Virus record (IMG/VR): IMGVR_UViG_3300025732_000020
Span: 1-64,000 of that record
Length of the DNA: 64,000 nucleotides
Strand: one strand, 5' to 3'
Origin: a virus
Part shown: positions 1 through 64,000 of the stretch, piece by piece
How the letters are laid out: each line of letters begins with the position of its first letter
Position numbering within the stretch: position 1 is the first letter of the stretch
Made by a program: the position numbers and the translations under genes
The notes under the pieces: model-generated
Told to the model about the DNA's origin: nothing
Database searches by the model: none
The model's input: only the letters and a program-made list of their open reading frames with translations

Positions 1-606
<606 letters not shown>

Positions 607-624
607 TAAAAATTAAATAAATCT

Positions 625-654
625 AGAGATCCTTTATAGGGTCTCTTTTTTTTT
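625..654 (+). terminator. Rho-independent terminator after psbA
   Basis: AGAGATCCT-ttat-AGGGTCTCT hairpin followed by a T run. Confidence 0.85.
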
Positions 655-665
655 ATGTATATTTA

Positions 666-694
666 TTGACAGATGACCGCATATGGTCTAAAGT
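666..694 (+). promoter_or_regulatory. Sigma70-type promoter
   Basis: TTGACA-17 nt-TAAAGT, with AGGAGG RBS before ATG 713. Confidence 0.8.
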
Positions 695-712
695 AGATAA
701 AAAGGAGGCTTT

Positions 713-952
713 ATGTATCACTCTGAGTTGTATTATTATTTGCTTTTGGCAGTCTTTGGAGTGATTGCGTACATGATCATAGTAGATAAAAATGTAGCTA
801 CATACATTGTTCTTCTTGGTAAGATGGCCAAATTGAAAGTCTCTCGATTCATCTTTTGGTTAAAATTCTATCCTCGTCTTCAGTTTGATACTTTTTGGCT
901 TAAGCAAAAGTCGAAGAAAGTCTTAAGAAACTCCAAGCGGGGTGAAGGATAG
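713..952 (+). CDS. Small membrane protein, hypothetical
   Basis: Strong RBS, N-terminal hydrophobic segment, basic C-terminus. Confidence 0.75.
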   Translation: MYHSELYYYLLLAVFGVIAYMIIVDKNVATYIVLLGKMAKLKVSRFIFWLKFYPRLQFDTFWLKQKSKKVLRNSKRGEG

Positions 953-975
953 ATTAGAATGGACAGGTACCGGAG

Positions 976-1158
976 ATGCTCACTATGCTCCAAGAAGAAT
1001 GGACTGAACTCAATGAAATGCACGCAAAACTCCTCAGTAATGGGATCACATCATTCTCTTCAACTTTTTTGGAGCGCTATTCTGAACTTTTCGCAAAATC
1101 TCTCCATGGTAAGGGAGACTCAATTTTCGACTCTGGATCCAACAACTCCATGGTATGA
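976..1158 (+). CDS. Hypothetical protein
   Basis: Helical-looking ORF; overlaps the 959..1264 frame. Confidence 0.5.
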   Translation: MLTMLQEEWTELNEMHAKLLSNGITSFSSTFLERYSELFAKSLHGKGDSIFDSGSNNSMV

Positions 1159-1264
1159 ATGGCATTCATATCTTGAATGTTGCGCAAGTCTTGATCAAAC
1201 TCCTTCTCTAAGGAGGTTCATGGCATACAATGCTTACTTTAAATCGGTGACTCAAAATGATTAG
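1106..1264 (+). CDS. Hypothetical protein (probable start MVRETQF at 1106)
   Basis: 3' part of the 959..1264 ORF (PWYEWHSYLECC...RRFMAY); start uncertain. Confidence 0.45.
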   Translation: MVRETQFSTLDPTTPWYEWHSYLECCASLDQTPSLRRFMAYNAYFKSVTQND

Positions 1265-1414
1265 TACTCTATTATCTGCGGGTAGATTGTTGGATAAACT
1301 ACAAAGAATAGAGCAGAAACTTGATGATATTCAAAAAGATCTCCTCATTATAAAGACACAGATGCCCCAATATAGAGAACAAACAATCTCAAGGTTTTCA
1401 TTAGGTGATAAATA

Positions 1415-1612
1415 ATGTACGAAGATCTTACTCAATTTGAAAGAGCATTAGCAAACTTTGGAGATAAAGTCGCACTAATAGCCGGTCTTGAAATAACAAA
1501 TAAAATTTCCCCAGAAACTGCTTATAAAGAGATTAAAAAGCTTTATAAAGGTCTAAAGAAACTACGGAAAGAAGAACGCAATTCTTGGGTCTTAGACGAT
1601 GAATTTGAATGA
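1415..1612 (+). CDS. Conserved cyanobacterial/cyanophage small helical protein
   Basis: FGDKVALIAGLE...KISPETAYKEIKKLYKGLKK resembles a cyanobacterial small-protein family. Confidence 0.7.
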   Translation: MYEDLTQFERALANFGDKVALIAGLEITNKISPETAYKEIKKLYKGLKKLRKEERNSWVLDDEFE

Positions 1613-2261
1613 GTTAATCATAGATATTTTTCCAGACTGGAGGGTAACCAACGAGCTGCCCTCCGGTCTTTCTCATATAGAGACATCTGGAGACGCGGAG
1701 ATAAAGTCTTGGACATGGGACGGGGATAACGTCAGAAGGGTCAGACTCTGTCAGTTCTCTGTTCCAGGTAAGTTTTCCGCTGAAACTTTAGTAATCTATC
1801 CAGAGGAGTTTTGTGAGGCTCCGATATTTGGCTGTGAGTATTTGAGGATTGGTGGTAAGAAGTTTTTTGGTGGGATTGATTTTCATCCACTAAGTCAGGC
1901 AGAAACTTATCTGCGTGAATATATTGATAACTACCTTGATGACATGCCAGATACCTCGGCTGAGACATCTAAGTTCTATGACCTATCTACTTACTTCTCA
2001 AAGAAGTTATGGTTAAAAACTCACTCAGAAGACTTTTATGAAGAGTTTTATAAACAAACTGGCGAATACCTGATAAGATATAAGCAATTACTTGAAGAAG
2101 CAGAGCCAACTCACTCAATGTGGGGCCTCCATAAGAAATATGACCTTCATATGGGTACACATGACCCAGCTCGTGGGATCCTTAAGGCTTATTTTTCAAA
2201 AGAATTTTCTGACTTCTACATTGAAAAGTTTCTATTCAACCTGATGAGCGAACCACTATGA
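1599..2261 (+). CDS. Ferredoxin-dependent bilin reductase (PebA/PebB/PebS/PcyX family)
   Basis: VIYP...PIFG, DFHP, FSK, YD..M...DPARGIL...F...FLF pattern typical of the family; subfamily not resolvable by eye. Confidence 0.8.
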   Translation: MNLNELIIDIFPDWRVTNELPSGLSHIETSGDAEIKSWTWDGDNVRRVRLCQFSVPGKFSAETLVIYPEEFCEAPIFGCEYLRIGGKKFFGGIDFHPLSQAETYLREYIDNYLDDMPDTSAETSKFYDLSTYFSKKLWLKTHSEDFYEEFYKQTGEYLIRYKQLLEEAEPTHSMWGLHKKYDLHMGTHDPARGILKAYFSKEFSDFYIEKFLFNLMSEPL

Positions 2262-2662
2262 AAATTGTTACCAGGTCTGATATATATGCCCAGATTAAGC
2301 CAAAACATATTTTTTCTCTTAAAGAATTAGCAAATTCCTCAAATAAACATTCCTATTATCAATTCTATGGAAATGTCTCAAAAGGTTATGGTAGTTTTGA
2401 CTTAGATTTAAATGAATCTGTGACTTATTCTGCTCATGCATTGAGATTTACAAACTTTGAAGTATTTAAATTGCTTGAAAAGGCAATAAAAATCGTAGAA
2501 AACACCGAGCAATACACCGAGTATCTATTGAGTGAGACTTTTGGCGAACCTAAATTTATCATAAATCCCCCAGGAACCATAAGATTTTATTCCCAAGACC
2601 TAATTTGTTTTTATAATGGAAAAAGTTGGAGAAAACTTGATAGATCAAATATTCACATTTAA
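2258..2662 (+). CDS. Hypothetical protein
   Basis: ATGA overlap with upstream gene, 134 aa. Confidence 0.7.
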   Translation: MKIVTRSDIYAQIKPKHIFSLKELANSSNKHSYYQFYGNVSKGYGSFDLDLNESVTYSAHALRFTNFEVFKLLEKAIKIVENTEQYTEYLLSETFGEPKFIINPPGTIRFYSQDLICFYNGKSWRKLDRSNIHI

Positions 2663-3446
2663 GTATCCTGGTAGGGAACCTCGGTATTTACATCACTTCT
2701 TAAATGAAAGACCGGATATTTTAGATTATTATATCTATGATATAAATCTAACAACTGGGAGTTTATTATATCTTTCTAAAGGAGGGATTGGGGCCACTAA
2801 GGAACCATATATAGCAAGAATGCATGAGTGGATTAAAACTTCTACAGTTAAATCTACTTTGGAGAGCGTATATAAAACCCGATTTAGAGAAGAGATCGGA
2901 AGATGGAAATATAATAAACTTAAGGAAAATTTTAATGAATATCCAGAGAAATTGAGTAATTGGACTCAATGTGCAGAACTCTACTTATTGTGGGTAGGTT
3001 CAAACTTTACTCATAGGTATAGACTGAATGGCTATGACGGAATATTTTTTCCAACAAAGTTAAAAACTAACGAACTAATTAATGCCTCACGGATAAACCG
3101 TGAGAAAAACCTTCTCTTTAGAGAGGAAGATTTGTTCTCTTTTAAGGAAAGTATTATAAATGATAATGTCATAGTCTATGCTCATCTCCCCAGAGAATTT
3201 GGCGTTTTTGGTGCGGGGTGGATGTGGAATAAAAACAATCTTGAGAGATTTACCAGAGTTATTTCAGAGTTTTCTACTACAAACAAAAAAATATTAATCT
3301 CAGCACAATTTGAACTAAGGGGAAGAATTGATTTAGATTATAGAAAGTATTTCCCAAGTTTTAATCATATCATAGTACCTGAGTTTAAAGAATCTACATC
3401 GTTTCTAGGTTCAAAGAACTCGGAGATATATCTTTTTAATTTTTAA
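2616..3446 (+). CDS. Dam-like DNA adenine methyltransferase fold, catalytic motifs degenerate
   Basis: FKYPG (cf. KW/YxGGK), YDIN, VYAHLP in place of VYxDPPY, KILIS. Confidence 0.55.
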   Translation: MEKVGENLIDQIFTFKYPGREPRYLHHFLNERPDILDYYIYDINLTTGSLLYLSKGGIGATKEPYIARMHEWIKTSTVKSTLESVYKTRFREEIGRWKYNKLKENFNEYPEKLSNWTQCAELYLLWVGSNFTHRYRLNGYDGIFFPTKLKTNELINASRINREKNLLFREEDLFSFKESIINDNVIVYAHLPREFGVFGAGWMWNKNNLERFTRVISEFSTTNKKILISAQFELRGRIDLDYRKYFPSFNHIIVPEFKESTSFLGSKNSEIYLFNF

Positions 3447-3449
3447 AAA

Positions 3450-3776
3450 ATGGGAAAACACTTCTTGCTTAATATTCATGGTGTCGATGCGCTACTACTC
3501 ACTGAAATGAGCGGGTTTATTGATTTTATCAGGCCGATGCTCGATGAATGTATGGCAGAAGTTGTTGGTGAATCTTCACATAAGTTTGAACCAGGCGGGT
3601 ATACTTATCTTGCCCTTTTAAGTACATCTCACTTCTCCATTCATACGTGGCCAGAAGATAACTGTGCTGCGATTGATATGTTCTCATGTGGAGAAATCCT
3701 CTCAGATGCTCTAATCTCATATGTAATTAAGTATTTTTCCCCAGAGACATACGACGTTAAGATGATTAAAAGATGA
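3450..3776 (+). CDS. speD: Pyruvoyl-dependent S-adenosylmethionine decarboxylase-family proenzyme
   Basis: HKFEPGGYT..ALLSTSHFSIHTWPE...AIDMFSCG motif. Confidence 0.9.
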   Translation: MGKHFLLNIHGVDALLLTEMSGFIDFIRPMLDECMAEVVGESSHKFEPGGYTYLALLSTSHFSIHTWPEDNCAAIDMFSCGEILSDALISYVIKYFSPETYDVKMIKR

Positions 3777-3805
3777 TATAATATACCAGTAATTAAATTA
3801 AGTTT

Positions 3806-3949
3806 ATGGCACGAGTAACTGTTAAGAATGGTAAAAAACTTATTCTAACTTCTCCTAAAAATACCCGCCAAGGCTCATCCAGAAATACAAAACTGTCCGC
3901 TACTAGCCGCAATGGTGCTAAAAAGCGTTATCGTGGTCAAGGTAACTGA
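3806..3949 (+). CDS. Small very basic protein (47 aa), missed by ORF track
   Basis: MARVTVKNGKK...TRQG...SRNGAKKRYRGQGN; TGATATAAT -10 element upstream. Confidence 0.7.
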   Translation: MARVTVKNGKKLILTSPKNTRQGSSRNTKLSATSRNGAKKRYRGQGN

Positions 3950-3983
3950 TTCCCTGGTATAATTATCTCTCTTATAAAGAATT

Positions 3984-4406
3984 ATGTATTTTGCAGCAGC
4001 AATTCAGGCCGTAAATGCCGGCCTTAAAAAAAGTAATGAGTTAGGCACCAAAATGAATGTCGCAGTAGTTGATCGCGGCGGTAATCTGGTTGCTTTTGCC
4101 CGTGAAGATGGCGCTTGGGTGGGCAGTGTAGACATCTCGATTAAGAAGGCAAGAACTGCTACTTTTTTTGACATGGAGACTCAAGAAATCGGTAAACTTT
4201 CTCAGCCGGGGGGTAGTCTGTATAATATTGAACATTCTAACAATGGCCTTATCACTTTTCCCGGCGGGATCCCTCTAACTGCACCAGATGGCACGATTCT
4301 TGGTGGGGTAGGTGTTTCTGGCTCGACTGTTGAGGATGATAAAGTTGTTGCTGAGGCTGCAGTTGAAGGATTTAAGACTGTTTTTGTAGAAAATTCCGCA
4401 GAATAG
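3984..4406 (+). CDS. GlcG/HbpS (PduO C-terminal-like) haem-binding protein
   Basis: [14 protein letters not shown]...S..I..KKA.TA and GGIP...GGVGVSGS motifs; TGGTATAAT promoter at 3955-3963. Confidence 0.9.
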
Positions 4407-4439
4407 GTTAAAGATTGTGGGGCTATATGCCCCTTCTAG

Positions 4440-4515
4440 GCCTCTATAGCTCAGTGGCCAGAGCACTCGCCTTGTAAGCGAGCGGTCCTCGGTTCAAATC
4501 CGAGTGGGGGCTCCA
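4440..4515 (+). tRNA. tRNA-Thr(UGU), CCA encoded
   Basis: Cloverleaf; anticodon arm CTCGC-CT TGT AA-GCGAG. Confidence 0.95.
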
Positions 4516-4587
4516 CGGGATGTAGCGCAGCGGTAGCGCGCCTGCTTTGGGAGCAGGATGTCGCAGGTTCGATCCCTGCCATCCCGA
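4516..4587 (+). tRNA. tRNA-Pro(UGG)
   Basis: Cloverleaf; CCTGC-TT TGG GA-GCAGG. Confidence 0.95.
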
Positions 4588-4634
4588 TTTTAAATTTTAA
4601 AGTTTAAAGTATAACATTTAATATTCAGATTACA

Positions 4635-5081
4635 ATGGCAATCAATTACTCCCTCTCAATAGGATCCGTAAAGAAAAGACTCGTAGAAAGAGAGTTTAGC
4701 GATGTGGTTATTGAAGCAAACTTTAGTGTATCGGCATTTTCTGACGCTGTAACCGAGATCAATGGAGATGGCGATGAGGTAATCGTAACCCCTTCCTTTT
4801 CTTATTCATGTAGTGGAACTAGACAATTCCCTGTTAGTGAAATTGATCCTGAAACATTTATCCCATTTGAACAGATTACAAAAGAAACTGTCGTTGAGTG
4901 GCTTCTCGCTGGAGAAGGGGTGGAATCTATAGAAGACTTTTCATATGTAAAGAGTTGTGTTCAGAATGTTGCTCAGAGGATTTATGAATACTCTCAAGAG
5001 GTTCCCGCATTTGTACCTGGTCAAGATCCTTCTGGTTCCTCAGACGCTGAATATGTTCCCACTGAACCGTCAGACGGTTGA
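4635..5081 (+). CDS. Hypothetical acidic phage protein (possibly tail-associated)
   Basis: FIPFEQITKETVVEWL motif; GTTTAAAG motif upstream at 4602. Confidence 0.7.
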   Translation: MAINYSLSIGSVKKRLVEREFSDVVIEANFSVSAFSDAVTEINGDGDEVIVTPSFSYSCSGTRQFPVSEIDPETFIPFEQITKETVVEWLLAGEGVESIEDFSYVKSCVQNVAQRIYEYSQEVPAFVPGQDPSGSSDAEYVPTEPSDG

Positions 5082-5106
5082 CGATCCAAGGTTCTTCTGA
5101 TAGAAT
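5078..5106 (+). promoter_or_regulatory. Sigma70 promoter of the tRNA-Arg/Asn/Gly operon
   Basis: TTGACG-17 nt-TAGAAT with extended -10 TG. Confidence 0.8.
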
Positions 5107-5112
5107 ACTTCT

Positions 5113-5206
5113 ATGAGCAATGAGGGTCCAAACCTCACGTAAGTCTCGCCCCTCCTAAGCCTCTTAATAACTCATAGTTATTGATGCTCAAACCTGGAGG
5201 TCTCTT
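5113..5206 (+). ncRNA. Structured leader RNA with possible pseudoknot
   Basis: TGAGCA/TGCTCA, TGAGG/CCTCA, AATAAC/GTTATT and CCTCC/GGAGG pairings. Confidence 0.5.
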
Positions 5207-5280
<74 letters not shown>

Positions 5281-5388
5281 CTGGAGATCTGGAAATGTCT
5301 GGATCTCTTCTAAATCCTAGGGGGATTCTTCTAGGTCGGGGAATTGATCACCTCCGTTATAGGGGGAGTCCTCTAACACTCCCCACCA
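5281..5388 (+). ncRNA. Four-hairpin spacer RNA ending in a microhelix plus ACCA
   Basis: Hairpins at 5283-5308, 5316-5335, 5337-5356 and 5363-5384, then ACCA. Confidence 0.5.
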
Positions 5389-5389
5389 T

Positions 5390-5461
5390 TCCACAATAGC
5401 TCAGCGGTAGAGTCGGTGACTGTTAATCACTTGGTCCCTGGTTCGAATCCAGGTTGTGGAG
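5390..5461 (+). tRNA. tRNA-Asn(GUU)
   Basis: Cloverleaf; GGTGA-CT GTT AA-TCACT. Confidence 0.95.
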
Positions 5462-5560
5462 TCGGTAGTCGTTAGGCAAACAGCCTAGAAAGACGCCGAG
5501 ATCATCAGATGCCGTTTGGTAGTTTCCATAGTCTGATGTGGTAAAAATTGAAACTACCCT
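5462..5560 (+). ncRNA. Spacer RNA: extended hairpin plus H-type pseudoknot
   Basis: CATCAGA/TCTGATG stem whose loop sequence GGTAGTTTC pairs with downstream GAAACTACC. Confidence 0.55.
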
Positions 5561-5561
5561 T

Positions 5562-5632
5562 GCGGGCATGGTGTAGAGGTAACATCTCAGCCTTCCAAGC
5601 TGCAGTCACCGGTTCGATCCCGGTTGCCCGCT
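5562..5632 (+). tRNA. tRNA-Gly(UCC)
   Basis: Cloverleaf; CAGC-CT TCC AA-GCTG. Confidence 0.93.
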
Positions 5633-5683
5633 TCCCCACAGCATATTGTGGGGGTTCATTTGACCAATAATTATTAAAAAATA

Positions 5684-6565
5684 ATGAAACTTCAAACAAT
5701 TTTTGCCGCTGGTATTGTTGCTGCTACTGTAGTCTCTCCTGCCATGGCTCAAGTCACCAGTGTCACACAATTGCGTGATGTTCAACCTACCGAGTGGTCT
5801 TATCAAGCCATCTCTAACCTGGTATCGCGTTATGGCTGCGTTGCTGGTTTCCCTGATGGTACCTTCCGTCCTGGTCAACCCGCTACTCGTGCTGAACTTG
5901 CCGCTCTGACTAACGCTTGCCTAGATCGCATCACTGAGTTTTACACTGCAGACGACGCTCAACTCGCTGCTGCTCTGCGAGCTGAATTTGCTAAGGAACT
6001 TGGCGCTACTAATGCCCGCATTGCTACTTTGGAAAAAACTGCGGCAAAAAAAGCTCAAGGTGTTGGTAACTACGTCGGTCTGGGTGTGCTGCTGAACAAG
6101 CAAGGTGTTGATGGCGGTGGTTATACCGAGAACCGTACTATCTCTGGCGGTACTCTTCAGGCCCGTTATGCTGTGAAGAACTTTAAGAACCAGAACGCTG
6201 TGTCTGTTCGTCCTTACCTGAATGCCGTTGCTGGTCCTAATAGTGACATTGGTACTGCTGGTGGTGCTATGGTTTCCTATGACTGGAGTATTGCTAAGGC
6301 TAAGTCTGGTGTAAGTGCTGCTAACATCTACGCTGGTGTTGGTTACCAGGTTCCTTTTGCCAATGATACTCAAGCAAACTATCAGTCTGCTATCGGTGAG
6401 AAGGGTCAAGTTGTCCTCGCTCTTGGCGCCGAAGGTCGTATCACTAACTCATTGGTTGGCTTTGCTGATCTGAAGTTCCCTACCACCAACGCTGGTAATG
6501 CCTACGGTGGTTCTGGCGCTCCTTACAGCCCTGTCTTCACCACTGGCCTTGGCTTCAAGTTTTGA
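5684..6565 (+). CDS. SLH-domain outer-membrane beta-barrel protein (Som/cyanobacterial porin-like)
   Basis: Signal peptide; DVQPTEWSYQAI..LV.RYGCVAG.PDGTFRP...TRAE SLH motif; coiled coil; beta-strand C-terminus ending in Phe. Confidence 0.85.
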   Translation: MKLQTIFAAGIVAATVVSPAMAQVTSVTQLRDVQPTEWSYQAISNLVSRYGCVAGFPDGTFRPGQPATRAELAALTNACLDRITEFYTADDAQLAAALRAEFAKELGATNARIATLEKTAAKKAQGVGNYVGLGVLLNKQGVDGGGYTENRTISGGTLQARYAVKNFKNQNAVSVRPYLNAVAGPNSDIGTAGGAMVSYDWSIAKAKSGVSAANIYAGVGYQVPFANDTQANYQSAIGEKGQVVLALGAEGRITNSLVGFADLKFPTTNAGNAYGGSGAPYSPVFTTGLGFKF

Positions 6566-6591
6566 TTAGGATTTCCTAACATAACCTCCAC

Positions 6592-6617
6592 GGGGGCCTT
6601 TACAAGCCCCCATTTTT
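6592..6617 (+). terminator. Rho-independent terminator
   Basis: GGGGGC/GCCCCC stem plus T run. Confidence 0.75.
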
Positions 6618-6651
6618 ATGATAAAGTGATTAAGGAATTTTAAATAGGAAA

Positions 6652-6846
6652 ATGACTGTAACTTCTAACGAAAACGGCCAACAAAATATGTGGGCAAAAG
6701 AACCAACCATGTATTACCATAACTACGGTCAGCAAACTCCTAATGAGTACAAGGAAACTTATAATGGACGCTGGGCTATGGTCGGTATTATTGCTGGGGC
6801 TATTTCTTATGCTCTCACTGGTAACCTCTTCTTCGGAGTAGCTTGA
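6652..6846 (+). CDS. hli: High-light-inducible protein
   Basis: KETYNGRWAMVG chlorophyll-binding motif (ExxNGRxAM) plus TM helix. Confidence 0.92.
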   Translation: MTVTSNENGQQNMWAKEPTMYYHNYGQQTPNEYKETYNGRWAMVGIIAGAISYALTGNLFFGVA

Positions 6847-6848
6847 TA

Positions 6849-6935
6849 GTGGCAGAACTTTTCTACACAGTTACTATTGTAGGGTTTCTGATCCTACTCA
6901 CTAAATCTGTTGAAAACCTTTTGGATACTTACTGA
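6849..6935 (+). CDS. 28-aa hydrophobic peptide
   Basis: GTG-start [28 protein letters not shown] exactly fills the hli-petF gap; its TGA overlaps the petF ATG. Confidence 0.55.
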
Positions 6936-7228
6936 TGGCTACTTACAACATTACTCTTCAATCCCCTGACGGCACTGAGAATACTTTTGAGTGCCCTGAT
7001 GACATGTACATTCTTGATGCTGCTGAGGAGGCGGGTATTGATCTACCTTCTTCTTGCCGTGCTGGTGCTTGTTCTGCTTGTGCGGGTAAACTTATCAGTG
7101 GTCAGGTAGATAATAGTGAACAATCTTTCCTTGATGATGACCAAATGGACGAAGGATTTGTACTCACTTGTGTTGCTTATTCTGTTAGTGACTGTGTGAT
7201 CCTGTCTGAGCAGGAGGAAAATCTTTGA
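6935..7228 (+). CDS. petF: Plant-type [2Fe-2S] ferredoxin
   Basis: [16 protein letters not shown]...LTCVAY. Confidence 0.97.
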
Positions 7229-7250
7229 ATAAGTTTCTTCTCTATCTGCA

Positions 7251-7640
7251 ATGATTAAAAACATTCTCTCTGCAATTGCTACCATTACTCTCTTGCAAAC
7301 TCCCTCATTTGCAAGTAACGTTTCATCACCAAAATCTATTCCAGTGGTAAATTTTAATTCTTTTGCCTCGGGGATGAGTAACAGTAACACCCCTCCGAGC
7401 ATGGGATTGTCCGTGGTAAATATTCCAAATAACATCTCTTGTCGTAGCAAAGCACGTTCTAAATATTTTGAACTTAATGCCCGCAACATGTCAAACGACT
7501 CAGATAACTCCCAATGGGGCTCTATTGGAAGCATGCAGGCATTAGTTTGGTGTCGCGATAGCCAAGCAATTATCGCTATCGCAGGAAACGACTACAACTC
7601 TGTAGCAGAATTACGTGATGAAATCAAAAAAGCGTTCTAA
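7251..7640 (+). CDS. Secreted/periplasmic hypothetical protein
   Basis: Signal peptide ending PSFA. Confidence 0.7.
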   Translation: MIKNILSAIATITLLQTPSFASNVSSPKSIPVVNFNSFASGMSNSNTPPSMGLSVVNIPNNISCRSKARSKYFELNARNMSNDSDNSQWGSIGSMQALVWCRDSQAIIAIAGNDYNSVAELRDEIKKAF

Positions 7641-7768
7641 TGCTAAAGAATATCATCACTTATATTCGCTGGGGTAATCTACCCCCAGAAGAAGAGAGCA
7701 AATTACAAATGCTCTCTTTAAAGGAGATCTTTAAGTCTCCGTACCTCACTCGCAAATTTTACGGTTAA
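7640..7768 (+). CDS. Small hypothetical protein (42 aa)
   Basis: TAATG overlap with upstream gene; fills the gap to the second hli. Confidence 0.5.
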   Translation: MLKNIITYIRWGNLPPEEESKLQMLSLKEIFKSPYLTRKFYG

Positions 7769-7773
7769 TTATC

Positions 7774-7896
7774 ATGAAAAAGTTTGGTTTTACTCCCGAA
7801 GCAGAACTCCTCAACTCCCGTCTTGCAATGATTGGGTTTGTAGCAGCTGTAGGCTCGTATCTTGTTACTGGGCAAATTATCCCTGGTATTTGGTGA
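7774..7896 (+). CDS. hli: High-light-inducible protein (second copy, missed by ORF track)
   Basis: MKKFGFTPEAELLNSRLAMIGFVAAVGSYLVTGQIIPGIW. Confidence 0.93.
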   Translation: MKKFGFTPEAELLNSRLAMIGFVAAVGSYLVTGQIIPGIW

Positions 7897-7916
7897 GACT
7901 AAGTTCTCATTATTAC

Positions 7917-7941
7917 TCCTAGTTCAACTCTAGGATTTTTT
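7917..7941 (+). terminator. Rho-independent terminator
   Basis: TCCTAG/CTAGGA stem plus T6, abutting tRNA-Ser. Confidence 0.65.
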
Positions 7942-8025
7942 GGAAAGGTGGCCGAGTGGTTGATGGCAGCAGTCTTGAAAACTGCCGTGTGATGAGCACC
8001 GTGGGTTCGAATCCCACCCTTTCCG
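7942..8025 (+). tRNA. tRNA-Ser(UGA)
   Basis: GCAGT-CT TGA AA-ACTGC; long variable arm. Confidence 0.95.
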
Positions 8026-8069
8026 TTGTTTAAAGTTTATACTGAAGATAGTTTATAAAAGTCAGTATA

Positions 8070-8516
8070 ATGGCCATTTCTCTCCGCGCTCCAGACGTAA
8101 GACTGGCCGTATTAGAAGAAAAATTAGATGTATATGAGGAACTCTCAAGAGAGATGCTCGCCAAGTTAGAGACTGCGGTTGATAAAATTTCAGAAGCAAA
8201 TCAGAATGTTGCGCGGATTTTAGTCCGCCATGAAGAGCGTTTAGACCAAACGCTCCAATCTGATGCAGCAATTATGAAACTCCTTGATGAGTTAAAGGAA
8301 CAAAGAAAACAGGACATGGTTCGATTAAATGAAGAGCTAAAGGGTATAAAAGAAGATATTGAATCTGCGCATAGTAAAGTCTCTGACCTCTCCAGATACA
8401 GATGGTTAATAGTTGGCGCGACACTTGTTCTTTCATTTGTTATATCTGAGAGTAATTTACTCTCGAACATGTTCAGTACTACCTCACAAGATACTCATAT
8501 AGAAAGGTCAAAGTGA
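8070..8516 (+). CDS. Coiled-coil protein with C-terminal TM helix (holin/XhlA-like candidate)
   Basis: Heptad-rich N-terminus, RWLIVGATLVLSFVI TM segment; GTTTAAAG motif at 8028. Confidence 0.55.
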   Translation: MAISLRAPDVRLAVLEEKLDVYEELSREMLAKLETAVDKISEANQNVARILVRHEERLDQTLQSDAAIMKLLDELKEQRKQDMVRLNEELKGIKEDIESAHSKVSDLSRYRWLIVGATLVLSFVISESNLLSNMFSTTSQDTHIERSK

Positions 8517-8600
8517 GGGGAAAACGGGTAGGATTTATACATAAAAACGTCTGGAAAAGTGGTATAATACAGTGCGTATCAGTAGATTTCCCAGGTCACT

Positions 8601-8762
8601 ATGCTATTTTTCTTGTCAAAGACTCCACCGGCACAGTTATTCCCGTGGATTCACGAGATACTTCATACCTATAGGTGGGGAATTGTAGGGACTCTAAGTT
8701 TCCTATTGATATTTGTCCCAATCTATGGTATAATGTACATACACCAGGATTCTGGTAAATGA
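8601..8762 (+). CDS. Small membrane protein (alternative overlapping ORF 8513..8674)
   Basis: RWGIVGTLSFLLIFVPIYGIMYIH hydrophobic segment. Confidence 0.4.
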   Translation: MLFFLSKTPPAQLFPWIHEILHTYRWGIVGTLSFLLIFVPIYGIMYIHQDSGK

Positions 8763-8766
8763 GTTC

Positions 8767-8838
8767 GGGACTGTCGCCTATTGGTTAAGGCCCACTGCTT
8801 ATAACGGTGTGAACGGAGTTCAATTCTCCGCAGTCCTA
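8767..8838 (+). tRNA. tRNA-Ile(UAU)
   Basis: CACTG-CT TAT AA-CGGTG; acceptor GGGACTG/CAGTCCT. Confidence 0.9.
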
Positions 8839-8840
8839 TT

Positions 8841-8885
8841 GGGTAGTCTGCGCTGGAAAGATAAACCAGAATGCCGCTACCCACC
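8841..8885 (+). ncRNA. Small acceptor-stem-like hairpin RNA
   Basis: GGGTAGT/GCTACCC-ACC outer stem with inner CTGG/CCAG hairpin. Confidence 0.4.
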
Positions 8886-8886
8886 T

Positions 8887-8959
8887 GCTCCTTTAGCAAT
8901 CTGGTGAATGCAATCGACTCATAATCGATGTGAGGTGGGTTCGATCCCCTCAAGGAGCA
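8887..8959 (+). tRNA. tRNA with CAU anticodon (elongator Met, or Ile2)
   Basis: ATCGA-CT CAT AA-TCGAT; acceptor GCTCCTT/AAGGAGC. Confidence 0.9.
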
Positions 8960-8963
8960 CCTC

Positions 8964-9046
8964 GCGTGAGTGGCGGAATTGGTAGACGCCCAGGTTTTAG
9001 GTACCTGTGTCCTTGCGACGTGGAGGTTCAAGTCCTCTCTCACGCA
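8964..9046 (+). tRNA. tRNA-Leu(UAG)
   Basis: CAGGT-TT TAG GT-ACCTG; long variable arm. Confidence 0.93.
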
Positions 9047-9078
9047 TTTAGGTTAAAGATCTTTATGTAGGTAATCCT

Positions 9079-9387
9079 ATGTTGTCCACGCAAATAAGAC
9101 TAAGACTAGAGGCTATCGCGCAAAAAATTGCAAATCACGAAGCGGTAACCTTTGAAGAAATGCAATGGGCCCAGAAATGGGCAGATAATAATCGCTCAGC
9201 TGCCTCGATCTTGAATAAAGCTCGTAGGGTATCAATCAATGGAGTACCCGAAAAAGACTCACTCGATGAGTTTATGAACGATCTAGATTTAGGTGATCCA
9301 GATCCATCTAATCATCTTATCGGACCCCAAGACCCTGACACTCTTGCTAAATGGTTTAAAGCTCCACCATGGCTGAAAAACGACTGA
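9079..9387 (+). CDS. Hypothetical cyanophage protein
   Basis: 102-aa ORF with GGTTAAAG motif upstream. Confidence 0.75.
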   Translation: MLSTQIRLRLEAIAQKIANHEAVTFEEMQWAQKWADNNRSAASILNKARRVSINGVPEKDSLDEFMNDLDLGDPDPSNHLIGPQDPDTLAKWFKAPPWLKND

Positions 9388-9528
9388 TCACAGAGGAAGA
9401 GTTCGATAGGCTATCGGAGATGGCTCAAGAGTTAAAACTCCGTGAGTTGTTTGAAGAACCATCTTCATTTGAGGATGAACCAGAAGAATAATTATCTGGT
9501 ATAATAATAGAGTCTCTACGAGACTTAC

Positions 9529-9553
9529 GGGAGATTAGCTCAGTGGTAGAGCA
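9529..9553 (+). pseudogene. Orphan tRNA 5' fragment (acceptor 5' strand plus D arm)
   Basis: GGGAGATTAGCTCAGTGGTAGAGCA, a near-copy of the tRNA-Val 5' end at 10000. Confidence 0.75.
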
Positions 9554-9588
9554 ACTCATAAATAAAAAAAAATGCTCTACTAAAATTA

Positions 9589-10020
9589 ATGAAACAAACC
9601 GCCACTTGTCTAAATTGCTTTAAAACGTTTGCTTACAGTCCTTATCGTCAAAAAGGTAAGTATTGCAATAACAAATGTCAACAAGAATATACAAGAAATC
9701 AGTATATTACTAATTGGAAAGAAGGTTTAATTTCAGGAGGTTCTTCTTACAATTTATCTCAATATGTAAGAAATTATCTTTTAGAGGAAGCAAAATACAA
9801 GTGCTCTAAATGTGATTGGTTCGGAACTAATATTCATACTGGTAAAGTTCCATTAGAAATTGATCATATCGATGATGACCCATTTAATCACTCACCAAGC
9901 AATTTACAGGTTCTTTGCCCTAATTGCCACTCTCTTAAAACTCAACCACCAAATAAGAGTAAAGGTGGAAGATACAAAAATGGTGGTCATCCAAAATACG
10001 GGCGATTAGCTCAGCGGTAG
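9589..10020 (+). mobile_element. HNH homing endonuclease
   Basis: CxxC zinc motifs; LEIDHID...N...NLQVLCPNCHS; last codons overlap tRNA-Val. Confidence 0.9.
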
Positions 10021-10072
10021 TAGCGCCATCCTTACAAGATGGATGTCACTGGTTCGAATCCAGTATCGCCCA
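10000..10072 (+). tRNA. tRNA-Val(UAC)
   Basis: CCATC-CT TAC AA-GATGG; acceptor GGGCGAT/ATCGCCC. Confidence 0.93.
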
Positions 10073-10117
10073 TGTTAGGATTTAATAACATCTTAATCAA
10101 CAGTTTAAAGTAATCGT

Positions 10118-10303
10118 ATGGAAAATATCACCTTTTCTGATAGTATTAAAATCAAACCCGGCGGTAGTATCAGCATTTCCGGCGATGCTAAAGCCACTAT
10201 TATCATTGACAACGAGGTCATTACCCTATCGGCCTCTACCCCACTCGAGGAGTATTGCAAGCGATTTCCCTCCGCCTTAGAATGCAGAGAATACGATGTG
10301 TAA
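10118..10303 (+). CDS. CP12-like protein (C-terminal CP12 motif only)
   Basis: TPLEEYCKRFPSALECREYDV matches the CP12 C-terminal C-x8-C motif. Confidence 0.65.
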   Translation: MENITFSDSIKIKPGGSISISGDAKATIIIDNEVITLSASTPLEEYCKRFPSALECREYDV

Positions 10304-10310
10304 ATGACCC

Positions 10311-10340
10311 TTGACATGGCACCCCTCCCTGGAGTATGAT
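10311..10340 (+). promoter_or_regulatory. Sigma70 promoter
   Basis: TTGACA-18 nt-TATGAT. Confidence 0.7.
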
Positions 10341-10362
10341 TACTCTAGGGATTTTTTTTGCC

Positions 10363-10888
10363 ATGAACATTTTCTTTTCTCGACTACAATCCTCAAGTTG
10401 CTGCTGAGTATCACTGTGATAAGCATGTCAACAAGATGATTGTTGAGCATCTCCAGATGATGAGTGTAGCACTTGCTCACCATGGATTTGATCCTGCTCG
10501 GAAGAAAGACGGGGAGTTTTACAAAGTTCGTGGGTTTAAAAACCATCCTTGTACCCTATGGGTTAAAGAGTCTTCACTTAATTTTATTTGGACTTGGAAA
10601 CTTACCTGGCATCTTTGTGAAGAATTCAAAACCCGTTATGGCAAAGAACATTCTGGTAAAGATAGTCTGAGATCTATTAACCTTGAGGCCGTAATGTTTG
10701 ATTATCCAGATGTTGGTTATACTTCTCCGGCTCAAGCAATGCCAGACTTCTGTAAAGTTCCTCATAACCCGGTTAAAGCCTACCGTAACTACTACAACTG
10801 GACTAAGTGGCGCTTTGCTACTTGGAAGACTGAAGAACCAGATTGGTGGGCACCGGCTTGTTGTCTGGAGGCAAAAGATGAATACTAA
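10363..10888 (+). CDS. Pyrimidine-dimer DNA glycosylase/endonuclease V-like protein, with an apparent +1 frameshift at 10375-10378
   Basis: MNIFF | LDYNPQVAAEYHCDKHVNKM...HPCTLW...AMPD...VKAYRNYY; N-terminus lies in a different frame from the rest. Confidence 0.8.
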
Positions 10889-11522
10889 ATACTGTCTTAT
10901 TGGTGATCTACATGGAAGAGTGGACACTTTGGATAAAATTTTAGATAGATCGAGTGGATATAAATATATCTTTATGGGAGATATAATCCACCACAAGCCG
11001 TTCTTCCGAAGATCTAAGCGTACTTCTCCACTGCGGATGTTAAGTAAGGTCAAAAAGTTAGTAGATCAAGGCGATGCCACTCTCATCCTTGGAAATAACG
11101 AAAACTATATTCTCAAAAACCTACTACTCCCAGAAGAAAATATACTTCAAAAAGAAGTTAAGTATACCCTCTCATGTCTTAGAGACTTATCTCTTGATGA
11201 TAGACTTTCATATCTCCATTGGTTGACTACATCTCCGTTGACACTTGAATTTGACTCGTATGGCAGAACTTATCGTTGCGCCCATGCTTACTACAATCCT
11301 AGTTATACCTCTGAAACAAGAAACTCAGTACTTACTGGGATCGGTTACCCTTGGTTTAAGTTAGATAAGTTGGAAGATCATATAAGACCAGCAGCTGAAT
11401 ATTTCTTTGGTCATTATGGTTACCCTTATTTCCGTAAAAATCTTCACATTATCGACGCCACCAACTTCGAAGGAGTTGGAGTCTACTATACCGATCGTGA
11501 AGAGTTTTTAATTTACTACTAA
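10878..11522 (+). CDS. Calcineurin-like metallophosphoesterase
   Basis: IGDLHG, GDIIH, GNNE, HA and FGH motifs; probable start MNTKYC at 10878. Confidence 0.85.
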   Translation: MNTKYCLIGDLHGRVDTLDKILDRSSGYKYIFMGDIIHHKPFFRRSKRTSPLRMLSKVKKLVDQGDATLILGNNENYILKNLLLPEENILQKEVKYTLSCLRDLSLDDRLSYLHWLTTSPLTLEFDSYGRTYRCAHAYYNPSYTSETRNSVLTGIGYPWFKLDKLEDHIRPAAEYFFGHYGYPYFRKNLHIIDATNFEGVGVYYTDREEFLIYY

Positions 11523-11570
11523 CCAGCCACTGGCTGTGATAAAATATTCCCATACTCCTCTACTCTTTCC

Positions 11571-14264
11571 ATGTCAAAACTGAACAATCTTGGGTACGTT
11601 GTCCTTTCAGATTCAATGAACTCCAAGGTATTTGGAGATGAAGTCCAGTCCACTCAGGTAAATAGTAAGACCCTCTCCTCTATCAAAGAAGAGATGGAAA
11701 AGTTTGGGGTAGAATTTCCAGTTAAAAATCCTGATAACTTCTTTATCGAGGACTTCTCTCTGCCCCAACTTAAAGCAGGTAATATTAAAGACCACTTTGA
11801 CAAGATCTCTAAGGAACTCTGTGAAGATCAAGTCAAAATTATGAAAGACTTCGCATATACTGACATCCCAGATACCCCCGACCGAACAACTTTTTTCCTT
11901 TATGCCGGATGGGTAAAATATCCCTTTAATGGGTCCCCAGAGATTGTTGATGGAATCGAAGAAGATATTGCTGTTTATGACTGTGAGACCTTCGTAAAAG
12001 GAAGTGACTTCGGCCATCCTATCTTGGCCACCGCTGTGACTTCAAAGGCTTATTATATTTGGATGCATGAGGCATTTGTAAATACTAAAAAAACCTACCA
12101 ACCTACTCTTGTACCTATTGGAAGTAAGGATAAGATTCTTATTGCTCATAACGTAGCGTTTGACCGAGCTCGGACTCAAGAGGCATATACCCTTGGTAAG
12201 ACTAATCTGTGGTTTGATACCATGTCTGCTCATATTAATGTAAGTGGATTGGCTTCTGGTCAGCGTTGGTGGTATCTCCAGAAAGCCGCAAAGAAAGCCT
12301 CTTACAAGGCGGATCCTGTGTGGGCTGATAAGGGAGCTATGAACAATCTCATTGATTGTTATAACTTTCACTGCCAACCAATGGTCCCTCTTGAGCAGGA
12401 AGATAAGAAGATTCGTAATATCTTCGTCGACGCCTCTTCTATGGAAGAATTCGTACCCGAACGAGATGATCTGATTGCGTATGCTCTGAATGACGTAAAA
12501 ATCACCTTCGAGTTATACTCGATTCTTTTCCTCAAATACATCCAGAATAACCCTTCACTGACAACTCTCATCGGGCATTTTGGGATTTCTTCTGCTCATC
12601 TTCCTGTTGTTAACGACTGGGAAAAGTGGTTTGCTGACTGTGAAAAACAGTGGGAGGATTCAATCTCTCGCCAAGAAGAGATTCTCAGCGAAATGGCGCA
12701 AGAAGTATATCAATCATGGAACGAGGGGGAGTTGACTGATGAAGACATCAAAGTAGATCCGTGGCTTTCACAACTCGACTGGGAAGCAAACTTCAAACTC
12801 ACTAAGACCGGTAAACCCAGTTCAAAGTGGTATGGAGTACCTAAATGGGTAAGAAGTGTCTCTTCTAAGGAACTTGTTAATGGAAAGCCAGTAATTCAAG
12901 GTATCTCTACTAAAAACCGTCTTTCCCACCTCCTCCTTCGTCTTAAGTGGAACGATCAACCGATCCATTTCTTTACTGATAAGGGCTGGTGCTTCATGGA
13001 TGAGGAACTTGGGGATTATATCCGTATTCCCCATCCTGACGGAGAAGGAGTTAATGTCGGCGGTGTATTAACCAAGGATTATGCAGAGGACTTTGAGTCA
13101 GGTCAACTTAGTTCTGATCTTTCAGAAGCCAAAGAACTTATCAAGTTGGCAATTAATGTTGCATATTGGACATCCGTTCGGAGTCGGGTGAGAGAACAAC
13201 TCGTGGAGACAATCAAGACCCCCGAAGGTAAGAAGTTCAAGATGATTGTTCCGGCCGCTGTACCCCACAACACCTCAACTAACCGCGCAGGGGAAAATCT
13301 CTGGTTGACTGTTCCTGATCCTAAGTATGACAAGATTGGAAGTGAAATTAAGACCCGCGTTCAAGCACCTGAAGGATACGTATTTGTCCAGTCTGACTTT
13401 GACGCTCAAGAAGCTGTAGTTGCCTCGATTTTTGCCGATTCATACCACAAAGTCGCCGGAAGTACTCAGTTCTCCCACTCCATCCTTGCGGGGTCTAAAG
13501 ACGATGGGACGGACATGCACTCGATGACAGCTAAGGCCATTGGCATCTCCCGAGCTGTGGCTAAAGGATGTAATTATGGCATGTTGTATGGATGTGGGGC
13601 TAAGACTCTTGCAAACACGATCCGTAAGGGGAATAAAAATATCCCTATGAAGCAAGCAGTTGAAATGGGTAATAAACTAATTAAAATTAAGAAAGGTGAG
13701 AAGGCGTCTCGTGTATCTCAGACTTTGATCGGCGGGTCTGATTCCTATGCCTACAATGAGATGGCTCGGATTGCTAACATGCCAGTTCCCATTAACCCCC
13801 TCAGCGGTACCAAAATGTCTACGGCGTTTCGTCCTACTTCAGTGGGGACTGATTTTTGGACAATGCGTAACAACTGGTGCATCCAATCCACAGGAAGTGC
13901 CATGCTTCATGCCTTTATGACTGCCATGGAGTGGTTAATTAAGGATAATAGCCTCAACGCAGAGTTTTGCATGAGTGTCCATGATAGTATTCTCTATATC
14001 TGCCCTGAGAACCAAGCAGAAAAGGTCGCAGCTTTGTTCCAAGTAGCTCATGCTTGGTGCTGGGCTTGGATGAGGTATAACTACGGGATCTATGAACTTC
14101 CAGTAGCAAATGCTTGGCTCTCTTCCATTGAGATCGATAAGATCTTCCGTAAAGCCGCCACTGCAAACACTAAGACCGTTTCTCAGCAAAAATCCGAACT
14201 TGATGGTGAATCTCGAACCATCCAAGATCTCATCCCAATTTTCAACTCTATGTTTACAAAATGA
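11571..14264 (+). CDS. Family A DNA polymerase, mitochondrial Pol-gamma-like
   Basis: Exo motifs YDCET, HNVAFDRAR...DTMSAHINVSGL, YALND; polymerase motifs SDFDAQE, GTDMHSMTAKAIGISRAVAKGCNYGMLYG, SVHD. Confidence 0.95.
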   Translation: MSKLNNLGYVVLSDSMNSKVFGDEVQSTQVNSKTLSSIKEEMEKFGVEFPVKNPDNFFIEDFSLPQLKAGNIKDHFDKISKELCEDQVKIMKDFAYTDIPDTPDRTTFFLYAGWVKYPFNGSPEIVDGIEEDIAVYDCETFVKGSDFGHPILATAVTSKAYYIWMHEAFVNTKKTYQPTLVPIGSKDKILIAHNVAFDRARTQEAYTLGKTNLWFDTMSAHINVSGLASGQRWWYLQKAAKKASYKADPVWADKGAMNNLIDCYNFHCQPMVPLEQEDKKIRNIFVDASSMEEFVPERDDLIAYALNDVKITFELYSILFLKYIQNNPSLTTLIGHFGISSAHLPVVNDWEKWFADCEKQWEDSISRQEEILSEMAQEVYQSWNEGELTDEDIKVDPWLSQLDWEANFKLTKTGKPSSKWYGVPKWVRSVSSKELVNGKPVIQGISTKNRLSHLLLRLKWNDQPIHFFTDKGWCFMDEELGDYIRIPHPDGEGVNVGGVLTKDYAEDFESGQLSSDLSEAKELIKLAINVAYWTSVRSRVREQLVETIKTPEGKKFKMIVPAAVPHNTSTNRAGENLWLTVPDPKYDKIGSEIKTRVQAPEGYVFVQSDFDAQEAVVASIFADSYHKVAGSTQFSHSILAGSKDDGTDMHSMTAKAIGISRAVAKGCNYGMLYGCGAKTLANTIRKGNKNIPMKQAVEMGNKLIKIKKGEKASRVSQTLIGGSDSYAYNEMARIANMPVPINPLSGTKMSTAFRPTSVGTDFWTMRNNWCIQSTGSAMLHAFMTAMEWLIKDNSLNAEFCMSVHDSILYICPENQAEKVAALFQVAHAWCWAWMRYNYGIYELPVANAWLSSIEIDKIFRKAATANTKTVSQQKSELDGESRTIQDLIPIFNSMFTK

Positions 14265-14437
14265 AACATTTTAAATACGGGGCAAATGTAAAGTTCCTAG
14301 GCGGATGTAATTATGATCATATTTTGATCAAAAATCAGGTATATTTTGTAGAAAAGACCCTTTCAGAGGGATACGTTATTCTTAGAGGAATCCATGGAAA
14401 ATTTAACTCAGACTGCTTCGAACAGACAACCAAATAA
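14261..14437 (+). CDS. Hypothetical protein
   Basis: ATGA overlap with the polymerase stop; 58 aa. Confidence 0.6.
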   Translation: MKHFKYGANVKFLGGCNYDHILIKNQVYFVEKTLSEGYVILRGIHGKFNSDCFEQTTK

Positions 14438-14438
14438 A

Positions 14439-14756
14439 ATGAGTTGGTGGACATATATCTCCACGCATCTCATCCCTGTATGGCTCAAGTCCTTTGAAGA
14501 TAACTTCAGGATGTGGAGGGACTTGATGACTGGCAACTATGCCAATTATGCCCTTCTTGATGATGACGATCCGTTTACAGAATGTTATGAGTGGTTCTGG
14601 GCATCTATTAACATGGACGAGACCTATCCGAAAGAGTTCTTGGAGTATCTACAGGATTTATGTGATAGGATAGATAGCGGAGAAGAAGAACTTGTTCCCA
14701 TGGATCTTGACCAACTTAAAAGAATTGAAGAACTACTCGAGGATGTAGAATCATGA
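14439..14756 (+). CDS. Hypothetical protein
   Basis: Start MSWWTY immediately after the upstream stop. Confidence 0.7.
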   Translation: MSWWTYISTHLIPVWLKSFEDNFRMWRDLMTGNYANYALLDDDDPFTECYEWFWASINMDETYPKEFLEYLQDLCDRIDSGEEELVPMDLDQLKRIEELLEDVES

Positions 14757-15073
14757 AAAAATTACCTTATTTTAGACTAATTGAGTTTGTTCGGAGATGG
14801 GATTATGGCCACGAGTTCTATGTTTCATTCTTCAAAACATCTAAGTTTGTAGTATTACAAATTGCCATTGACTACAGCGAATATCCAGGTTGGCCATATC
14901 TGCAAATAACCTCAGGAATGGGCAAACTCTTCGGTATTTTGCTCAATGTCTGGAAAATTGGCATTTCCTTTGATCTATGCGGTTATCCTTGGAGATTTGT
15001 CATAGACGATATGGAAGAATATCCAACTCTTAAGGAACTATGCGAGGATTCCGATGAAACCCCTCCCCAGTGA
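14753..15073 (+). CDS. Hypothetical aromatic-rich protein (paralogue of 18220..18477)
   Basis: ATGA coupling. Confidence 0.7.
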   Translation: MKKLPYFRLIEFVRRWDYGHEFYVSFFKTSKFVVLQIAIDYSEYPGWPYLQITSGMGKLFGILLNVWKIGISFDLCGYPWRFVIDDMEEYPTLKELCEDSDETPPQ

Positions 15074-15192
15074 TTGGGACCTGAGAATCATGTGGACTGT
15101 GGCCACCTCATCCAGTATAGAAGGTGGCCCACCAGCCTATGCCAGGTTTGCCAAAATGTTGTATGATAGTCTTGGTGATGAGGAATCTTGCT

Positions 15193-15483
15193 ATGAACTC
15201 TTTGAAAGAAAAGAAAGCCCTTCTCAAGAAACTTGAGGGGGCCTATACCACTTGTTTTGATTGTGGGCGGGAGTATGGGGTGTATTCGGTTGGGTGCTCA
15301 TCCGTATGGACAGGAGAGTGCAATGTTTGTGGGAAAGAATCTCGAGTGACCGAAGCACGAGACTTTGGTTATTTCTCCAAACAAATTCGCCAACTTAAAA
15401 AAGAAATCAAGGATGAAACGAGTAACTGTAAAGCCAAAAAGCTCAAAAGCAAAGAATCGACTAGCCAATCTGATGGGGAATAA
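15193..15483 (+). CDS. Zinc-ribbon hypothetical protein
   Basis: CFDCG...CNVCG. Confidence 0.65.
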   Translation: MNSLKEKKALLKKLEGAYTTCFDCGREYGVYSVGCSSVWTGECNVCGKESRVTEARDFGYFSKQIRQLKKEIKDETSNCKAKKLKSKESTSQSDGE

Positions 15484-15782
15484 TCCCATTTGTATTGTAG
15501 AACAAGACAAAGGAGACGGAATGCTTTTCTTAGCGTCAGAAAACCAAAAGTACTTCTTCTGGGTAAACATCAATGATTTCTGGGAATGTGATTGGGAGGT
15601 ACTATGAAACCAAATTTTCATAAAGTTTTGGAGATGGCCCTTGAAGAAGGCGTCCGATTCGGTTATAATCGTGCTCATAAGCATGTAGAGAACCCACATG
15701 AGGATGCCATAGTTGATTGCGTGGTTCAAGGTGCTATGAATTCTATTTCTGAATGGTTTATTTTTGAAGAGGAAGTTTCTGA

Positions 15783-16067
15783 ATGAGTTTTTCTAAGACT
15801 GTTTCTGTTTGTGCTGCTCTTGCAAGTATCTTTGCTGCTGGTACTGCTGGATGGAAATTGGCAAATGAAAATCAAACGATCCCAGTAGAACAGGGACAAG
15901 ATGTCTCTGTTTTTGAAGAAAAAATTAATAAACTCGAGGAGAAATTAAAAGAAGTGGAGGAAAAACCTACTCCAGAAGCAACATCGGCTCCGATCGTAGT
16001 GCAACAACCTCCCGTTCTTCCTCCTCTGCCACCTGTACCCGAACCTCAACCCGGAGAAGTTGAATGA
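15783..16067 (+). CDS. Membrane-anchored coiled-coil, Pro-rich protein
   Basis: N-terminal TM/signal, coiled coil, PPVLPPLPP. Confidence 0.7.
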   Translation: MSFSKTVSVCAALASIFAAGTAGWKLANENQTIPVEQGQDVSVFEEKINKLEEKLKEVEEKPTPEATSAPIVVQQPPVLPPLPPVPEPQPGEVE

Positions 16068-16272
16068 CTTACGATCAACTCTACGAGCACGTTGTTGCTT
16101 ATGTTGCCATGCCACATACTACTATTACTGTGCATGATAAACGTCGTGCTTGTTTGATTCTGGGTGCATTTATGGAATTTAACCTTGATTGTCTAGATGA
16201 AGGCATAGATCCACGAACACTCGATATTACTAGTTTTATCAACGAGAAACTTGACATTTTGGAAGGTAAGAA

Positions 16273-16710
16273 ATGAAAACCTATAATCTCACCATCACTG
16301 AAAAGCAGGCACGAGCACTTGTAGATGCTACTGATTTGCTTCAAAGAGTTCAACTGGGTCAGTGGAGAGAAATTCAAGATAATCTACCTCTTCAAAAACC
16401 CATTGATTATGAGGAATTTCATCAAGATATGAGAATTATTGGAGCAATTCTATCCAAACATATGATTGATGGTATTGATGGTGGTGCTTCCTCACTTGGA
16501 GTAGGACATCCAGACCTTCCAGAAAGTAATGGTATTCTTTATGACCTTCATCGGGTCCTTCGTAGGAAACTTTCTGTCGAACGAGCAGTAGAACAGGGTA
16601 TCATTGAGAATGAAAATGTTTCCAGAAATGAAATGCCGATTACTGTAGACTTTGATATTCCTATGAAATGGGGGACTGAACCACTTGCTAAGATGGAAAG
16701 GGTCAGTTGA
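16273..16710 (+). CDS. Hypothetical protein
   Basis: 145-aa coupled ORF. Confidence 0.75.
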   Translation: MKTYNLTITEKQARALVDATDLLQRVQLGQWREIQDNLPLQKPIDYEEFHQDMRIIGAILSKHMIDGIDGGASSLGVGHPDLPESNGILYDLHRVLRRKLSVERAVEQGIIENENVSRNEMPITVDFDIPMKWGTEPLAKMERVS

Positions 16711-16758
16711 ACAACTGGCATAAGGGCATCTCCACAGGTGCTCTTTTTGTCTTATAAT
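16701..16758 (+). repeat. Stem-loop plus -10 promoter cassette, copy 1
   Basis: CAGTT/AACTG and GCATC/GGTGC hairpins then TATAAT; similar to 22245-22302. Confidence 0.7.
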
Positions 16759-17116
16759 AACTTCAGTTCAAATAAACCAATGGACGACCAGCACGCTCTT
16801 GACGTTCAAATTGCTGACACACTTGAGAAGATTCAACACATCAATCCTGTTCTGTATGGCATGTGGTATAGCAAGTTGTACCCTCCTCATGGTGATAACA
16901 AATACTGGACCACTGAAACTCTCGTCCGTTTGAACAACCTTTTGAAATGATTAGAGCAATCCTCAATCAGTTCCCTGCTCGCTATGGATCTTATTCTACT
17001 GAAGGTAACAAGATCCGCCGAACATTCTCTAGTGGTTTTAGTTACATCGCAAAAGAATGTAAATCACTACAAGAAGCACAACGCATCGTAAAAGATCTCA
17101 ATCAACTTTTAAGCAA

Positions 17117-17404
17117 ATGACCGAAACCAAAACCTATCCTTACCTCAAATACATTCCACATTTTGTTGCAATTCGGTTGATTGTACTTGGTCCGGTTGCG
17201 ATTGCACAAGCGATAGCAGAGTTTATTTCTAACTCTCTGGACAAAGTATGCCATAAGATTGATAAATTTCTTCCAGAACCTTATATCGAGAAACAAGTAG
17301 AATGGGATCAGTTGCCCAAACGAAATCAAGAAGCGATTGAGTATCTTGCAAAAAAGCGTGATACCACCAAAGAACGAATTCTCATTCAAACTGTGAAACC
17401 ATGA
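17117..17404 (+). CDS. Hypothetical protein
   Basis: Coupled ORF. Confidence 0.7.
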   Translation: MTETKTYPYLKYIPHFVAIRLIVLGPVAIAQAIAEFISNSLDKVCHKIDKFLPEPYIEKQVEWDQLPKRNQEAIEYLAKKRDTTKERILIQTVKP

Positions 17405-17636
17405 CTAGATCATTACCACAAAAAACACATGCAGAGACACTAATCAAAGTCACGGAAGAATACACTCTACTACCCAAAACAGGTGATCGTGCTCGGGTAT
17501 GTATTGCTACTCTCCAATATCTGCTGGATAACTTTGCTTGCAATGTTGAGTATGATGCTGATGGTTGGGGTAATTCTGTTAAATGTGTAGAAACCGAAGA
17601 CATCGAACATCTTATTTACCAACTGCAAAAACTGAA

Positions 17637-17945
17637 ATGATTGAAATCACATTCACCAGAGAAGAACTCCGCCATCTCCACGAATTTCTTCTCAAAAATC
17701 ATCTTCAAGTCAAACAATCAGTGATTGATAAGATTGATAAAGAAGTTATTGCCGATGAAATCTTTGAACTTCTTGGTGATCTTGAGTGTTTGGATGCTAC
17801 TCTTGATGAAGAATGGCAGAACAAACTATGGTATGATGACCCAGAAGATGAGTACACAATTGCTGTAAAGAGAGATCCTAAAATGTGGAATCGCCAAACG
17901 ATTGCTGAACTTAAAACTCTTATTGGTAAACTGGAGGCAAAATGA
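17637..17945 (+). CDS. Hypothetical protein
   Basis: Start MIEITF at a TGAAATGA junction. Confidence 0.65.
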   Translation: MIEITFTREELRHLHEFLLKNHLQVKQSVIDKIDKEVIADEIFELLGDLECLDATLDEEWQNKLWYDDPEDEYTIAVKRDPKMWNRQTIAELKTLIGKLEAK

Positions 17946-18473
17946 CCGAAGAAGAGCTCCCAGCATCAAACGAATTCATCACATTTGTACGAATTCAACT
18001 TGACCATGAACAAAAACAACAACTCAATCGTTATCTAAATCTCCATTATCTTGGTGATGTGAATTGTAATGAGTATGATGAGAACTTCAAACTTGTTGCC
18101 AAGTACCCAGAGAAAGAAACAGAGGAGTTCAAAAATGCTATGTGGAGAGCAAATATGGTCAATGAGTATCAAGTAAAAGTTGTGTATGATGTAAATGGTA
18201 AATGTAAATTGGAGCTGCTATGAAACTCTTCCAATACGATAAAAAAGTTTGGGATGATGGTGATACTGACCGCACTTGGCAGTTTGGTATCTTCAACAAT
18301 AAAACATTATTCTGGGTTCATTATGAAAATCCCAGTCGTTTAGTTTTTAGTGATGGTGGATTACACATCCTGTTCTCATTCTTTACTAATTCTTTATTTG
18401 GAGTGGATTTTCAACTTGGTAAGGTTGGTTTGAGTTTAAACTTTTTTACTGAATACTTTGATGGGTGGGGTGA

Positions 18474-18680
18474 ATGACTGACGCAGCATACATAGTTTGG
18501 GAAGCATTCAAAGCAGAATTAATTGTAGAACCCACCGATGATATGAAAGAAGCATTAGCATCTTCTATTCGTGTGATTTCTTCTATCATTCATAGAGATG
18601 GAGTGCTTGAAAATGAACCTTGGCTTACTCATACTGCTCAAGAACTAAATGAAATTGCTGGTGATGTGGAGGCACTCTAA
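18474..18680 (+). CDS. Hypothetical helical protein (paralogue of 18680..18931)
   Basis: Shared LA..(I/L)R and EL...EAL C-terminus. Confidence 0.7.
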   Translation: MTDAAYIVWEAFKAELIVEPTDDMKEALASSIRVISSIIHRDGVLENEPWLTHTAQELNEIAGDVEAL

Positions 18681-18931
18681 TGTTTGGTATTGAAAAGGAT
18701 TTCCAAAAGTTAATGGAACAAGTTTATGGACCTCTCAAAAGAAATAAAATGACTAATATGAAAGAAAAAGCAGACAAAGTATTTTCTGTTTATTATGATT
18801 CTCCATACCACGACCTTAATTTACATCTTGCTGCTACTCTCCGTGAAGTCATCAACCAACTCCAACAAAGCCCTGGTGTGATTATGTGTTCTGACCTGTT
18901 AGAATTGTGTGAGGAATTGGAGGCACTATGA
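18680..18931 (+). CDS. Hypothetical helical protein
   Basis: Tandem paralogue of the upstream ORF. Confidence 0.7.
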   Translation: MFGIEKDFQKLMEQVYGPLKRNKMTNMKEKADKVFSVYYDSPYHDLNLHLAATLREVINQLQQSPGVIMCSDLLELCEELEAL

Positions 18932-20034
18932 AAATTTATTCACTCTATTATAAAGACACATTCGTAGTAGCATTTCCAAATCGGGAAGATACTATGAACT
19001 ATGGTAAAAAGCATTATGATGAGTATGCTTGGGATTGTAATATCCTTGAAGAGTATTTGAATAAGACACCTTATCAAATGTATACTCCTCCTTATACTAC
19101 ACCTAATACTATTCCTTGTAGTTCTCCTAATACTACAAAGTTGGTTCATAACTCTCAACCTAATGACCCAAAGCCTTATTTTGATACTTATGGTGGAGTG
19201 AAAGCAGAACCTTATAAAGATGTGAGTATAAGTTGGTATGGAGGTTATAGGGACCATTTGGGATTATGAACGAAACACTCAATAAGAACCTCACACTCAT
19301 TCAAGAGGTTGCTACAAAGGCACTTGAAGAACTCAAGAACTCCACAGAACGATTTGGTGGTGTAAATTATGCTGACCTACGAGTGGTGGATGTATGGGTG
19401 AAGTATAGTATTCACGAAGAAGATTTGGAGTATGGTGTGTTGATTGAAGAGTGCTCACCAACTGCTTATGATTTACAGGATTATATGGTATTATATCTTG
19501 TAGAAAATCTTCCCAAACACTTGGGATTGAATGTATCAGTGGAGTTGGATTGGTAATTATGACTAAAACCCAATCAGCATTAGAACGAGTTATTATTGAA
19601 CTTGATAGTTGGTGTGATAATTGGACTCCCACATCTTATAATGACCCTCGCATTAGTTTGAGGCAGATCGCTGACCGTGCCCGTGATGTTTTAGAACAGG
19701 AGAAAAATGACTATGATTTTAGATGAAGAAGTCATCAAACTTGTGAAAGAACACTTTGAAGAAGATTGGGATGAAAATGATGGTTGGGAGTATTCTGGAA
19801 ACTTTGATGCCTTTGTGAAGTTTGCCCAAGAAATCTTTCAAATGGGTTATAATGAAGGTAGTTATGATATGTCCTACTATGAGTGATAAAGATGACTTAC
19901 GAAGTTCAAACTTGGGATGATGCAGATAAAACTGTATATTATGAAACCGTAAAGGATGCTATTGATTATGAGAGTGCTCGTGATATAATTGTAGAGAAGT
20001 ATCCAAACCGTAAAGTAATTGCTGTAATTAGAAA

Positions 20035-20466
20035 ATGACTGAATTTCAACCAAATCCACAAACACCAGAACAAGTTGCCGATGGATTGCGTGATGCTTTT
20101 AGACAAGCAATCAAAGATGGTGTGATGGATGCTACTCCTTATCTGAAACAAATGACTTTCAAATCTGATATTGAAAAAACCGAAGCAGAAATTAAAGTGC
20201 TTCAAAAGAAACTTGAACTCCTCAAAGAGATTGAGACGCATAAATCTCAACCAAGAATGTATCTTGAAAACTCTGGGAAGTTTGAGGTTGTTTCTTATAA
20301 TGATAAGATTTATTATCGTCTGGAATATTCAACTGCTATTTTTTGGTATATGAGAAAAGAGGATGATAATGGTGCAATTCTCCTAAAACAGATTGCTGAT
20401 GGTGAAACTCATCGTCTTCTTGAAGGACTTTGGTTTAATGAAATTAGAAAGGGGAATTATGACTAA
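20035..20466 (+). CDS. Modular hypothetical protein
   Basis: Shares an EVVSYN...GETHRLLEG module with 24148..24876. Confidence 0.75.
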   Translation: MTEFQPNPQTPEQVADGLRDAFRQAIKDGVMDATPYLKQMTFKSDIEKTEAEIKVLQKKLELLKEIETHKSQPRMYLENSGKFEVVSYNDKIYYRLEYSTAIFWYMRKEDDNGAILLKQIADGETHRLLEGLWFNEIRKGNYD

Positions 20467-20782
20467 CACTCAAAAAATTCAATCTGAAATTGATGAATTA
20501 CATAAAAAGTTTGATGTTCTTCAATCACAATCTGCGACTTTAAGTGAATTGAATAGTGTGCGAAGACAGTTAAATATTGCTTACGAAAAGTTGAGGAAGA
20601 ACTGAAATGACTGAACCAAAAAAGTGGAGTGAGACTTACGATAAAGAACTCACACTTGAAGAACTATTCCAACTGATTGTTAGTGTTGAGTACAGATTGA
20701 AAGATTATATTTGGGAACTTAAACAAGAAATTCAAGAATTAAAAAACACAGCACACTTCCACGACAATATGAATATTGAAAA

Positions 20783-21121
20783 ATGACTGAACCAGAAATC
20801 ATCGTAGAAAGAAAAAAATATGGAAGTTCTGCTATGGATTATACTATGAGAGTTTATCAAAAACTTGATGAAGAAACTATAATGATTGATGGTGTGAAGT
20901 ATCAAAAAGTAGAAGAACCAGAACCACTGATACTCAAAGATATTATTCGTGAGTGGATTGTTATTTACAATGTTAGAACTGATGGTATCAAAGACCATAT
21001 TACTAATGACCTTGTAGATAGAATTGAGAAAAAATGGTTGCCTGATGAAGATGATGGTGATGATAGATATGCTTGTGGATGGAATGATTGTGTTGAAAAG
21101 TTGAAGTTGAGGTTGAAATGA
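20783..21121 (+). CDS. Modular hypothetical protein
   Basis: Shares GVKY..VEEP and WLP.E modules with 24148..24876. Confidence 0.75.
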   Translation: MTEPEIIVERKKYGSSAMDYTMRVYQKLDEETIMIDGVKYQKVEEPEPLILKDIIREWIVIYNVRTDGIKDHITNDLVDRIEKKWLPDEDDGDDRYACGWNDCVEKLKLRLK

Positions 21122-21681
21122 CTGAACCATTAAATCATAAACTTGATGTAAGTAAAATCAAAACACTCAAAGATGTAAAGAATGTCTTTGAGTGTATGAA
21201 TTTGTATGCTTCTGCTGAAGAAGACAACGAACAGTATGAACTCCTCAAAGAATACTTCACTATTCCATATGAGCAACAAGAAATCAAATTTGAATTACCA
21301 CGCAAGTCATTAGAAGAAATCTCACAAGAGTTTGATGAGAAGATTGATGAGCAGATTGAAAGAGTAAAAGAGAAGTTTAATCAACTTGGATATACTCAAG
21401 AGTATCACTATCAAGTAAAGTTCAATAGAATTCTTGAGAACTTTGAGTATGCGAAGGAACACGGACAATTCCCAGTCAGACTTACAATAGGTAATTTAGA
21501 TTGTTCTACTCTTGGTGTGAGCAATGCTGTAGATTGGACTACAGAATTTAGAGTTGGTAAAGATGAGGTAGGATACTGGGACATCAAACCAAATATCAAA
21601 GTGTATTTGAAAAAGAAACCAAATCGTATTGTGAGATACTTTACTAAACTGCTTTTGGACTTTACATGGAAGGATAAATGA
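21118..21681 (+). CDS. Hypothetical protein
   Basis: 187-aa coupled ORF. Confidence 0.75.
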   Translation: MTEPLNHKLDVSKIKTLKDVKNVFECMNLYASAEEDNEQYELLKEYFTIPYEQQEIKFELPRKSLEEISQEFDEKIDEQIERVKEKFNQLGYTQEYHYQVKFNRILENFEYAKEHGQFPVRLTIGNLDCSTLGVSNAVDWTTEFRVGKDEVGYWDIKPNIKVYLKKKPNRIVRYFTKLLLDFTWKDK

Positions 21682-22244
21682 GATACTACGAAACCAGAAC
21701 CTACGAACACCAGTGCGACTTTGATGCTAAAAACAGAGCAGAAAAAGCATCACAAGATTACTACAACAAGTGGATAAATCTTCGTAAGGAAGTTCGTAAT
21801 CTTGTAAGAGAACAAAACCTTACTATCACTCCTGATTTTGCTAAACTGATTGGATTGAAATGACTTACGCATCTTATTGTTGCCAAAAATGCGGAGAGCA
21901 GATAGGATATATTGGAAGGTTCTTTCAGTTTCTTCGTATTCCTTTACATCGGTGTGAGAAATGACTAATCCTCTCATAGAAAAATATAATGAACTCTACG
22001 GAAAGAAAGAAGAACCAAAACCAGATTATTATAAGGGTGAAAAGTCATACGCAGAAGAACTGGAAGAACTTCGGGATACTTCAACTATTCCTGTTAGTAA
22101 AATCAAAACTTATGACATTAATAGTGTGAATGTTTCTTTTCATCAAGTCGTAGAACAAGTCAAAAAAGGTGAGGCAAAAGTATCCACTATGAGTGTGGAA
22201 ATGGATATAATGTATGGAACAAAAATAACCTTTGAGGTTTATGT

Positions 22245-22302
22245 GGACACTTGATGAACTGGCCCAGGAGCATCCCACAGGTGCTTCTTGATGTCGTATA
22301 AT
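22245..22302 (+). repeat. Stem-loop plus -10 promoter cassette, copy 2
   Basis: GGACACTTGATGAACTGGC...GCATCCCACAGGTGC...TATAAT. Confidence 0.7.
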
Positions 22303-23630
22303 ACTCTCATACACACAGACATCCGATGATTGACATCACAACTCAAATTCGCATCCAAAACCACGCAGATTATTGGTATACTGCCGAAGATCTTAATGTT
22401 GACTTAGGTTGTGAAGGTTTCACCGTTTCCTATTGGGAAATTCGCAAAGGAGAAGGAGATAAACGAGTTAATTTTATTACTATGGATAAAGAAGAAGCAC
22501 TCGCAGTAGCAGACGCAATCTACAAACTTTTTAAGAACTGATGCACTACGAAACTGACATCATCATTCATCAGTATTCATCTGATGGAGATTTTTATTAC
22601 AAACTCAAAGTCACAGATGTAATGAATATGGATTACTACTATGATGGTAGTGCTTCTACACTTGATGATGTTATGGAATGTATCCAACTTCACCTCAAAC
22701 AACACCAGAACTGAAATGACTGACACACAAAAACTCCAATTCCTTCTCACCAAACTCAAAGAAACCGCACAGAGTAAGCATTGTTATGAAGAGTATGGTG
22801 ATGATTACTCACCTTCAGAAAGTGGTAGTTATGATGATGCTTTTGATGTGGGATTTGAGTATGGTGAAATCACATTTGCTCGTGAATTGCTTCAAAAACT
22901 AAACTTCCAAGTACAAATTGAACCTCATTTGAAATGACTGACCAAGAAAAACTCTACAAACTCTGTATTCTTGATTTGCTAATTGCGATTGATGAGGACA
23001 TAGTGGATTGGAGAAACTATTACAAACTCTGGACAGCAGTTGGACTTGCTGATAAAACTCTTGATATTTGGGCAGGAGACAATCTCAAACAAATGCGTGA
23101 TGAACTTATTGAGGAATTGAAATGACCAGATTTGAAAAGAAAGATGAAAGAAACAAAAAGTTCATTCAAACAAAAGGATATGATATTTGGGGTAGAAATG
23201 TTGATAAGGCAAGAGTTACCGAACACGATAGAAAAAGAGGTGTAAAAACTAAATGAAATACAACATCAAAAAACAACAAATCATTCAAAATGAAGAAGAT
23301 GGTTGGAGTTTTCAATTTTGGGAAGAAGTAGATTTTGTAAAAATTGTTTATTTTGAAAAACCACTTTCAAAAACAACAGAATTTCGTATTCCTAAAGATT
23401 GTGTAGAATATTTTATTGATGCTTTGGAGAACCTGAAATGACTGACTTCTCTCAAGAACGATTTGTTGATTTAGGACAAACACTCTATGTTGAGTGGTTG
23501 AAAACCTTGAATAATGCTCAAAGTTCAACCGAAGAAGAAAGACGGGAACTATTTAAGTTTGCTGCTGAAATGTCTTTTGAAGCAGCAGAAGAGTTTGCTA
23601 AAGTATTCCATCATCAGGAGGAGAACTGAA

Positions 23631-23969
23631 ATGACTATCAAACGCATTCAAGTTAAAGAAACTAAAAGGTATTGTGGAGATTTTGATGGAAAACTTGAAG
23701 ACATTATTGCTTATCTTCAAGTAAAATTAGATGCTGGTTGGGAGGGACTTGAGGGTGAATATGAATGGGATTATGGTGGTGAAAGATACATCGAATATTA
23801 TCTCTACAAGTTCCGTGAAGAAACCGACAAAGAGTATGAGAAACGAGTAAAACAACTGGAGAAAGAAAAAGCAGAAAAAGCAAAAGCAAAGGAACGAAAA
23901 TTTCAACAACTCAAGAAAGACCTTGCTAATCTAACTGAAGACGAACTCAAACAACTTGGAGTAAAATGA
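23631..23969 (+). CDS. Hypothetical protein
   Basis: Start MTIKRIQ after TGA-A-ATG; C-terminal coiled coil. Confidence 0.7.
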   Translation: MTIKRIQVKETKRYCGDFDGKLEDIIAYLQVKLDAGWEGLEGEYEWDYGGERYIEYYLYKFREETDKEYEKRVKQLEKEKAEKAKAKERKFQQLKKDLANLTEDELKQLGVK

Positions 23970-24147
23970 TGGAACGAGTAAAATTCACACACATCACACG
24001 AGTGATTGATCCAAAGACCCGCATTCATTATCTGGATGCCGTTGATGAGAATGGATACCACTGGTCTGCTCAAATGACCCACCAAGAAGAACCTTGGATT
24101 GTTTACAAAGAAGTTTGGAAAAAAGACCCACAACAACCCTACGACCT

Positions 24148-24876
24148 ATGAGTGATCTAATCTTCAAAACCAATGGAGAAGAAAAGTTTCGTATTCCTTC
24201 TCCGGCTCTTGAAACTGCAACTCTTGGGACTAAATGCCCTGAAACTAAACTTGAAATCAAAATGACTGGAACCGACATCTCAAAAGTTCTTATAGAAGGA
24301 GACTACGCAACCATTATGGGTGTGAAGTATAAGAGAGTGGAAGAACCAAAACCAAGAATGAACTTTCTATTTGATGGAAAGTGTGAGGTTGTTTCTTATA
24401 ATAAAAAATCTTATTATCGTTTTGAATTTCCTGATGAGATTTATTGGTATAAGAGAACCAGTCATGAGACCTACTTAGATTTGAAGTTAGAACGCGTTAC
24501 TGACGGTGAAACTCATCGTCTTCTTGAAGGTGTGTGGTTCAATGATGTAAAAAAGGGGAAGTATGATGAACCTTATTGTCCCGATGAACCAGAGTATTAT
24601 GATGAAGTAGAGTGGGATAAGAAGGATAATTCCCAGTATCGTATTACTGATGAAGTAGTTGATAAGTTGATCAAACAACACCAAGCACAAAAACTTTTCA
24701 ATAGATTGCTAGATGAACTTGGGTATGATATTGATACCTGTGATGAAATTATGGATTTGGTAGAAGATTGGTTGCCGAAAGAACAATCAGCAGCAGGAAG
24801 TCAGAATGTAAATACTGAATTACTTGTGGATGGATTTAATCATTGTCTTGAAAAAATTAAGGGGATGCTACGATGA
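24148..24876 (+). CDS. Chimeric multi-module hypothetical protein
   Basis: Contains modules of 20035..20466 and 20783..21121. Confidence 0.75.
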   Translation: MSDLIFKTNGEEKFRIPSPALETATLGTKCPETKLEIKMTGTDISKVLIEGDYATIMGVKYKRVEEPKPRMNFLFDGKCEVVSYNKKSYYRFEFPDEIYWYKRTSHETYLDLKLERVTDGETHRLLEGVWFNDVKKGKYDEPYCPDEPEYYDEVEWDKKDNSQYRITDEVVDKLIKQHQAQKLFNRLLDELGYDIDTCDEIMDLVEDWLPKEQSAAGSQNVNTELLVDGFNHCLEKIKGMLR

Positions 24877-25054
24877 CTGAACGAAACTTTACAAAAGAAC
24901 TCCTATACTCATATTATGCTGATATGGAAGGTGGAGATGATGTTGAGAGCATTGATTATCGTTCTTTGATACATATCATCACCGAACTTCATAATAGGAT
25001 TGAGAAACTTGAGGCATGGAAAGATCGTGTACAAAAAACTGCTAAGGGGATCAA

Positions 25055-25300
25055 ATGACTGAAGATGATAAGTATGCTCTTAAAGAGTTTCTCCGTGCTG
25101 TTGGTGTTACTGCCAGTGTCCTTATTGTATTCGGTATAATTTGCCTTGTGGTTATTAGTCTTTCCACAGGCGATGATAAACCAATCAGCTCCTCATCGTT
25201 TGAAGTGGTTGACAAATACAAAGAATGTGATATAGTGAGGTATGCTCCGCATCAGGCAGCAGAGTACAAATACTTCCTTTATTGCGAGGGAAACAAATGA
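25055..25300 (+). CDS. Membrane protein, hypothetical
   Basis: TM helix VGVTASVLIVFGIICLVVISL. Confidence 0.7.
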   Translation: MTEDDKYALKEFLRAVGVTASVLIVFGIICLVVISLSTGDDKPISSSSFEVVDKYKECDIVRYAPHQAAEYKYFLYCEGNK

Positions 25301-25579
25301 CACATTCTGAGCATTATTACGATTACAACCGCAATGATCTTTCTCGCCCCAACCCCTTCGACTCACTCCCCAGTCCTGTGGCCGAGGGGATTATGGACAT
25401 CTACTATGGCAACTTTTCCGATCTAGATGATAGTCCTTTCGATCGTAAATGCATTGCCGATATCCTAGAGTACACAATCAGGCAACTCCGAGAGCACCAA
25501 GAACCCGGGCATGGTCGCTTTGTAATCTTTTGTGAAGATCTCTGGGATGTGGTTGACGCCTTGAGAAAGGAGTCCTATA

Positions 25580-26101
25580 ATGAATGAGGATATGCCATGG
25601 GTCAACTTGACAGACAAAGAAGTGGAAGAGCTTAGAGCCAAAAAGTATGAGCTCACCGAATACGGCAAACAACGATTAAAACAACTCATGAGGAACCAAG
25701 AACCCTATCCCGACGCAATGTTTGAGGAAGCAGAGCGACGTGAGGCAGAGCGTAAAGCCCTCGACACCCTTGATGAGATTTATGAGAAGCATGGAGATGC
25801 CATGTTACGCCTCACTGAGATCGAGAAGGATGAGTGGGAACGAGAGCAAAGAAGCGATCGTATTCTTGAGCGATATAATCAATTCTACAATGAAGAATGT
25901 TCTGGAATGCCACATGGCACACCAATCACCCCAGAACATATGCAAGCAATGACTCTGGAATGTATGATTGATGCTCTCATCTGCGAAAATATGAATGTAG
26001 AATATAATTCCATTGCGATTGATGATATCAAGGATTTGATTGAAGGACTGTATCGGCAGAGTGATGAATTTCTTAAACGAGTGAGGAAGAATAATGGATA
26101 A
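25580..26101 (+). CDS. Hypothetical protein
   Basis: 173-aa helical ORF. Confidence 0.7.
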   Translation: MNEDMPWVNLTDKEVEELRAKKYELTEYGKQRLKQLMRNQEPYPDAMFEEAERREAERKALDTLDEIYEKHGDAMLRLTEIEKDEWEREQRSDRILERYNQFYNEECSGMPHGTPITPEHMQAMTLECMIDALICENMNVEYNSIAIDDIKDLIEGLYRQSDEFLKRVRKNNG

Positions 26102-26985
26102 ACCATTCTATCGGTTTTTTGTGATTGATTATTGTGCTACTGGTGAAGGTCGCTCTATCTGGTTGCAGATCTGTCGCTATGACCTTGACGGAGAAAGAGA
26201 TTATGAGTTCGCAAAATTTGTAAACTTTGTGAACAATGATTATTATCTGCGTGGATGTGATGAACTTACAGAGCGAGAGTTTTTGGATAAGTATACAAGG
26301 TTTATGCCAAACCTGATTGCTAATATGCTACAGAAGAAAACTATCGGCACATGGAAAACTCATTTGCATTTTAACTTATCATGAGTCGATTTATTAAAAA
26401 CCCTGATGAGATCCTCTTAGAGGATATTAAAATGGTCCATTATGAAACCATGGAACAAGGCCGGGCAGTATGGCTTGGGATCTATCTTAATAATGGCCAA
26501 ATCTTCCATCTCAATATAGGAGGAGATAATCTCTATGTTAATTACTCAGATGAAAGCATGGATTGAGGAGGCCTGGTGGGCATGGGGTAATGGCATTTCG
26601 TTTCGATTTATCAACTATAATGATAACATCGACCGCTGCGCTTTTTTCGAAGAGATAAATTGTGGATGGTATCAAATGTACATTTATCCATACGATGATT
26701 GGTTTCGCCCTTCACACTCGCCCGAACGAAAATTACGACTGGGAAAATGGACATGACTCCAACTGAAGCTGGATTTGATGGAGAACGTGGAGTAAATCTG
26801 AACATCCCTCCAATGATGCATGGTGGAATTTACAAACTCCGAAGAGGTTCTGTGAAACCAGATTTAGAAAAACATAGCTACAAGAATCAGTTATTGTGGT
26901 ACATCCCAGAAAATAAAGAGCCAAAACTCTTGTATTGCAATGCGAATAATCAATTATTTGAACTTAATTTCACTCCTATAGACCT

Positions 26986-27330
26986 ATGAACCTCCCAATC
27001 TCTTTAAATAAGTGGGTTATCTCAAATAAATTTATTAAGCATACCCCATTTTGGTGGTGGTATCGTCTAATCTCCCACGACAGATTCCGTCTCGGTGATT
27101 ATCACATCTACCCAGAGTTTTGGCGCTCTTTGAGTGGTGGATGGGAGCACATGGAATATGTACAAAAGTTCGAAGAGTTTTGGGGAAAAGGATCCTATCC
27201 ACCAGAGCGTATTACGGTCTCTGAAGAGGCTTATGACGAGTTGTTACGGCGTATCCATTCTCCACCGGATCCTGTTAGAATGGAGAGGTTAAAAGAGATA
27301 CTGAATCGCAAAGCCCCTTGGGAGGATTAA
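26986..27330 (+). CDS. Hypothetical protein
   Basis: Trp-rich coupled ORF. Confidence 0.7.
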   Translation: MNLPISLNKWVISNKFIKHTPFWWWYRLISHDRFRLGDYHIYPEFWRSLSGGWEHMEYVQKFEEFWGKGSYPPERITVSEEAYDELLRRIHSPPDPVRMERLKEILNRKAPWED

Positions 27331-27646
27331 AATGAAACCTGAATTTTTTCAACGTCAATACAAACTCATTTACCACGCCATCCGCCGGTACCAAATCGAA
27401 AAGACAGTTCTCAATAGCACTGAATATCACGACTGCAACGAAATCCTTGACGAACTCTTTGACCATGTCTACACCCAACAACTGGAGCAAGTAACATGAT
27501 TGAGTGCATAGAAGAATGTGATGGATCCCTAACATTTTCATGGGACGAAAATGATCCGGTTGAAAGAGTCTTGAATACTTGGACGGAGCAGGATTTTATC
27601 GATGCCATCATGTCCCAAATTAATCACTTAGAGGAGGAACAGAACC

Positions 27647-28147
27647 ATGAGTAAAAATTGTTATTATACTTATGCCTACTTACGCGAGGATAAAACCCCT
27701 TATTATATAGGTAAAGGAAAAGGAAACAGAGCCTGGGATTCTATGCATAAACCCGTAGGTAAACCTGGTAAGGAGAAAATTTTAATTCTTAAAGGAGATC
27801 TTTCAGAAGAAGAAGCATTCAAGCATGAGAAATACATGATCTTTATATTTGGGAGAAAAGATAAAAATACCGGAATCTTACGTAATAAAAGCGATGGAGG
27901 TGAAGGGGCAAGAACCGGAGGTGTAGGAAATTTTAGAGAAGGAACAAGGCACACAGAAAAAACAAAAGAATTAATTGGTTCATATCATAGAGGAAAAATT
28001 GTATCAAAAAACACTAGAGAAAAATTAAGAAAGGCTAATTTAGGGAAAAAATGGTGGAATAACGGTTATAAATGTAAACATGCATTTGATTGCCCTGGGC
28101 CAGAATGGAAACCGGGTAGATTAAGTAAAAACACAAAGGAGGTTTAA
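27647..28147 (+). mobile_element. Free-standing GIY-YIG-like homing endonuclease with NUMOD3 repeats
   Basis: YYTYAYLREDKTPYYIGKG.G.R; HTEKTKELI and VSKNTREKLRKA motifs. Confidence 0.85.
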
Positions 28148-28148
28148 G

Positions 28149-28565
28149 TTGGGACTATTTGATTATTTCCGATCATCTTATGACCTTGGAGAACCCTTTA
28201 CCGAGGTAGAGTGCCAGACAAAAGACATGGAGAGGGGCATAGGTGGCACTATGAGTACCTATTGGCTCGATCCTGGTGGGAGGTTATGGTTAATTGATAC
28301 TCGCGAAGCCTTTGATTTTGGCGAGGATCCAAACTGGGTCGATGATGGGGAAAAAATTTCTGCTCTGTTTAGGTATAAATTCTTGCCAAATGGCAAACAT
28401 GGTAAAGTAACCCTCCATGACATCACAGACTACGTCTGCGTATATCCTGCTCAATGGGATGGAGAGTGGGAATATTGGCCTACATGCAGAATACATTTCA
28501 CCAATGGAGTTATAAATGGTTACGAAAACATTACCAAATCTGAACAATTTTCAAGATATAAATGA
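28149..28565 (+). CDS. Hypothetical cyanophage protein
   Basis: TTG start, MGLFDYFRSSY. Confidence 0.65.
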   Translation: MGLFDYFRSSYDLGEPFTEVECQTKDMERGIGGTMSTYWLDPGGRLWLIDTREAFDFGEDPNWVDDGEKISALFRYKFLPNGKHGKVTLHDITDYVCVYPAQWDGEWEYWPTCRIHFTNGVINGYENITKSEQFSRYK

Positions 28566-28944
28566 TTATTTCATGGCAGAGTATGGTTTCGCTCTGTATC
28601 TCATTGAAGAACCCTATCTCATGATGAGAAAGAAAAAAGTTGCAAGGTGGGTGGGCTCACAAGATCCTAATATTACGCTTTTAAAACGAAATGGTAAACC
28701 AACCACTCGTTATCCCCGCTCTCATGGTAGAGTAGAGAACGGGGGACATAGACCTATTTCCCTCGGGACACTGATTTCAAACCTTAAGGACAATCGTCCG
28801 CTTTACTCAAGGATCTGACAATCAGTTTAAAGTTAAATTCAACTATTTGTTAAGAATTTATTAAATTGCTTAACGGGTGGTTGTCATAGTATCTCTAACT
28901 CATCTATAAACAATTGCAGATTGCAAAGATGACCCTGGAATATT

Positions 28945-29319
28945 ATGTCCTTTACATCGGAGCTCATGAAAAAAACACTAGTTACCCTAGCCATTGCTAG
29001 TCTCTCTTTCCTTCCTTTTTCTGCAAAAGCCGGACAACAATGTGGAGGGGCAAGTTATTACGGATTAGGGGACGGATATCAAGGTGAAATTACTGCATCT
29101 GGTCGTAGGTTTGATACATGGTCAAACCAGGCAGCTCATCAATGGCTACCTTTTGGTACAGTTGTTACGGTAAGGGCGAATGGCCGTAGCACGAGAGCAG
29201 TGATCACCGACCGTGGACCTTATGCCCATGGTAGGATCATCGACTTATCGGCAAAGTCATTTGGCGATCTAGGTCCGCTTTCAAGAGGAGTACATGATGT
29301 ATGTATCTCTTGGAACTAA
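28945..29319 (+). CDS. RlpA-like (double-psi beta-barrel) lytic transglycosylase
   Basis: ASYYG...TASG..FD...AAH..LPFGT...ITDRGPY..GRIIDLS; signal peptide from MKK. Confidence 0.9.
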   Translation: MSFTSELMKKTLVTLAIASLSFLPFSAKAGQQCGGASYYGLGDGYQGEITASGRRFDTWSNQAAHQWLPFGTVVTVRANGRSTRAVITDRGPYAHGRIIDLSAKSFGDLGPLSRGVHDVCISWN

Positions 29320-29346
29320 GACCAAATAATAACTGAATAAAAAGAT

Positions 29347-29370
29347 GGCCCCGAGCAAATGCCTGGGGCT
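29347..29370. terminator. Probable bidirectional terminator between convergent genes
   Basis: GCCCCGAGC/GCCTGGGGC hairpin with A/T runs on both sides. Confidence 0.7.
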
Positions 29371-29378
29371 TTAAAGTA

Positions 29379-29798
29379 TCAAATATCGTTAATCACTGAG
29401 GTAAGAAGATAAGAAATAATATTACAGTCAGATAAAATATCTTCTATTACATTAATTAGGCCATATAATTTGGATTCTTCAGCCTCCTCATGAAGTCTTT
29501 CCAAGCTTTCTTTAAATGAGGTATTTAAATCTAAGAGGCTTTCACATAAGTCTTTGGAAGTAGACCAATCAATTTCCGGCACGGAGTTAAAAATCTTTGC
29601 TTTAATCTCGATTCCGAGTCCTCTTCCTTGCTCTGCTAGACCATCTACTTTTTCTTCCACCATTCCGTAGACCCTCTCAAAGAGGAGGTGATATTGATAG
29701 AAATCACTGCCCTCTATATTCCAATGAGCAAGTCGAGAGGCACCTAGAAGATTGTTTTGAAGTTCTAGAGATTGTAGAAAAAGTTCTTCCATTGACAT
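29379..29798 (-). CDS. Dps/ferritin-like protein
   Basis: AHWNIEGSDFYQYHLLFERVY...DGLAE ferroxidase-type motif. Confidence 0.8.
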   Translation of the reverse strand: MSMEELFLQSLELQNNLLGASRLAHWNIEGSDFYQYHLLFERVYGMVEEKVDGLAEQGRGLGIEIKAKIFNSVPEIDWSTSKDLCESLLDLNTSFKESLERLHEEAEESKLYGLINVIEDILSDCNIISYLLTSVINDI

Positions 29799-30724
29799 TA
29801 AGTATAATTTTTATTTAAGTGTACAGGGATTTCTTGTAATGCTGACGTGTATGGGTCTGAATTTGGAACTGTTCCAATCTCATTTCTCCATAATCCCGAG
29901 TCTATTCTTAACTTAAACCAATCTGGGTAAGAATCAGTATTATTTTTATAACATTTCCATACCTTTTGCAAAACTCCAGAAGTAACTTTAGAATTATCTA
30001 TTACCCTCTCACCATTACTATTAACCGAATAAGCATATCTTGGAATGAATCTGTAAGTTGCTGAGCCATTAAGTTCTTCACCACATGTCAGTTCTAGGAC
30101 ATCAGATATTTCTCTGGGACACCTTGGATCTTCTACTATGTACTCTTCAGTCTGCTCGGAGGTAATTATTCTTCTCCAAACAGCTAATCCAGTTGATCTT
30201 TGCTCTGGGGTTAAAAGACACTTTCTCTTGGGTAAAAAGTCTTCGACTGAGATCGGGTCAAATGCAGCACAAGGCTGAGAGTAAAATCTTCCATCTGCAA
30301 TTAATACCTCTACAGAGTACGTCTGCTCATAAATGAACTGAGATGCCTCCGTTACTTGGACGAATCTTTCATTCTCAAGTTCAAATCCTGTCTGAAACTC
30401 AAGACCTGGGACCTCAGGCACCCATCCTGTAACTGCATCAGCAATAAGGTCTAGGATGGGTAATGAGAAGCTATGTCCTTCCCGTTGTGTCTGCTTCTGG
30501 ATCAGAGTGACGGTATAGTTGAGTTTTCTGGCCCTAACAGTAGGAATATATGCGCCTTTGTGTGGGTTACTCGTATTCCCTGACGCAAAACTGACGATAA
30601 TCATCGCCTGTTCGGCAACTCTCCCAGAATCATCGATTTCCTCCGCAAGACGGATGACCACAGCACTCTGCCCTAGAGTGCCATGGACACGCCTATGGAG
30701 TTGGTTTTCAATCTCCAAAAGCAT
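29798..30724 (-). CDS. Mu gp37-like tail completion protein with C-terminal extension
   Basis: N-terminal ~140 aa pattern (LDLIADAVTGWVP...YEQTYSV) and operon position. Confidence 0.55.
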   Translation of the reverse strand: MLLEIENQLHRRVHGTLGQSAVVIRLAEEIDDSGRVAEQAMIIVSFASGNTSNPHKGAYIPTVRARKLNYTVTLIQKQTQREGHSFSLPILDLIADAVTGWVPEVPGLEFQTGFELENERFVQVTEASQFIYEQTYSVEVLIADGRFYSQPCAAFDPISVEDFLPKRKCLLTPEQRSTGLAVWRRIITSEQTEEYIVEDPRCPREISDVLELTCGEELNGSATYRFIPRYAYSVNSNGERVIDNSKVTSGVLQKVWKCYKNNTDSYPDWFKLRIDSGLWRNEIGTVPNSDPYTSALQEIPVHLNKNYT

Positions 30725-30727
30725 GGG

Positions 30728-31066
30728 TCAAAACTCCCCGCCACTAATAAAATCTTGAAGTTCCCAGAAGCCAGTAGTATAGTTATAGAGCAAGGCATCT
30801 CCTGGTTTTACATTACGAGTAAAACGAACATTGGATAGATCTTGGATTTTACGGTTGGCTTCTAACTCGATAACGTATTGTCTTAGAGAAGCGGCGTCTT
30901 GTTTATACTCAGAACCATCTGGAAAGACTCCAATCTTTCCACTTATTACTCCGTATCCGGCTCCGTAATAGCATCCTCCACTAGACCCATCTGCAACCAA
31001 GTAAAACCCAGCTCCATCTGTAGCAGCAGGGTTGAAGGGGTCATAGCCATAAGTTTGATTTGACAT
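30728..31066 (-). CDS. Hypothetical virion protein
   Basis: VKPGDALLYNYTTGFWE; head operon position. Confidence 0.6.
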   Translation of the reverse strand: MSNQTYGYDPFNPAATDGAGFYLVADGSSGGCYYGAGYGVISGKIGVFPDGSEYKQDAASLRQYVIELEANRKIQDLSNVRFTRNVKPGDALLYNYTTGFWELQDFISGGEF

Positions 31067-31860
31067 TAGAATGTATCTCCTACTTGTAATCCGTCGTAGT
31101 TATCAAAGTTACCATCGGTAGATTCCGTGGTATTAGTAGCATTAATGGTATCGCCATCTTGTGGATCTACAGCATCGGAGGTGTTTGTAAATGCAGATAG
31201 ATCTCTTGTAGATTCAAGGGCAGAAACTAATTGGTTAATCTCAAGTGTCGACTCAGACATAGTAGACTCGATACCAAGTGTACTTCCATCCAACGCAGTT
31301 GAGTGGACTCTTGGGGAAGACATCGCCTCTTTACGTGGGAACTGGAAGAAACGATCATTCCCACCTTCATTTTGTACCCAGCGGTTAGTGGAGTTTTCTG
31401 TAAAACTTCTGCCTCTGCGGTAGGAACTTTTTGTCATCGAGCAAGCACTTCCCCAATAACGATATGCCTCTTGCCACTTAAGGCCTGTGGATGGAGATGC
31501 TTTAGCAGCCCATAACTCAAGTTGCTGAAGAGCCTTCTCAGCGGCATCAATGACTTGTTGACGTGGGCGGAGAGTATCGAGGTACCAACGTGCCAAGATG
31601 GCTTGGGTACGACGATATGACCCGGCAATAAGAATCTTGCCTTGAGGCGGAGCAGTGAGTATGTAATTATTTATCAGAGTTGCAGCATCGTTGAGTGCTA
31701 TCTGAATCTTATCGTAGTTTATATCATTGCCTGTAGGATTATCAATATTTGACAATTCTACGGCTTCTTGATATCCAAAGACTTCAATAAAGTAATCAAC
31801 AGTTGCCGGATTGCAGTTATCCGCTACTCCAAATTTATCTGGGTACGGAGAATTTGGCAT
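31066..31860 (-). CDS. Mu gp36-like (DUF1320) head-tail adaptor
   Basis: IQIALNDAATLINNY...LARWYL...AEKALQQL. Confidence 0.7.
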   Translation of the reverse strand: MPNSPYPDKFGVADNCNPATVDYFIEVFGYQEAVELSNIDNPTGNDINYDKIQIALNDAATLINNYILTAPPQGKILIAGSYRRTQAILARWYLDTLRPRQQVIDAAEKALQQLELWAAKASPSTGLKWQEAYRYWGSACSMTKSSYRRGRSFTENSTNRWVQNEGGNDRFFQFPRKEAMSSPRVHSTALDGSTLGIESTMSESTLEINQLVSALESTRDLSAFTNTSDAVDPQDGDTINATNTTESTDGNFDNYDGLQVGDTF

Positions 31861-31910
31861 AGTATTGGTCTATTCTATATATAGCTTTAAACTTGGGGGG
31901 ATAAACACAT

Positions 31911-31938
31911 AAAAAAAAAGAGGCCCGGTTGGGGCCTC
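31911..31938 (-). terminator. Terminator after the major capsid gene
   Basis: GAGGCCC/GGGCCTC hairpin plus T9 on the minus strand. Confidence 0.85.
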
Positions 31939-31960
31939 AGAAGAAATAAGTGAGTTAGGC

Positions 31961-32944
31961 TCAGGCAACGGGGTTGTTGAAGATGAAGCCAGAACCGCAC
32001 TTGCCGTTTTCGCCCATGCCGACGAGCTCGAAGCTACGCTCAACAAGGATGTCACCGGTGAATACTCTACGCTCAATATTGAAACGCTCAGGAGTGGCGA
32101 TAGGATAGCCACTGAGAGTATAGGTGTAGGCGAAAGCAGGGTTGCCATAGTTGGCATCAAGAGCAGGCATGAAGCCATCGGTAGCTCCTGAAGGATGGTA
32201 GAAGAGAACAGCAACGTTGTTGTAGATGTTCTCAAGATTTCCTGTGGCAGGATCAAGCTTGAGTCTACGGGCAACGCGGATCTCATCAAGACCAAAGATC
32301 TGAGCCAGGGTCTTCTCATCCACGAGTACGCCACGCTGCATGAAGTCACGGATACGCTTGTTACGCTTAAGGGCATTAAAGGCGTCAGGTGAGATCACCA
32401 TCTTGTTAGGATAGATACCGATCTGTGAGCGAACTTGCTCCTTGGCATTATCCATGAGGACCTCAACGTCAGCAGTTGGGCTGTTGAACCGGTCAGCACC
32501 ACCGTTGTAGGTGGAGAGATCGAGAACGTTATCATTCTCATACTGGGCAGAATCGGTTACGATGTCAGCAACCTGAACTTCCCATGACTGCATGAGGCGG
32601 TTAGCAGCGTCTTTAGCAGCAAACTGACGAAGGTCAATTTGAGCAGCGCCGTTCTTGGCTTCAGCAGCGACTTCCTCGGCGATTTCCCAGCTGATCGCTT
32701 CCTGACGGAGAGCGAACGAACGGGTTCCGAACTCGTTCTGGATCTTCTGGATGTTAGTTCCAGGAGCGCGAAGGAACGACTGAGCCGCAAAAGCCTCCTT
32801 ACCAAAAACGAGTGTACGTCCGGCTCTGGTATTCATAGATACCGAAGGAGCGAAGAATGTAGCCACACCTTCGGCATTCTTATAGCCTTGGGCGAGTTGC
32901 GTAAGAATAGGGTCAATTACGCGTACCTGATCAAGATTCATCAT
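31961..32944 (-). CDS. Major capsid protein
   Basis: IDPILTQLAQGY..., 327 aa, AGGAG RBS, highly biased codons, strong terminator. Confidence 0.85.
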   Translation of the reverse strand: MMNLDQVRVIDPILTQLAQGYKNAEGVATFFAPSVSMNTRAGRTLVFGKEAFAAQSFLRAPGTNIQKIQNEFGTRSFALRQEAISWEIAEEVAAEAKNGAAQIDLRQFAAKDAANRLMQSWEVQVADIVTDSAQYENDNVLDLSTYNGGADRFNSPTADVEVLMDNAKEQVRSQIGIYPNKMVISPDAFNALKRNKRIRDFMQRGVLVDEKTLAQIFGLDEIRVARRLKLDPATGNLENIYNNVAVLFYHPSGATDGFMPALDANYGNPAFAYTYTLSGYPIATPERFNIERRVFTGDILVERSFELVGMGENGKCGSGFIFNNPVA

Positions 32945-32969
32945 AGTTAATTACTCTCCTTTATATCTA

Positions 32970-33461
32970 TCAAGCACCAGCTTCGTTACCGAGCTTAACA
33001 CGGATATACTGACCAGCGGTAGTGGCAGCAGAGGTGTCAAGAGCACGACCAAGAACAACACCAGCACCGGCAGCCTTAGTGGCGGTTCCAGTTGTTGTGG
33101 CATATACAGCGTCGTCTACACTGAAGGCAGCGGCAGCTGCATCAACTTCAACGATAGCAATACCGGAGGTAACAATCGAAAGAAGACCTTGGTATGGGAA
33201 TACGCTGGTCTTGAAGGGGGTTGTGGAAGGATTGAGTTGACCTTCGTAAACGAGAGTCGAACCATCATCAACCTGATAGCCCTTAGCGGTGAGTTCACCT
33301 TGGCCAGGGGCAGCATAAACGCTAACGCCAGCGGCATAAGCACCGGCAGCGGGATAAGCACCATTACGCTTTACAAATCTGTGGGCCTCAACAGCGTTGG
33401 TTGACTGCACAGTTTCAACGTACTGGTGGTCAAAAGACATATAACGTGGGTCAGTTGCCAT
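32970..33461 (-). CDS. Capsid decoration/cement protein
   Basis: Ala/Gly-rich, VLGRALD...GQYIRVKL; lies between scaffold and MCP. Confidence 0.7.
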   Translation of the reverse strand: MATDPRYMSFDHQYVETVQSTNAVEAHRFVKRNGAYPAAGAYAAGVSVYAAPGQGELTAKGYQVDDGSTLVYEGQLNPSTTPFKTSVFPYQGLLSIVTSGIAIVEVDAAAAAFSVDDAVYATTTGTATKAAGAGVVLGRALDTSAATTAGQYIRVKLGNEAGA

Positions 33462-33475
33462 TTTTAGTTTACTCC

Positions 33476-35410
33476 TTATGAGTTATTTGAGATAATTGCC
33501 TTCAGAGCGATGGTATATTCAACTCCTTTACTTTCAGCATACTCCAACGCCTGAACGTGGAGGTCTGCTGTAGAGGGGTCGTAGATATACCCATCGGCTG
33601 ATGGCGAGATTGACTTCTTAGCTGCTGGAGCCGAAGCCTGGGTTGCAAATTCTTCAAAACTGACCATTGAGGGTAGGTTCTCAAGGACATTCTTAAAGAA
33701 GTCAAATTGGGAAGTCTTACCTGACTCGGAGAAGTTCACGGAGTTCTTATTATTAAGGGTTTCCATGAAACGAACGAGGTCAGTCTTAGGAACGATTTGC
33801 TGAGTTAGCTTACCGCCCTCATAGAGAGTTTCACAGAAATCAGAGATCTCCTTCTCTCTCATCAACTTCTTCTGTCTGGAGAGTTCTTCCTCCAATTCGG
33901 CTACCCGAGCTTGTAAATCGCTCTGAACTCCCATAGCACGCTCGCTATGATCCAGAGTTCCTGTAGCCTCTTCAGTGGTGGTCTCTTCTGCCATATCGCT
34001 CTTTTCTTTCTCTTCTTCGTCCTCTTCGTTATCTTCGCATCCTTCAGCGTTATCAGAAACCTCAGTTTCCTCTTCACCATAAGCCTGCTCTCCCTTGGGT
34101 TCTTCAGCTCCCTTTACTTCCTCGGAAGTGGGATGTTCAGCTTCCGAAGGCTTTTCACCTTCTTTCACTGCTTCGCCCATGTCTTCAGTCTTCTCTTCTT
34201 CGTCCTCTTCTCCCTCTTCTTCACCCTTCTTAGCTTCGATCGCTTTCTTAAGTCCTTCGGGCATTTCGCCATAGGACATTCCATTCTCACCTTCCATCAT
34301 GGAAGCCGCATCGGTTTTTAGAGCTAGAGCCTTGATTAACTCATCAATTTCGTATTCTGAGGCGAGTTGAGCAATCTTTTGATCGTCGTCCTGCATGTCT
34401 CCAGACACATCGTCTGTTTCCATATCAGAACCATCATCTCCACCTTCTGAAGAAGGCCCAGCAGGAGGCATATCGTTGCCATCACCGCCATCTGTGTCTG
34501 GGGCACCGTCGGTACTATCAGCGCCATCTGCGTCTGCAGTAGGATCAGCATCGGCATCGATGTTATCACTACCATCACCACCGTCATCTGTTGGCATGTC
34601 AGAATCACTATCCATGTCAGAAGGCATATCGCCATCTTCAGGGGCATCATCTGCCATTTCCATCATCGGATCAGCAGGAGGCATTTCTGCATCCATGCCA
34701 TATTCCATTTCATAATCGGCTGGAGCGCCAGTTTCTGAAACTTTATTTCCGCTATCGTCATATACATTGGCGCCGGATTTACCACCACCGCCAATATTGA
34801 TATTAACAGTCATTCCCCCTTCGGAGTGTTCGATCACCGAAGCAGGAGTTTCTGTTTTGGTTTTTTTCCTAGCCATAGTTTGATTTTTTCCTAAGTGTTC
34901 TTTAAACGAAATAGAAGACTCCCCTTCGGAGGGGGTAAAAGTGATAGTCTCTGACTCAGAGATTTCAGAAAAAGCGGTTAGCCCTTTAACCGCTGGGATT
35001 GATACCAATCCAAGATGACGAAGGGCTAAATTTCCTGGTGTTGGATTCGTTTCCGCCTCTGGTAAGTAAAAGGAACTACTTACTTTCTTAAAAACTCCAT
35101 CTCGTATTAACTGTTCGGCCTTAGGGGTAAGTTCAACCTTACCCCAAAGTTCTTTGCCTTTTCTCCAGACTTTACGTACCCACCCAAGAGCTGGGGTTCC
35201 GTCGTCTTGGTCATGGCCAATAATTAACGGAGCCTCATGAGTATTTGGATTGTAGGTTTTAACGACCTGCTCCAGATCATTCTCAGTAAAGACCATTTTT
35301 TGGCCAGTAGAGGAAATCTGAGGACCCGCTCTGAACATCTCAATAAAAACAACCTTTTTAGGCTGTTGAGATGAAAGAGGCTCTTTAGTATTGAGTACGT
35401 GTTCTTTCAT
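33476..35410 (-). CDS. Mu-like prohead protease fused to an acidic scaffold domain
   Basis: APLIIGH...PALGWV, FKKVSSSFY, LRHLG.VSIPAVKGL; long D/E-rich linker; coiled-coil C-terminus. Confidence 0.85.
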   Translation of the reverse strand: MKEHVLNTKEPLSSQQPKKVVFIEMFRAGPQISSTGQKMVFTENDLEQVVKTYNPNTHEAPLIIGHDQDDGTPALGWVRKVWRKGKELWGKVELTPKAEQLIRDGVFKKVSSSFYLPEAETNPTPGNLALRHLGLVSIPAVKGLTAFSEISESETITFTPSEGESSISFKEHLGKNQTMARKKTKTETPASVIEHSEGGMTVNINIGGGGKSGANVYDDSGNKVSETGAPADYEMEYGMDAEMPPADPMMEMADDAPEDGDMPSDMDSDSDMPTDDGGDGSDNIDADADPTADADGADSTDGAPDTDGGDGNDMPPAGPSSEGGDDGSDMETDDVSGDMQDDDQKIAQLASEYEIDELIKALALKTDAASMMEGENGMSYGEMPEGLKKAIEAKKGEEEGEEDEEEKTEDMGEAVKEGEKPSEAEHPTSEEVKGAEEPKGEQAYGEEETEVSDNAEGCEDNEEDEEEKEKSDMAEETTTEEATGTLDHSERAMGVQSDLQARVAELEEELSRQKKLMREKEISDFCETLYEGGKLTQQIVPKTDLVRFMETLNNKNSVNFSESGKTSQFDFFKNVLENLPSMVSFEEFATQASAPAAKKSISPSADGYIYDPSTADLHVQALEYAESKGVEYTIALKAIISNNS

Positions 35411-35413
35411 TTA

Positions 35414-38047
35414 TCAGAATACGTTTGTAGTATTGAGAAGATTACTAAATCTCTCTTCATTTCTGGAGAACGAGTCACTCAACTGAACTACCTGTCCAGC
35501 TGGCGTTCTTACGACAGTAACAAGTAGACGCTCAAGGGTTGGACTTGTTGCCACGTAAACATCTAGTCTTACTGTTCCTTGCTCAAGGGTTAGACTGTCG
35601 TTATTAGCCGATGAACAGACTACTAAATAAGCCTGTTCTGGTCTTGCTCCAAAGAGAGCTCCTTGACGGAAGAATTGTCCACACACCTGAGAGGCAATAG
35701 ACTTAACTCTAGCGTATACTGTGCCAGCGGAATCGATTTGTTCAAACAGGATATCATCAAAACTACGGCCTAGAACATCAACTAAAACGTTGAGGATTAC
35801 GCGAGTATTGATAAACTTAAACAGAGGATTACTAGAGAGAGTTCTAGCGCCCCAAGTTACAATGCCACGATTAGGAAGTGAACGGATTGGGTTCAGACCA
35901 AGTGCATAAGTAACTTCTTGTTGTTGAGCAGAGATATCAAATCTAAGACCATTAGCACCGCGTAGTGGATAACGGGCGCCAGCTGGAGGCTGTTGGAAAC
36001 CTTCATTGATATATCTTGAGCAAGCAATACCAGCTACATATCCAGAAGGAGCAACATAACGATCGTCAAGATTCCTCACATATGGAGCGTAGTATGCGGC
36101 ATGGCCATAAGGCACTCCGACTGTACTCTTAAGAAGATCCAACTCATCTTGGACATCTCCAAGTGAAGTTTCATCAGCACCACAATCGATTAGAGCCACA
36201 TGCTGAGTAGCAGTGATTCCTTCGGTCGTTCCAATTCTGCCTTCAGCGGCACGAATTAGAGTCTGTGTAATCTTTAACCTTTCTTGACGAGCTTCGGAAG
36301 CACTTGCAAAGTCTCCTGTTCCTGCTTCATAGGTTAGTACTGAGTAAGCCTCTGGGGCAAATAGGAATCCAGGGGCGAGTGCTCCTGAACCTACTCCTTG
36401 CTCAATTGCATATACAAAGTCACTAGCTTTTGCAGTAGCGGAAACTTTATAAGAATCATAAGTAGCGTTCTGATCAGTGGAGATTAGTTTTACTACATTA
36501 GGATCAGAGATACCGGAACGATTGAGTCCTGGGTATACTGGCGAACTTACGCCGTTCTTAGAGGTAATCTTTACTCTTAGAACATAATCATGCGAGTAGA
36601 AGCCATTAGCTGTAGCTTTATCATCTTGAGTTGCTCCTTCATCCAACTCAGAAAGTTCTGGGCGGATATAAGGATTACCCACTACTGAGACTAGATCGCT
36701 GGTCGTAGATAGTCCGTTATTTGGGATATACTTGGTGGCTGAAAGTTTACCAGCATCAGAGTCAGAAACTAGAGCCTCTACTGAGTAAAAATCAATTAGA
36801 TCTTTTTCAGTAAGAATAGCTTTGATTTCAGTCTCTAGCCCAGTTGCCAATTCTTCAGGAGTTGCTCCATTGACAATAATGGCTCTGTTTTCACCAGCCA
36901 CATTGACATAGAACACCTGAACGGAATCAGGAAGATATCCTGTACGTGTAACAGGGTTTCCGCTTGGTACTACTGGATTGATTCCATCTACAACCTTCGA
37001 GAAGTTGCCAGAATTTGAGTCATACTGCCAATAAACTGCATCGGCATCAGCCCATTTATCAGTATTTGTACTAAGATCTTTTGAAATAGCTACATACTTA
37101 TTATCTGGGATATTTCCTGTTGTATAGATCTTTTGATTATTTAGGAAAGCCTTTAGGATAGCAGATTGCTCAGTTGTGATATCAGTATAAGTACTTTGTG
37201 CAGCGAAGAAAGAACTTAGTTGTGCTCCAGAGAGGTGAAGAATACCCTCTTTAGTTTCTTGATCGCGGGATACGCAGCGGAAGTTAATTTCCTTGATGGA
37301 AGTATAGAATGATACAACTCCGGGCTCTTGGAGAAGGTCGATTTTTTGAGCATATTCAGAGAGATTGAACTTATAAGCATGAAGTTCTTGAATCTCTGGG
37401 ACTCTACGAGAATCTTTTGAGAAAATTCTGAATTTGCCAGCTAATGCCTCAGTAGCACTCTGCTCGATTTTATAATAATCAGCAAACCCGTCACCATTAC
37501 CAGAAAGGAATGTGTATATATCTCTGGCGTTATCAGTTTTATCTAGTCCGGTGGTTGTGATAACTTTGATTTCAGTATTATCCGCATCATAGATGCCGAT
37601 AGGGGTACCGAAATATCTACCGTTTACTTTAATAGCAAATGCATTGTACCCAGTATCAGCAGAAGATTCACTAAGATTAACTACAGTTTCTGGGGTAGGA
37701 GTTACTCTGGTAAAGTAAAGAATACCATTTACTCCAACGTTATCAAAAAATGCTTTAATACTATCGTAACTAGCAAGAGCCCCTTTATTACCTACTGGAA
37801 TACTATTAAGTCCAATTTTATCCAGATAGTCATCTACAGATGCAATCTGAGTCGGTTTATAAGGTTCTAGATACGAGTAAGTATCAGTAGCATCTTTTCC
37901 ATAATAATCTTCAGCGGGAGTACTGCCAAAGATATACCCTACTGCGTGCGTTGCAATAGGTTGCGGAAGAGAGCCAGTTGTTGTTTGTGTAACAAAGACT
38001 CCCGGCCTATTCAATGACGCGGCATTGATTCTAATAGGATTGGCCAT
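35414..38047 (-). CDS. Contractile tail sheath protein
   Basis: RPGVFV N-terminus; AYYAPY...PSGYVAG, LNPIR...GIVTWGARTL...FINTR C-terminus. Confidence 0.93.
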   Translation of the reverse strand: MANPIRINAASLNRPGVFVTQTTTGSLPQPIATHAVGYIFGSTPAEDYYGKDATDTYSYLEPYKPTQIASVDDYLDKIGLNSIPVGNKGALASYDSIKAFFDNVGVNGILYFTRVTPTPETVVNLSESSADTGYNAFAIKVNGRYFGTPIGIYDADNTEIKVITTTGLDKTDNARDIYTFLSGNGDGFADYYKIEQSATEALAGKFRIFSKDSRRVPEIQELHAYKFNLSEYAQKIDLLQEPGVVSFYTSIKEINFRCVSRDQETKEGILHLSGAQLSSFFAAQSTYTDITTEQSAILKAFLNNQKIYTTGNIPDNKYVAISKDLSTNTDKWADADAVYWQYDSNSGNFSKVVDGINPVVPSGNPVTRTGYLPDSVQVFYVNVAGENRAIIVNGATPEELATGLETEIKAILTEKDLIDFYSVEALVSDSDAGKLSATKYIPNNGLSTTSDLVSVVGNPYIRPELSELDEGATQDDKATANGFYSHDYVLRVKITSKNGVSSPVYPGLNRSGISDPNVVKLISTDQNATYDSYKVSATAKASDFVYAIEQGVGSGALAPGFLFAPEAYSVLTYEAGTGDFASASEARQERLKITQTLIRAAEGRIGTTEGITATQHVALIDCGADETSLGDVQDELDLLKSTVGVPYGHAAYYAPYVRNLDDRYVAPSGYVAGIACSRYINEGFQQPPAGARYPLRGANGLRFDISAQQQEVTYALGLNPIRSLPNRGIVTWGARTLSSNPLFKFINTRVILNVLVDVLGRSFDDILFEQIDSAGTVYARVKSIASQVCGQFFRQGALFGARPEQAYLVVCSSANNDSLTLEQGTVRLDVYVATSPTLERLLVTVVRTPAGQVVQLSDSFSRNEERFSNLLNTTNVF

Positions 38048-38110
38048 AAGGAAATGAAGACACTATATCTTTCACTATTATCCTTAAACAAATAAGGTAT
38101 TTTGACTTGT

Positions 38111-38353
38111 TTATATAATTACGTCTTTTTTATAAAGAAGAAATAACTCGTTCATGAGCCAATCTGGACAGGAACTAACACCACATCTCTTAAACTCAAG
38201 GAGTTTCATTGATTTTCTTAAAATCTTATTAAAATCATTTGTATCTACGTATCTTGCACAAACTTTCACAAAAGACTTTAACTCTATTTGATCTTGTTCT
38301 ATACAAATAGAACATAAGATAAGGATAAGTTTTAATTTATCTGAGTCAGTCAT
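38111..38353 (-). CDS. Hypothetical protein
   Basis: 80 aa, overlaps the upstream gene. Confidence 0.55.
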   Translation of the reverse strand: MTDSDKLKLILILCSICIEQDQIELKSFVKVCARYVDTNDFNKILRKSMKLLEFKRCGVSSCPDWLMNELFLLYKKDVII

Positions 38354-38795
38354 TAGGTTTCATTGAGTCTATTGCTTCTTTGTGGATTTGAGTCATAGCA
38401 ATAAATTTCGTCATAGGAACTTTTTCCATTTCTAGCACATTCGCAAATGACCCATTCTGTATTCCATAACAGGCTTTTAACCAGGAATATTTAGATATAT
38501 AGTTGCATAGGATATTATCCCTAATGCAGTTAAAAACCTTGATTATAGTTTTTTGAGTAAAAGACCCAGAACTTATCCCATCTAGATTTAAATAATCTAT
38601 GATGTTCTGAATATTTTCAAATGAAACTCTTTTTTGTCCTTCTTTTAAATTCTCATCTTTATCGCCTAAAATAACATCAAGATATTCTAAATCTTCTCCT
38701 GTTATATCTCTGAATTTGATCTCTCTTCCCTTTCTGTCTTTTATTGTTATTGTATAGTTATGATTACGAATTACTTCGAACTCATCATTCTCCAT
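38346..38795 (-). CDS. Putative tail assembly chaperone-associated protein
   Basis: Position next to the chaperone-like ORF and sheath. Confidence 0.4.
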   Translation of the reverse strand: MENDEFEVIRNHNYTITIKDRKGREIKFRDITGEDLEYLDVILGDKDENLKEGQKRVSFENIQNIIDYLNLDGISSGSFTQKTIIKVFNCIRDNILCNYISKYSWLKACYGIQNGSFANVLEMEKVPMTKFIAMTQIHKEAIDSMKPND

Positions 38796-39135
38796 CTCCG
38801 TCTAATCCTAGGAGTTGATTAATTGCTTGGCCAAGCATTTTAAGTTGCTTTGCGCGAAGTCTCTTAGCGTCTTTAAGTGAGAGTCTTTTTTGACCGGATG
38901 AAGGTGCGTGAAGAATACAAATAGTTTGTAGAGTAGCCTCTACTTCTGAAATCTTTTTATCTTCTGAGATATTAGAAATTGAGATGAGATCATCGGCGGA
39001 TGGTTCTTTAAGGCAAAGAAACTTCCCAGGAGCAATCTCTACTGGAATAACTTCCGGTTCTCCAAAGTCAAAAACGTCATTTTCAAACTCAGAGTCCTCT
39101 ACTTGAGAAACTCGTGACATTTTGTTGATTGCCAT
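38785..39135 (-). CDS. Putative tail assembly chaperone
   Basis: LKEPSADDL...LSLKDAKRL pattern and size. Confidence 0.5.
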   Translation of the reverse strand: MAINKMSRVSQVEDSEFENDVFDFGEPEVIPVEIAPGKFLCLKEPSADDLISISNISEDKKISEVEATLQTICILHAPSSGQKRLSLKDAKRLRAKQLKMLGQAINQLLGLDGDGE

Positions 39136-39188
39136 TGCGTTTATATAGTGTCTCTTTCTTTAAACCCCTTTGTTTAAATTTAAGATAG

Positions 39189-39815
39189 ATGGTAGGTATT
39201 TACGTGGCAGTTAATAATAACCCATATCAAGTATGGCAGAAACTCCGCCAAAATTCTGATTATAGGTCCACTGATACTCAAATAACCTCTTTAGTTAGAC
39301 AACAACTATCTCAATCTGAATATTTAAGAAATTCAAATCGTGTAAATCCTGGCCCGAATAGGAATACCAGAGTTAAGATAGCTAGAAATTCTCCACAAAT
39401 TCCTCACGTATTTGTATCTGATGATATGTGGGGATGGCAGAATTGGGTTCATTCTAGAGACGAATTTATATTATTTAATTTAGGTACTAACCTGATAGAA
39501 CGTGTAGATTACATCCCCGGTACTACATATTTAGATTCAAATATAGGTGGAATGTCTTATAATCTCTATTCTCCTCAAAATACGGGTTCAGTTCAAGTTA
39601 ATTCAGATTATCCTTTGATAACTTCAAGTACAACTTATAATTCATATATTGGAAATATCTCAGTAGATGTTAGCAATCTAACTTCTACATCCCAAGATTA
39701 TTTAATGATGTATAACTCTGCCAGTAATAAATTTGAATTTAAGTCTCCTCAGTATATACTGGGTATTTCTGATGGAGACTTTGATACCTCTACTCTCAAT
39801 TTTGGTGGTTATTAA
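39189..39815 (+). CDS. Virion structural protein, hypothetical
   Basis: LMMYNSASNKFEFK...DFG C-terminus; GTTTAAAT motif upstream. Confidence 0.6.
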   Translation: MVGIYVAVNNNPYQVWQKLRQNSDYRSTDTQITSLVRQQLSQSEYLRNSNRVNPGPNRNTRVKIARNSPQIPHVFVSDDMWGWQNWVHSRDEFILFNLGTNLIERVDYIPGTTYLDSNIGGMSYNLYSPQNTGSVQVNSDYPLITSSTTYNSYIGNISVDVSNLTSTSQDYLMMYNSASNKFEFKSPQYILGISDGDFDTSTLNFGGY

Positions 39816-39861
39816 ACCGATCCAACTCAGAGTTTAATATATAGTTAGAGATACTCTTCCC

Positions 39862-41298
39862 ATGGCATTACCACGTTTACAACTTAGAAAGGGAACATCA
39901 GCCCCTTCCGGTAATATAGCATTAATTGCAGAACCGTTTGTAGATACTACAAATAAGAATTTTTATATTGCTGATGGAACTAGTTCTTTCATCCATGTCG
40001 GCGGTGGAACTTATACGTCGAGAGTTGATGAATTTTTAACAGCTTCTATAGCATCTACATCTGTAGGCCGTATAACTCTAAAAGATGCACAGGCAACACA
40101 AAATTCTGTTACTCTTGATGTTCCAGCAACAGTAACTACATCATATAGTTTTACATTACCGCCAAATGCGGGTACTGATGGTTATATTTTAAAAACTGAT
40201 GGATCTGGAAATACCTCTTGGGTTCAACAACAATCTGGATTTGCTAACTGGGTGTTATCTGATGGAACAACTAGTCAAACAGTTAATAGTACAGATACAG
40301 TAACAGTTACTGGTGGTTCTGGTGTTGCTGCTGTTGTATCAGCAACAGATACTCTAACTATCAGTCTCGATATCAATGAACTAACTGCACTTGATGCTGA
40401 GGGCGGTGGAGATCCTTTAGTCGTTGCAGATAGTATTGCAGTTTATGATGCATCAGCAACTGCAAGCAAAAAAGTAACAATTGGTAACTTAGAAACAGTT
40501 ATTTTTGCAGATGTTTCTGGCGATATCACTATTGCTGCTAATGGAACAGCTGCTATTGGATCTGGAGTAATTGTCGATGCTGATATCAGCGCAACTGCAG
40601 AAATTGCTGTTAGTAAATTAGCAGATGGTGCAGCACGTCAACTCCTACAAACAGATGCGGCTGGCACAGGCGTTGAATGGACATCAAGCGTTGATATCCC
40701 AGGAACTCTAGACGTAACAGGAAAAACCACTCTAGACGGGGATCTAGACGTTGCAACTACAGTAACTACTGGCGGCGCAGTTAATATTGCTACCGGTACT
40801 ACATCTACTGGTAATACAAAGACTGTTAACATTGCAACAAACGGAGCTGCTGGATCAACTACTTCGGTTACTATTGGTACCAGTGCAGGAACATCTTCGG
40901 TAACTATCCTTGGCGATTTAACAGTAACTGGAGCAACTACTACTGTAAATACAAATAACACAGTAGTAAAAGATAGTCTAATTGAATTAGCAAATGGCAC
41001 AACCGGAACTCCTACATCCGACGCCGGTCTAATTATCGAAAGAGGAACTCTTTCTAACGTATTTGTTGGATATGATGAGGGTGCTGATGTATTCGTAGTT
41101 GGAACAACTAGTGCAACAGGTTCTTCTTCTGATACAACCCCAACTCCTATTACGTTCTTAGCTGGAGCACTTAACTTAACTGATACTGCCGGTACTAATG
41201 AGTCGGTAATTAGCTATCTTGCCGCTAATACAGTTTATGCTGGACAGGCTGCAGGAAGATATCTACAAAATGTCAATATTGATTTAGGAACATATTGA
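39862..41298 (+). CDS. Tail fibre-like protein
   Basis: T/G/A/S-rich; LQLRKG N-terminus; YILKTDGSGNTSW and GLIIERG motifs. Confidence 0.8.
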   Translation: MALPRLQLRKGTSAPSGNIALIAEPFVDTTNKNFYIADGTSSFIHVGGGTYTSRVDEFLTASIASTSVGRITLKDAQATQNSVTLDVPATVTTSYSFTLPPNAGTDGYILKTDGSGNTSWVQQQSGFANWVLSDGTTSQTVNSTDTVTVTGGSGVAAVVSATDTLTISLDINELTALDAEGGGDPLVVADSIAVYDASATASKKVTIGNLETVIFADVSGDITIAANGTAAIGSGVIVDADISATAEIAVSKLADGAARQLLQTDAAGTGVEWTSSVDIPGTLDVTGKTTLDGDLDVATTVTTGGAVNIATGTTSTGNTKTVNIATNGAAGSTTSVTIGTSAGTSSVTILGDLTVTGATTTVNTNNTVVKDSLIELANGTTGTPTSDAGLIIERGTLSNVFVGYDEGADVFVVGTTSATGSSSDTTPTPITFLAGALNLTDTAGTNESVISYLAANTVYAGQAAGRYLQNVNIDLGTY

Positions 41299-41343
41299 TA
41301 AATACATACTTATTAGTTGAATAAGTAATATCACTAATAAGTA

Positions 41344-41556
41344 ATGAATAACATACAAGTAGATTATCAGATGCTGGTCGAGGTGATGCAGGAGAAACTC
41401 TCCGCTCAACTCGCGCAGATAGTAGCCCTAGAGGCCAGAGTTAGAGCATACGATAAAGCTCTCACAGAGGCGTTAGATAATGCCTCTCAAAATAAACCGA
41501 CCCGAGCGCGAGGAAAATCCGCCGTAGATACGGAACAGGACTTGGGATCGTACTAA
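41344..41556 (+). CDS. Small coiled-coil protein
   Basis: Heptad pattern; lies between fibre genes. Confidence 0.6.
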   Translation: MNNIQVDYQMLVEVMQEKLSAQLAQIVALEARVRAYDKALTEALDNASQNKPTRARGKSAVDTEQDLGSY

Positions 41557-41578
41557 TCACCTATATAGGTAAATAAGC

Positions 41579-42736
41579 ATGGCAGCACCGGTCCTAAAAA
41601 TTCGTCGCTCGAGCGTTCAGGGGAGCGCTCCTACCACCACGCAGTTGTCTCTGGGGGAGCTGGCGATAAACACTTACGATGGCAGGCTGTTTTTTAAGAA
41701 AGACGTAACAGGCACTGAGACTGTTATGGAAACGGTTACGACTACTGATAGTCAGACCTTAACTAACAAGACTCTTACATCTCCAACTTTAACAACTCCT
41801 GCGCTTGGAGTTGCCACTGGTTCCTCATTAAGTTTAAATGGAACTGCAACTGATACACTAAGATTATCTGCAACTCCACCCGGAACGAACAGTAACACTG
41901 GATTTGTTGCAATCGGTCCAACTCTAACATTCAACGACACAAATAAAATTGCAACCTTTGTAAGTGATGCTAATAATTATGTGCAAGTTATTCTTCAAAA
42001 CAAAAACACGGGCGGTGCTGCATCTACAGACTTCATTGTAAATAACGATAGAATTGGTGGTACTAGTATCTACGGAGACTTTGGTATTAACTCGTCTGGA
42101 TATGCAACTCCTGGATTGTTTGGTGATATTGACGGTACATATTTATATGCTGCAGGTGGTACTCTTGCAATAGGTACTTTAGGGTCATTTGATTTTAAAA
42201 TTGGAACAAATAATACTACTGTATTAACTATGACTGCTGCCGGTAATACAACTATTACTGGTAATACGACCTTAACACTTGCTAATGCTCTTACGGCTTC
42301 AACAGGTCTATCACTTGACACCGGAACAACTTATGATGCTTCTGCTGCCAGAACACTTACAGTAAGCACCAACACAAGAACAAGAACAATCAACGTCATT
42401 ATCGATGGTGGTGGTGCTGTTATAACTACTGGCGTAAAGGCTGACGTTGTTGTTGACTTTAACGCAACTATTGTTTCTTATGATATTCTTGGGGATGGTA
42501 CTGGAAACTTAACTGTTGATGTCTCAAAGGCATCTTATGCCAACTTCCCAGGAACTTTTACTGCATCTGGTGGTACATCACCAGCATTATCAGGAGCACA
42601 AAAGAACCAAGCAAATATCAACTGGACGAACTTTACAACTATCACTGCTGGGGATATTTTAAGATTCACTGTCAGTGGCACACCAACAGTAATCACCCGA
42701 GCAACTCTGGCAATTTTAATAACAACCAGTTCATGA
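41579..42736 (+). CDS. Tail fibre-like protein
   Basis: LKIRRSS...GELAINTYDGRLFFK N-terminal fibre motif; T/G-rich. Confidence 0.8.
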   Translation: MAAPVLKIRRSSVQGSAPTTTQLSLGELAINTYDGRLFFKKDVTGTETVMETVTTTDSQTLTNKTLTSPTLTTPALGVATGSSLSLNGTATDTLRLSATPPGTNSNTGFVAIGPTLTFNDTNKIATFVSDANNYVQVILQNKNTGGAASTDFIVNNDRIGGTSIYGDFGINSSGYATPGLFGDIDGTYLYAAGGTLAIGTLGSFDFKIGTNNTTVLTMTAAGNTTITGNTTLTLANALTASTGLSLDTGTTYDASAARTLTVSTNTRTRTINVIIDGGGAVITTGVKADVVVDFNATIVSYDILGDGTGNLTVDVSKASYANFPGTFTASGGTSPALSGAQKNQANINWTNFTTITAGDILRFTVSGTPTVITRATLAILITTSS

Positions 42737-42748
42737 TAGAATGATACT

Positions 42749-43033
42749 ATGGAACAAACATGTGACCCAACTTGTTGGATTGTTGAGAGGTCTGAAGATC
42801 GTGTGGTTTACGAGACTACAGAGGGAGAGAAATGGGAGATTGTTGGCAAGTGTAATCAGTGCGGTGAGTGTGAAGTAGGTTCCGACAATGAATATATAAA
42901 ATGGACCGGTACTCCAGTGGGAGAACCAAATGCCTGCTATGACATTCGTGGAGAGGATAGACCAGATAGTCCTGTTCGCCCAGAATGTAGTCAAAATTGG
43001 CCTAATTGTAGTTTATCTGGTAGATATTTGTAA
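42749..43033 (+). CDS. Cys-rich small protein
   Basis: CNQCGEC plus four further Cys. Confidence 0.65.
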   Translation: MEQTCDPTCWIVERSEDRVVYETTEGEKWEIVGKCNQCGECEVGSDNEYIKWTGTPVGEPNACYDIRGEDRPDSPVRPECSQNWPNCSLSGRYL

Positions 43034-43710
43034 TGGCAACACGTCTATATTTCCATAACGCATCAAACGCTCAAACAGGAACATTTCCAACTGTAGAGCA
43101 ATCTGCGGCTGCTGCGACTCAAACAGCGACTGGGGCTAATACATTAAGAACCATGGATACCAGTCTTGGTACTACAGTGGCTTCTTTAGCAGTTACCACA
43201 GGTGCCAACACCACGGCACAAAACCATTTCATGGGATACTTTTGTTCCCCGCCACTAGATGTAGCTCAGACAGTTGGTGGAGGCACGATGATTCTGAATG
43301 GAGCAGAGACAGAATCGAACCTTGCCGCGAACTGGTGGATTAACTCGCTTAATATATACGTCTGGAGACCAAGCACTGGGACTAAGGTGGGGACTATCCG
43401 CGATGCGGCTGGAACTTCTCTTGGTGGCACAGAACCTACCGCCGCATCTAGTAGACAAGTTACTCACATAACAGGAATTACATCCTCGGCAGTTTCCGCC
43501 GCTGCTGGGGATGTTGTTATCTGTGAAGTCTGGATTAGAGCAACCCAGGGCGCTTCTATGAGTTACACTGGCACGTTCTTTTACAATGGAACTACAGTAA
43601 CGACTACCGAAAACACAGTTGTAACTTCTCATGCATCCTTTATTGAACTTACGGAGAATTTAACCTTTGAAAGTGAAGCAAGAGCAAGAACGTACGTCAT
43701 TATCGTTTGA
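43033..43710 (+). CDS. Tail-associated beta-rich protein
   Basis: T/A-rich; TAATG coupling. Confidence 0.65.
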   Translation: MATRLYFHNASNAQTGTFPTVEQSAAAATQTATGANTLRTMDTSLGTTVASLAVTTGANTTAQNHFMGYFCSPPLDVAQTVGGGTMILNGAETESNLAANWWINSLNIYVWRPSTGTKVGTIRDAAGTSLGGTEPTAASSRQVTHITGITSSAVSAAAGDVVICEVWIRATQGASMSYTGTFFYNGTTVTTTENTVVTSHASFIELTENLTFESEARARTYVIIV

Positions 43711-43758
43711 TGGGTATCTCTATCGCGTATTCGGTTTAAAGTTTAAAAAAATTACACA

Positions 43759-43956
43759 ATGAACCTCTCTAGCTCCGAGATGCAAAGTTTGCGAAGATGG
43801 GCCAACCTCAACGAGCAAATAAGAGCTCAGTCAACTCTGGCTCGTCAGGTTAGAACCCAATCAAGATTGGCTCAAGGACTCACCGAAGGTCCTGCGCTTC
43901 CGCCCCCAGGAGCCTATAGGCAGGGAGGTTGTTCCTCATGCCGGAGAATCAGATGA
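43759..43956 (+). CDS. Hypothetical protein with C-terminal CxxC
   Basis: Tandem GTTTAAA motifs upstream. Confidence 0.55.
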   Translation: MNLSSSEMQSLRRWANLNEQIRAQSTLARQVRTQSRLAQGLTEGPALPPPGAYRQGGCSSCRRIR

Positions 43957-44246
43957 CATTAAGAAAACCAAGAAGACCATCTTCAACCTCTAATAAAATA
44001 GAAAAACAAGTGGAAGAGAATATAGAAAGAGCAATCGAGTTAGAAAAAGCTATAGAAGATATTACTGAAGCATTTGAAAAAACTGAATCTCTTATCGAGG
44101 AAGTTGATAAAGTTATCGAAAAACAAAAAAACACTGAATCTACAAGAGTATTTTTAGGCGATGAAGATCGTAGACTTCTTAAGAAATTCAATAAGTACAT
44201 TGTTAATAAACTTGGGATAGCCGGAAATAGGTCCTTCAAGATCTGA
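43953..44246 (+). CDS. Coiled-coil hypothetical protein
   Basis: ATGA coupling; E/K-rich. Confidence 0.6.
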   Translation: MTLRKPRRPSSTSNKIEKQVEENIERAIELEKAIEDITEAFEKTESLIEEVDKVIEKQKNTESTRVFLGDEDRRLLKKFNKYIVNKLGIAGNRSFKI

Positions 44247-44273
44247 TATAATGGTATCAGAGATAACAATGTT

Positions 44274-44684
44274 ATGAAACCTGAGCTTATTACGGCCTAT
44301 ATGGACATCGCAGAAAGATTCGCTCAGGTTTCTAAGTGTAATAGGCTGAAAGTGGGGGCGATAATTGTAAAAAACGGGAGTATTCTTGCCCATGGATGGA
44401 ACGGTACTCCGAGTGGATATAAGACAAATTGTTGTGAAGACAAAAACGGAGTTACCTCGCCCTTTGTTCTTCATGCAGAGCAGAATGTTTTGGTAAAGAT
44501 GGCCAAGTCTACCGAATCCATTGAGGGAGCAGAATTGTTCTGCACCCACTCTCCTTGTTCTGAATGCTCAAAACTTCTCGCGCAAAGTGGAATTAAAAAA
44601 GTTTACTATAAGTATAAATACAGAATTACTGAAGGAATTGATGTCCTAAACGCGTTAGGAGTTGAGACTGAAGAGGTAAAATGA
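44274..44684 (+). CDS. dCMP/CMP deaminase family protein
   Basis: VGA.IVK...GWNGTP, HAEQN, THSPCSECSK. Confidence 0.93.
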   Translation: MKPELITAYMDIAERFAQVSKCNRLKVGAIIVKNGSILAHGWNGTPSGYKTNCCEDKNGVTSPFVLHAEQNVLVKMAKSTESIEGAELFCTHSPCSECSKLLAQSGIKKVYYKYKYRITEGIDVLNALGVETEEVK

Positions 44685-45043
44685 ATTTTAATACCGAAGA
44701 AGAAAAAGAAGCACTAAAACGATCGCTTCTCAATACCGAAAATTTAAATGAGACTCTCGAGTGCCTAGAACAGATTCTAATCAATCGTACTCCTTTTGCT
44801 CTTTACATAGCTACTGCTGATAGATCAGATTGTATGTGGATTTTTGATCCAGGTACGGTATATGAGATGGTTGGTGGAGAGAAAAAATATAAAGATATTT
44901 ATGAGGAGATGTTTAGTAGCAAAGATGATGAGAGTATTGGGGTGATATTTTTTATATTAAAAAAAGTCGGACCTCTGTACTCGATCCGACTCGATATTGA
45001 AGTTATTGAAGAAGTTATAGAAGAATTATACGAGAATATCTGA
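44681..45043 (+). CDS. Hypothetical acidic protein
   Basis: ATGA coupling. Confidence 0.65.
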   Translation: MNFNTEEEKEALKRSLLNTENLNETLECLEQILINRTPFALYIATADRSDCMWIFDPGTVYEMVGGEKKYKDIYEEMFSSKDDESIGVIFFILKKVGPLYSIRLDIEVIEEVIEELYENI

Positions 45044-46378
45044 TTAGATAGTTGTTTTAGCGTATTGCAAGGTCGATGTTGTGTCGACAATATTAGAAGT
45101 GACTTCTACTAGAGTTGCACTAGATGCAATCGGTGCTACCGACTCAAGAACTAGAGTTCCGTCGATTGCAACAAGATCTTGGGGGTCGTAGAATATATTT
45201 CCGTACTCGATGGGGTAGGTTCCCATCTTTGTTCCGTCCTTGGGAAGTTTGACGATAAAGGAGTTGATTTGTCCGATCCCCGGCGTGTTCTCTTGAGACT
45301 TCATTCCTAAATAGATATAGTCATCGGAGTTTATATCTAATCCAATAGGCTGTTCATATCCGGCTGAATGGCCTATTTGTCTGGCTCTGACAAATGAACC
45401 ATCTTTGTTATATGTGAAAATAGGTAGACCGACTGTATCGGCAATATTATACGTTCTTTTACCATAGAACAAAATTTTATTATCTGACATTCTGATATGA
45501 GATAATTCAGTAACGTCTTGCGTACTATCCTCACTGGTTATTATTTTTTGCCATTCTATTGACATCGGAGATGTCGGATTTATCTTTAAAATTGTGGGTG
45601 CTAGATTTAGCTCTTCAACATCAGAAAGAGATCCTGATAAATATACTTTATTCTCATCATCAACAAAAATCCCTCGCGCTGCTAGATTCCCTATCTTAAC
45701 AGAATCCAATAATTCGCCAGAAGAACTTATTTTATAGAAGATCGTGTGGGTTGTGGGTACACCATTTCCATAACAATGGGCGGTTATGTATAGATTACCA
45801 TCTGGTCCCACTGCGGAATTGCAAATAACTTCATTTGAAAAATCATAAGATTTTTGCCATTCGAGATTCCCTACTTGTGAATATTTTGCAACAAAAAGAT
45901 CATTGCCTCCACCTACAAGATATACATTTCCGCTACTATCAACGCTGAAAGAAGTAGGTAATATACTATCTGTACTTTCAGAAGGTTTTGTTAAGGACTT
46001 AGACCATAGAAGAGACCCAGAATTACTATATTTAACAAGATTTACTCTCGCGGAGATATACGTGTCCGGCTCGTGATCCATTGAGAGGAGGTAAACGTTC
46101 CCAAGGATCGCTTTAACGGATAATTGATCTAATATCCTAGACCCAACTGATGTCTTTCTCTGCCACAAGAGTCCACCGTCCGTAGTAAACCTCATCAAAT
46201 CACCGCCCGTACCATAGAAATATACATTCTCGTCGTTTACAGAGAACGTTCCCACTGAAGCGGAGATTTGTAATATCCAAGGCAGTATTGTTGGCGTAGG
46301 AGTTGGTGTGGGGCCAGGAGTTGGCGTTCCTCCTGCCATGTTATTCACCGCCGCCTGGATTAAAAATTTACCTAACAT
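45044..46378 (-). CDS. Beta-propeller repeat virion protein
   Basis: Repeated VDxxGNVYLxG / KYSxxGxLxWxK; start MLGKFL overlaps the upstream TGA. Confidence 0.75.
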   Translation of the reverse strand: MLGKFLIQAAVNNMAGGTPTPGPTPTPTPTILPWILQISASVGTFSVNDENVYFYGTGGDLMRFTTDGGLLWQRKTSVGSRILDQLSVKAILGNVYLLSMDHEPDTYISARVNLVKYSNSGSLLWSKSLTKPSESTDSILPTSFSVDSSGNVYLVGGGNDLFVAKYSQVGNLEWQKSYDFSNEVICNSAVGPDGNLYITAHCYGNGVPTTHTIFYKISSSGELLDSVKIGNLAARGIFVDDENKVYLSGSLSDVEELNLAPTILKINPTSPMSIEWQKIITSEDSTQDVTELSHIRMSDNKILFYGKRTYNIADTVGLPIFTYNKDGSFVRARQIGHSAGYEQPIGLDINSDDYIYLGMKSQENTPGIGQINSFIVKLPKDGTKMGTYPIEYGNIFYDPQDLVAIDGTLVLESVAPIASSATLVEVTSNIVDTTSTLQYAKTTI

Positions 46379-47292
46379 CACGCGTAACTTCCAATATATG
46401 CTCCGTACGCCCGAGTTCCCACCTTCCAAAAGACCAACGTATCTTTTGCTGTCAATGTTGGTGGAGTATTACCTTGTGCGCTAACCCAGGTCACACTTGG
46501 CCATGAAACAGTCGTGGCGCCCCCTCCTTCTAGCATTAGGACAACTGTTTGACCTTCTTCTAAACTCTCAGAGAATCTAATTTGGCTAGAACCTAGAGTT
46601 TTAGTCTGGATAGAACCATTAGCGGGATTTATATCAGATCCAGACAATGCATATACTTTTTCCTTTACTTCTTTTAAGATAATCTGATTATCCACAGTCA
46701 GTTCTTTGAGTATAGTTTCCCCAGTAACTGTTAGATTACCTGATATGGATAAATCATCACTGCTCTGTTTTGATAAAGATTCCACTCTAGATACTAGAGT
46801 ATCGATCGAAACTGACAATGAATCGATTATATCTGTCAACTCGTTCTGGTTTATTGTTAGAGTTTGAATCTTTTCTCTCTCATTTGAGATATTACCTTGA
46901 AGGTTTTCTTCTAAAGAGTTGATATCATCCTCTAGGAGTTGGAAAGCAGTTTCAAGATTAGAAATAGATACCGATGTTGCTTCAGAAAGTGCCGATTGAG
47001 CAGATGCAATTGCCGTAGTAAAAATTTTTAGATCACGAACTTTAGCATATGTTCTATCACCATACCTAACATTAACTATTCCACTTTCCGTGGTAGGATC
47101 CACTACCTCTGCCAAACTAACTCCTAGTTTGAGTCCACTTTTAACCCCACTGCCATCTTCAACAAAGATGGTGCCTTCTGTAGTAAATCCATCTTGGGAG
47201 AGAACTTCTCCCGTGGTTGAGATTTCTTGTCTGGAGATATTAAGTAATCCTCCAGCGTAATCCTCTATGTAACGAAAACGTAAATCAGCCAT
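46378..47292 (-). CDS. Virion structural/fibre-like protein
   Basis: Coiled-coil middle; VSWPSVTW...PPTL C-terminal domain. Confidence 0.65.
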   Translation of the reverse strand: MADLRFRYIEDYAGGLLNISRQEISTTGEVLSQDGFTTEGTIFVEDGSGVKSGLKLGVSLAEVVDPTTESGIVNVRYGDRTYAKVRDLKIFTTAIASAQSALSEATSVSISNLETAFQLLEDDINSLEENLQGNISNEREKIQTLTINQNELTDIIDSLSVSIDTLVSRVESLSKQSSDDLSISGNLTVTGETILKELTVDNQIILKEVKEKVYALSGSDINPANGSIQTKTLGSSQIRFSESLEEGQTVVLMLEGGGATTVSWPSVTWVSAQGNTPPTLTAKDTLVFWKVGTRAYGAYIGSYA

Positions 47293-48100
47293 AGTATTCT
47301 TTAATCAGAGATTCTTCAAGATTAGTTGTAAAAAATGCGTACATTTGTGGCGGGATAATTGAAACTGGAGGGGGATTGTCCCACAAAACTAGCCAATTAT
47401 TACAGAGTAACATTCTAATTTTTGAGGATATCTTTCTGTTACTCCAGTCTATGGTATTACCTCTCAAATCGAGTACCGTCTCATACGTTTTTCTGAACAT
47501 GGAAAAAGTAGAGTTTGATGTAGAAGTTTTAACAGGATGAAAATCCCTTAATAGTTTCTCTTGGATAACCGAAGACATATTACAATTTCTAGCAATTAAC
47601 GCCTTTATTGAGCAATTATTGCCAAGATTTATTACATCTAAAAAGTTACAATTAGATATATTTAAAACTTCCAAATTGGGGGCATCGTGAATAAATATAG
47701 CCCTCATACTTCTATTACCCTCAAGATTTAAGTACTTTAAATTTTCTCTAGTAAGATTGAAGTTTGCATGTACTAACTTATTTTTTTGTAAATTAATTCT
47801 CTCTATTCTAGGATCAATTAAAGTATTTGTTTTAGCGTCGATCCAATGATCTTCCCAAGATAATATCCCTTGATTTGTCAATTTTAACTCATAGGGATCA
47901 TTTATATACTTATCCTCTATATTTAACTCGAGTAGATATGAGTCTACCATTTGTTTATATAGAAAAGCCGAGTTGTTAATAAATGAGTTTTTTGGATCAG
48001 GAAGATCAATATAATTAAAATTTCCTAGAGATTTCAGTCCAAACGATAGTTGCCTCTCGTCTTTTGACGTAACCTTAAAAAATGAATGTAGTTTTTTCAT
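47285..48100 (-). CDS. Leucine-rich-repeat protein
   Basis: LKYLNLEGN, LEVLNISNC, INLGNN, LIARNC, LDLRGN repeats; start by ATGA coupling. Confidence 0.7.
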   Translation of the reverse strand: MKKLHSFFKVTSKDERQLSFGLKSLGNFNYIDLPDPKNSFINNSAFLYKQMVDSYLLELNIEDKYINDPYELKLTNQGILSWEDHWIDAKTNTLIDPRIERINLQKNKLVHANFNLTRENLKYLNLEGNRSMRAIFIHDAPNLEVLNISNCNFLDVINLGNNCSIKALIARNCNMSSVIQEKLLRDFHPVKTSTSNSTFSMFRKTYETVLDLRGNTIDWSNRKISSKIRMLLCNNWLVLWDNPPPVSIIPPQMYAFFTTNLEESLIKEYYG

Positions 48101-51100
48101 TTTAATCTTCCTCCTGACAGCGTTCTTGGACAAAAATCAAGGTAATATTTACCATTTGATGGCGTAGCAAACTTCTTACATTTTACAATATTCATACACA
48201 TTTGATATTCAAATGGAGATTTGAATGTTGCACAATCAAACTCTGAACTTTTTTCGAGTTTTGCTTTTATTCCCTCTATAATTGCAAATTCAGTATTATT
48301 AAATTCGCTAACTTCTCCTCCTCCGTAACTAAACTTAATTGGCGTAGAAGATATACCTTTTAATATTGGTTCTCCTTTTTCTCCAAAGCCATTTATCTTA
48401 TTCTCTAATAAAGAGACATATGCAGGAGGAGAACTGAAAGAAGATGTAGGTACTAAAGATTCACTTGGTTTGAACTCAAGGAAAGATCCAAGTGGCCTAT
48501 CCACAGAGATAGATCCTACTGATGTTCCAGGTACAGTTTTATACTCCTCTGGATATAATGATTTATTAATTGATGGTACGCATCTATCCGCTAAATTTCC
48601 ATATATATCAGTACATTCTTTACCACCAAATCTTTGGCATGAGACTATAGGGTCAAATACTTTTAATATTTCTTGAGGTAAATTGGCCATTATCTCTTTC
48701 TTGGGTATATAAGAGACTCCTAATATAGAATTTTCAATTTCTGGCACTTCTCCTGCTTCCTTGTAGAGAGGAGGAGTCATATATTCCATTTTAGGAATAT
48801 TTATAGACATTGGAATAGTCTCGTATTCAGATGAAGGAGACCAGGCCTTAGTATCAACTACTTGGGTATTTGGATTAGATCCTGTTTCATATGTATTACT
48901 AATAAGATTGGCTAATTTATTTTCTTCAGAGATTTTAAAGAAGTTATTTATGATTATCTCTGGAGATTGCTTTATAACCTCGGTAAAATTAACATTATTT
49001 ATTGGGGTATTAAATAGTACTCTATACTGTTCTGGCGTAATAGAATTTACTATGGGGATTCTATTTGGTAATCTTGAATTACCAATTCCAGGGGACTCAA
49101 CTATGGGTGAGTTACCGGCTGTTATAGCTAGTTCTGGATTATCATCAGAAGACGAAAGAATATCTATTACAGTTTGATTTAAGGTATCAAATGATTTATT
49201 CTGTGAGTTAATTAACGCTTTAAATTTATTACTTAATACAGTTAATGATGAATAATCAAGACTAGATTTTAAAACATTTTCAACTATCCTCAGAGATTTA
49301 GAAATTGACTCAAATCCCTCAAGAAGAGTTAAAATGTTACTTTGTAAAGGATCACTTTGTAACTTAAAGTTATTAAGTTGTTGTGAATTTTTGTAAGTCC
49401 CGAGTCGGATACCTAATCCCGTTAAATTAGCATATTGAATGAACTTCGTGAAGTTACCTCCATTAAATCCATCTAATATCTGTCCTAATGCAGTCGTTGG
49501 TGAAGTTTCTCCTAGAAGAGTTATAAGTTCTTTTGGAGTTAATCCAACTGCTTTATCATAAAGAGCATTTATTAATTTTTCAGACGAGATATTACCTAAG
49601 TTATCACCAATGACTTCTGTCCATTCTTTCAATGCTATAGGGGCTAGACTATTAGTTTGTGCGTAGTCCAAGGATGGACTCATAAGTCCATCTTGATAAT
49701 TACCTTGGATGATTTGATCAATAATCCCGCTTAATAGGTTAATTTCATCTTTTGACTTTATGATATTTTCTTGGCCAGATTGAAATAAATAAGCAATTGA
49801 TTCTAGTAATGTTAGATTATTTTGTCCTAATATTTTGGTAAATTTTATTATCTGGTTTGGATCTATAGCGTAAGTTAGACCAATTAATAGTCCAATTAGT
49901 CTTGGATATTTACTAATATTGATATAGGTTGCTTTTGAAGGATCTTTTTGCGCTAAAGAAAGGATATTTAAGAGACCATCTACATCAGAGACAGAATATA
50001 AAAAGGAGAGATAAGCATCTATTCCATCTTGTCCACCTATTTGATATATTAACTGTGATAGTTCAAATCCTTTAAAGAAGGACTTAAGATCGTCTGAATT
50101 TGAAATAGGGGCAAAGGATGTTATTAAGTCAGAAAAGTTATTAATTGAAATAACTTTATTGATTTCGGATTCAGAAAACCCCAGGGATCTTAGGAAAGAA
50201 ATCAATACTGTGTTTTGCCCTTGGAATGAGATATTTGAGATATTAGGGATATACTCAAAAGAAGAAATACTTAATCGTGAGATACTTTCATATATTCCGT
50301 TAATTTGATCATTTACTGCGGCTGTAATTTTTAGAAGAAACTCTAAAGGATTACCAGGCAGTTGAGTGTATATAAATGTAGAGTATAACTGATCATATGA
50401 CTCCTTAATAAACTTAATAACTCCAGACATTCCAGGCTTTGGCCCTTCCCGTAAAGATTCCATATATGGGCTAGGAGGAAATACCCTCTGTAATTCTTTT
50501 AATTGCGGTTCTATAGAGCCTAATCCTTCCGATCCTGGAAGTTTTCCAGTTAAATCTAAGGAACTGAGCATCGACTGGACCAAGTCGCCTAGATATAGAC
50601 ATCTACTATAGAGTGTATTTATTGCAGAAGACAATAAATCTACGCTAGGTGGTATAGTATAGGAATTAGCCTTTATCTCCGCTGTATATCTATCTTTTAG
50701 ACCATCTTTAAATTGTGCATATATAGAGTTGTATGTGAGAGTTTTATTTTCTATAAAAGTATCATCAGGTACTTTTTGTCCATGTATAAAAGATTTCAGT
50801 TTTAAAAAACTATTTAAGAAATTTAATCCTGGAATTTTATTTAATGAAGTCGCGCCTGCAAATAAAACATCAAATTTTCCAAAAGATGACTCATTGTTAA
50901 TAGTAGCAAAAACATCAGAATTTAATCTGCCATACGCAGCTCCAAAAAGGTACTGGGAATATTTAGATATGTACTGAATCCCACCTATAATTGATCCCTC
51001 ATAACTTCCTATATAGTCAGAAAATATTTTTAGGCTATTTATACCTTGCAGAATAGACTTACCTTCTCCGCCAAAAGTCACGGTTAAAAGTTCTTCATTA

Positions 51101-51984
51101 ACAACAGTAGGGTCTGAATATTCTTCTATTTTTGAATCTGATATAACCGAGTTGATATCAAATCCATTTTCCAAAAATCCATTATAATACTGCCTAACGT
51201 TTTTTTCAAAAACTTCTTTAAATTTTGCTGCTCGATTAAGTCTTTTGGAGACATACTTACTCCATTGGCTAGATTCAAAAAAATCTCTAGTCGGAGACCC
51301 GACGTCTGGATTTAATTTATAGAGATCTCCATTATATATAATTAAGTCTCTGTATGAAATTGATAATCTATATTCAGACTTGCCTATCTTTGAAGCTACT
51401 CTATTGTAACTTAATGGAGAATAAGATGAGGTATTAGATAGACTTTGAAACTCCTCCCAATATCTGCTTTGTGGAAAAAGAGTGTAAACTGTCTTTGAGT
51501 AATTATTTACCTCCTTTACAGAATAAATAAATTTATCTTCAGAGTATTGATATTCAGGCGCAGTCTGTAATACATCAAAAACTGTTGAAGAGAAAAAATC
51601 TTCGTTAATTATAAATTTAGTTATAATCTCCTTATACTGCTTAATTTTTAGTAAGAAAATTGAGTAATTTTCGGAGTAGTTTTTAGCGTACTTACTAAGT
51701 ACTGCAACAACCTCATCGTATATTTCTATTGGATATACTTCATCGACTCCTATTTCTAATATGGATTCAGTGATTATCTGCTTAAACGGACTTATAGATA
51801 CTGACTCATTATTTTCTAATCTGTTAAATATCTCTAAAAATAACTTTAGTGTAGAGTCTTTTAACTTTTTTCTTAGTAAATCAGTATTAATTTTTTTATA
51901 TTTTTTCTCATACGAAATGAACCCCTCCAAAATGATGGGAGAGAGTACCGGTCTTAATATTTCTACGAGATTTTGGCTCATCAA
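48097..51984 (-). CDS. Large (1295 aa) hypothetical protein, probably virion-associated
   Basis: I/S/L/N-rich; C-terminal Cys cluster; GTTTAAA motifs upstream. Confidence 0.75.
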   Translation of the reverse strand: MMSQNLVEILRPVLSPIILEGFISYEKKYKKINTDLLRKKLKDSTLKLFLEIFNRLENNESVSISPFKQIITESILEIGVDEVYPIEIYDEVVAVLSKYAKNYSENYSIFLLKIKQYKEIITKFIINEDFFSSTVFDVLQTAPEYQYSEDKFIYSVKEVNNYSKTVYTLFPQSRYWEEFQSLSNTSSYSPLSYNRVASKIGKSEYRLSISYRDLIIYNGDLYKLNPDVGSPTRDFFESSQWSKYVSKRLNRAAKFKEVFEKNVRQYYNGFLENGFDINSVISDSKIEEYSDPTVVNEELLTVTFGGEGKSILQGINSLKIFSDYIGSYEGSIIGGIQYISKYSQYLFGAAYGRLNSDVFATINNESSFGKFDVLFAGATSLNKIPGLNFLNSFLKLKSFIHGQKVPDDTFIENKTLTYNSIYAQFKDGLKDRYTAEIKANSYTIPPSVDLLSSAINTLYSRCLYLGDLVQSMLSSLDLTGKLPGSEGLGSIEPQLKELQRVFPPSPYMESLREGPKPGMSGVIKFIKESYDQLYSTFIYTQLPGNPLEFLLKITAAVNDQINGIYESISRLSISSFEYIPNISNISFQGQNTVLISFLRSLGFSESEINKVISINNFSDLITSFAPISNSDDLKSFFKGFELSQLIYQIGGQDGIDAYLSFLYSVSDVDGLLNILSLAQKDPSKATYINISKYPRLIGLLIGLTYAIDPNQIIKFTKILGQNNLTLLESIAYLFQSGQENIIKSKDEINLLSGIIDQIIQGNYQDGLMSPSLDYAQTNSLAPIALKEWTEVIGDNLGNISSEKLINALYDKAVGLTPKELITLLGETSPTTALGQILDGFNGGNFTKFIQYANLTGLGIRLGTYKNSQQLNNFKLQSDPLQSNILTLLEGFESISKSLRIVENVLKSSLDYSSLTVLSNKFKALINSQNKSFDTLNQTVIDILSSSDDNPELAITAGNSPIVESPGIGNSRLPNRIPIVNSITPEQYRVLFNTPINNVNFTEVIKQSPEIIINNFFKISEENKLANLISNTYETGSNPNTQVVDTKAWSPSSEYETIPMSINIPKMEYMTPPLYKEAGEVPEIENSILGVSYIPKKEIMANLPQEILKVFDPIVSCQRFGGKECTDIYGNLADRCVPSINKSLYPEEYKTVPGTSVGSISVDRPLGSFLEFKPSESLVPTSSFSSPPAYVSLLENKINGFGEKGEPILKGISSTPIKFSYGGGEVSEFNNTEFAIIEGIKAKLEKSSEFDCATFKSPFEYQMCMNIVKCKKFATPSNGKYYLDFCPRTLSGGRLK

Positions 51985-52045
51985 TTTAGATGCTTTTTTA
52001 AACTTTAAACTTTAAGTTTAAAGCTATTGGACTTAAATTGATCCA

Positions 52046-52495
52046 ATGCAATCAAAAATCTCTGTACTTCTTCTTAAGGGCAAAAATGTCAGTGAAACTT
52101 CAGACATGAATAAGATGGCTGTGCATCTTGAGCAAGTATTAGCAGAAAAGGACGGAGTTGAATTAAAAACCCGCCAAGGACTTACCGATGCAGTGGTTAA
52201 ATCCGCAGACTTTATCATATTTTGTGGATATGATTGTGGGATACTTTCAGAAATCTTTAAAGCATCTGGAGTTATAGAGGGTCTTGACGGTAAAGAAGGG
52301 CCAATTTTATTCCTTTATGAGGAACCTGGCAATTCAATTTATGAACATATTGACCGTATTTTAACCGCTGGCATGGATCTTAATAGAGTAGATTCTAAGA
52401 TTTTTGACAAAATCGTTGACACCAATAATCACCGTGATATAATTGGTTATATCGACGCCTATCTACGGAAACTTGGAAGTTCAACAGTTGCTTAG
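52046..52495 (+). CDS. Divergent LOG/SLOG-fold protein
   Basis: DFIIFCGYDCGILSEIF...PILFL aligns by eye with LOG DAFIALPGGxGTxxE...PIILL. Confidence 0.5.
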   Translation: MQSKISVLLLKGKNVSETSDMNKMAVHLEQVLAEKDGVELKTRQGLTDAVVKSADFIIFCGYDCGILSEIFKASGVIEGLDGKEGPILFLYEEPGNSIYEHIDRILTAGMDLNRVDSKIFDKIVDTNNHRDIIGYIDAYLRKLGSSTVA

Positions 52496-53450
52496 TATCG
52501 CTTCAGAATTAAAAGGCGAGTCGGCTTATGAGATAATCTTAAATAAGTTAATAGATTACGATCGTTGGAAAACTGAAGCGACATTTGCTCATGAATTAAA
52601 ATTAGAAGAACTGAGACTTAATGCCTCGTCTTCACGTCGGTCATCTTTGGTAAAACTTGATTCTGAATTTTCAGAAGAAGATAAAAAATTTAATATCCTC
52701 AGCTCATATGGAGCCTGTACTGAAAAGCATCTTGGGATGATATCCAAGACAAGAATTTGGGAAGGTGCTACTGAACAAGCAACTAAACTCTTTGAGAGTT
52801 GGTATTTTCATATAAGAGAGAATAACGTTCTACCACTCAAGGATTTAAAAGAAGGGCGGATTAAAATGCTTCTTCTTTTATTCCTTTGGGCGTCTGGATG
52901 TTCTCATAGGGCTGCAAAATGGCCAGATGCCCCCGATATTAATTATGTTACTCCATTGAAAAAAGAAATGGAGGAAAGACTTTCTAAGTTTAGTAAGCAT
53001 AGTATTGTTGCTGCTTATGAGTCGTTAAAAGTTTTTTGGAAAGAGATTAATGATTATGAGCAATGTCCGTTCAATGTTACCCTCATTGGAGAAGTTCTAG
53101 ATGAAGCATACACGTATGTCTCTGAAAAGACTACCGAAGAAAATAAATATGATATTAAAAACTCGCCGTTATTCTCAGAATTTGAAAAAACCTTCCCTTA
53201 TGTTTCTTTGGAGATTTTGGAAAAGTATTATACGAAAAACCGTAGAAACTTTGTAGCCGCTGGCGTGGGGGCTTTGAGAAAAGTCTTTACTACAACTCTC
53301 CCAGAGGAACTAGAACATAAGTATTCTATCTCTGAATGGCCAAAGAAGTGGCATCTTCATATCGCTACTTTTGAAGAAAAGTGGCAAAAACAACTTTATG
53401 ACATTATGAACTCTACCCGTGAGGAACAAGAAAAATGGAAAAAGGAGTAA
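52443..53450 (+). CDS. Hypothetical protein (start uncertain)
   Basis: 335-codon ORF with no early ATG. Confidence 0.65.
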   Translation: MVISTPIYGNLEVQQLLSIASELKGESAYEIILNKLIDYDRWKTEATFAHELKLEELRLNASSSRRSSLVKLDSEFSEEDKKFNILSSYGACTEKHLGMISKTRIWEGATEQATKLFESWYFHIRENNVLPLKDLKEGRIKMLLLLFLWASGCSHRAAKWPDAPDINYVTPLKKEMEERLSKFSKHSIVAAYESLKVFWKEINDYEQCPFNVTLIGEVLDEAYTYVSEKTTEENKYDIKNSPLFSEFEKTFPYVSLEILEKYYTKNRRNFVAAGVGALRKVFTTTLPEELEHKYSISEWPKKWHLHIATFEEKWQKQLYDIMNSTREEQEKWKKE

Positions 53451-53626
53451 ATGTTTTAACTGCAGGACAGAATGTAATTGTCGATGGTGCCGAAGAGGCA
53501 ATCGAACGCTATGAAAAAGGAGAGATTACAGCCGAAGAGCTCCGTGATATTATCCTTACTCTTGATGTAGTCTATATCGATCAGTCTAAGTTTAAAGATA
53601 AAAAAGATAATGAATCCCTAGAGTAG
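53435..53626 (+). CDS. Hypothetical protein
   Basis: 63 aa, overlaps upstream gene. Confidence 0.55.
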   Translation: MEKGVNVLTAGQNVIVDGAEEAIERYEKGEITAEELRDIILTLDVVYIDQSKFKDKKDNESLE

Positions 53627-53634
53627 GTAAAAGA

Positions 53635-55578
53635 ATGGCAGACGATCGCCCTTCGATAATGAAACCCAAAACAGGATATTATGACAGATACTTCGGTCTA
53701 GGAGTAGGTCAGGGCGGTCTTGCTGGGTACAAAGCAGATCCTTACGCATTTGCGGGTAATGGATATATCACAGGTGGTACGATCCTTCCTCGTCGTGATG
53801 ATATCCTTATTGAGGAAGGTGGTGGTGGGCCTCGAGCAATCGAGAAATATATGCGGCTGTTCAATGACAGCCAAACTATATCCGCATGGGAGAAGTTAAC
53901 AGGAGAGATTATCCAGCGTAAATGGGAAGTAGATCCTGCTAGTCCCTCAGACCGCGATGAGGAAGTAGCAGAGTTTGTCCGTCAGGTACTCTACCGTATG
54001 GGGACAAATACTCGCCAAGCATATGGTAAAGAAATGCTGGTGAGTTCTAACTCGGCATTTGATACTTTCATCAGAGGACTGTGTGAATCACTGATTCTGG
54101 GGATCAGTATTGGTGAGATTTGCTGGATGAGACAAGGAAACTATATCGTCCCGTCCGAGATTAAAATTCGTGATCCAAGAAGGTTTCTTTTTGTTCTCAA
54201 TGAGGATGGTACCATCTCCCCGCGCCTACTCACAGTAGAGAGTTCCGTAGAAGGCATTCCTCTGCCCCTCCGTTCTATGATTATCCATAGGCACTGGTGC
54301 TACAGTAACTTTATGGATCCTTACGGTACGGGTCTTGGTCGCCAGCTCTATAGCCTTGTAGAATTCAGACGGACGTTAATGTCTTTCTGGTTACAATACG
54401 CTGATAAGCATACCACCCCCACCGCAGTGGGTAAGTTCTCTCTTGGCACACCTGAGGATGAAGTAAATGCTTTATTTACTGCTCTTCAACGCCTGGGTCA
54501 AGAAACCGCGATCGTTGTCCCCGATGAGATGGATATTAGTTGGTTAGAAAGCCAAGGCCGCTCAGAGGTATATGAGAAGTTGATCGAATATGTTGATCAA
54601 CAGATCAGTTTTGTGATTAATGGGGAGAACACTGTTGGTCAAGAGACCGGCAATGTTGGGTCGTATGCCAGAGATCAAGTTTCGGATTCTGTTCGGATGC
54701 GCAAGGCTAAAGCGTTCTCTGAGGAACTTGATGAGACACTCAATGCTACTTTGATCCGTTGGATTGTTGAACTTAACTATCCAGGTGCTCCTGTTCCTAG
54801 ACTTCGTAGGAATTTTGATGATCTGGAGCAGAGAGAGGACCCAGTTAAGATTGTTCAAATGCTTACCCAACTTCAAGCTATTGGGTACGAGGTCAAGGAT
54901 CTTGATTGGGTAAGAGACAAACTCGAGATCCCGTCTCTAGGCAAAATGGACATGGGTGCTATGGGTGGTGGAATGCCTGGTGCTCCTGGAGCAATGCCAC
55001 CTGGCCCCGATCAAGCCCCAATGGCAGAGGATAAAAACCCAGAAGATGTGGAAAATGGGTCAATGGGTGCATTTGGAGCCGATCCAACTTCTCATCTTGA
55101 TCTATTTGATTTTTCAGAGTTCGATGAGGAAAATGATCTCGCGGATAAGACTCAGAAGGACAAAGTAGCTAAGATTATCGCTTCTAAGTTCGATGGAGGA
55201 CTTGATGATATTGGATTCCAGAGAATTGTTTCCACAGGAAACTCTGAGACTGATGCATCTAACTCGCGTCTCCGTATCGATGAGTATACTTCGCCTGGCG
55301 AAATTGCTCATGTGGCTAGAAGAATCATCGAAGAAATCAAAAAAGTTCCATATATCTCCCCAGAAGACTCAGTGATGAGCAGTTCTTTTGATATGGAACT
55401 TGCGAGTATTGAAAGTCAGATCAGAGTAGATAGGATCAGTGAATGTGATATCCAAAAACTTATTGATCTCTATAAAAAGATTTATCGTCTCAATCGCAGA
55501 GCAGTCTATAAAGAGTGTGTGGTGGTAGATTGCCAAAAAGCTGGTTATATGAAGTATTTTGCTCCGTACTTTATGTAA
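53635..55578 (+). CDS. Portal protein (Mu gp29/DUF935-like) with C-terminal extension
   Basis: LGISIGEICW, DPYGTGL...FW..YADKH.TP..VGK, GSYA...V. Confidence 0.85.
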   Translation: MADDRPSIMKPKTGYYDRYFGLGVGQGGLAGYKADPYAFAGNGYITGGTILPRRDDILIEEGGGGPRAIEKYMRLFNDSQTISAWEKLTGEIIQRKWEVDPASPSDRDEEVAEFVRQVLYRMGTNTRQAYGKEMLVSSNSAFDTFIRGLCESLILGISIGEICWMRQGNYIVPSEIKIRDPRRFLFVLNEDGTISPRLLTVESSVEGIPLPLRSMIIHRHWCYSNFMDPYGTGLGRQLYSLVEFRRTLMSFWLQYADKHTTPTAVGKFSLGTPEDEVNALFTALQRLGQETAIVVPDEMDISWLESQGRSEVYEKLIEYVDQQISFVINGENTVGQETGNVGSYARDQVSDSVRMRKAKAFSEELDETLNATLIRWIVELNYPGAPVPRLRRNFDDLEQREDPVKIVQMLTQLQAIGYEVKDLDWVRDKLEIPSLGKMDMGAMGGGMPGAPGAMPPGPDQAPMAEDKNPEDVENGSMGAFGADPTSHLDLFDFSEFDEENDLADKTQKDKVAKIIASKFDGGLDDIGFQRIVSTGNSETDASNSRLRIDEYTSPGEIAHVARRIIEEIKKVPYISPEDSVMSSSFDMELASIESQIRVDRISECDIQKLIDLYKKIYRLNRRAVYKECVVVDCQKAGYMKYFAPYFM

Positions 55579-55627
55579 TATGGCTTAGTTTAAATATACA
55601 TTAGATATAACGTTTAGTTATCCCATC

Positions 55628-56056
55628 ATGCTAAATTATAAGCCCGTAGCTCAATCACAATTTTGGATTCAGGCTTCTCCATTCGCACATTATTTTACAA
55701 ATTTTAGTGGAATTAGAGACACAGCCGGAACATCTCAATATGCCGATGGCGTAAGAGGCCGTATCTTCAATATCCGTGGTCCTCGTACTCTTTCAGAAGT
55801 AACTATCTCGGTTCCTTTCGATCCTGAGAAGCACGCGGATGTAGTCGACTTCTGGAAAGCTTACGGTTGTGAGTTTGTAACTCTAACCATTACTCCTGTC
55901 TCCTGTGGCGAAGATCCTCAACCCCTTGGTCAACGTACTATCACTATTCCTGATGCTCAAATGACGGGCCTTAATTTTGGTACCGCCGATCGTACTTCTT
56001 CAAATGTTTCCACTATTGAACTAACGTTCGTAATGGATACATTTACCTACAACTGA
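55628..56056 (+). CDS. Tail tube protein
   Basis: FTNFSG...GPRTLSEVTI...SNVSTIELT; 142 aa. Confidence 0.7.
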   Translation: MLNYKPVAQSQFWIQASPFAHYFTNFSGIRDTAGTSQYADGVRGRIFNIRGPRTLSEVTISVPFDPEKHADVVDFWKAYGCEFVTLTITPVSCGEDPQPLGQRTITIPDAQMTGLNFGTADRTSSNVSTIELTFVMDTFTYN

Positions 56057-56078
56057 TTCTTACTCACGAGGTTGAAGC

Positions 56079-57119
56079 ATGTCTCTTTCCAACCTCTATT
56101 TTAGGGGATGTTTTAATCAGCCTTCTCAAGAGCAAGTTGATGCTATTGAATCAATACCTAATGGAAATGTCGAAGGGACAGTAGTAGATAAGTCTTGTTT
56201 TAGAGAAGATCTAAATACTTGTGGGATTAGTATCCAAGATCTTTTTAATACATATTCTATTTATTCAGCTCAAAAGGGTTTGTATAAAAATTGGGGAGAT
56301 ATTAAGTTCCCTTGGAAGATTTTAACTACTACTCCTAATTTACTCATTAGTCAAACTAATGATAAGTGGGAGATAAGCACTTATAGGGAAGTTACTTCTT
56401 ATGAAGAAGGCGATAAAGTTCTTTATATAGAAAATGATGGATATGAAGTTTCTTTATATGAGGCTATTACAGATATACCGTCCTTACCTGGAATTTTCGA
56501 TCATTATAAATGGAATAAAAAGTGTAGTGTTAAAACGGTAAAACCCGTAGGTTTACCAACACTTGAGGAATTATATTCCCGCTATAAAGAATATGCCCTT
56601 GAAGTATATAATTCTGAGTGGGGTAATATTGAGATAGGTTGGTCCCAGCCTACTTCAGCACTTTGGAAGAATGCTCAGTCTAAAAGGAACAATTTTTATT
56701 TAAATGGAGATATCACTCTCGTAGAGCAAGAGTGTGGTGATATTGTATGTACATATATTGCTATCAGAGATATCCCAGTAAATGACTTTGTAATAGAAGA
56801 ATACGTAGGAAAAAAATTCTCACAGTCAATTTACTTATCTAAAGAAGATAAAGATTTAGGTGTATTAACTCCAGTTTGGGAAAAACTATATTGCGTACAA
56901 ACTCAAAGAAATAAATGTCTTGAATATCAAAGGAAAAAAGAACCAGAGCTAGGATATGATCTCTTGGAGATAGGATCACGTGGCCATTTTGTAGAAGTTC
57001 CTGTTCCATACAGACTACGTCCACCGGAGTCAACTCTTAATAGTAAAGCTGAGACAAAAGAACCTCCAAAAGTGTTAACTCAAGAGGAAATTGACTCCCT
57101 TCCAGAACCTAAGGAGTAA
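56079..57119 (+). CDS. Virion structural protein, hypothetical
   Basis: YEEGDKVLY...LYEA repeat-like motif. Confidence 0.6.
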   Translation: MSLSNLYFRGCFNQPSQEQVDAIESIPNGNVEGTVVDKSCFREDLNTCGISIQDLFNTYSIYSAQKGLYKNWGDIKFPWKILTTTPNLLISQTNDKWEISTYREVTSYEEGDKVLYIENDGYEVSLYEAITDIPSLPGIFDHYKWNKKCSVKTVKPVGLPTLEELYSRYKEYALEVYNSEWGNIEIGWSQPTSALWKNAQSKRNNFYLNGDITLVEQECGDIVCTYIAIRDIPVNDFVIEEYVGKKFSQSIYLSKEDKDLGVLTPVWEKLYCVQTQRNKCLEYQRKKEPELGYDLLEIGSRGHFVEVPVPYRLRPPESTLNSKAETKEPPKVLTQEEIDSLPEPKE

Positions 57120-57126
57120 TATACGT

Positions 57127-58077
57127 ATGGCAAAAGTATTTGGAGGAGGAGGAAGTTCGCTCCCCAGCGGAAGTAACGGAGCATCAAGTACCCTTGGAAG
57201 AGGAGGAAATTTTTCATCTGGAAGTAATAGAGTCACTGATAATACAAAAGTATTTGGAAGAACAAGTTCTCCACCGTGCTCCGATAGCGGAGTAAGTAAG
57301 ATTATTCCTACCTCTTCTGAAGCGTTAAGAACTGACCAAATTCAGTCTTTTTCTTCTTCTCCAAATTCTTATTCTAAAGGTCAGTCAGTAAGTGGCGATA
57401 TAAATGCTAAGGATTTTTACAATAAGTCCGAGATACAAAAACTTCTAAAAATTAAAGCTGATATTTCTTCCGTTTATACGAAAGATGAAACAGATGATGC
57501 TCTGACATCATTAGAGTTAAGAATTAACCAGTCCCTTATTGATTTTATTACTGAAGCTGAAGTAAATGCTAAAGTATCTGCTTCTTACGACAGTATCCTC
57601 TCATATCTTTCTCAAAATTATTATACTAATTCACAGACTTATTCTAAGAGTCAAGTAGATAGCCTTATCTCTTCACTTAGTCTAGAGGGTGATTTTCTAG
57701 TAAATCAACCTTCTACAACTGCTAGTAATACTATAAATCCTGGGGTTAATAACGCTATTCCTCTCACTCTTGTAGCTTCTACTAATCCGAGTGTTACTAC
57801 GATTCAAAATTGGGTAGATAATCAATCCAATCTAGTGGGAAGAATTAAGACCTCTGGCAGAGTCGAATTTTATCGAGATATGGTAATAGGACAAAATACC
57901 TCATTATCAAGTCCAGCTCTTGATGTTAGTAGCCGGAGAATTGCTAGTGTAGCTGATCCGATAAATCCTTCCGATGCGGTTAATAAGAATTATGTAGAAG
58001 GATATATTGCCGAGATTATTGATAATATAGTCCAAGGAGAAGATAAGAGTTATATCGTTGATGCATTGGTGTACTAA
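57127..58077 (+). CDS. Virion structural/fibre-associated protein
   Basis: YxKxEVD repeats; VADPINPSDAVNKNYV motif; start MAKVFG. Confidence 0.65.
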   Translation: MAKVFGGGGSSLPSGSNGASSTLGRGGNFSSGSNRVTDNTKVFGRTSSPPCSDSGVSKIIPTSSEALRTDQIQSFSSSPNSYSKGQSVSGDINAKDFYNKSEIQKLLKIKADISSVYTKDETDDALTSLELRINQSLIDFITEAEVNAKVSASYDSILSYLSQNYYTNSQTYSKSQVDSLISSLSLEGDFLVNQPSTTASNTINPGVNNAIPLTLVASTNPSVTTIQNWVDNQSNLVGRIKTSGRVEFYRDMVIGQNTSLSSPALDVSSRRIASVADPINPSDAVNKNYVEGYIAEIIDNIVQGEDKSYIVDALVY

Positions 58078-58079
58078 TT

Positions 58080-59000
58080 ATGTCAGAATTAAGAGATAAA
58101 ATACTTTTACGTAGGTCTTCTCAGTTTTCAAAAAGACCTTCTCTTTTTGACATAGAGAATGGGGAACTAGCGCTCAACTTTAATAGCGAAGAGCCAGGTC
58201 TTTATTTTAAAGATTTTTCTGAATCGACAGGCACTCAATCTATTAGAAAAATAGGACCGCCTCATATGGGTCCTATACCTCCTAATAGTTTTGCGGAAGA
58301 ACTAGGATTTCCAGTTAAATTATCACATGCTGAAACTTGGATTGATACTAGTTTAGGACAAAACATAAGAATTTTAAGAGTATGGGATGATATAAGTAAT
58401 TCTTGGGAGGAAGTTTCAGGAGGAGGCGCCAAGTCGTATCTTTCATTAGATCAGTTTTTAGATGGATCCGATGGAAGCAATATAGTTCACACTGATGGTC
58501 TTAATTTAAAAATAAATAATAAAATTGCTTTATCTGGATATGCTACGACTACCGGTAATAAACTCGTAATCAACGAGGGCAGCGAATTTGCCAATGGAGT
58601 TGAATTACATGGCCCGAGTATACTAATAAAAAATCTTGAGTCGGATGCTAACCTTCAGATTCAAGTTGATACTTTAACTGTCCCAGAAAATGATTTTGTT
58701 CCGTTAGTAATAGGGGGGTTTGATCTTACATTTAGATCAGCTAAATTTATCATCCAGGTAGAGGGATTTACACAAAATAATGCGCAGCATGTTTACTATG
58801 TAATGGAGTCTCTTATCATCCATGACAATTTCAATGTTTTTATGACTCAGTATGGAATAGTTAGTACTATCAATAACGAAGTTCTTGGAAGTATTGATGC
58901 TTCGATACAGGGTGGGAAAGTAAAACTTACATTTCAAAGATTTCCAAATATTACTTCAGAAATAAAGGTAAGTACGACTTGCCAGTGCCTGTCGGTTTAA
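58080..59000 (+). CDS. Tail fibre-associated protein
   Basis: LRRSS...GELALN N-terminus; FRSAKF..Q...HD...TQYG C-terminal domain shared with 59037..61358. Confidence 0.7.
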   Translation: MSELRDKILLRRSSQFSKRPSLFDIENGELALNFNSEEPGLYFKDFSESTGTQSIRKIGPPHMGPIPPNSFAEELGFPVKLSHAETWIDTSLGQNIRILRVWDDISNSWEEVSGGGAKSYLSLDQFLDGSDGSNIVHTDGLNLKINNKIALSGYATTTGNKLVINEGSEFANGVELHGPSILIKNLESDANLQIQVDTLTVPENDFVPLVIGGFDLTFRSAKFIIQVEGFTQNNAQHVYYVMESLIIHDNFNVFMTQYGIVSTINNEVLGSIDASIQGGKVKLTFQRFPNITSEIKVSTTCQCLSV

Positions 59001-59036
59001 AGATAGGCAGATAAATTCTCTTCTCTCTTATAATGC

Positions 59037-61358
59037 ATGGCTACTATAAGACCTTTTATTATTAATGATGATCTACTCGTAAAGGGTGGGGATATAACTA
59101 CAGCTGGTACTACCAGTACTTTATTTACTACTGTTGCTACCACATTAAATATAGGAGAGGCTGCGACTACTATATCTATTGGCGCATCAACAGGCACCAC
59201 TACTATTAATAACAACTTAGTTGTAACCGGCAGTATATCAGGCACACTAAGTAGTAGTACTACATCAACTCAAGATGGTTATTTTGGAGATATTTACCTA
59301 TTTGATGATTCTACTCCATCGCATTATCTTCAAATAACTAATAGCGCCAATTTAACTGCAGCAAGAGTTCTAAGTATCAATGTCAATGATGCTAATAGAA
59401 CTGTTAGTTTGGCGGGTAATTTAACATTAGCAAATAATTTTACCACATCGGGTAACTTTGCTGTCACTTTAACTGCCACTGCTTCAACCAGCGTAACTTT
59501 ACCTACTGCCGGTACTCTTGCCACAACGGGCAACCTAAGTCAATTTGCAGCAACCACATCCGCACAACTTGCCGGAGTTATTTCCGATGAGACTGGATAT
59601 ACTACAAATGCTAAGTTAGTATTTTCAACATCTCCAACCTTTGAAACAAGTGTAGTAGCCGGTACGGCTTCCCTTGATGTATTTAATACCGTAGCTACTA
59701 CTGTCAATGCATTTGGGGCAGCAACAACACTTACTATTGGAGCTACTACCGGTACTACCACTATACGTAATAATCTTGCCATTAGTGGGGACTTACGTGT
59801 TGATGGAACAACTACCGTTGTAAATTCTACTGTTACTAGCATTGATGACCCCATCCTTACACTCGGAGGCGATACCTCAGTGGTGGAGGTAACTAAGGAT
59901 CGTGGTGTTGAATTTAAATATGCTGGCGAAACATTAACAATTTCTAGTTACACCGGTGCGGGTACAACTACGGTTACAGGAGCTGTTGCCTCTACTACTG
60001 GCTATGCGGCTGGTGATATAATCACAATCTCTGGAGCAACTGGAACTGAACAAGCCAAACTTAATGGTACTTGGATTATTGCCTCAGTACCCAACTCTAC
60101 TACATTTACATTTGTAGTTACTCAAACTGTTGCAGCTGGTGCACTAACAACTACTTTAGGTACAACAATTAAGTCGAAGAATGGATTCTTCGGTCTTGAT
60201 CAAAGTACCGGAAGGTTTACGTTTATTCCGCAATCCCTTAATTCATCTGAAGTATTCTCTGGTACGGTTGGTGATATTGATGTTAATAACGGATTCTTCG
60301 CTGGTGACATTGCGGTCAATGGCGGAGACATTACCACTACGGCCACCGGCGCTACAACTATTTTCAATGCCAATACTACCAACCTCAGTATTGGTGGCGC
60401 TGCAACGACATTAGCACTTGCAAATACTGGAACTGGCGCAAGAACAATTAATATTGCTACTACAGCATCTGCTGGAGCATCTACATTAACATTTGGTGGC
60501 GCTGTTAGTGGAAATACTTTAAAGGTTGCAAGTACTGCTGCTGGAACTGTAAACATAACCACTGATGTTACTACAGGAATCGCTAATATTTTCGCTTCAT
60601 TAACTACTGGTACTCTTAATCTTGCCACCGGTACTGGGGCATCTACCATCAATATTGGTGGGGCTGGCGGAAATGTTAACGTAGGTGCTGCAACAGGAAA
60701 CTCCGTATTAACAGTTTATGGTAATGGTACTGGCGGTACTGCTGCTGTTGCAACTAACGTAACTACTGGAATTGTCAATGCACTTACTGCACTAACTACC
60801 GGTACTCTTAATCTTGCTACCGGCGGAGCTTCAACTACAAATATTGGCGGTGCTGGCGGATTAGTATATATCGGTACTACTTCAGGAAACTCTACTCTAA
60901 CTGTAAGAGGTAATGGAACCACAGGCTCCACAACACTTGCAACCAACGTAACAACTGGTAGTGCTAATATCTTTACTAGTGTTACAGGAACTGTAAACAT
61001 CGGCGGACTCGCCTCAACGATTTATCTTGGCACCCAAGCTGCCGTTGAATCCTCAACTACTGCTCTTTCTACTACTACTCAATCGCCAGTTGATACATTC
61101 TCTGCAACTACTTTTAGAAGCGCTGAGTACCTCGTGCAGATTACTCAAGGTACAGAATATCAAATAAGCAAAATTTTGTTAGTTCATGATGGTACTAACG
61201 TCTATCTAACAGAGTATGGTACTATTACTGGACCTGGATCAAGTGCCTTATGCACTTTAGATGCTGATATTGCTACTGGATCTGTTAGACTTCTTGTGAC
61301 TATGGGCACTGCTACAGCGGCTGTTGTTAAAGCTTCTAGAACAGCAATAGTAGTATAA
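59037..61358 (+). CDS. Long tail fibre protein with internal repeats
   Basis: T/G/A-rich; ~63-aa tandem repeats; C-terminal FRSAEY...HDG...TEYG domain. Confidence 0.8.
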   Translation: MATIRPFIINDDLLVKGGDITTAGTTSTLFTTVATTLNIGEAATTISIGASTGTTTINNNLVVTGSISGTLSSSTTSTQDGYFGDIYLFDDSTPSHYLQITNSANLTAARVLSINVNDANRTVSLAGNLTLANNFTTSGNFAVTLTATASTSVTLPTAGTLATTGNLSQFAATTSAQLAGVISDETGYTTNAKLVFSTSPTFETSVVAGTASLDVFNTVATTVNAFGAATTLTIGATTGTTTIRNNLAISGDLRVDGTTTVVNSTVTSIDDPILTLGGDTSVVEVTKDRGVEFKYAGETLTISSYTGAGTTTVTGAVASTTGYAAGDIITISGATGTEQAKLNGTWIIASVPNSTTFTFVVTQTVAAGALTTTLGTTIKSKNGFFGLDQSTGRFTFIPQSLNSSEVFSGTVGDIDVNNGFFAGDIAVNGGDITTTATGATTIFNANTTNLSIGGAATTLALANTGTGARTINIATTASAGASTLTFGGAVSGNTLKVASTAAGTVNITTDVTTGIANIFASLTTGTLNLATGTGASTINIGGAGGNVNVGAATGNSVLTVYGNGTGGTAAVATNVTTGIVNALTALTTGTLNLATGGASTTNIGGAGGLVYIGTTSGNSTLTVRGNGTTGSTTLATNVTTGSANIFTSVTGTVNIGGLASTIYLGTQAAVESSTTALSTTTQSPVDTFSATTFRSAEYLVQITQGTEYQISKILLVHDGTNVYLTEYGTITGPGSSALCTLDADIATGSVRLLVTMGTATAAVVKASRTAIVV

Positions 61359-61404
61359 TAATCATTAATACTTACCACTTCATTATCAAAAAACTATAGA
61401 GTAA

Positions 61405-64000
61405 ATGGCAAATAAAAGAGACTTCGTAATCGGTTATGGCCTACGAGCTGATAAATCTGTAGGAGCCACAGATACTCTTACAGTTGATTATATTAATGAT
61501 AAGGTAGGTATTGGCACCTCTAGTCCTAGTGAAAGACTTCATGTTTCTGGTAATGCTCTTGTTACAGGAGACTTAACTGTAAACGGAACTATTAACTTCT
61601 CAACTTCGCAGATTTCTTCGATCGTCCAAGGTAATAGTTCTGTTTCAGTTGCTGATACCGGATCCAATGGGACAATAACTCTTACCACTGAGGGCGTGTC
61701 TAGACTAACAGTAAGTTCTGCGGGTACGGTCACAATGGGTGGCGGTATGAATCTAGGTGCTGAATTAAACTTCACTACGGCGAGTAATAAATACATAGAT
61801 TTTTATACCGATAATGATAGTGGGGTACTCTCTACTGCGTATCTTAGACTTGTTAATACCGCCTCTACGACCTTTCACAATGCCATTACAATGGCAAGAG
61901 GTGGAGCCGTTACTCTCTATCATAATAATGCTTCTAAACTCGCAACAACCTCCACTGGTGTTGATATTACCGGTGATCTAACAGTATCTGGCGGAGATAT
62001 TACAGCTGGTAACGTTGCAGCTTCGCTATTTGCTGGAAACACCACAACTAACATTACCATAGGTTCTGGACTGACCACAGGAACATTCACCGCGGGAGCA
62101 ACTGGTTCAACCGGAGCGGTGTCCCTCTTCCCAGCAACAGGCACTCAGAACATCACGTTTGGTGGAGCGACGACTGGAACGATTACTATTGGTTCTACTT
62201 CGGCCACTGCTGTTCAGTTACCAACAGGTAAAACTAAGATTGGTCAAACAACACTAGTACAAGGCGGTGCGGTAAGTATTACTTTGCCAACTTTAGCAGG
62301 TACTCTTGCTATTACATCAGAAATTTTATCTAGTTCTACTACATCAACTCAATCAGGATACTTTGGAGATATCTTTTTATATGATGACTCTACTCCATCG
62401 CATTATTTACAAGTAACTAATAGTGCAAACCTAACTGCTGCTAGATCATTAAGCATCAACGTTAATGATGCTAATAGAATTGTTTCACTTTCTGGAGATT
62501 TAACTGTATCTGCAGCAGCTACCGTATCTGGAACCAACACTGGAGATCAAACTATCACCTTAACTGGCGATGTTACTGGCAGTGGTACTGGTTCCTTTGC
62601 TGCTACTATTGGCAATAGCACAGTAACATTTGCTAAAATGCAAAACAGTTTAGCTACTGGATTATCTGTCATTGGCAGAAGTACCAATAGTGCTGGCGTT
62701 TTTGCTGAGATATCCGCTGGTTCAGATGGCCATGTTCTACGAAGATCTGGAACTACACTTGCATTTGGAACTTTAACGCTAGAAAACCTTCCTGATGCGT
62801 GGGTAAAACGTACAGTTAAAGCTTCAACAACTGCAGATTTAGCAGCAGCAAGTTCTACTACAACAACTTTAACTGGAACTTTAGTAGCATTCCCCGCTCA
62901 AGATGGAGTTACTATTTCTGTAGGGGATAGACTATTAGTTAAGAATCAAACTACTGCAGCACAAAATGGTATCTATACACTAACTACTGCTGGTGTTGCT
63001 GGAACTACAGCATGGGTATTGACACGAGCAACTGACGCTGACAATTCTGGCGAGTTAGCTGGAGCTACAGTTTCTGTTGACCAGGGAACTACTCAAGGTG
63101 GATTTATATATGATACTAATTTTAAGACTACAGATACATTAGGAACCACAGCTTGTAATTTTAGTCGTATTCTTGATACTGGAGCTGTATCAGGTGATGC
63201 TACAGTAGCAAATAGTGGTGCATTAACTATTGCTAATAATGCAGTAACTTTTGCTAAGATTCAGAACAGTGCTGCAGCTGGTTTATCTGTCATTGGTAGA
63301 AGTGCTAACTCTGCTGGAGTATTTGCAGAAATAAATGCTGGTACAGATGGTCACGTTTTAAGAAGGTCTGGTACTGCAATAGGTTTTGGAGAGATTGCGA
63401 CTGCAGGTATTGCTAACTCAGCTGTAACATTCGCTAAGATTCAGAACAGTGCTGCAGCTGGTTTATCCGTAATTGGCAGAAGTGCAAATAGTGCGGGAGT
63501 TTTTGCAGAGATTGCTGCAGGTACAGATGGCCATGTACTATATCGTGCATCTAGCACTTCGTTGACATTTGGACAATTACCAACTGCAAGTATTGCTGAT
63601 GATGCAATAACTTATGCCAAAATTCAAAACGTATCTGCAACAGATAGATTACTTGGAAGAAGTACTGCTGGTGCAGGTGTAGTTGAAGAAATTACATGTA
63701 CTGCTGCTGGCAGAGCACTTCTAGATGATGCTGATGCTGCCGCACAAAGAACTACTTTAGGATTAGGAACAATTGCTACACAAGCATCAAATAATGTTTC
63801 TATTACTGGTGGTTCTGTAACTGGTATTACTGATATAACTCTTGCTGATGGTGGAACTAATGCATCACTAACTGCAATTAATGGTGGTGTAGTATGGTCC
63901 AATGCTACACAACTCCAAATTAGTGCTGCAGGTTCTCCTGGACAATTCTTAAAATCCAATGGTGCTGCTGCTCCTGCATGGACAACTCTAGAGATGAGTG
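61405..64000 (+). CDS. Long tail fibre protein (3'-truncated by window edge; absent from ORF track)
   Basis: MANKRDFVIG...VGIGTSSPSERLHVSGN; frame checked at several points and in register at the window end; three VTFAKxQNS..GLSVIGRS repeats. Confidence 0.85.
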   Translation, partial: MANKRDFVIGYGLRADKSVGATDTLTVDYINDKVGIGTSSPSERLHVSGNALVTGDLTVNGTINFSTSQISSIVQGNSSVSVADTGSNGTITLTTEGVSRLTVSSAGTVTMGGGMNLGAELNFTTASNKYIDFYTDNDSGVLSTAYLRLVNTASTTFHNAITMARGGAVTLYHNNASKLATTSTGVDITGDLTVSGGDITAGNVAASLFAGNTTTNITIGSGLTTGTFTAGATGSTGAVSLFPATGTQNITFGGATTGTITIGSTSATAVQLPTGKTKIGQTTLVQGGAVSITLPTLAGTLAITSEILSSSTTSTQSGYFGDIFLYDDSTPSHYLQVTNSANLTAARSLSINVNDANRIVSLSGDLTVSAAATVSGTNTGDQTITLTGDVTGSGTGSFAATIGNSTVTFAKMQNSLATGLSVIGRSTNSAGVFAEISAGSDGHVLRRSGTTLAFGTLTLENLPDAWVKRTVKASTTADLAAASSTTTTLTGTLVAFPAQDGVTISVGDRLLVKNQTTAAQNGIYTLTTAGVAGTTAWVLTRATDADNSGELAGATVSVDQGTTQGGFIYDTNFKTTDTLGTTACNFSRILDTGAVSGDATVANSGALTIANNAVTFAKIQNSAAAGLSVIGRSANSAGVFAEINAGTDGHVLRRSGTAIGFGEIATAGIANSAVTFAKIQNSAAAGLSVIGRSANSAGVFAEIAAGTDGHVLYRASSTSLTFGQLPTASIADDAITYAKIQNVSATDRLLGRSTAGAGVVEEITCTAAGRALLDDADAAAQRTTLGLGTIATQASNNVSITGGSVTGITDITLADGGTNASLTAINGGVVWSNATQLQISAAGSPGQFLKSNGAAAPAWTTLEMS

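Follow-up and report, generated by a model that had tools for sequence, protein, structure and literature searches.

The window analyzed here, a stretch of 64,000 nucleotides, is the leading 64 kb of a 135-kb virus record in IMG/VR. Ten plus-strand tRNA genes, called by ARAGORN and Rfam, lie between positions 4440 and 10072, and the window also encodes a ferredoxin, an AdoMet decarboxylase, an SLH-domain protein, and a Pol-gamma-type DNA polymerase that is 73% identical to its counterpart in cyanophage S-TIM5. The window phage is an S-TIM5-like cyanophage. The element under study is the 108-base gap between tRNA-Arg(TCT) (5207–5280, +) and tRNA-Asn(GTT) (5390–5461, +; ARAGORN and Rfam), folded here as the interval 5282–5389. 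It belongs to a putative transcription unit that runs from tRNA-Arg through the spacer, tRNA-Asn, and a second spacer to tRNA-Gly(TCC) (5562–5632, +; ARAGORN and Rfam), with a predicted sigma-70-type promoter on the 5′ side (5078–5106, +) and a terminator-like hairpin with a U-rich tail on the 3′ side (5633–5654, +; terminator scan). The promoter, recognized purely by its match to the consensus, is composed of TTGACG, 17 nt, and TAGAAT with an extended −10 TG. CCA is not encoded in the tRNA-Arg gene, the trailer of which starts with CU, and the 5′ end of the spacer lies 1–2 nt past the tRNA-Arg discriminator.

The leader of the unit, just 5′ of tRNA-Arg, contains a match to the Rfam abiF RNA motif (RF03085; 5151–5201, +) that scores 39.4 bits against a gathering score of 37. 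Sequence similar to the leader directly 5′ of tRNA-Arg(TCT) is also present in loci L041 and L157, and an abiF RNA match has been reported for cyanophage S-CREM1 (PMC9964418).

The MFE and centroid folds of the spacer both consist of four hairpins with stems of 11, 8, 5, and 7 bp, in agreement with the initial annotation, and these hairpins are unchanged when the whole tRNA-Arg/spacer/tRNA-Asn precursor (5207–5461) is folded. The first three are defined by both the fold and the alignment described below. Hairpin 1 (5283–5308, +) has an 11-bp stem with an apical GGAAAUGUC motif. It is followed by a single-stranded linker, CUAAAU (5310–5315, +; alignment columns 34–39), and then by hairpin 2 (5316–5335, +), in which an 8-bp CCUAG.../...CUAGG stem carries a variable loop. 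Hairpin 3 (5337–5356, +) pairs CGGGG with CCUCG over 5 bp beneath a conserved 10-nt loop, (N)UUGAUC(A/G)C, and the TGATCA (UGAUCA) previously pointed out in this loop is found at 5345–5350. Hairpin 4 (5363–5384, +) is a separate module with a 7-bp GGGGAGU/ACUCCCC stem and the loop CCUCUAAC (in the DNA, GGGGAGT at 5363–5369 and ACTCCCC at 5378–5384, loop CCTCTAAC). Directly after this stem comes the ACCA that had been reported to end one base before tRNA-Asn; ACCA indeed occupies 5385–5388 and a U occupies 5389, with the tRNA-Asn start placed at 5390 by Rfam and at 5389 by ARAGORN. Together, these nucleotides form a 5-nt tRNA-Asn leader, ACCAU (5385–5389, +).

From the single sequence, neither the fold nor the combination of a hairpin with NCCA is better than chance. 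The fold z-score of −1.45 is not significant, with 12 of 200 shuffles as stable as the spacer, and NCCA follows 3 of the 190 perfect 7-bp hairpins in the window, which is the expected 1/64. The case for the hairpins thus rests on comparative data: hairpins 1–3 are real by covariation and hairpin 4 by conservation. With respect to known RNA classes, the Rfam tRNA model RF00005 has no match within 5282–5389 at E values up to 5 (the ten flanking tRNAs score 51–71 bits), ARAGORN calls no tRNA within the spacer, and the Rfam mascRNA model does not match it. As for an intrinsic terminator, hairpin 4 is followed by ACCAUUCC and not by a U run, and the plus-strand terminator scan returned 5633–5654 alone, with nothing at hairpin 4.

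Hairpins 1–3 constitute a conserved module of ~74 nt (72–78 nt). When the neighboring SLH protein was used as bait, 80 related viral loci were recovered, and a BLAST comparison of the spacer with these loci reveals that positions 4–76 recur in many of them, typically between tRNA-Asn and tRNA-Thr. A 21-nt pattern representing the core of hairpins 2 and 3 matches at least 119 IMG/VR stretches, with 78 distinct core variants among the matches listed. We aligned 37 distinct full copies on the three-helix structure. In this alignment 97.5% of the cells pair, and both sides have changed in 11 of the 23 pairs (30 cells in total), including 7 of 12 pairs in hairpin 1; compensatory pairs number two or more in every helix. 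With a covariation score of 0.185, the alignment exceeds its shuffled versions (0.121), and none of 500 shuffles attains that score, a control that overstates independence given that many of the 37 copies are close relatives. The safer control is to slide the 3′ partners by 1–3 columns, upon which pairing falls to 33–67%. The covariation strongly supports the structure of hairpins 1–3, and the comparison as a whole points to clear structural selection on the spacer. Against these covarying stems, almost no variation is seen at the apex of hairpin 1 (GGAAAUGU), in the linker CUAAAU, in UAGGUC, or in the loop of hairpin 3, UUGAUC(A/G)C; constant loops and linkers over covarying stems imply sequence-specific recognition by some partner.

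The 3′ half of hairpin 3 (5346–5355, +) reads GAUCACCUCC, a sequence identical to the conserved 16S rRNA 3′ terminus with its anti-Shine-Dalgarno core. CCUC(C/U) is found at this strand in 3 of the 37 aligned variants, the strand being mostly CCCCC, and we assign mimicry of the 16S rRNA 3′ end low weight; the resemblance is probably coincidental.

The placement of the module was evaluated in 89 distinct contexts among the matches listed, with tRNA ends heuristically refined from ARAGORN calls. The gap from the core to the upstream tRNA falls into two classes, 47–53 nt or 77–78 nt, which places the module start ~2 nt past the upstream discriminator. Of the 89 contexts, 62 have tRNA-Asn as the upstream tRNA. 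On the other side, the next tRNA lies 4–7 nt past the module, or past one to several added hairpin modules that contribute about 50, 58, 71, 98–107, or 170–186 nt. Modules are also inserted and substituted on the 5′ side: 25 variants have an additional hairpin between hairpins 1 and 2, and the place of hairpin 1 is taken by a CUGGAAAGAUAAACCAG module in L207 and by a homologue of the Asn-Gly spacer of the window in L235. The terminal stems of spacer modules stand 4–5 nt from the next tRNA (for example AUUU, UUUC, AUCAA, and CACAA), an arrangement with the same geometry as two tRNAs placed end to end. From the sequences compared, a stem plus ~4 nt and then a tRNA is a general design of these arrays, and ACCAU is one instance of it.

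Other structured units populate the same arrays. The Asn-Gly spacer of the window (5462–5560, +) is a conserved module too, with a close homologue in L235 (~640–755), after tRNA-Thr and fused 5′ of hairpins 2–4, and a partial homologue in L236; L233 is without it, 3 nt separating Asn and Gly. Between tRNA-Ile and tRNA-Met in the window lies a further spacer module (8841–8886, +), in which an outer GGGUAG.../...CUACCC stem encloses a CUGGAAAGAUAAACCAG hairpin and is followed by ACCU. The outer stem is two changes from the acceptor stems of phage tRNA-Tyr genes, whose trailers are CCUU, and copies of the inner hairpin are found in L207 and, inside other outer stems, in L010 and L012; in L007 the Ile-Met distance is only 3 nt. 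A recurrent tRNA-like unit beginning CCUCUGGUAGUCUAUUGGUAAGGAC is present in S-PM2 (L206, 1601–1672) and, as 26 distinct variants, in related loci (for example L087, L118, and L132). It has acceptor, D, and T arms, and its anticodon arm is replaced by a short covarying stem with a GACAA-type loop of 5–6 nt. ARAGORN calls for this unit are inconsistent (Leu-CAA, His-ATG, and Leu-TAA), and the S-PM2 copy, which is unannotated, is unmatched by the Rfam tRNA model at E values up to 1. The unit is probably a non-decoding tRNA-like RNA.

Near-consensus sigma-70 promoters (TTGACA, 17 nt, TAATAT or TATACT) are found in these arrays, directly 5′ of the module or after tRNAs, as at ~3560–3600 in L083/L084 and downstream of tRNA-Thr in L064, L066, and L068. 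Such array-internal promoters suggest that the arrays may be read as several short early transcription units.

Hairpin 4 can be followed across six contexts. A BLAST search of the isolate-phage collection with the spacer has S-PM2, a T4-like marine cyanomyovirus, as its sole match, at 89% query coverage and 88% identity. The S-PM2 copy, at 155004–155110 of LN828717, is unannotated, lies directly after tRNA-Thr, and contains all four hairpins, with compensatory changes in hairpin 1 and with hairpins 2–4 nearly identical to those in the window. Scans of viral and metagenome sequences with the hairpin 4 core yielded four further contexts. In all six, the stem and loop are unchanged, the stem of L233 being one base pair longer (8 bp), and a tRNA or tRNA-like unit follows after 4–5 nt. 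The stems of the initial annotation are thus conserved, those of hairpins 1–3 through covariation and that of hairpin 4 in each context. The ACCA end, which the same annotation expected to be conserved in related phages, is not. The tail is ACCAU before tRNA-Asn both in the window and in L233, which likewise has the order Arg-element-Asn, and the two are one lineage, related by descent. It is ACCU in the L207 type, ACUU in L236, and AAAC in L235, each before tRNA-Ala, and AUAU before the tRNA-like unit in S-PM2. The first A of the tail is constant in all six contexts, and no other base is.

The hairpin 4 loop also defines a wider family. In other spacers CCUCUAA(C/U) is carried by three unrelated stems, UCACUGU/ACAGUGA, UCACUGC/GCAGUGA, and UCGGAAGU/ACUUCUGG. 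Since only ~0.1 perfect flanking stems of at least 7 bp are expected among the 83 occurrences of the octamer, this loop-defined hairpin family is real. Neither CCA nor an adjacent tRNA comes after any of the hairpins on these other stems. A pseudoknot in which the hairpin 4 loop would pair with the GUUAUAGG linker, 7 of 8 bases being complementary in the window, was considered and rejected because the linker is unconserved in L233 and L235.

To place the tail among normal tRNA flanks, we tabulated 1090 distinct tRNA contexts from the related phage loci, again with heuristically refined tRNA ends. A pyrimidine directly follows the discriminator in 93%, the trailer starts with CC in 15% and with CCA in 5%, position −1 is U in 59%, and the commonest short tRNA-tRNA linker is CCUU. 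This composition fits processing by RNase Z and RNase P. At 4440–4587 (+) in the window, tRNA-Thr (4440–4512) is followed by an encoded CCA that directly abuts tRNA-Pro. An exact search of IMG/VR for the microhelix with ACCA returned five unrelated chance matches, in coding regions or terminators.

The distribution of the element is patchy. With a covariance model of the module, R1, the window phage and S-PM2 each yield a single copy, and S-TIM5 and S-TIM54 yield none. The whole spacer is absent from the closest relative found, L007 (SLH protein 91% identical), in which near-identical tRNA-Arg and tRNA-Asn genes are 24 nt apart, and the element is kept in L233. T4 Gp23 is encoded by two of the five large contigs that bear the module, and the Pol-gamma-type polymerase of the window by none of them. 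With the upstream DUF7936 protein as query, no related loci were recovered. The core pattern has no genuine copy in representative bacterial and archaeal genomes, the matches there being 12 chance coding matches in unrelated bacteria and a 413-bp contig (L225, NZ_FBWL01000046.1) of the assembly ‘Clostridium sp. C105KSO13’ that contains S-PM2 element sequence around the matched core. This contig is most likely S-PM2 contamination of the Clostridium assembly. With genome-set matches limited to chance coding sequence or the S-PM2-like contig, there is no evidence for a host source, and a host origin was set aside. The element is phage-specific and accessory, exchanged between unrelated lineages and gained or lost between close relatives, probably by recombination via the flanking tRNAs.

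These observations lead us to favor, as the probable though far from certain explanation, a modular and horizontally exchanged family of spacer RNAs in cyanophage tRNA arrays that is co-transcribed with the tRNAs and excised by tRNA-processing enzymes. Transcription would start at the 5078–5106 promoter and would include tRNA-Arg, tRNA-Asn, and tRNA-Gly. Given the exact tiling between two tRNAs, tRNA processing would release the spacer as a discrete RNA of ~108 nt. On the 5′ side, the cut would be made by the 3′-processing enzyme of tRNA-Arg, which in cyanobacteria would be RNase Z because their tRNA genes are without CCA; on the 3′ side, it would be made by RNase P during maturation of tRNA-Asn, and RNase E might assist at AU-rich linkers. 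The product, if stable, would comprise four independently folding hairpins, of which hairpin 4 would be the 3′-terminal one, mimicking the geometry of an abutting acceptor stem and bearing a short 3′ overhang once RNase P has cut. ACCA would then be the form that the 4–5-nt leader takes in one lineage and not a functional CCA end.

A more modest role would be confined to the precursor. The hairpins could act only in cis, insulating the tRNAs from one another while the CUAAAU and UUAUAG linkers serve as RNase E entry sites, with the RNA degraded thereafter. In E. coli, RNase E separates polycistronic tRNA precursors, and a cis role would be consistent with the exact tiling of the element between tRNAs, with the conservation of AU-rich single-stranded linkers between stable hairpins, and with hairpin folding that is independent of the cloverleaves. 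However, relatives process the same tRNAs without the element, across the 24-nt Arg-Asn gap in L007 and the 3-nt Asn-Gly linker in L233, which speaks against any strict dependence of tRNA maturation on the element in cis. Moreover, loops that are invariant across T4-like and S-TIM5-like phages would be needless for generic insulators. We consider a role restricted to cis unlikely.

An extension of the favored reading, that of an excised and exchanged spacer RNA with a function in trans, is likewise unlikely. Cyanophage arrays could carry a toolkit of exchanged hairpin-module RNAs that are released as trans-acting sponges or decoys; its members may include the four-hairpin element, the CUGGAAAGAUAAACCAG module, the Asn-Gly spacer element, and the non-decoding tRNA-like unit, and their targets could be a host RNA-binding protein, a ribonuclease, or a tRNA-targeting defense. 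If true, this idea would add a new functional class of phage non-coding RNA.

Absence from the closest relative means that the element is dispensable, and it could accordingly be a neutral passenger of recombination, or a decayed tRNA pseudogene, carried along by linkage with tRNA-Asn. Its patchy presence and strong tRNA-Asn linkage would be expected of a passenger, and a pseudogene origin might account for a module of 72–78 nt that sits in a tRNA slot and in which, by inspection of the sequence, AGGUC and a G-rich 5-bp stem resemble a variable loop and a T arm. Set against this, the Rfam tRNA model is silent in the spacer even at E values up to 5, no acceptor stem joins the ends of the module, and compensatory changes and invariant loops over the 78 variants among the matches listed indicate purifying selection on structure. 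Passenger or pseudogene status is in our view improbable.

The reading with the least in its favor takes hairpin 4 and ACCA as an acceptor-stem microhelix, either a substrate of the CCA-adding enzyme or a synthetase, as the initial annotation proposed in the case of aminoacylation, or a decoy for host enzymes attacking the 3′ ends of tRNAs. The resemblance is genuine in part. The stem is 7 bp long, G-C rich, starts with G1-C72, and is two to three changes from phage tRNA-Ala acceptor stems, and the unpaired A after it is discriminator-like in all six contexts. This A is followed by CC in three of the six and by CCA in two, the tail resembles the tRNA trailers that start with CC or CCA, and another stem is followed by ACCU before tRNA-Met at 8841–8886. 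However, four of the six contexts have no CCA, the two ACCAU cases are from one lineage with tRNA-Asn downstream in each, and hairpins with NCCA are as common in the window as chance predicts. After RNase P cleavage an additional 3′ U would remain (...ACCAU), and the 3:70 pair is G3-C70 and not the alanine identity pair G3-U70, the nearest phage tRNA-Ala stems having G-U. Stacking on a T arm is impossible because it is the 5′ strand of hairpin 4, not the 3′ strand, that follows hairpin 3, and the stems of homologous hairpins that share the loop are unlike acceptor stems and are not followed by CCA. The record, at 84% completeness, yielded no CCA-adding enzyme (PF01743). The mimicry idea falls with the unconserved ACCA end, a test set in advance. 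Both a substrate for aminoacylation and a CCA decoy are thereby disfavored, and a decoy for anticodon nucleases, also put forward initially, finds no anticodon-loop mimic in the spacer; we regard an acceptor-stem microhelix as very improbable. What survives is a hairpin in an acceptor-stem-like position with an invariant unpaired A after it. Descent of hairpin 4 from a collapsed tRNA, suggested by the tRNA-Ala stems two to three changes away, is argued against by the same loop on unrelated stems and is retained at most as a possible origin.

The usual view of a phage tRNA cluster is of tRNA genes with junk between them; the spacer described here shows clear structural selection. Rfam 15 holds no family for the element, and our literature searches found no description of it, but a large structure screen of IMG/VR (PMC10690425) may include it as one of its unnamed candidates. 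It is found in more than 100 uncultured cyanophages and in the cultivable S-PM2, exchanged between unrelated lineages, and S-PM2 with Synechococcus WH7803 offers a tractable system in which to address the roles of non-tRNA RNAs in phage tRNA clusters. The comparison across phages also corrects an attractive reading of the spacer as an RNA with a tRNA-like end, the ACCA tail being an unconserved local quirk.

Two known classes of RNA resemble the 3′ end of the element. To our knowledge, aminoacylatable acceptor-stem microhelices are laboratory constructs with no natural genes. Hairpin 4 shares with microhelices of the Schimmel type a 7-bp G-C-rich stem-loop, an unpaired A, and, in this window, CCA, but its CCA is non-terminal because of the extra U and is unconserved, and there is no recognized identity pair. 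Plant mitochondrial t-elements are structures beside genes with ends set by RNase P and RNase Z (PMC1920247). Like t-elements and RNAs of the mascRNA type, the spacer has a stem with a short tail at the position of a tRNA acceptor end; t-elements mimic a cloverleaf or an acceptor stem plus T arm, whereas the spacer is without such a domain.

The element is best described as a putative non-tRNA RNA embedded in a phage tRNA cluster, for which the closest known analogues would be RNA C and RNA D of phage T4 (stable RNA species 1 and 2). These are single larger units of ~120–140 nt. Their existence has been confirmed by Northern blot, and they have been described as ‘RNAs of yet unknown functions’ (PMC9697503). 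The initial annotation had drawn the same parallel, and as an analogy it stands insofar as a structured spacer RNA is tiled between tRNAs; excision is the part predicted from that tiling. In both systems a small non-tRNA RNA lies within a phage tRNA gene cluster and shares its strand; RNA C and RNA D are matured with the tRNAs, as is predicted for the spacer. That S-PM2 was the only isolate phage returned by BLAST argues against close similarity to RNA C and RNA D. Unlike them, the spacer is a string of exchangeable hairpin modules spread across unrelated cyanophage lineages. The role of RNA C and RNA D is a question decades old, and the toolkit of released hairpin RNAs considered above, should it exist, could illuminate it.

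Follow-up and report, generated by a model that had tools for sequence, protein, structure and literature searches.

The window analysed here, a stretch of 64,000 nucleotides, belongs to the 135-kb record of an uncultured virus whose DNA polymerase shares 73% identity with the cyanophage S-TIM5 enzyme. Ten tRNA genes lie on the + strand between positions 4440 and 10072, with small open reading frames (ORFs) interspersed, and the 100-nt spacer between tRNA-Asn(GUU) and tRNA-Gly(UCC) is the subject of this report (Table 1). ARAGORN and Rfam place the start of tRNA-Asn at 5389 or 5390 and its end at 5461 or 5463, the Rfam match stopping at 5461. Its acceptor strands, TCCACAA and TTGTGGA, end at 5460 and are followed by the discriminator G5461; CCA is not encoded. 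Upstream, a promoter-like site agrees with the consensus at 10 of 12 positions and carries an extended −10 TG, and the transcript of the tRNA operon would likely start from it, at about 5113. The operon likely ends at the terminator-like hairpin 3′ of tRNA-Gly, as judged from its match to the consensus. Between these two sites the order is leader, tRNA-Arg, spacer, tRNA-Asn, element and tRNA-Gly. Directly after the operon, a 293-aa ORF (5684–6565, + strand) combines a signal-peptide-like start with an SLH domain (PF00395). Auxiliary metabolic genes at 1599–4406 and 6935–7228, around the tRNA array, encode a ferredoxin-dependent bilin reductase, an S-adenosylmethionine (SAM) decarboxylase, an HbpS-like haem-degrading protein and a 2Fe-2S ferredoxin.

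Table 1 Features of the tRNA-Asn/tRNA-Gly spacer and its operon, in positions of the window.
Feature	Position	Strand	Evidence and remarks
Promoter-like site TTGACG-17-(TG)TAGAAT	5078–5106	+	Consensus match only
tRNA-Asn(GUU)	5389–5461	+	ARAGORN and Rfam tRNA, 64.8 bits; 3′ end at 5461
Hairpin A	5462–5499	+	Alignment A3 and model R2
Linker GAU	5500–5502	+	With C5503 gives the conserved (G)AUC ahead of the pseudoknot
S1 5′ strand CAUCAGA	5503–5509	+	Partner 5532–5538
L1 UGCCGUUU, consensus UGCCRUUU	5510–5517	+	Invariant in all true instances
S2 5′ strand GGUAGUUUC, in the S1 hairpin loop	5518–5526	+	Partner 5550–5558
L2 CAUAG, consensus C-N-UAG (CCNUAG)	5527–5531	+	T31, A32 and G33 invariant in alignment A2
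S1 3′ strand UCUGAUG	5532–5538	+	Helix 1 covariation
L3, A-rich, UGGUAAAAAUU, consensus UG-N-UA-N-AAA (UGNUANAAA)	5539–5549	+	Nearly invariant
S2 3′ strand GAAACUACC	5550–5558	+	Helix 2 covariation; duplex −11.2 kcal/mol
tRNA-Gly(UCC)	5562–5632	+	ARAGORN and Rfam, 59.6 bits
Terminator-like hairpin, 3′ of tRNA-Gly	5633–5654	+	9-bp stem, weak T tract; consensus match only

A sequence-only reading of the spacer had described a long hairpin followed by an H-type pseudoknot, and the parts lie where it placed them. The long hairpin (hairpin A) is present, with an interrupted helix, and is followed by the 7-bp stem CATCAGA/TCTGATG (S1). The loop sequence GGTAGTTTC and the tail GAAACTACC pair perfectly over 9 bp (S2) by way of the A-rich linker, and the pseudoknot stops 3 nt short of tRNA-Gly, on whose start ARAGORN and Rfam agree. 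In 5,000 mononucleotide shuffles of 5464–5561, a perfect stem of at least 9 bp arose in 1.0% of cases and an H-type pair of stems totalling at least 16 bp in 0.04%. ViennaRNA, which cannot represent pseudoknots and therefore returns a nested minimum free energy fold, gave −26.4 kcal/mol for the spacer (z = −2.48) with a closing stem that uses GGUAGU at 5464 in place of the S2 loop strand.

This GGTAGT copy (5464–5469) had also been put forward as a second possible partner of ACTACC. The copy exists, but it is not a conserved partner, since the other S2 variants have no matching copy upstream, and the nested pairing of 5464–5469 with ACUACC at 5553–5558 was rejected as a conserved fold. It would also disrupt the covarying outer helix of hairpin A, in which G5464 and G5465 are paired and where UCGG/CCGA of the window replaces the commoner UUGG/CCAA, and it is the weaker duplex (−7.2 versus −11.2 kcal/mol for S2). 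A transient switch through GGUAGU within the subgroup that carries hairpin A is conceivable but unsupported.

The decisive evidence that the fold is real is covariation in homologues. The sequence-only reading had proposed a selected fold and named covariation and an Rfam search as checks on it. Compensatory changes are present in related phage sequences, in both pseudoknot stems and in the long hairpin, and because the two parts covary in this way the fold of the spacer can be taken as selected. The spacer has no match to any Rfam 15 family.

The pseudoknot occupies 56 nt (S1 7 bp, S2 8–10 bp, L1 8 nt, L2 5 nt), and its strands follow the classical H-type order of S1-5′, S2-5′, S1-3′ and S2-3′, with both helices kept in 24 distinct sequences. 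These were aligned after being cut at the end of S2 (alignment A2). Because the AAA run is still shifted in A2, the count was limited to S1 and the five distal pairs of S2, over which 98.3% of 288 cells are paired. Changes on both sides occur at six pairs, two in S1 (AU, UG and CG types) and four of the five counted in S2, and S1 itself is paired in 100% of cells. The covariation score was reached by none of 500 shuffles, and when the 3′ partner was slid by 1–3 columns as a control, only 31–47% of cells were paired. At two S1 positions, 11 and 8 sequences have U-G, which would be A-C on the opposite strand; the folded strand is thus the tRNA-sense strand.

Variation in S2 was captured by a scan in which L1 and L2 were fixed and eight S2 nucleotides were left free. 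The variants that it returned are all complementary (GGCCG/CGGCC, GACCG/CGGUC, GUUGG/CCAAC, AUUCU/AGAAU and CUGG/UCAG). Loop and tail change together, in six different S2 combinations of which every one is complementary: GGUAGUUU/AAACUACC, GGCCGUUU/AAACGGCC, GACCGUUU/AAACGGUC, GUUGGUUU/AGACCAAC, AUUCUUU/AAAGAAU and CUGGUUUCC/GGAAAUCAG. The helix could be extended by C-G pairs between the CC after the loop UUU and the G(G) before the tail AAA, with a bulge of 0–2 nt; because both sides are invariant, this extension is given as possible only.

While the stems vary, the loops are nearly invariant. In L3, T41, G42, T44, A45 and A47–A49 are invariant in A2, where only GTG had been fixed, and in only some of the scans. 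A3, T4 and C5, which form the AUC before S1, are also invariant in A2, at positions that the pseudoknot search patterns left free. The invariance of the loops depends in part on the search patterns, which held either loops or flanks constant. A second scan was anchored on AUC, the conserved S1 halves and L3 and imposed nothing on the 22 loop nucleotides; the true loci were found again, with L1 and L2 unchanged in every true copy, and within reach of these anchors no true copy with a different L1 or L2 was found. Eleven further loci from the free-loop scan were set aside as unrelated, being coding-like, non-complementary in the middle of S1 and devoid of loop/tail pairing. Read from the alignments, the combination of variable stems and fixed loops is the signature of a selected three-dimensional surface.

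Hairpin A consists of an outer helix (5462–5466/5495–5499), a bulged A5467, the helix GUC/GAC (5468–5470/5492–5494), a 1 × 3 internal loop, an inner helix (5472–5477/5483–5488) and a terminal loop (5478–5482). In alignment A3 (17 distinct sequences), 95.3% of cells are paired and five pairs of the outer helix have changed on both sides. Nothing can be read from the invariance of the inner helix and the internal loop, because the search pattern prescribed both. Two natural variants were reached by way of the pseudoknot scans, CUUAG-CGAUUAA-CUAAG at locus L038 and changes at L036 and L052, and in these the inner-helix base is kept. In tRNA-linked copies, including that of the window, the hairpin begins at +1 after the discriminator. 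Its model, R2, scores 60.8 bits in the window, the only copy that it detects in the 135-kb record.

Hairpin A and the pseudoknot also occur separately, which identifies them as two independent modules. Hairpin A stands alone behind tRNA-Arg in phage DSL-LC02, and a partial copy precedes an ORF in S-EIVl. In S-EIVl-like phages (L003:1005–1042, L004, L005, L010, L015, L018, L022 and L034) its core is found without tRNA context; an extended UUGGG...CCCAA stem surrounds it there, and the whole lies in the 5′ leader of an ORF that is conserved and begins MMNLQQTYAGVDP. Conversely, pseudoknot-bearing phages that lack hairpin A have another hairpin in the slot between tRNA and knot, such as UUGGUGC-UAC-GGCACCAA in L053 or CCGGA/UCCGG in L060, L064 and L045. 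Further evidence of independence comes from L037 (1240–1272) and L041, where hairpin A is shortened by an internal deletion and the pseudoknot behind it is intact.

Among 50,697 GenBank phage records searched with blastn, the whole element was found only in Synechococcus phage S-SZBM1, a cultured T4-like member of the Kyanoviridae, where it occupies 31590–31685 on the minus strand of OL473597.1, directly behind tRNA-Pro. Pattern scans of IMG/VR and JGI metagenomes located the hairpin A core at 32 loci and the pseudoknot at about 40 loci (24 distinct sequences). The flanks differ, which excludes that the homologues are assembly duplicates of one genome. When ARAGORN was applied to all loci, nearly every pseudoknot proved to lie inside a same-strand tRNA array, with a tRNA for Asn, Thr, Pro or Ser upstream and one hairpin between tRNA and knot. 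A tRNA starts 3 nt after S2 in six distinct sequences. In many homologues other modules intervene and the next tRNA is at least 90 nt downstream; the unit that is released may therefore not be the same in all phages. Four loci (L046, L047, L068 and L069) have no tRNA within 1.2 kb upstream of the pseudoknot; these copies lie in long non-coding stretches with other conserved modules, followed by a tRNA. Model R1, built for the pseudoknot, matches once and only once at each locus, and once in the entire 135-kb record. A 24-bit R1 match at L052:2622 was dismissed as an extra copy, as it falls in apparently coding sequence.

The gamma-type polymerase of the window is absent from S-SZBM1 and from the other searchable pseudoknot-bearing records, and the element is therefore common to at least two unrelated cyanophage lineages, between which it presumably spread through exchange of tRNA-array segments. 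Within the genomes searched, it is restricted to phages. The exact pattern had no match in 185,579 species genomes. In 151 host-family genomes, the best R1 score was 24 bits, compared with at least 72 bits for full-length true copies, and R2 matched none of the 151. Patterns allowing two mismatches gave chance-level or no matches for either module in 401 cyanobacterial genomes. These host sets are samples, and the absence holds for the genomes searched. As neither module has a counterpart in them, nothing speaks for simple mimicry of a host RNA. A search of the 135-kb phage record for antisense targets of the conserved loops returned only 9–10-mers at chance level.

Other RNA modules accompany tRNAs in these arrays. 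In the window, the leader at 5151–5201 (+ strand), just before tRNA-Arg and about 300 nt upstream of the element in the same operon, matches the abiF RNA family (RF03085) with 39.4 bits against an Rfam threshold of 37 bits. One of the 151 host-family genomes (L101) has a related RNA of 33.1 bits immediately before a gene for a 313-aa Abi_2 protein (PF07751). The leader appears to be an AbiF antitoxin RNA in a phage copy. An abiF-like motif also precedes tRNAs in S-SZBM1 (L001, about 1737–1778), L046, L068 and L069. A recurrent hairpin with the loop GGAAAGAUAAACC was seen at 16 fetched loci, several of them redundant copies of the same contigs (L001:1855–1895, L006, L029, L032, L037, L045, L064 and others); many of its copies occupy tRNA spacers, and some, as at L045, immediately precede the pseudoknot. 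Another spacer hairpin of tRNA arrays, CUGGAAA-NN-UYYGG, occurs in the window at 5290–5303, between tRNA-Arg and tRNA-Asn, and in L020, L047, L049, L053, L055, L068 and L069. Finally, a tRNA-like element not called by ARAGORN is present at L001:1608–1680 and near the hairpin A copies of L033 and L020. It has the form CUCUG-GUAGUC-UAUUGAUAAG-GAC ... GGGUUUGAUUCCCAG-A-CAGAG, with a 5-bp acceptor-like stem, and has the string GGUAGUC...GAC in common with hairpin A.

Comparison with described RNAs gave no family to which the element belongs. A search of 14 kb with Rfam 15 returned no match over 5462–5561 at E values up to 1, and the spacer alone, at E values up to 10, returned only chance minus-strand hits to CRISPR-DR2 (15 bits) and SNORD12 (12 bits). 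The families covered by this null result include HDV-like, hammerhead, pistol, twister and hatchet ribozymes, preQ1, SAM-II/V, wcaG and ToxI. A literature search found no description of the pseudoknot motif, which appears to be undescribed.

Several known systems nevertheless share parts of its architecture or setting. Phage T4 stable RNAs C and D (species 1 and 2, rnaC/rnaD) are structured non-tRNA RNAs of a tRNA cluster that are transcribed together with the tRNAs and freed by the enzymes of tRNA processing. The element has the same type of placement, inside a tRNA cluster, on the tRNA strand and between predicted processing sites, and these small structured RNAs within a phage tRNA operon are its closest functional analogy. 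There is no sequence relation between them (the blastn search of 50,697 phage records matched only S-SZBM1); fold, host group and phage lineages differ, and processing is a prediction in the present case. In preQ1-I and SAM-II RNAs, a hairpin loop is paired to a 3′ tail by way of an A-rich linker, and the loops are invariant. Like these and SAM-V, the element has loop-tail pairing and loops that are conserved above its stems, and its A-rich third loop is suited to the minor groove of S1, as in H-type aptamers. It differs from such aptamers in having no covariance-model match, in being larger and in being sited among tRNAs instead of ahead of the genes of a single pathway.

RNA antitoxins of type III systems, ToxI among them, are small protein-binding RNAs that are often pseudoknotted. 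The abiF RNAs (RF03085) belong beside them; they neutralize AbiF toxins by direct binding (PMC12373285). The element differs from abiF- and ToxI-type antitoxins: it lacks repeats, no toxin gene lies next to it, and its pseudoknot has no counterpart in the 151 host-family and 401 cyanobacterial genomes searched; a decoy role suggested by this likeness is by analogy only. The wcaG RNA motif (RF01761; PMC2864571) is, like this element, an orphan structured RNA of cyanophages. Each wcaG unit has UGG behind a hairpin, much as UG(N)U stands behind S1. Its overall form, two units of GUUU-stem-loop-stem-UGGYG, has a different consensus, whereas the present element has a 22-nt loop and an S2 of 8–10 bp placed at least 11 nt downstream. 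No wcaG match was found in the 135-kb record at E values up to 10. S-SZBM1 does contain a genuine wcaG RNA, with short loops and a different consensus, which lies elsewhere in the genome from the element.

HDV-like theta ribozymes sit directly 3′ of tRNAs in gut phages and have a proposed role in the tRNA trailer (PMC10879173). The element resembles them as a pseudoknotted RNA that starts within a nucleotide of a phage tRNA 3′ end (PMC10879173). Unlike them, it is a simple H-type knot after a hairpin and has no match to an Rfam HDV family. HDV-like and theta ribozymes form a nested double pseudoknot in which P1 starts from G+1, P3 lies between P2-5′ and P1-3′, P1.1 is present and the catalytic C is in J4/2. 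Manual mapping onto this fold left only 5 nt between S2-5′ and S1-3′, with no room for P3; the nucleotide at +1 after the tRNA is U instead of G, and 8 nt separate S1-5′ from S2-5′. A hammerhead has the core CUGAUGA ... GAAA and three stems; the window has CUGAUGU and the homologues CUGGGGU or CUGGUGU, and there is no stem II between CUGAUGU and GAAAC. The pistol fold, also mapped manually, needs P2 and P3, both of which are absent.

On balance, we think it probable that the spacer encodes a stable RNA of about 100 nt that is released by RNase Z and RNase P and binds a specific partner. Such a two-module non-coding RNA would be co-transcribed with tRNA-Arg, tRNA-Asn and tRNA-Gly from a sigma-70-type promoter. 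Host RNase Z, cutting after G5461, would set its 5′ end, and host RNase P, cutting before G5562, would set its 3′ end at 5561. Once released, such an RNA would be stable, its 5′ end being base-paired and its 3′ end knotted, and the knot would present a precise three-dimensional surface to its partner, which may be a host or phage protein and for which the RNA may act as a decoy. Transcription, excision, stability and partner binding are inferred; that the stems are free and the loops fixed favours partner binding over mere space filling. The abiF-like leader makes a decoy role conceivable for other RNAs of the operon. A bolder extension by analogy, which we consider unlikely, is a trans-acting decoy that is launched from the tRNA operon by host tRNA-cutting enzymes, neutralizes a host RNA-binding defence or RNA-decay protein and, with the abiF-like leader, would form a multi-warhead anti-defence cassette.

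The most serious alternative, possible though in our judgement doubtful, is that the element works in cis, within the multi-tRNA precursor, and is without function after release. Its 5′-terminal hairpin and the knot would either protect the fragment downstream against 5′-end-dependent RNase E/RNase J or against 3′ exonucleases, or insulate the folding and cutting of the neighbouring tRNAs. Hairpin A stands exactly at +1 of the RNase Z site, so that a cut there would leave a base-paired 5′ end, and the exchange of hairpins in this slot (L053; L060, L064 and L045) suggests a need for a hairpin rather than for one particular hairpin. A cis role would also agree with the occurrence of hairpin A in a non-tRNA setting, the ORF 5′ leader of S-EIVl-like phages, and with the many other structured modules that occupy tRNA arrays. 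A barrier should, however, tolerate changes in its loops, yet the three pseudoknot loops are nearly invariant while the stems drift, and the internal loop of hairpin A is nearly invariant across unrelated lineages (its inner part having been fixed by the search pattern). Moreover, each array has a single copy, although every tRNA would need protection. Accidental complementarity, with an unselected fold left by a decayed tRNA or a duplication, is barely credible: the direct repeat of GGTAGT (5464 and 5518) and D-arm-like strings UUGGUAGUC would suit such a remnant, but both stems are maintained by two-sided changes in many lineages, the loops are kept across two unrelated phage groups and shuffles never reach the observed covariation.

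Catalysis and ligand sensing would each account for the invariant loops in another way. A new small class of self-cleaving ribozyme, cutting the tRNA 3′ trailer or the spacer in a role like that of theta ribozymes, would fit the pseudoknotted fold, the invariant unpaired nucleotides, the ribozyme-like conservation and the position directly behind a tRNA (PMC10879173). The spacer alone matches no Rfam ribozyme family at E values up to 10, none of the HDV-like, hammerhead and pistol folds can be mapped onto it, and homologues have CUGGGG or CUGGUG where the window has the hammerhead-like CUGAUG; we therefore regard this as improbable. Even slighter is the prospect of a riboswitch-like aptamer that senses a ligand and tunes downstream read-through or processing. 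The architecture recalls the folds of preQ1-I and SAM-II, but no Rfam riboswitch matches, the downstream content varies between a tRNA at +3 and other modules, the identity of the tRNA varies, and no expression platform, terminator or ribosome-binding site is consistently present.

Annotations of phage tRNA arrays usually list the tRNAs and treat the spacers as junk. The present spacer, in contrast, contains a strongly covarying pseudoknot with loops as conserved as those of riboswitches and ribozymes. At 56–100 nt, the element is a small and clean candidate for structural work and for screens of partners or activity; a cultured carrier exists in S-SZBM1 on Synechococcus CB0101. By analogy, the abiF-like leader suggests that such operons can carry protein-binding decoy RNAs. 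If the element binds a host factor or cleaves itself, it would constitute a new functional RNA class, and would support the view that phage tRNA operons, together with host RNase P and RNase Z, serve as a delivery system for small effector RNAs.

Follow-up and report, generated by a model that had tools for sequence, protein, structure and literature searches.

How can a free-standing endonuclease gene enter a tRNA gene of a phage without depriving that phage of the tRNA? Homing endonuclease genes within phage tRNA clusters are already known from T4 and T5, and entry that does not destroy an essential, conserved target has been documented mainly for genes borne by introns or inteins. Here, the question is raised by a locus in a viral DNA stretch of 64,000 nucleotides, positions 1 to 64,000 of the IMG/VR record IMGVR_UViG_3300025732_000020 (in the following called the window), where a small HNH gene is preceded by the 5' half of a tRNA gene and runs into a second, complete one.

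The source record is a 135-kb IMG/VR virus that is 84% complete. Its DNA polymerase region is ~70% identical at the nucleotide level to cyanophage S-TIM5 and its relatives, and by this measure the phage of the window is a TIM5-like cyanomyovirus, unrelated to the T4-like cyanophages. In S-TIM5, the tRNA-Val gene lies immediately 3' of talC and an HNH gene of the window type is lacking. The 'endonuclease' gp175 of S-TIM5, encoded between tRNA-Val and cp12, was considered as a homologue of the window HNH and rejected as unrelated (BLASTP E 0.84). Further copies (paralogues) of the window HNH were not found in the 135-kb genome.

The locus is built from the following parts:

9497..9505, plus strand: extended -10-like element TGGTATAAT, read from the sequence, 5' of the stub
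9529..9553, plus strand: orphan tRNA 5' half (the stub), recognized by the direct repeat and by sibling comparison
9544..9582, plus strand: hairpin with 5' arm 9544-9553 (TGGTAGAGCA), loop 9554-9572 (19 nt) and 3' arm 9573-9582 (TGCTCTACTA)
9557..9564, plus strand: late-promoter-like octamer within the hairpin loop, CATAAATA, which differs by a single mismatch from TATAAATA, the late promoter of T4
9589..10020, plus strand: free-standing HNH endonuclease gene of 143 aa, with an N-terminal Cys4 finger and an HNH core
10000..10072, plus strand: intact chimeric tRNA-Val(TAC), found by ARAGORN; Rfam tRNA 63.5 bits

The arrangement is best read as a mobile HNH homing cassette that has inserted into the tRNA-Val gene of a TIM5-like cyanomyovirus, stranding the resident 5' half, while the gene was completed by the copy that the cassette carries. 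From the comparisons described below, we regard this reading as likely.

The two tRNA ends form a direct repeat of 24 nt (9526-9549 and 9997-10020, 22/24 identical) at a spacing of 471 nt, and the insert of ~470 nt is bounded by this repeat of ~25 nt. The stub consists of a 7-nt acceptor strand, TA, the D-arm GCTC-AGTGGTA-GAGC and then A (position 26), and no anticodon arm follows it. Since 23 of its 25 nucleotides are identical to the 5' half of the tRNA-Val of the sibling contig L080, it is not a chance look-alike; judged by this match, the stub is a remnant of the resident tRNA-Val. At position 4 the stub has an A, whereas the 3' strand of the live tRNA pairs with C4, and this discrepancy may reflect either a mutation of the stub, a later compensatory change or a patchy conversion tract.

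The live gene shares its 5' end with the HNH gene. The ORF ends in ...GRLAQR and the stop codon TAG, and the overlap amounts to 21 nt, the last six codons plus the stop being positions 1-21 of the tRNA. The stop (10018-10020) is located in the D-loop and is followed by a second TAG (10021-10023).

Several other readings of these elements were discarded. The 'TAC' that precedes both repeat copies was considered as an older cassette end; none of the retrieved loci contains a relevant match to the 16 nt 5' of the stub, and the trinucleotide is treated as chance. A group I intron was sought in 4000-11000, where Rfam gave no group I match at E <= 10. An intron-encoded gene is also rejected, with only 35 nt from the stub to the ATG and a downstream tRNA that is complete by itself.

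The most direct view of the event comes from the relatives. Syntenic contigs were sought via the 102-aa protein encoded just upstream (9079-9387), and six siblings without the HNH gene were obtained (L080, L081, L083-L086). Each has one intact tRNA-Val in the gene order ORF102, ORF40, tRNA-Val, cp12 and a Pyr_excise-like gene, and a second tRNA 5' half is absent from all six. The original prediction that the HNH gene was inserted into a tRNA gene is borne out by these empty sites. The tRNA-Val of L080 and L081 starts with GGGAGAT, as does the stub, and that of L083-L086 with GGGCGAT, as does the live gene. The siblings furthermore encode a 51-codon ORF (MNMGLLSKQDYDRVIEALEYY..., L080:1662-1811), the stop TAG of which is formed by positions 8-10 of tRNA-Val. 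In the window (9492-9528), most of this ORF is deleted and it remains only from GGTATAATAA onward. A similar small ORF is located 5' of the tRNA-Val of the T4-like phage S-SRM01.

The HNH-less siblings have retained the TATAAT of the element TGGTATAAT at the corresponding position. By inference the element may act as a promoter of the host type from which tRNA-Val is transcribed; a sigma-70 consensus promoter scan did not list it, and a -35 hexamer is absent.

The arrangement of stub, HNH gene and tRNA is genuine and not an assembly artefact, since 9078-10045 is covered, with 15 mismatches, by one contig of 1651 nt from another study's run. In the same runs as the HNH-carrying arrangement, HNH-less tRNA-Val ends co-occur. 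These runs were examined as Logan contigs, which report presence only and neither a transcription start nor an expression level. Contigs from RNA libraries include one L007-type copy and one L082-type sibling, which does not show transcription.

Among syntenic relatives, the HNH gene is present or absent at one and the same locus, in the window versus its siblings as well as in L015 versus S-SRM01. The siblings may have lost the cassette via recombination between the repeats, rather than the window phage having gained it, yet such a loss would still need an earlier insertion.

The protein itself belongs to a recognizable family. Pfam HNH (PF01844) matches it with E 3.1e-5 (24.5 bits versus a curated cut-off of 21.4), and PHROG HNH families match the ORF as well, phrog_1271 'HNH endonuclease' with E 1.9e-17. 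Across 14 family members, one of which is the window copy, no variation is seen at C72, C75, D92-H93-I94-D95, N100, N105 and C110-P111-N112-C113; H114, also present in the window copy, is nearly invariant (at least 90% of the sequences). The dN/dS values against clade members are 0.13-0.15. This suggests that the window HNH is under purifying selection with its active site intact, as would be expected for a working protein.

Using tblastn and IMG/VR scans, 69 related loci were identified, and 37 of these have a downstream tRNA that is overlapped by the end of the ORF or lies at most 15 nt from it. All 21 loci with at least 76% amino acid identity have their ORF end 6-21 nt inside tRNA-Val. Most of these 21 are positioned 42 nt after tRNA-Asn, on contigs related to the T4-like Synechococcus phages S-SRM01 and DSL-LC03, and the carriers of close homologues are S-SRM01-like Kyanoviridae. 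Distant members adjoin or overlap tRNAs of other types (Thr, Met, Asp, Phe, Gln), such as the 43% identical homologue of a T5-like coliphage, which adjoins tRNA-Thr. In the cultured T4-like phage RN05-S (L001, PV261924.1), the order is tRNA-Asn, HNH, tRNA-Val; its HNH gene (L001:2758-3171, ~109693-110106) encodes 137 aa with 61% identity and is unannotated in GenBank. The homologues of the MA01 type and of DSL-LC03 appeared to be tRNA-free according to the GenBank annotation, which was dismissed after ARAGORN found unannotated tRNAs beside them. These loci define a family of small HNH enzymes that are probably specific for tRNA genes.

Within this family, the window copy is close to genes of an unrelated phage group. 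Its ORF is 88% identical at the nucleotide level to the copies in L007 and L014, which are T4-like contigs of the S-SRM01 type, whereas the flanks of the window reach only 71-84% nucleotide identity with its own siblings. Apart from the cassette, L007-type contigs have nothing in common with the genome of the window; L014 and L015 also share with it a porin-gene region, homologous to 5671-6601. The 88% identity to T4-like copies and the exact TATAAATA in their hairpin loops support the predicted import from a T4-like cyanophage, and it is very probable from these comparisons that the HNH gene was picked up from this group.

The tRNA-Val of the window is composed of two types of sequence. Positions 1-26 are identical to the HNH-linked allele of L020 (26/26), and positions 44-73 agree at 29/30 with the HNH-less L080 versus 21-24/30 with HNH-linked alleles. 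Since the segments match different alleles, the right junction of the insert is located inside the tRNA. It had been proposed that the HNH element rebuilds its tRNA target, and a chimeric gene with a donor-type 5' end (1-26) and a resident-type 3' part (44-73) speaks for this; the chimera is compatible with a short conversion tract. The closest HNH-linked alleles have an extra D-loop base (GGTAG[T/C]AGCG versus GGTAGAGYG), and in the window this is an extra T in GGTAGTAGCG. Such a nucleotide might possibly represent an immunity change, against which counts that it is absent from the HNH-linked alleles L019/22, L021/26 and RN05-S.

A passive transfer has to be weighed here, in which the HNH gene together with the tRNA 5' segment was moved by ordinary or illegitimate recombination and no target was cut, the HNH having another role or none. 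We consider this unlikely. The same family is found at or in tRNA genes of T4-like, TIM5-like and T5-like phages, the HNH gene is sporadic among close relatives and its similarity across phage families exceeds that of the flanks between siblings, and purifying selection is combined with an intact active site; taken together, this pattern is the standard signature of active homing genes. What speaks for a passive event is the position of the junctions in sequence common to all tRNAs (GGTAGAG, the tRNA body), which could itself promote recombination.

Upstream of the HNH start, the stub takes part in a second structure. Its D-loop and D-stem constitute the 5' arm of a hairpin of 10 bp, including one G-U pair, the stem of which ends 6 nt before the HNH ATG. 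RNA folding reproduced the predicted pairing of the orphan half with 9573-9582: the hairpin is the minimum-free-energy fold, with -13.6 kcal/mol for 9526-9600, z = -3.0 and 1/200 shuffles as good. A hairpin precedes the ATG in all clade members, at a distance of 5-9 nt. Over 14 distinct loci, 91.6% of the cells are paired, with one pair switching between GC (7) and AU (5) and others between UG/CG/UA and AU/GU/GC, and slid-register controls bring the pairing down to 20-51%. Distant homologues display the same design with unrelated arm sequences, some of them with an AGGAG ribosome-binding sequence in the 3' arm.

Since the same design is present in distant homologues and loci, the hairpin belongs to the cassette and predates the insertion in the window. 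Loci that lack an orphan half have it too; in L007 and RN05-S, for instance, it comes immediately after tRNA-Asn. The idea that the orphan 5' half was reused as a regulatory hairpin is therefore correct in that the D-arm of the stub forms the 5' arm, but the hairpin is older than the orphan and arrived with the cassette. In the tRNA-Val-linked clade, the 5' arm ((T/G)(A/G)GTAGAG..) resembles the D-loop and D-stem of a tRNA, and in the window and in L014 it is supplied by the D-arm of the stub itself. The crossover was probably located within the GGTAGAG that is common to the D-arm of the stub and the 5' arm of the cassette. A Shine-Dalgarno sequence is absent in and near the 3' arm of the window, and a translational mask is therefore argued only from the position of the hairpin.

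A stable, conserved hairpin within a polycistronic tRNA region could also, with no translational mask involved, separate the HNH/tRNA unit from the genes upstream of it, either as a transcription terminator or as a site of RNase processing, especially as RNA processing is frequent in phage tRNA clusters. This appears improbable, slightly more so than a passive transfer. There is no T-run after the 3' arm, the next bases being AAAATTAATG, and the hairpin was not called by a terminator scan. Moreover, it is always situated 5-9 nt before an ATG and its loop contains the late-promoter octamer, a layout that is familiar from I-TevI-type control in T4.

The octamer CATAAATA in the loop is, as the original prediction stated, close to the T4 late promoter, and it fits the cyanomyovirus consensus NATAAATA. 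In T4-like cyanophages, late promoters of the form NATAAATA are read with gp55 (PMC2984593). An exact TATAAATA is found within the loop of 12 of the 13 other distinct sequences of alignment A1, at a distance of ~29 nt from the ATG, and L019 has TAAATAAA in its place. Within the window, TATAAATA is found at chance level (5 found, 5.4 expected). A different motif, GTTTAAAG, recurs there with a four-fold enrichment (14 found, 3.5 expected; 0/100 shuffles reach 14), for example at 4602, 8028, 10103 and 34900. The one site examined, 10103-10110, lies 7 nt before the ATG of cp12 (10118). GTTTAAAG may serve the TIM5-like phage as a promoter or translation signal of its own.

The sigma factor gp55 (phrog_234) was matched in RN05-S (E 3e-66) and S-SRM01 (E 2e-71), and gave no match in the genome of the window (84% complete) or in the complete S-TIM5. 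Because gp55 was not found, a promoter-driven release of the HNH mRNA is doubtful in the window phage. The loop promoter has probably drifted to CATAAATA with a lengthened A-run, and the late-promoter half of the control is probably orphaned or inactive in this phage. A follow-up paper on TIM5 contains nothing on promoters. A hairpin with a T4 late promoter that has been carried into a phage without the matching sigma factor bears on the fate of selfish genes after they have crossed between lineages.

The insertion in the window has counterparts elsewhere. The T4-like contigs L014 and L015 contain a full stub, GGGGCGATTAACTCAGCGGTAGAGT, before the hairpin, followed by the HNH gene and tRNA-Val. 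Upstream, S-SRM01 shares the genes of these contigs, and its one tRNA-Val is intact and starts exactly at the place of their stub. L014/L015 thus appear to be an independent second case of insertion, with S-SRM01 as the HNH-less counterpart. In L020 the stub is internally deleted and only GGGCGATTA plus AAGTAGAG are left; in L023-25 it is absent, and the upstream coding sequence resembles that of L014/15. Placed next to each other, these loci suggest a series of stub decay, from full (L014/15) via internally deleted (L020) to absent (L023-25).

A different enzyme is found at this position in the sibling L082 (IMGVR_UViG_3300022200_002801, 2600-3190). After a stub, GGGAGATTAGCTCA.., this contig encodes an HNH protein of 175 aa that is 27% identical to that of the window (E 4e-5), has an N-terminal helix-turn-helix-like part and overlaps its own tRNA-Val by 49 nt. 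The tRNA is non-canonical (acceptor GCCCGAT, T-loop GGCGGAA), was missed by ARAGORN and scores 32.8 bits with Rfam tRNA. In the window, in L014/15 and in L082, the left junction falls right after the 3' strand of the D-stem, at tRNA position ~25/26. This position in tRNA-Val seems to have been used repeatedly, and by two types of HNH gene. As a separate observation, a 53%-identical HNH gene directly follows the same odd tRNA 3' end as that of L082 in L028-L032.

That the stub is the remnant of a separate upstream tRNA which lost its 3' part, with the HNH gene in an ordinary spacer, is very improbable: most T4-like carriers do have the cassette between a whole tRNA-Asn and tRNA-Val, but siblings with the same flanks have one tRNA only, a tRNA-Val that matches the stub, the stub of L015 starts exactly where the single tRNA-Val of S-SRM01 starts, and three separate junctions share the tRNA position ~25/26.

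For the insertion of a homing cassette, the following course can be proposed. The cassette consists of a 5' hairpin arm that resembles a D-arm, a loop containing a late promoter of the T4 type, the 3' arm and the HNH ORF, the 3' end of which provides the first ~26 nt of tRNA-Val. During co-infection, the enzyme would cut or nick HNH-less tRNA-Val alleles in or near the D-arm, and repair would copy the cassette, its tRNA-like ends serving as short homology arms. As the comparisons show, the left junction lies at tRNA position ~25/26, in the GGTAGAG common to D-arm and 5' arm, and the right one between positions ~26 and ~44 of the tRNA.

On read-through transcripts, the hairpin would mask the ribosome landing site, as suggested by I-TevI and SegB. 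From T4 precedents it can further be expected that RNase P, acting at the 5' end of the tRNA, strips the last six codons and the stop from the ORF. Since this cut removes the ORF end, tRNA maturation and HNH translation would be mutually exclusive. Late transcripts of T4-like carriers that depend on gp55 and start within the loop would be free of the 5' arm and would be translatable. In the window phage, the HNH gene is probably mostly silent, or expressed only on co-infection with a T4-like phage. Read-through RNA, which, as a guess from the sequence, may start at TGGTATAAT, would still be subject to the mask and would still lose the stop codon to RNase P.

More tentatively, and with somewhat more doubt than trust, the cassette may represent a distinct, intron-less type of homing into the interior of a tRNA. 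It would use its own tRNA-derived arms to enter the tRNA-Val of unrelated phage families and would rebuild the gene at once. Decay of the stub, and loss of the repeat that excision requires, would then lock the cassette in. One and the same stretch of ~10 nt would function both as an arm in recombination and as the mask, and the additional D-loop base would confer immunity to re-cutting.

Among known systems, SegB of T4 is similar in several aspects. It is a free-standing selfish endonuclease gene among phage tRNA genes that is absent from close relatives, it targets a conserved tRNA-gene sequence, and a hairpin is predicted to occlude its translation start (PMC2330249). Its ORF ends at the 5' processing site of the next tRNA, and maturation of this tRNA damages the mRNA; hairpin occlusion of the start and tRNA processing near the stop codon have accordingly been proposed for SegB (PMC2330249). 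In contrast to the enzyme described here, SegB is a GIY-YIG and not an HNH endonuclease, recognizes a T-loop motif and lies between tRNA genes, none of which is split. An orphan half, a rebuilt tRNA end or a late promoter adjacent to the hairpin have not been reported for SegB.

F-TflI, F-TflII as well as F-TflIV of T5 are of the HNH type and are encoded in a phage tRNA cluster, as far as the work of Akulenko et al. (2004) is cited in PMC2330249 and PMC10644984. The 43%-identical homologues of the window HNH are encoded by T5-like phages, which does not imply identity with one of the named F-Tfl enzymes. To our knowledge, neither a tRNA-splitting insertion nor a duplicated 5' half has been described for the F-Tfl enzymes.

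The control of I-TevI, I-TevII, I-TevIII (all of T4) and of MobE of Aeh1 is also similar, since a hairpin covers the start on early read-through RNA and a late (or middle) promoter in or beside the hairpin yields RNA without the 5' arm; relatives of the cassette likewise carry TATAAATA in the loop. The I-Tev enzymes are, however, intron-encoded and of the GIY-YIG or HNH type, whereas the window locus has no intron and its phage no detectable gp55.

Integrase-driven islands and prophages enter tRNA genes as well and bring a copy of the displaced part, which results in a direct repeat of tRNA sequence. Common to both is mobile DNA in a tRNA gene with the tRNA kept functional. These islands depend on site-specific recombinases and replace the 3' end, whereas in the window an endonuclease gene of an insert of only ~470 nt has replaced the 5' end (1-26). 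What sets the cassette apart from known systems, as far as can be judged from the compared loci, is its apparent insertion into the interior of a tRNA gene, with a duplicate of the 5' end that restores this gene, along with the decaying stubs, the repeated use of one position by two HNH types and the transfer between T4-like and TIM5-like phages.

The series of public sequences points to an intron-free solution to the opening question, in which the element brings along a replacement for the 5' end of the tRNA it splits. This natural series runs from empty sites via fresh insertions with full stubs to stubs in decay, and it includes another endonuclease at the same position as well as a transfer between two unrelated cyanophage families. 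It also provides a concrete candidate target, the D-arm of tRNA-Val.

Some minor observations concern the surroundings of the locus. The cp12 homologue of the window (10118-10303) matches Pfam CP12 over its C-terminal 22 residues only (E 1e-6), and its place is maintained in the sibling contigs. At 5151-5201, just 5' of a tRNA-Arg, an Rfam abiF RNA motif is found with 39.4 bits versus a gathering score of 37. Short acceptor-stem-like mini-helices occur between tRNA genes at 8841-8885 and 5363-5388, and given the stub at 9529-9553, these could be remnants of broken tRNA genes.
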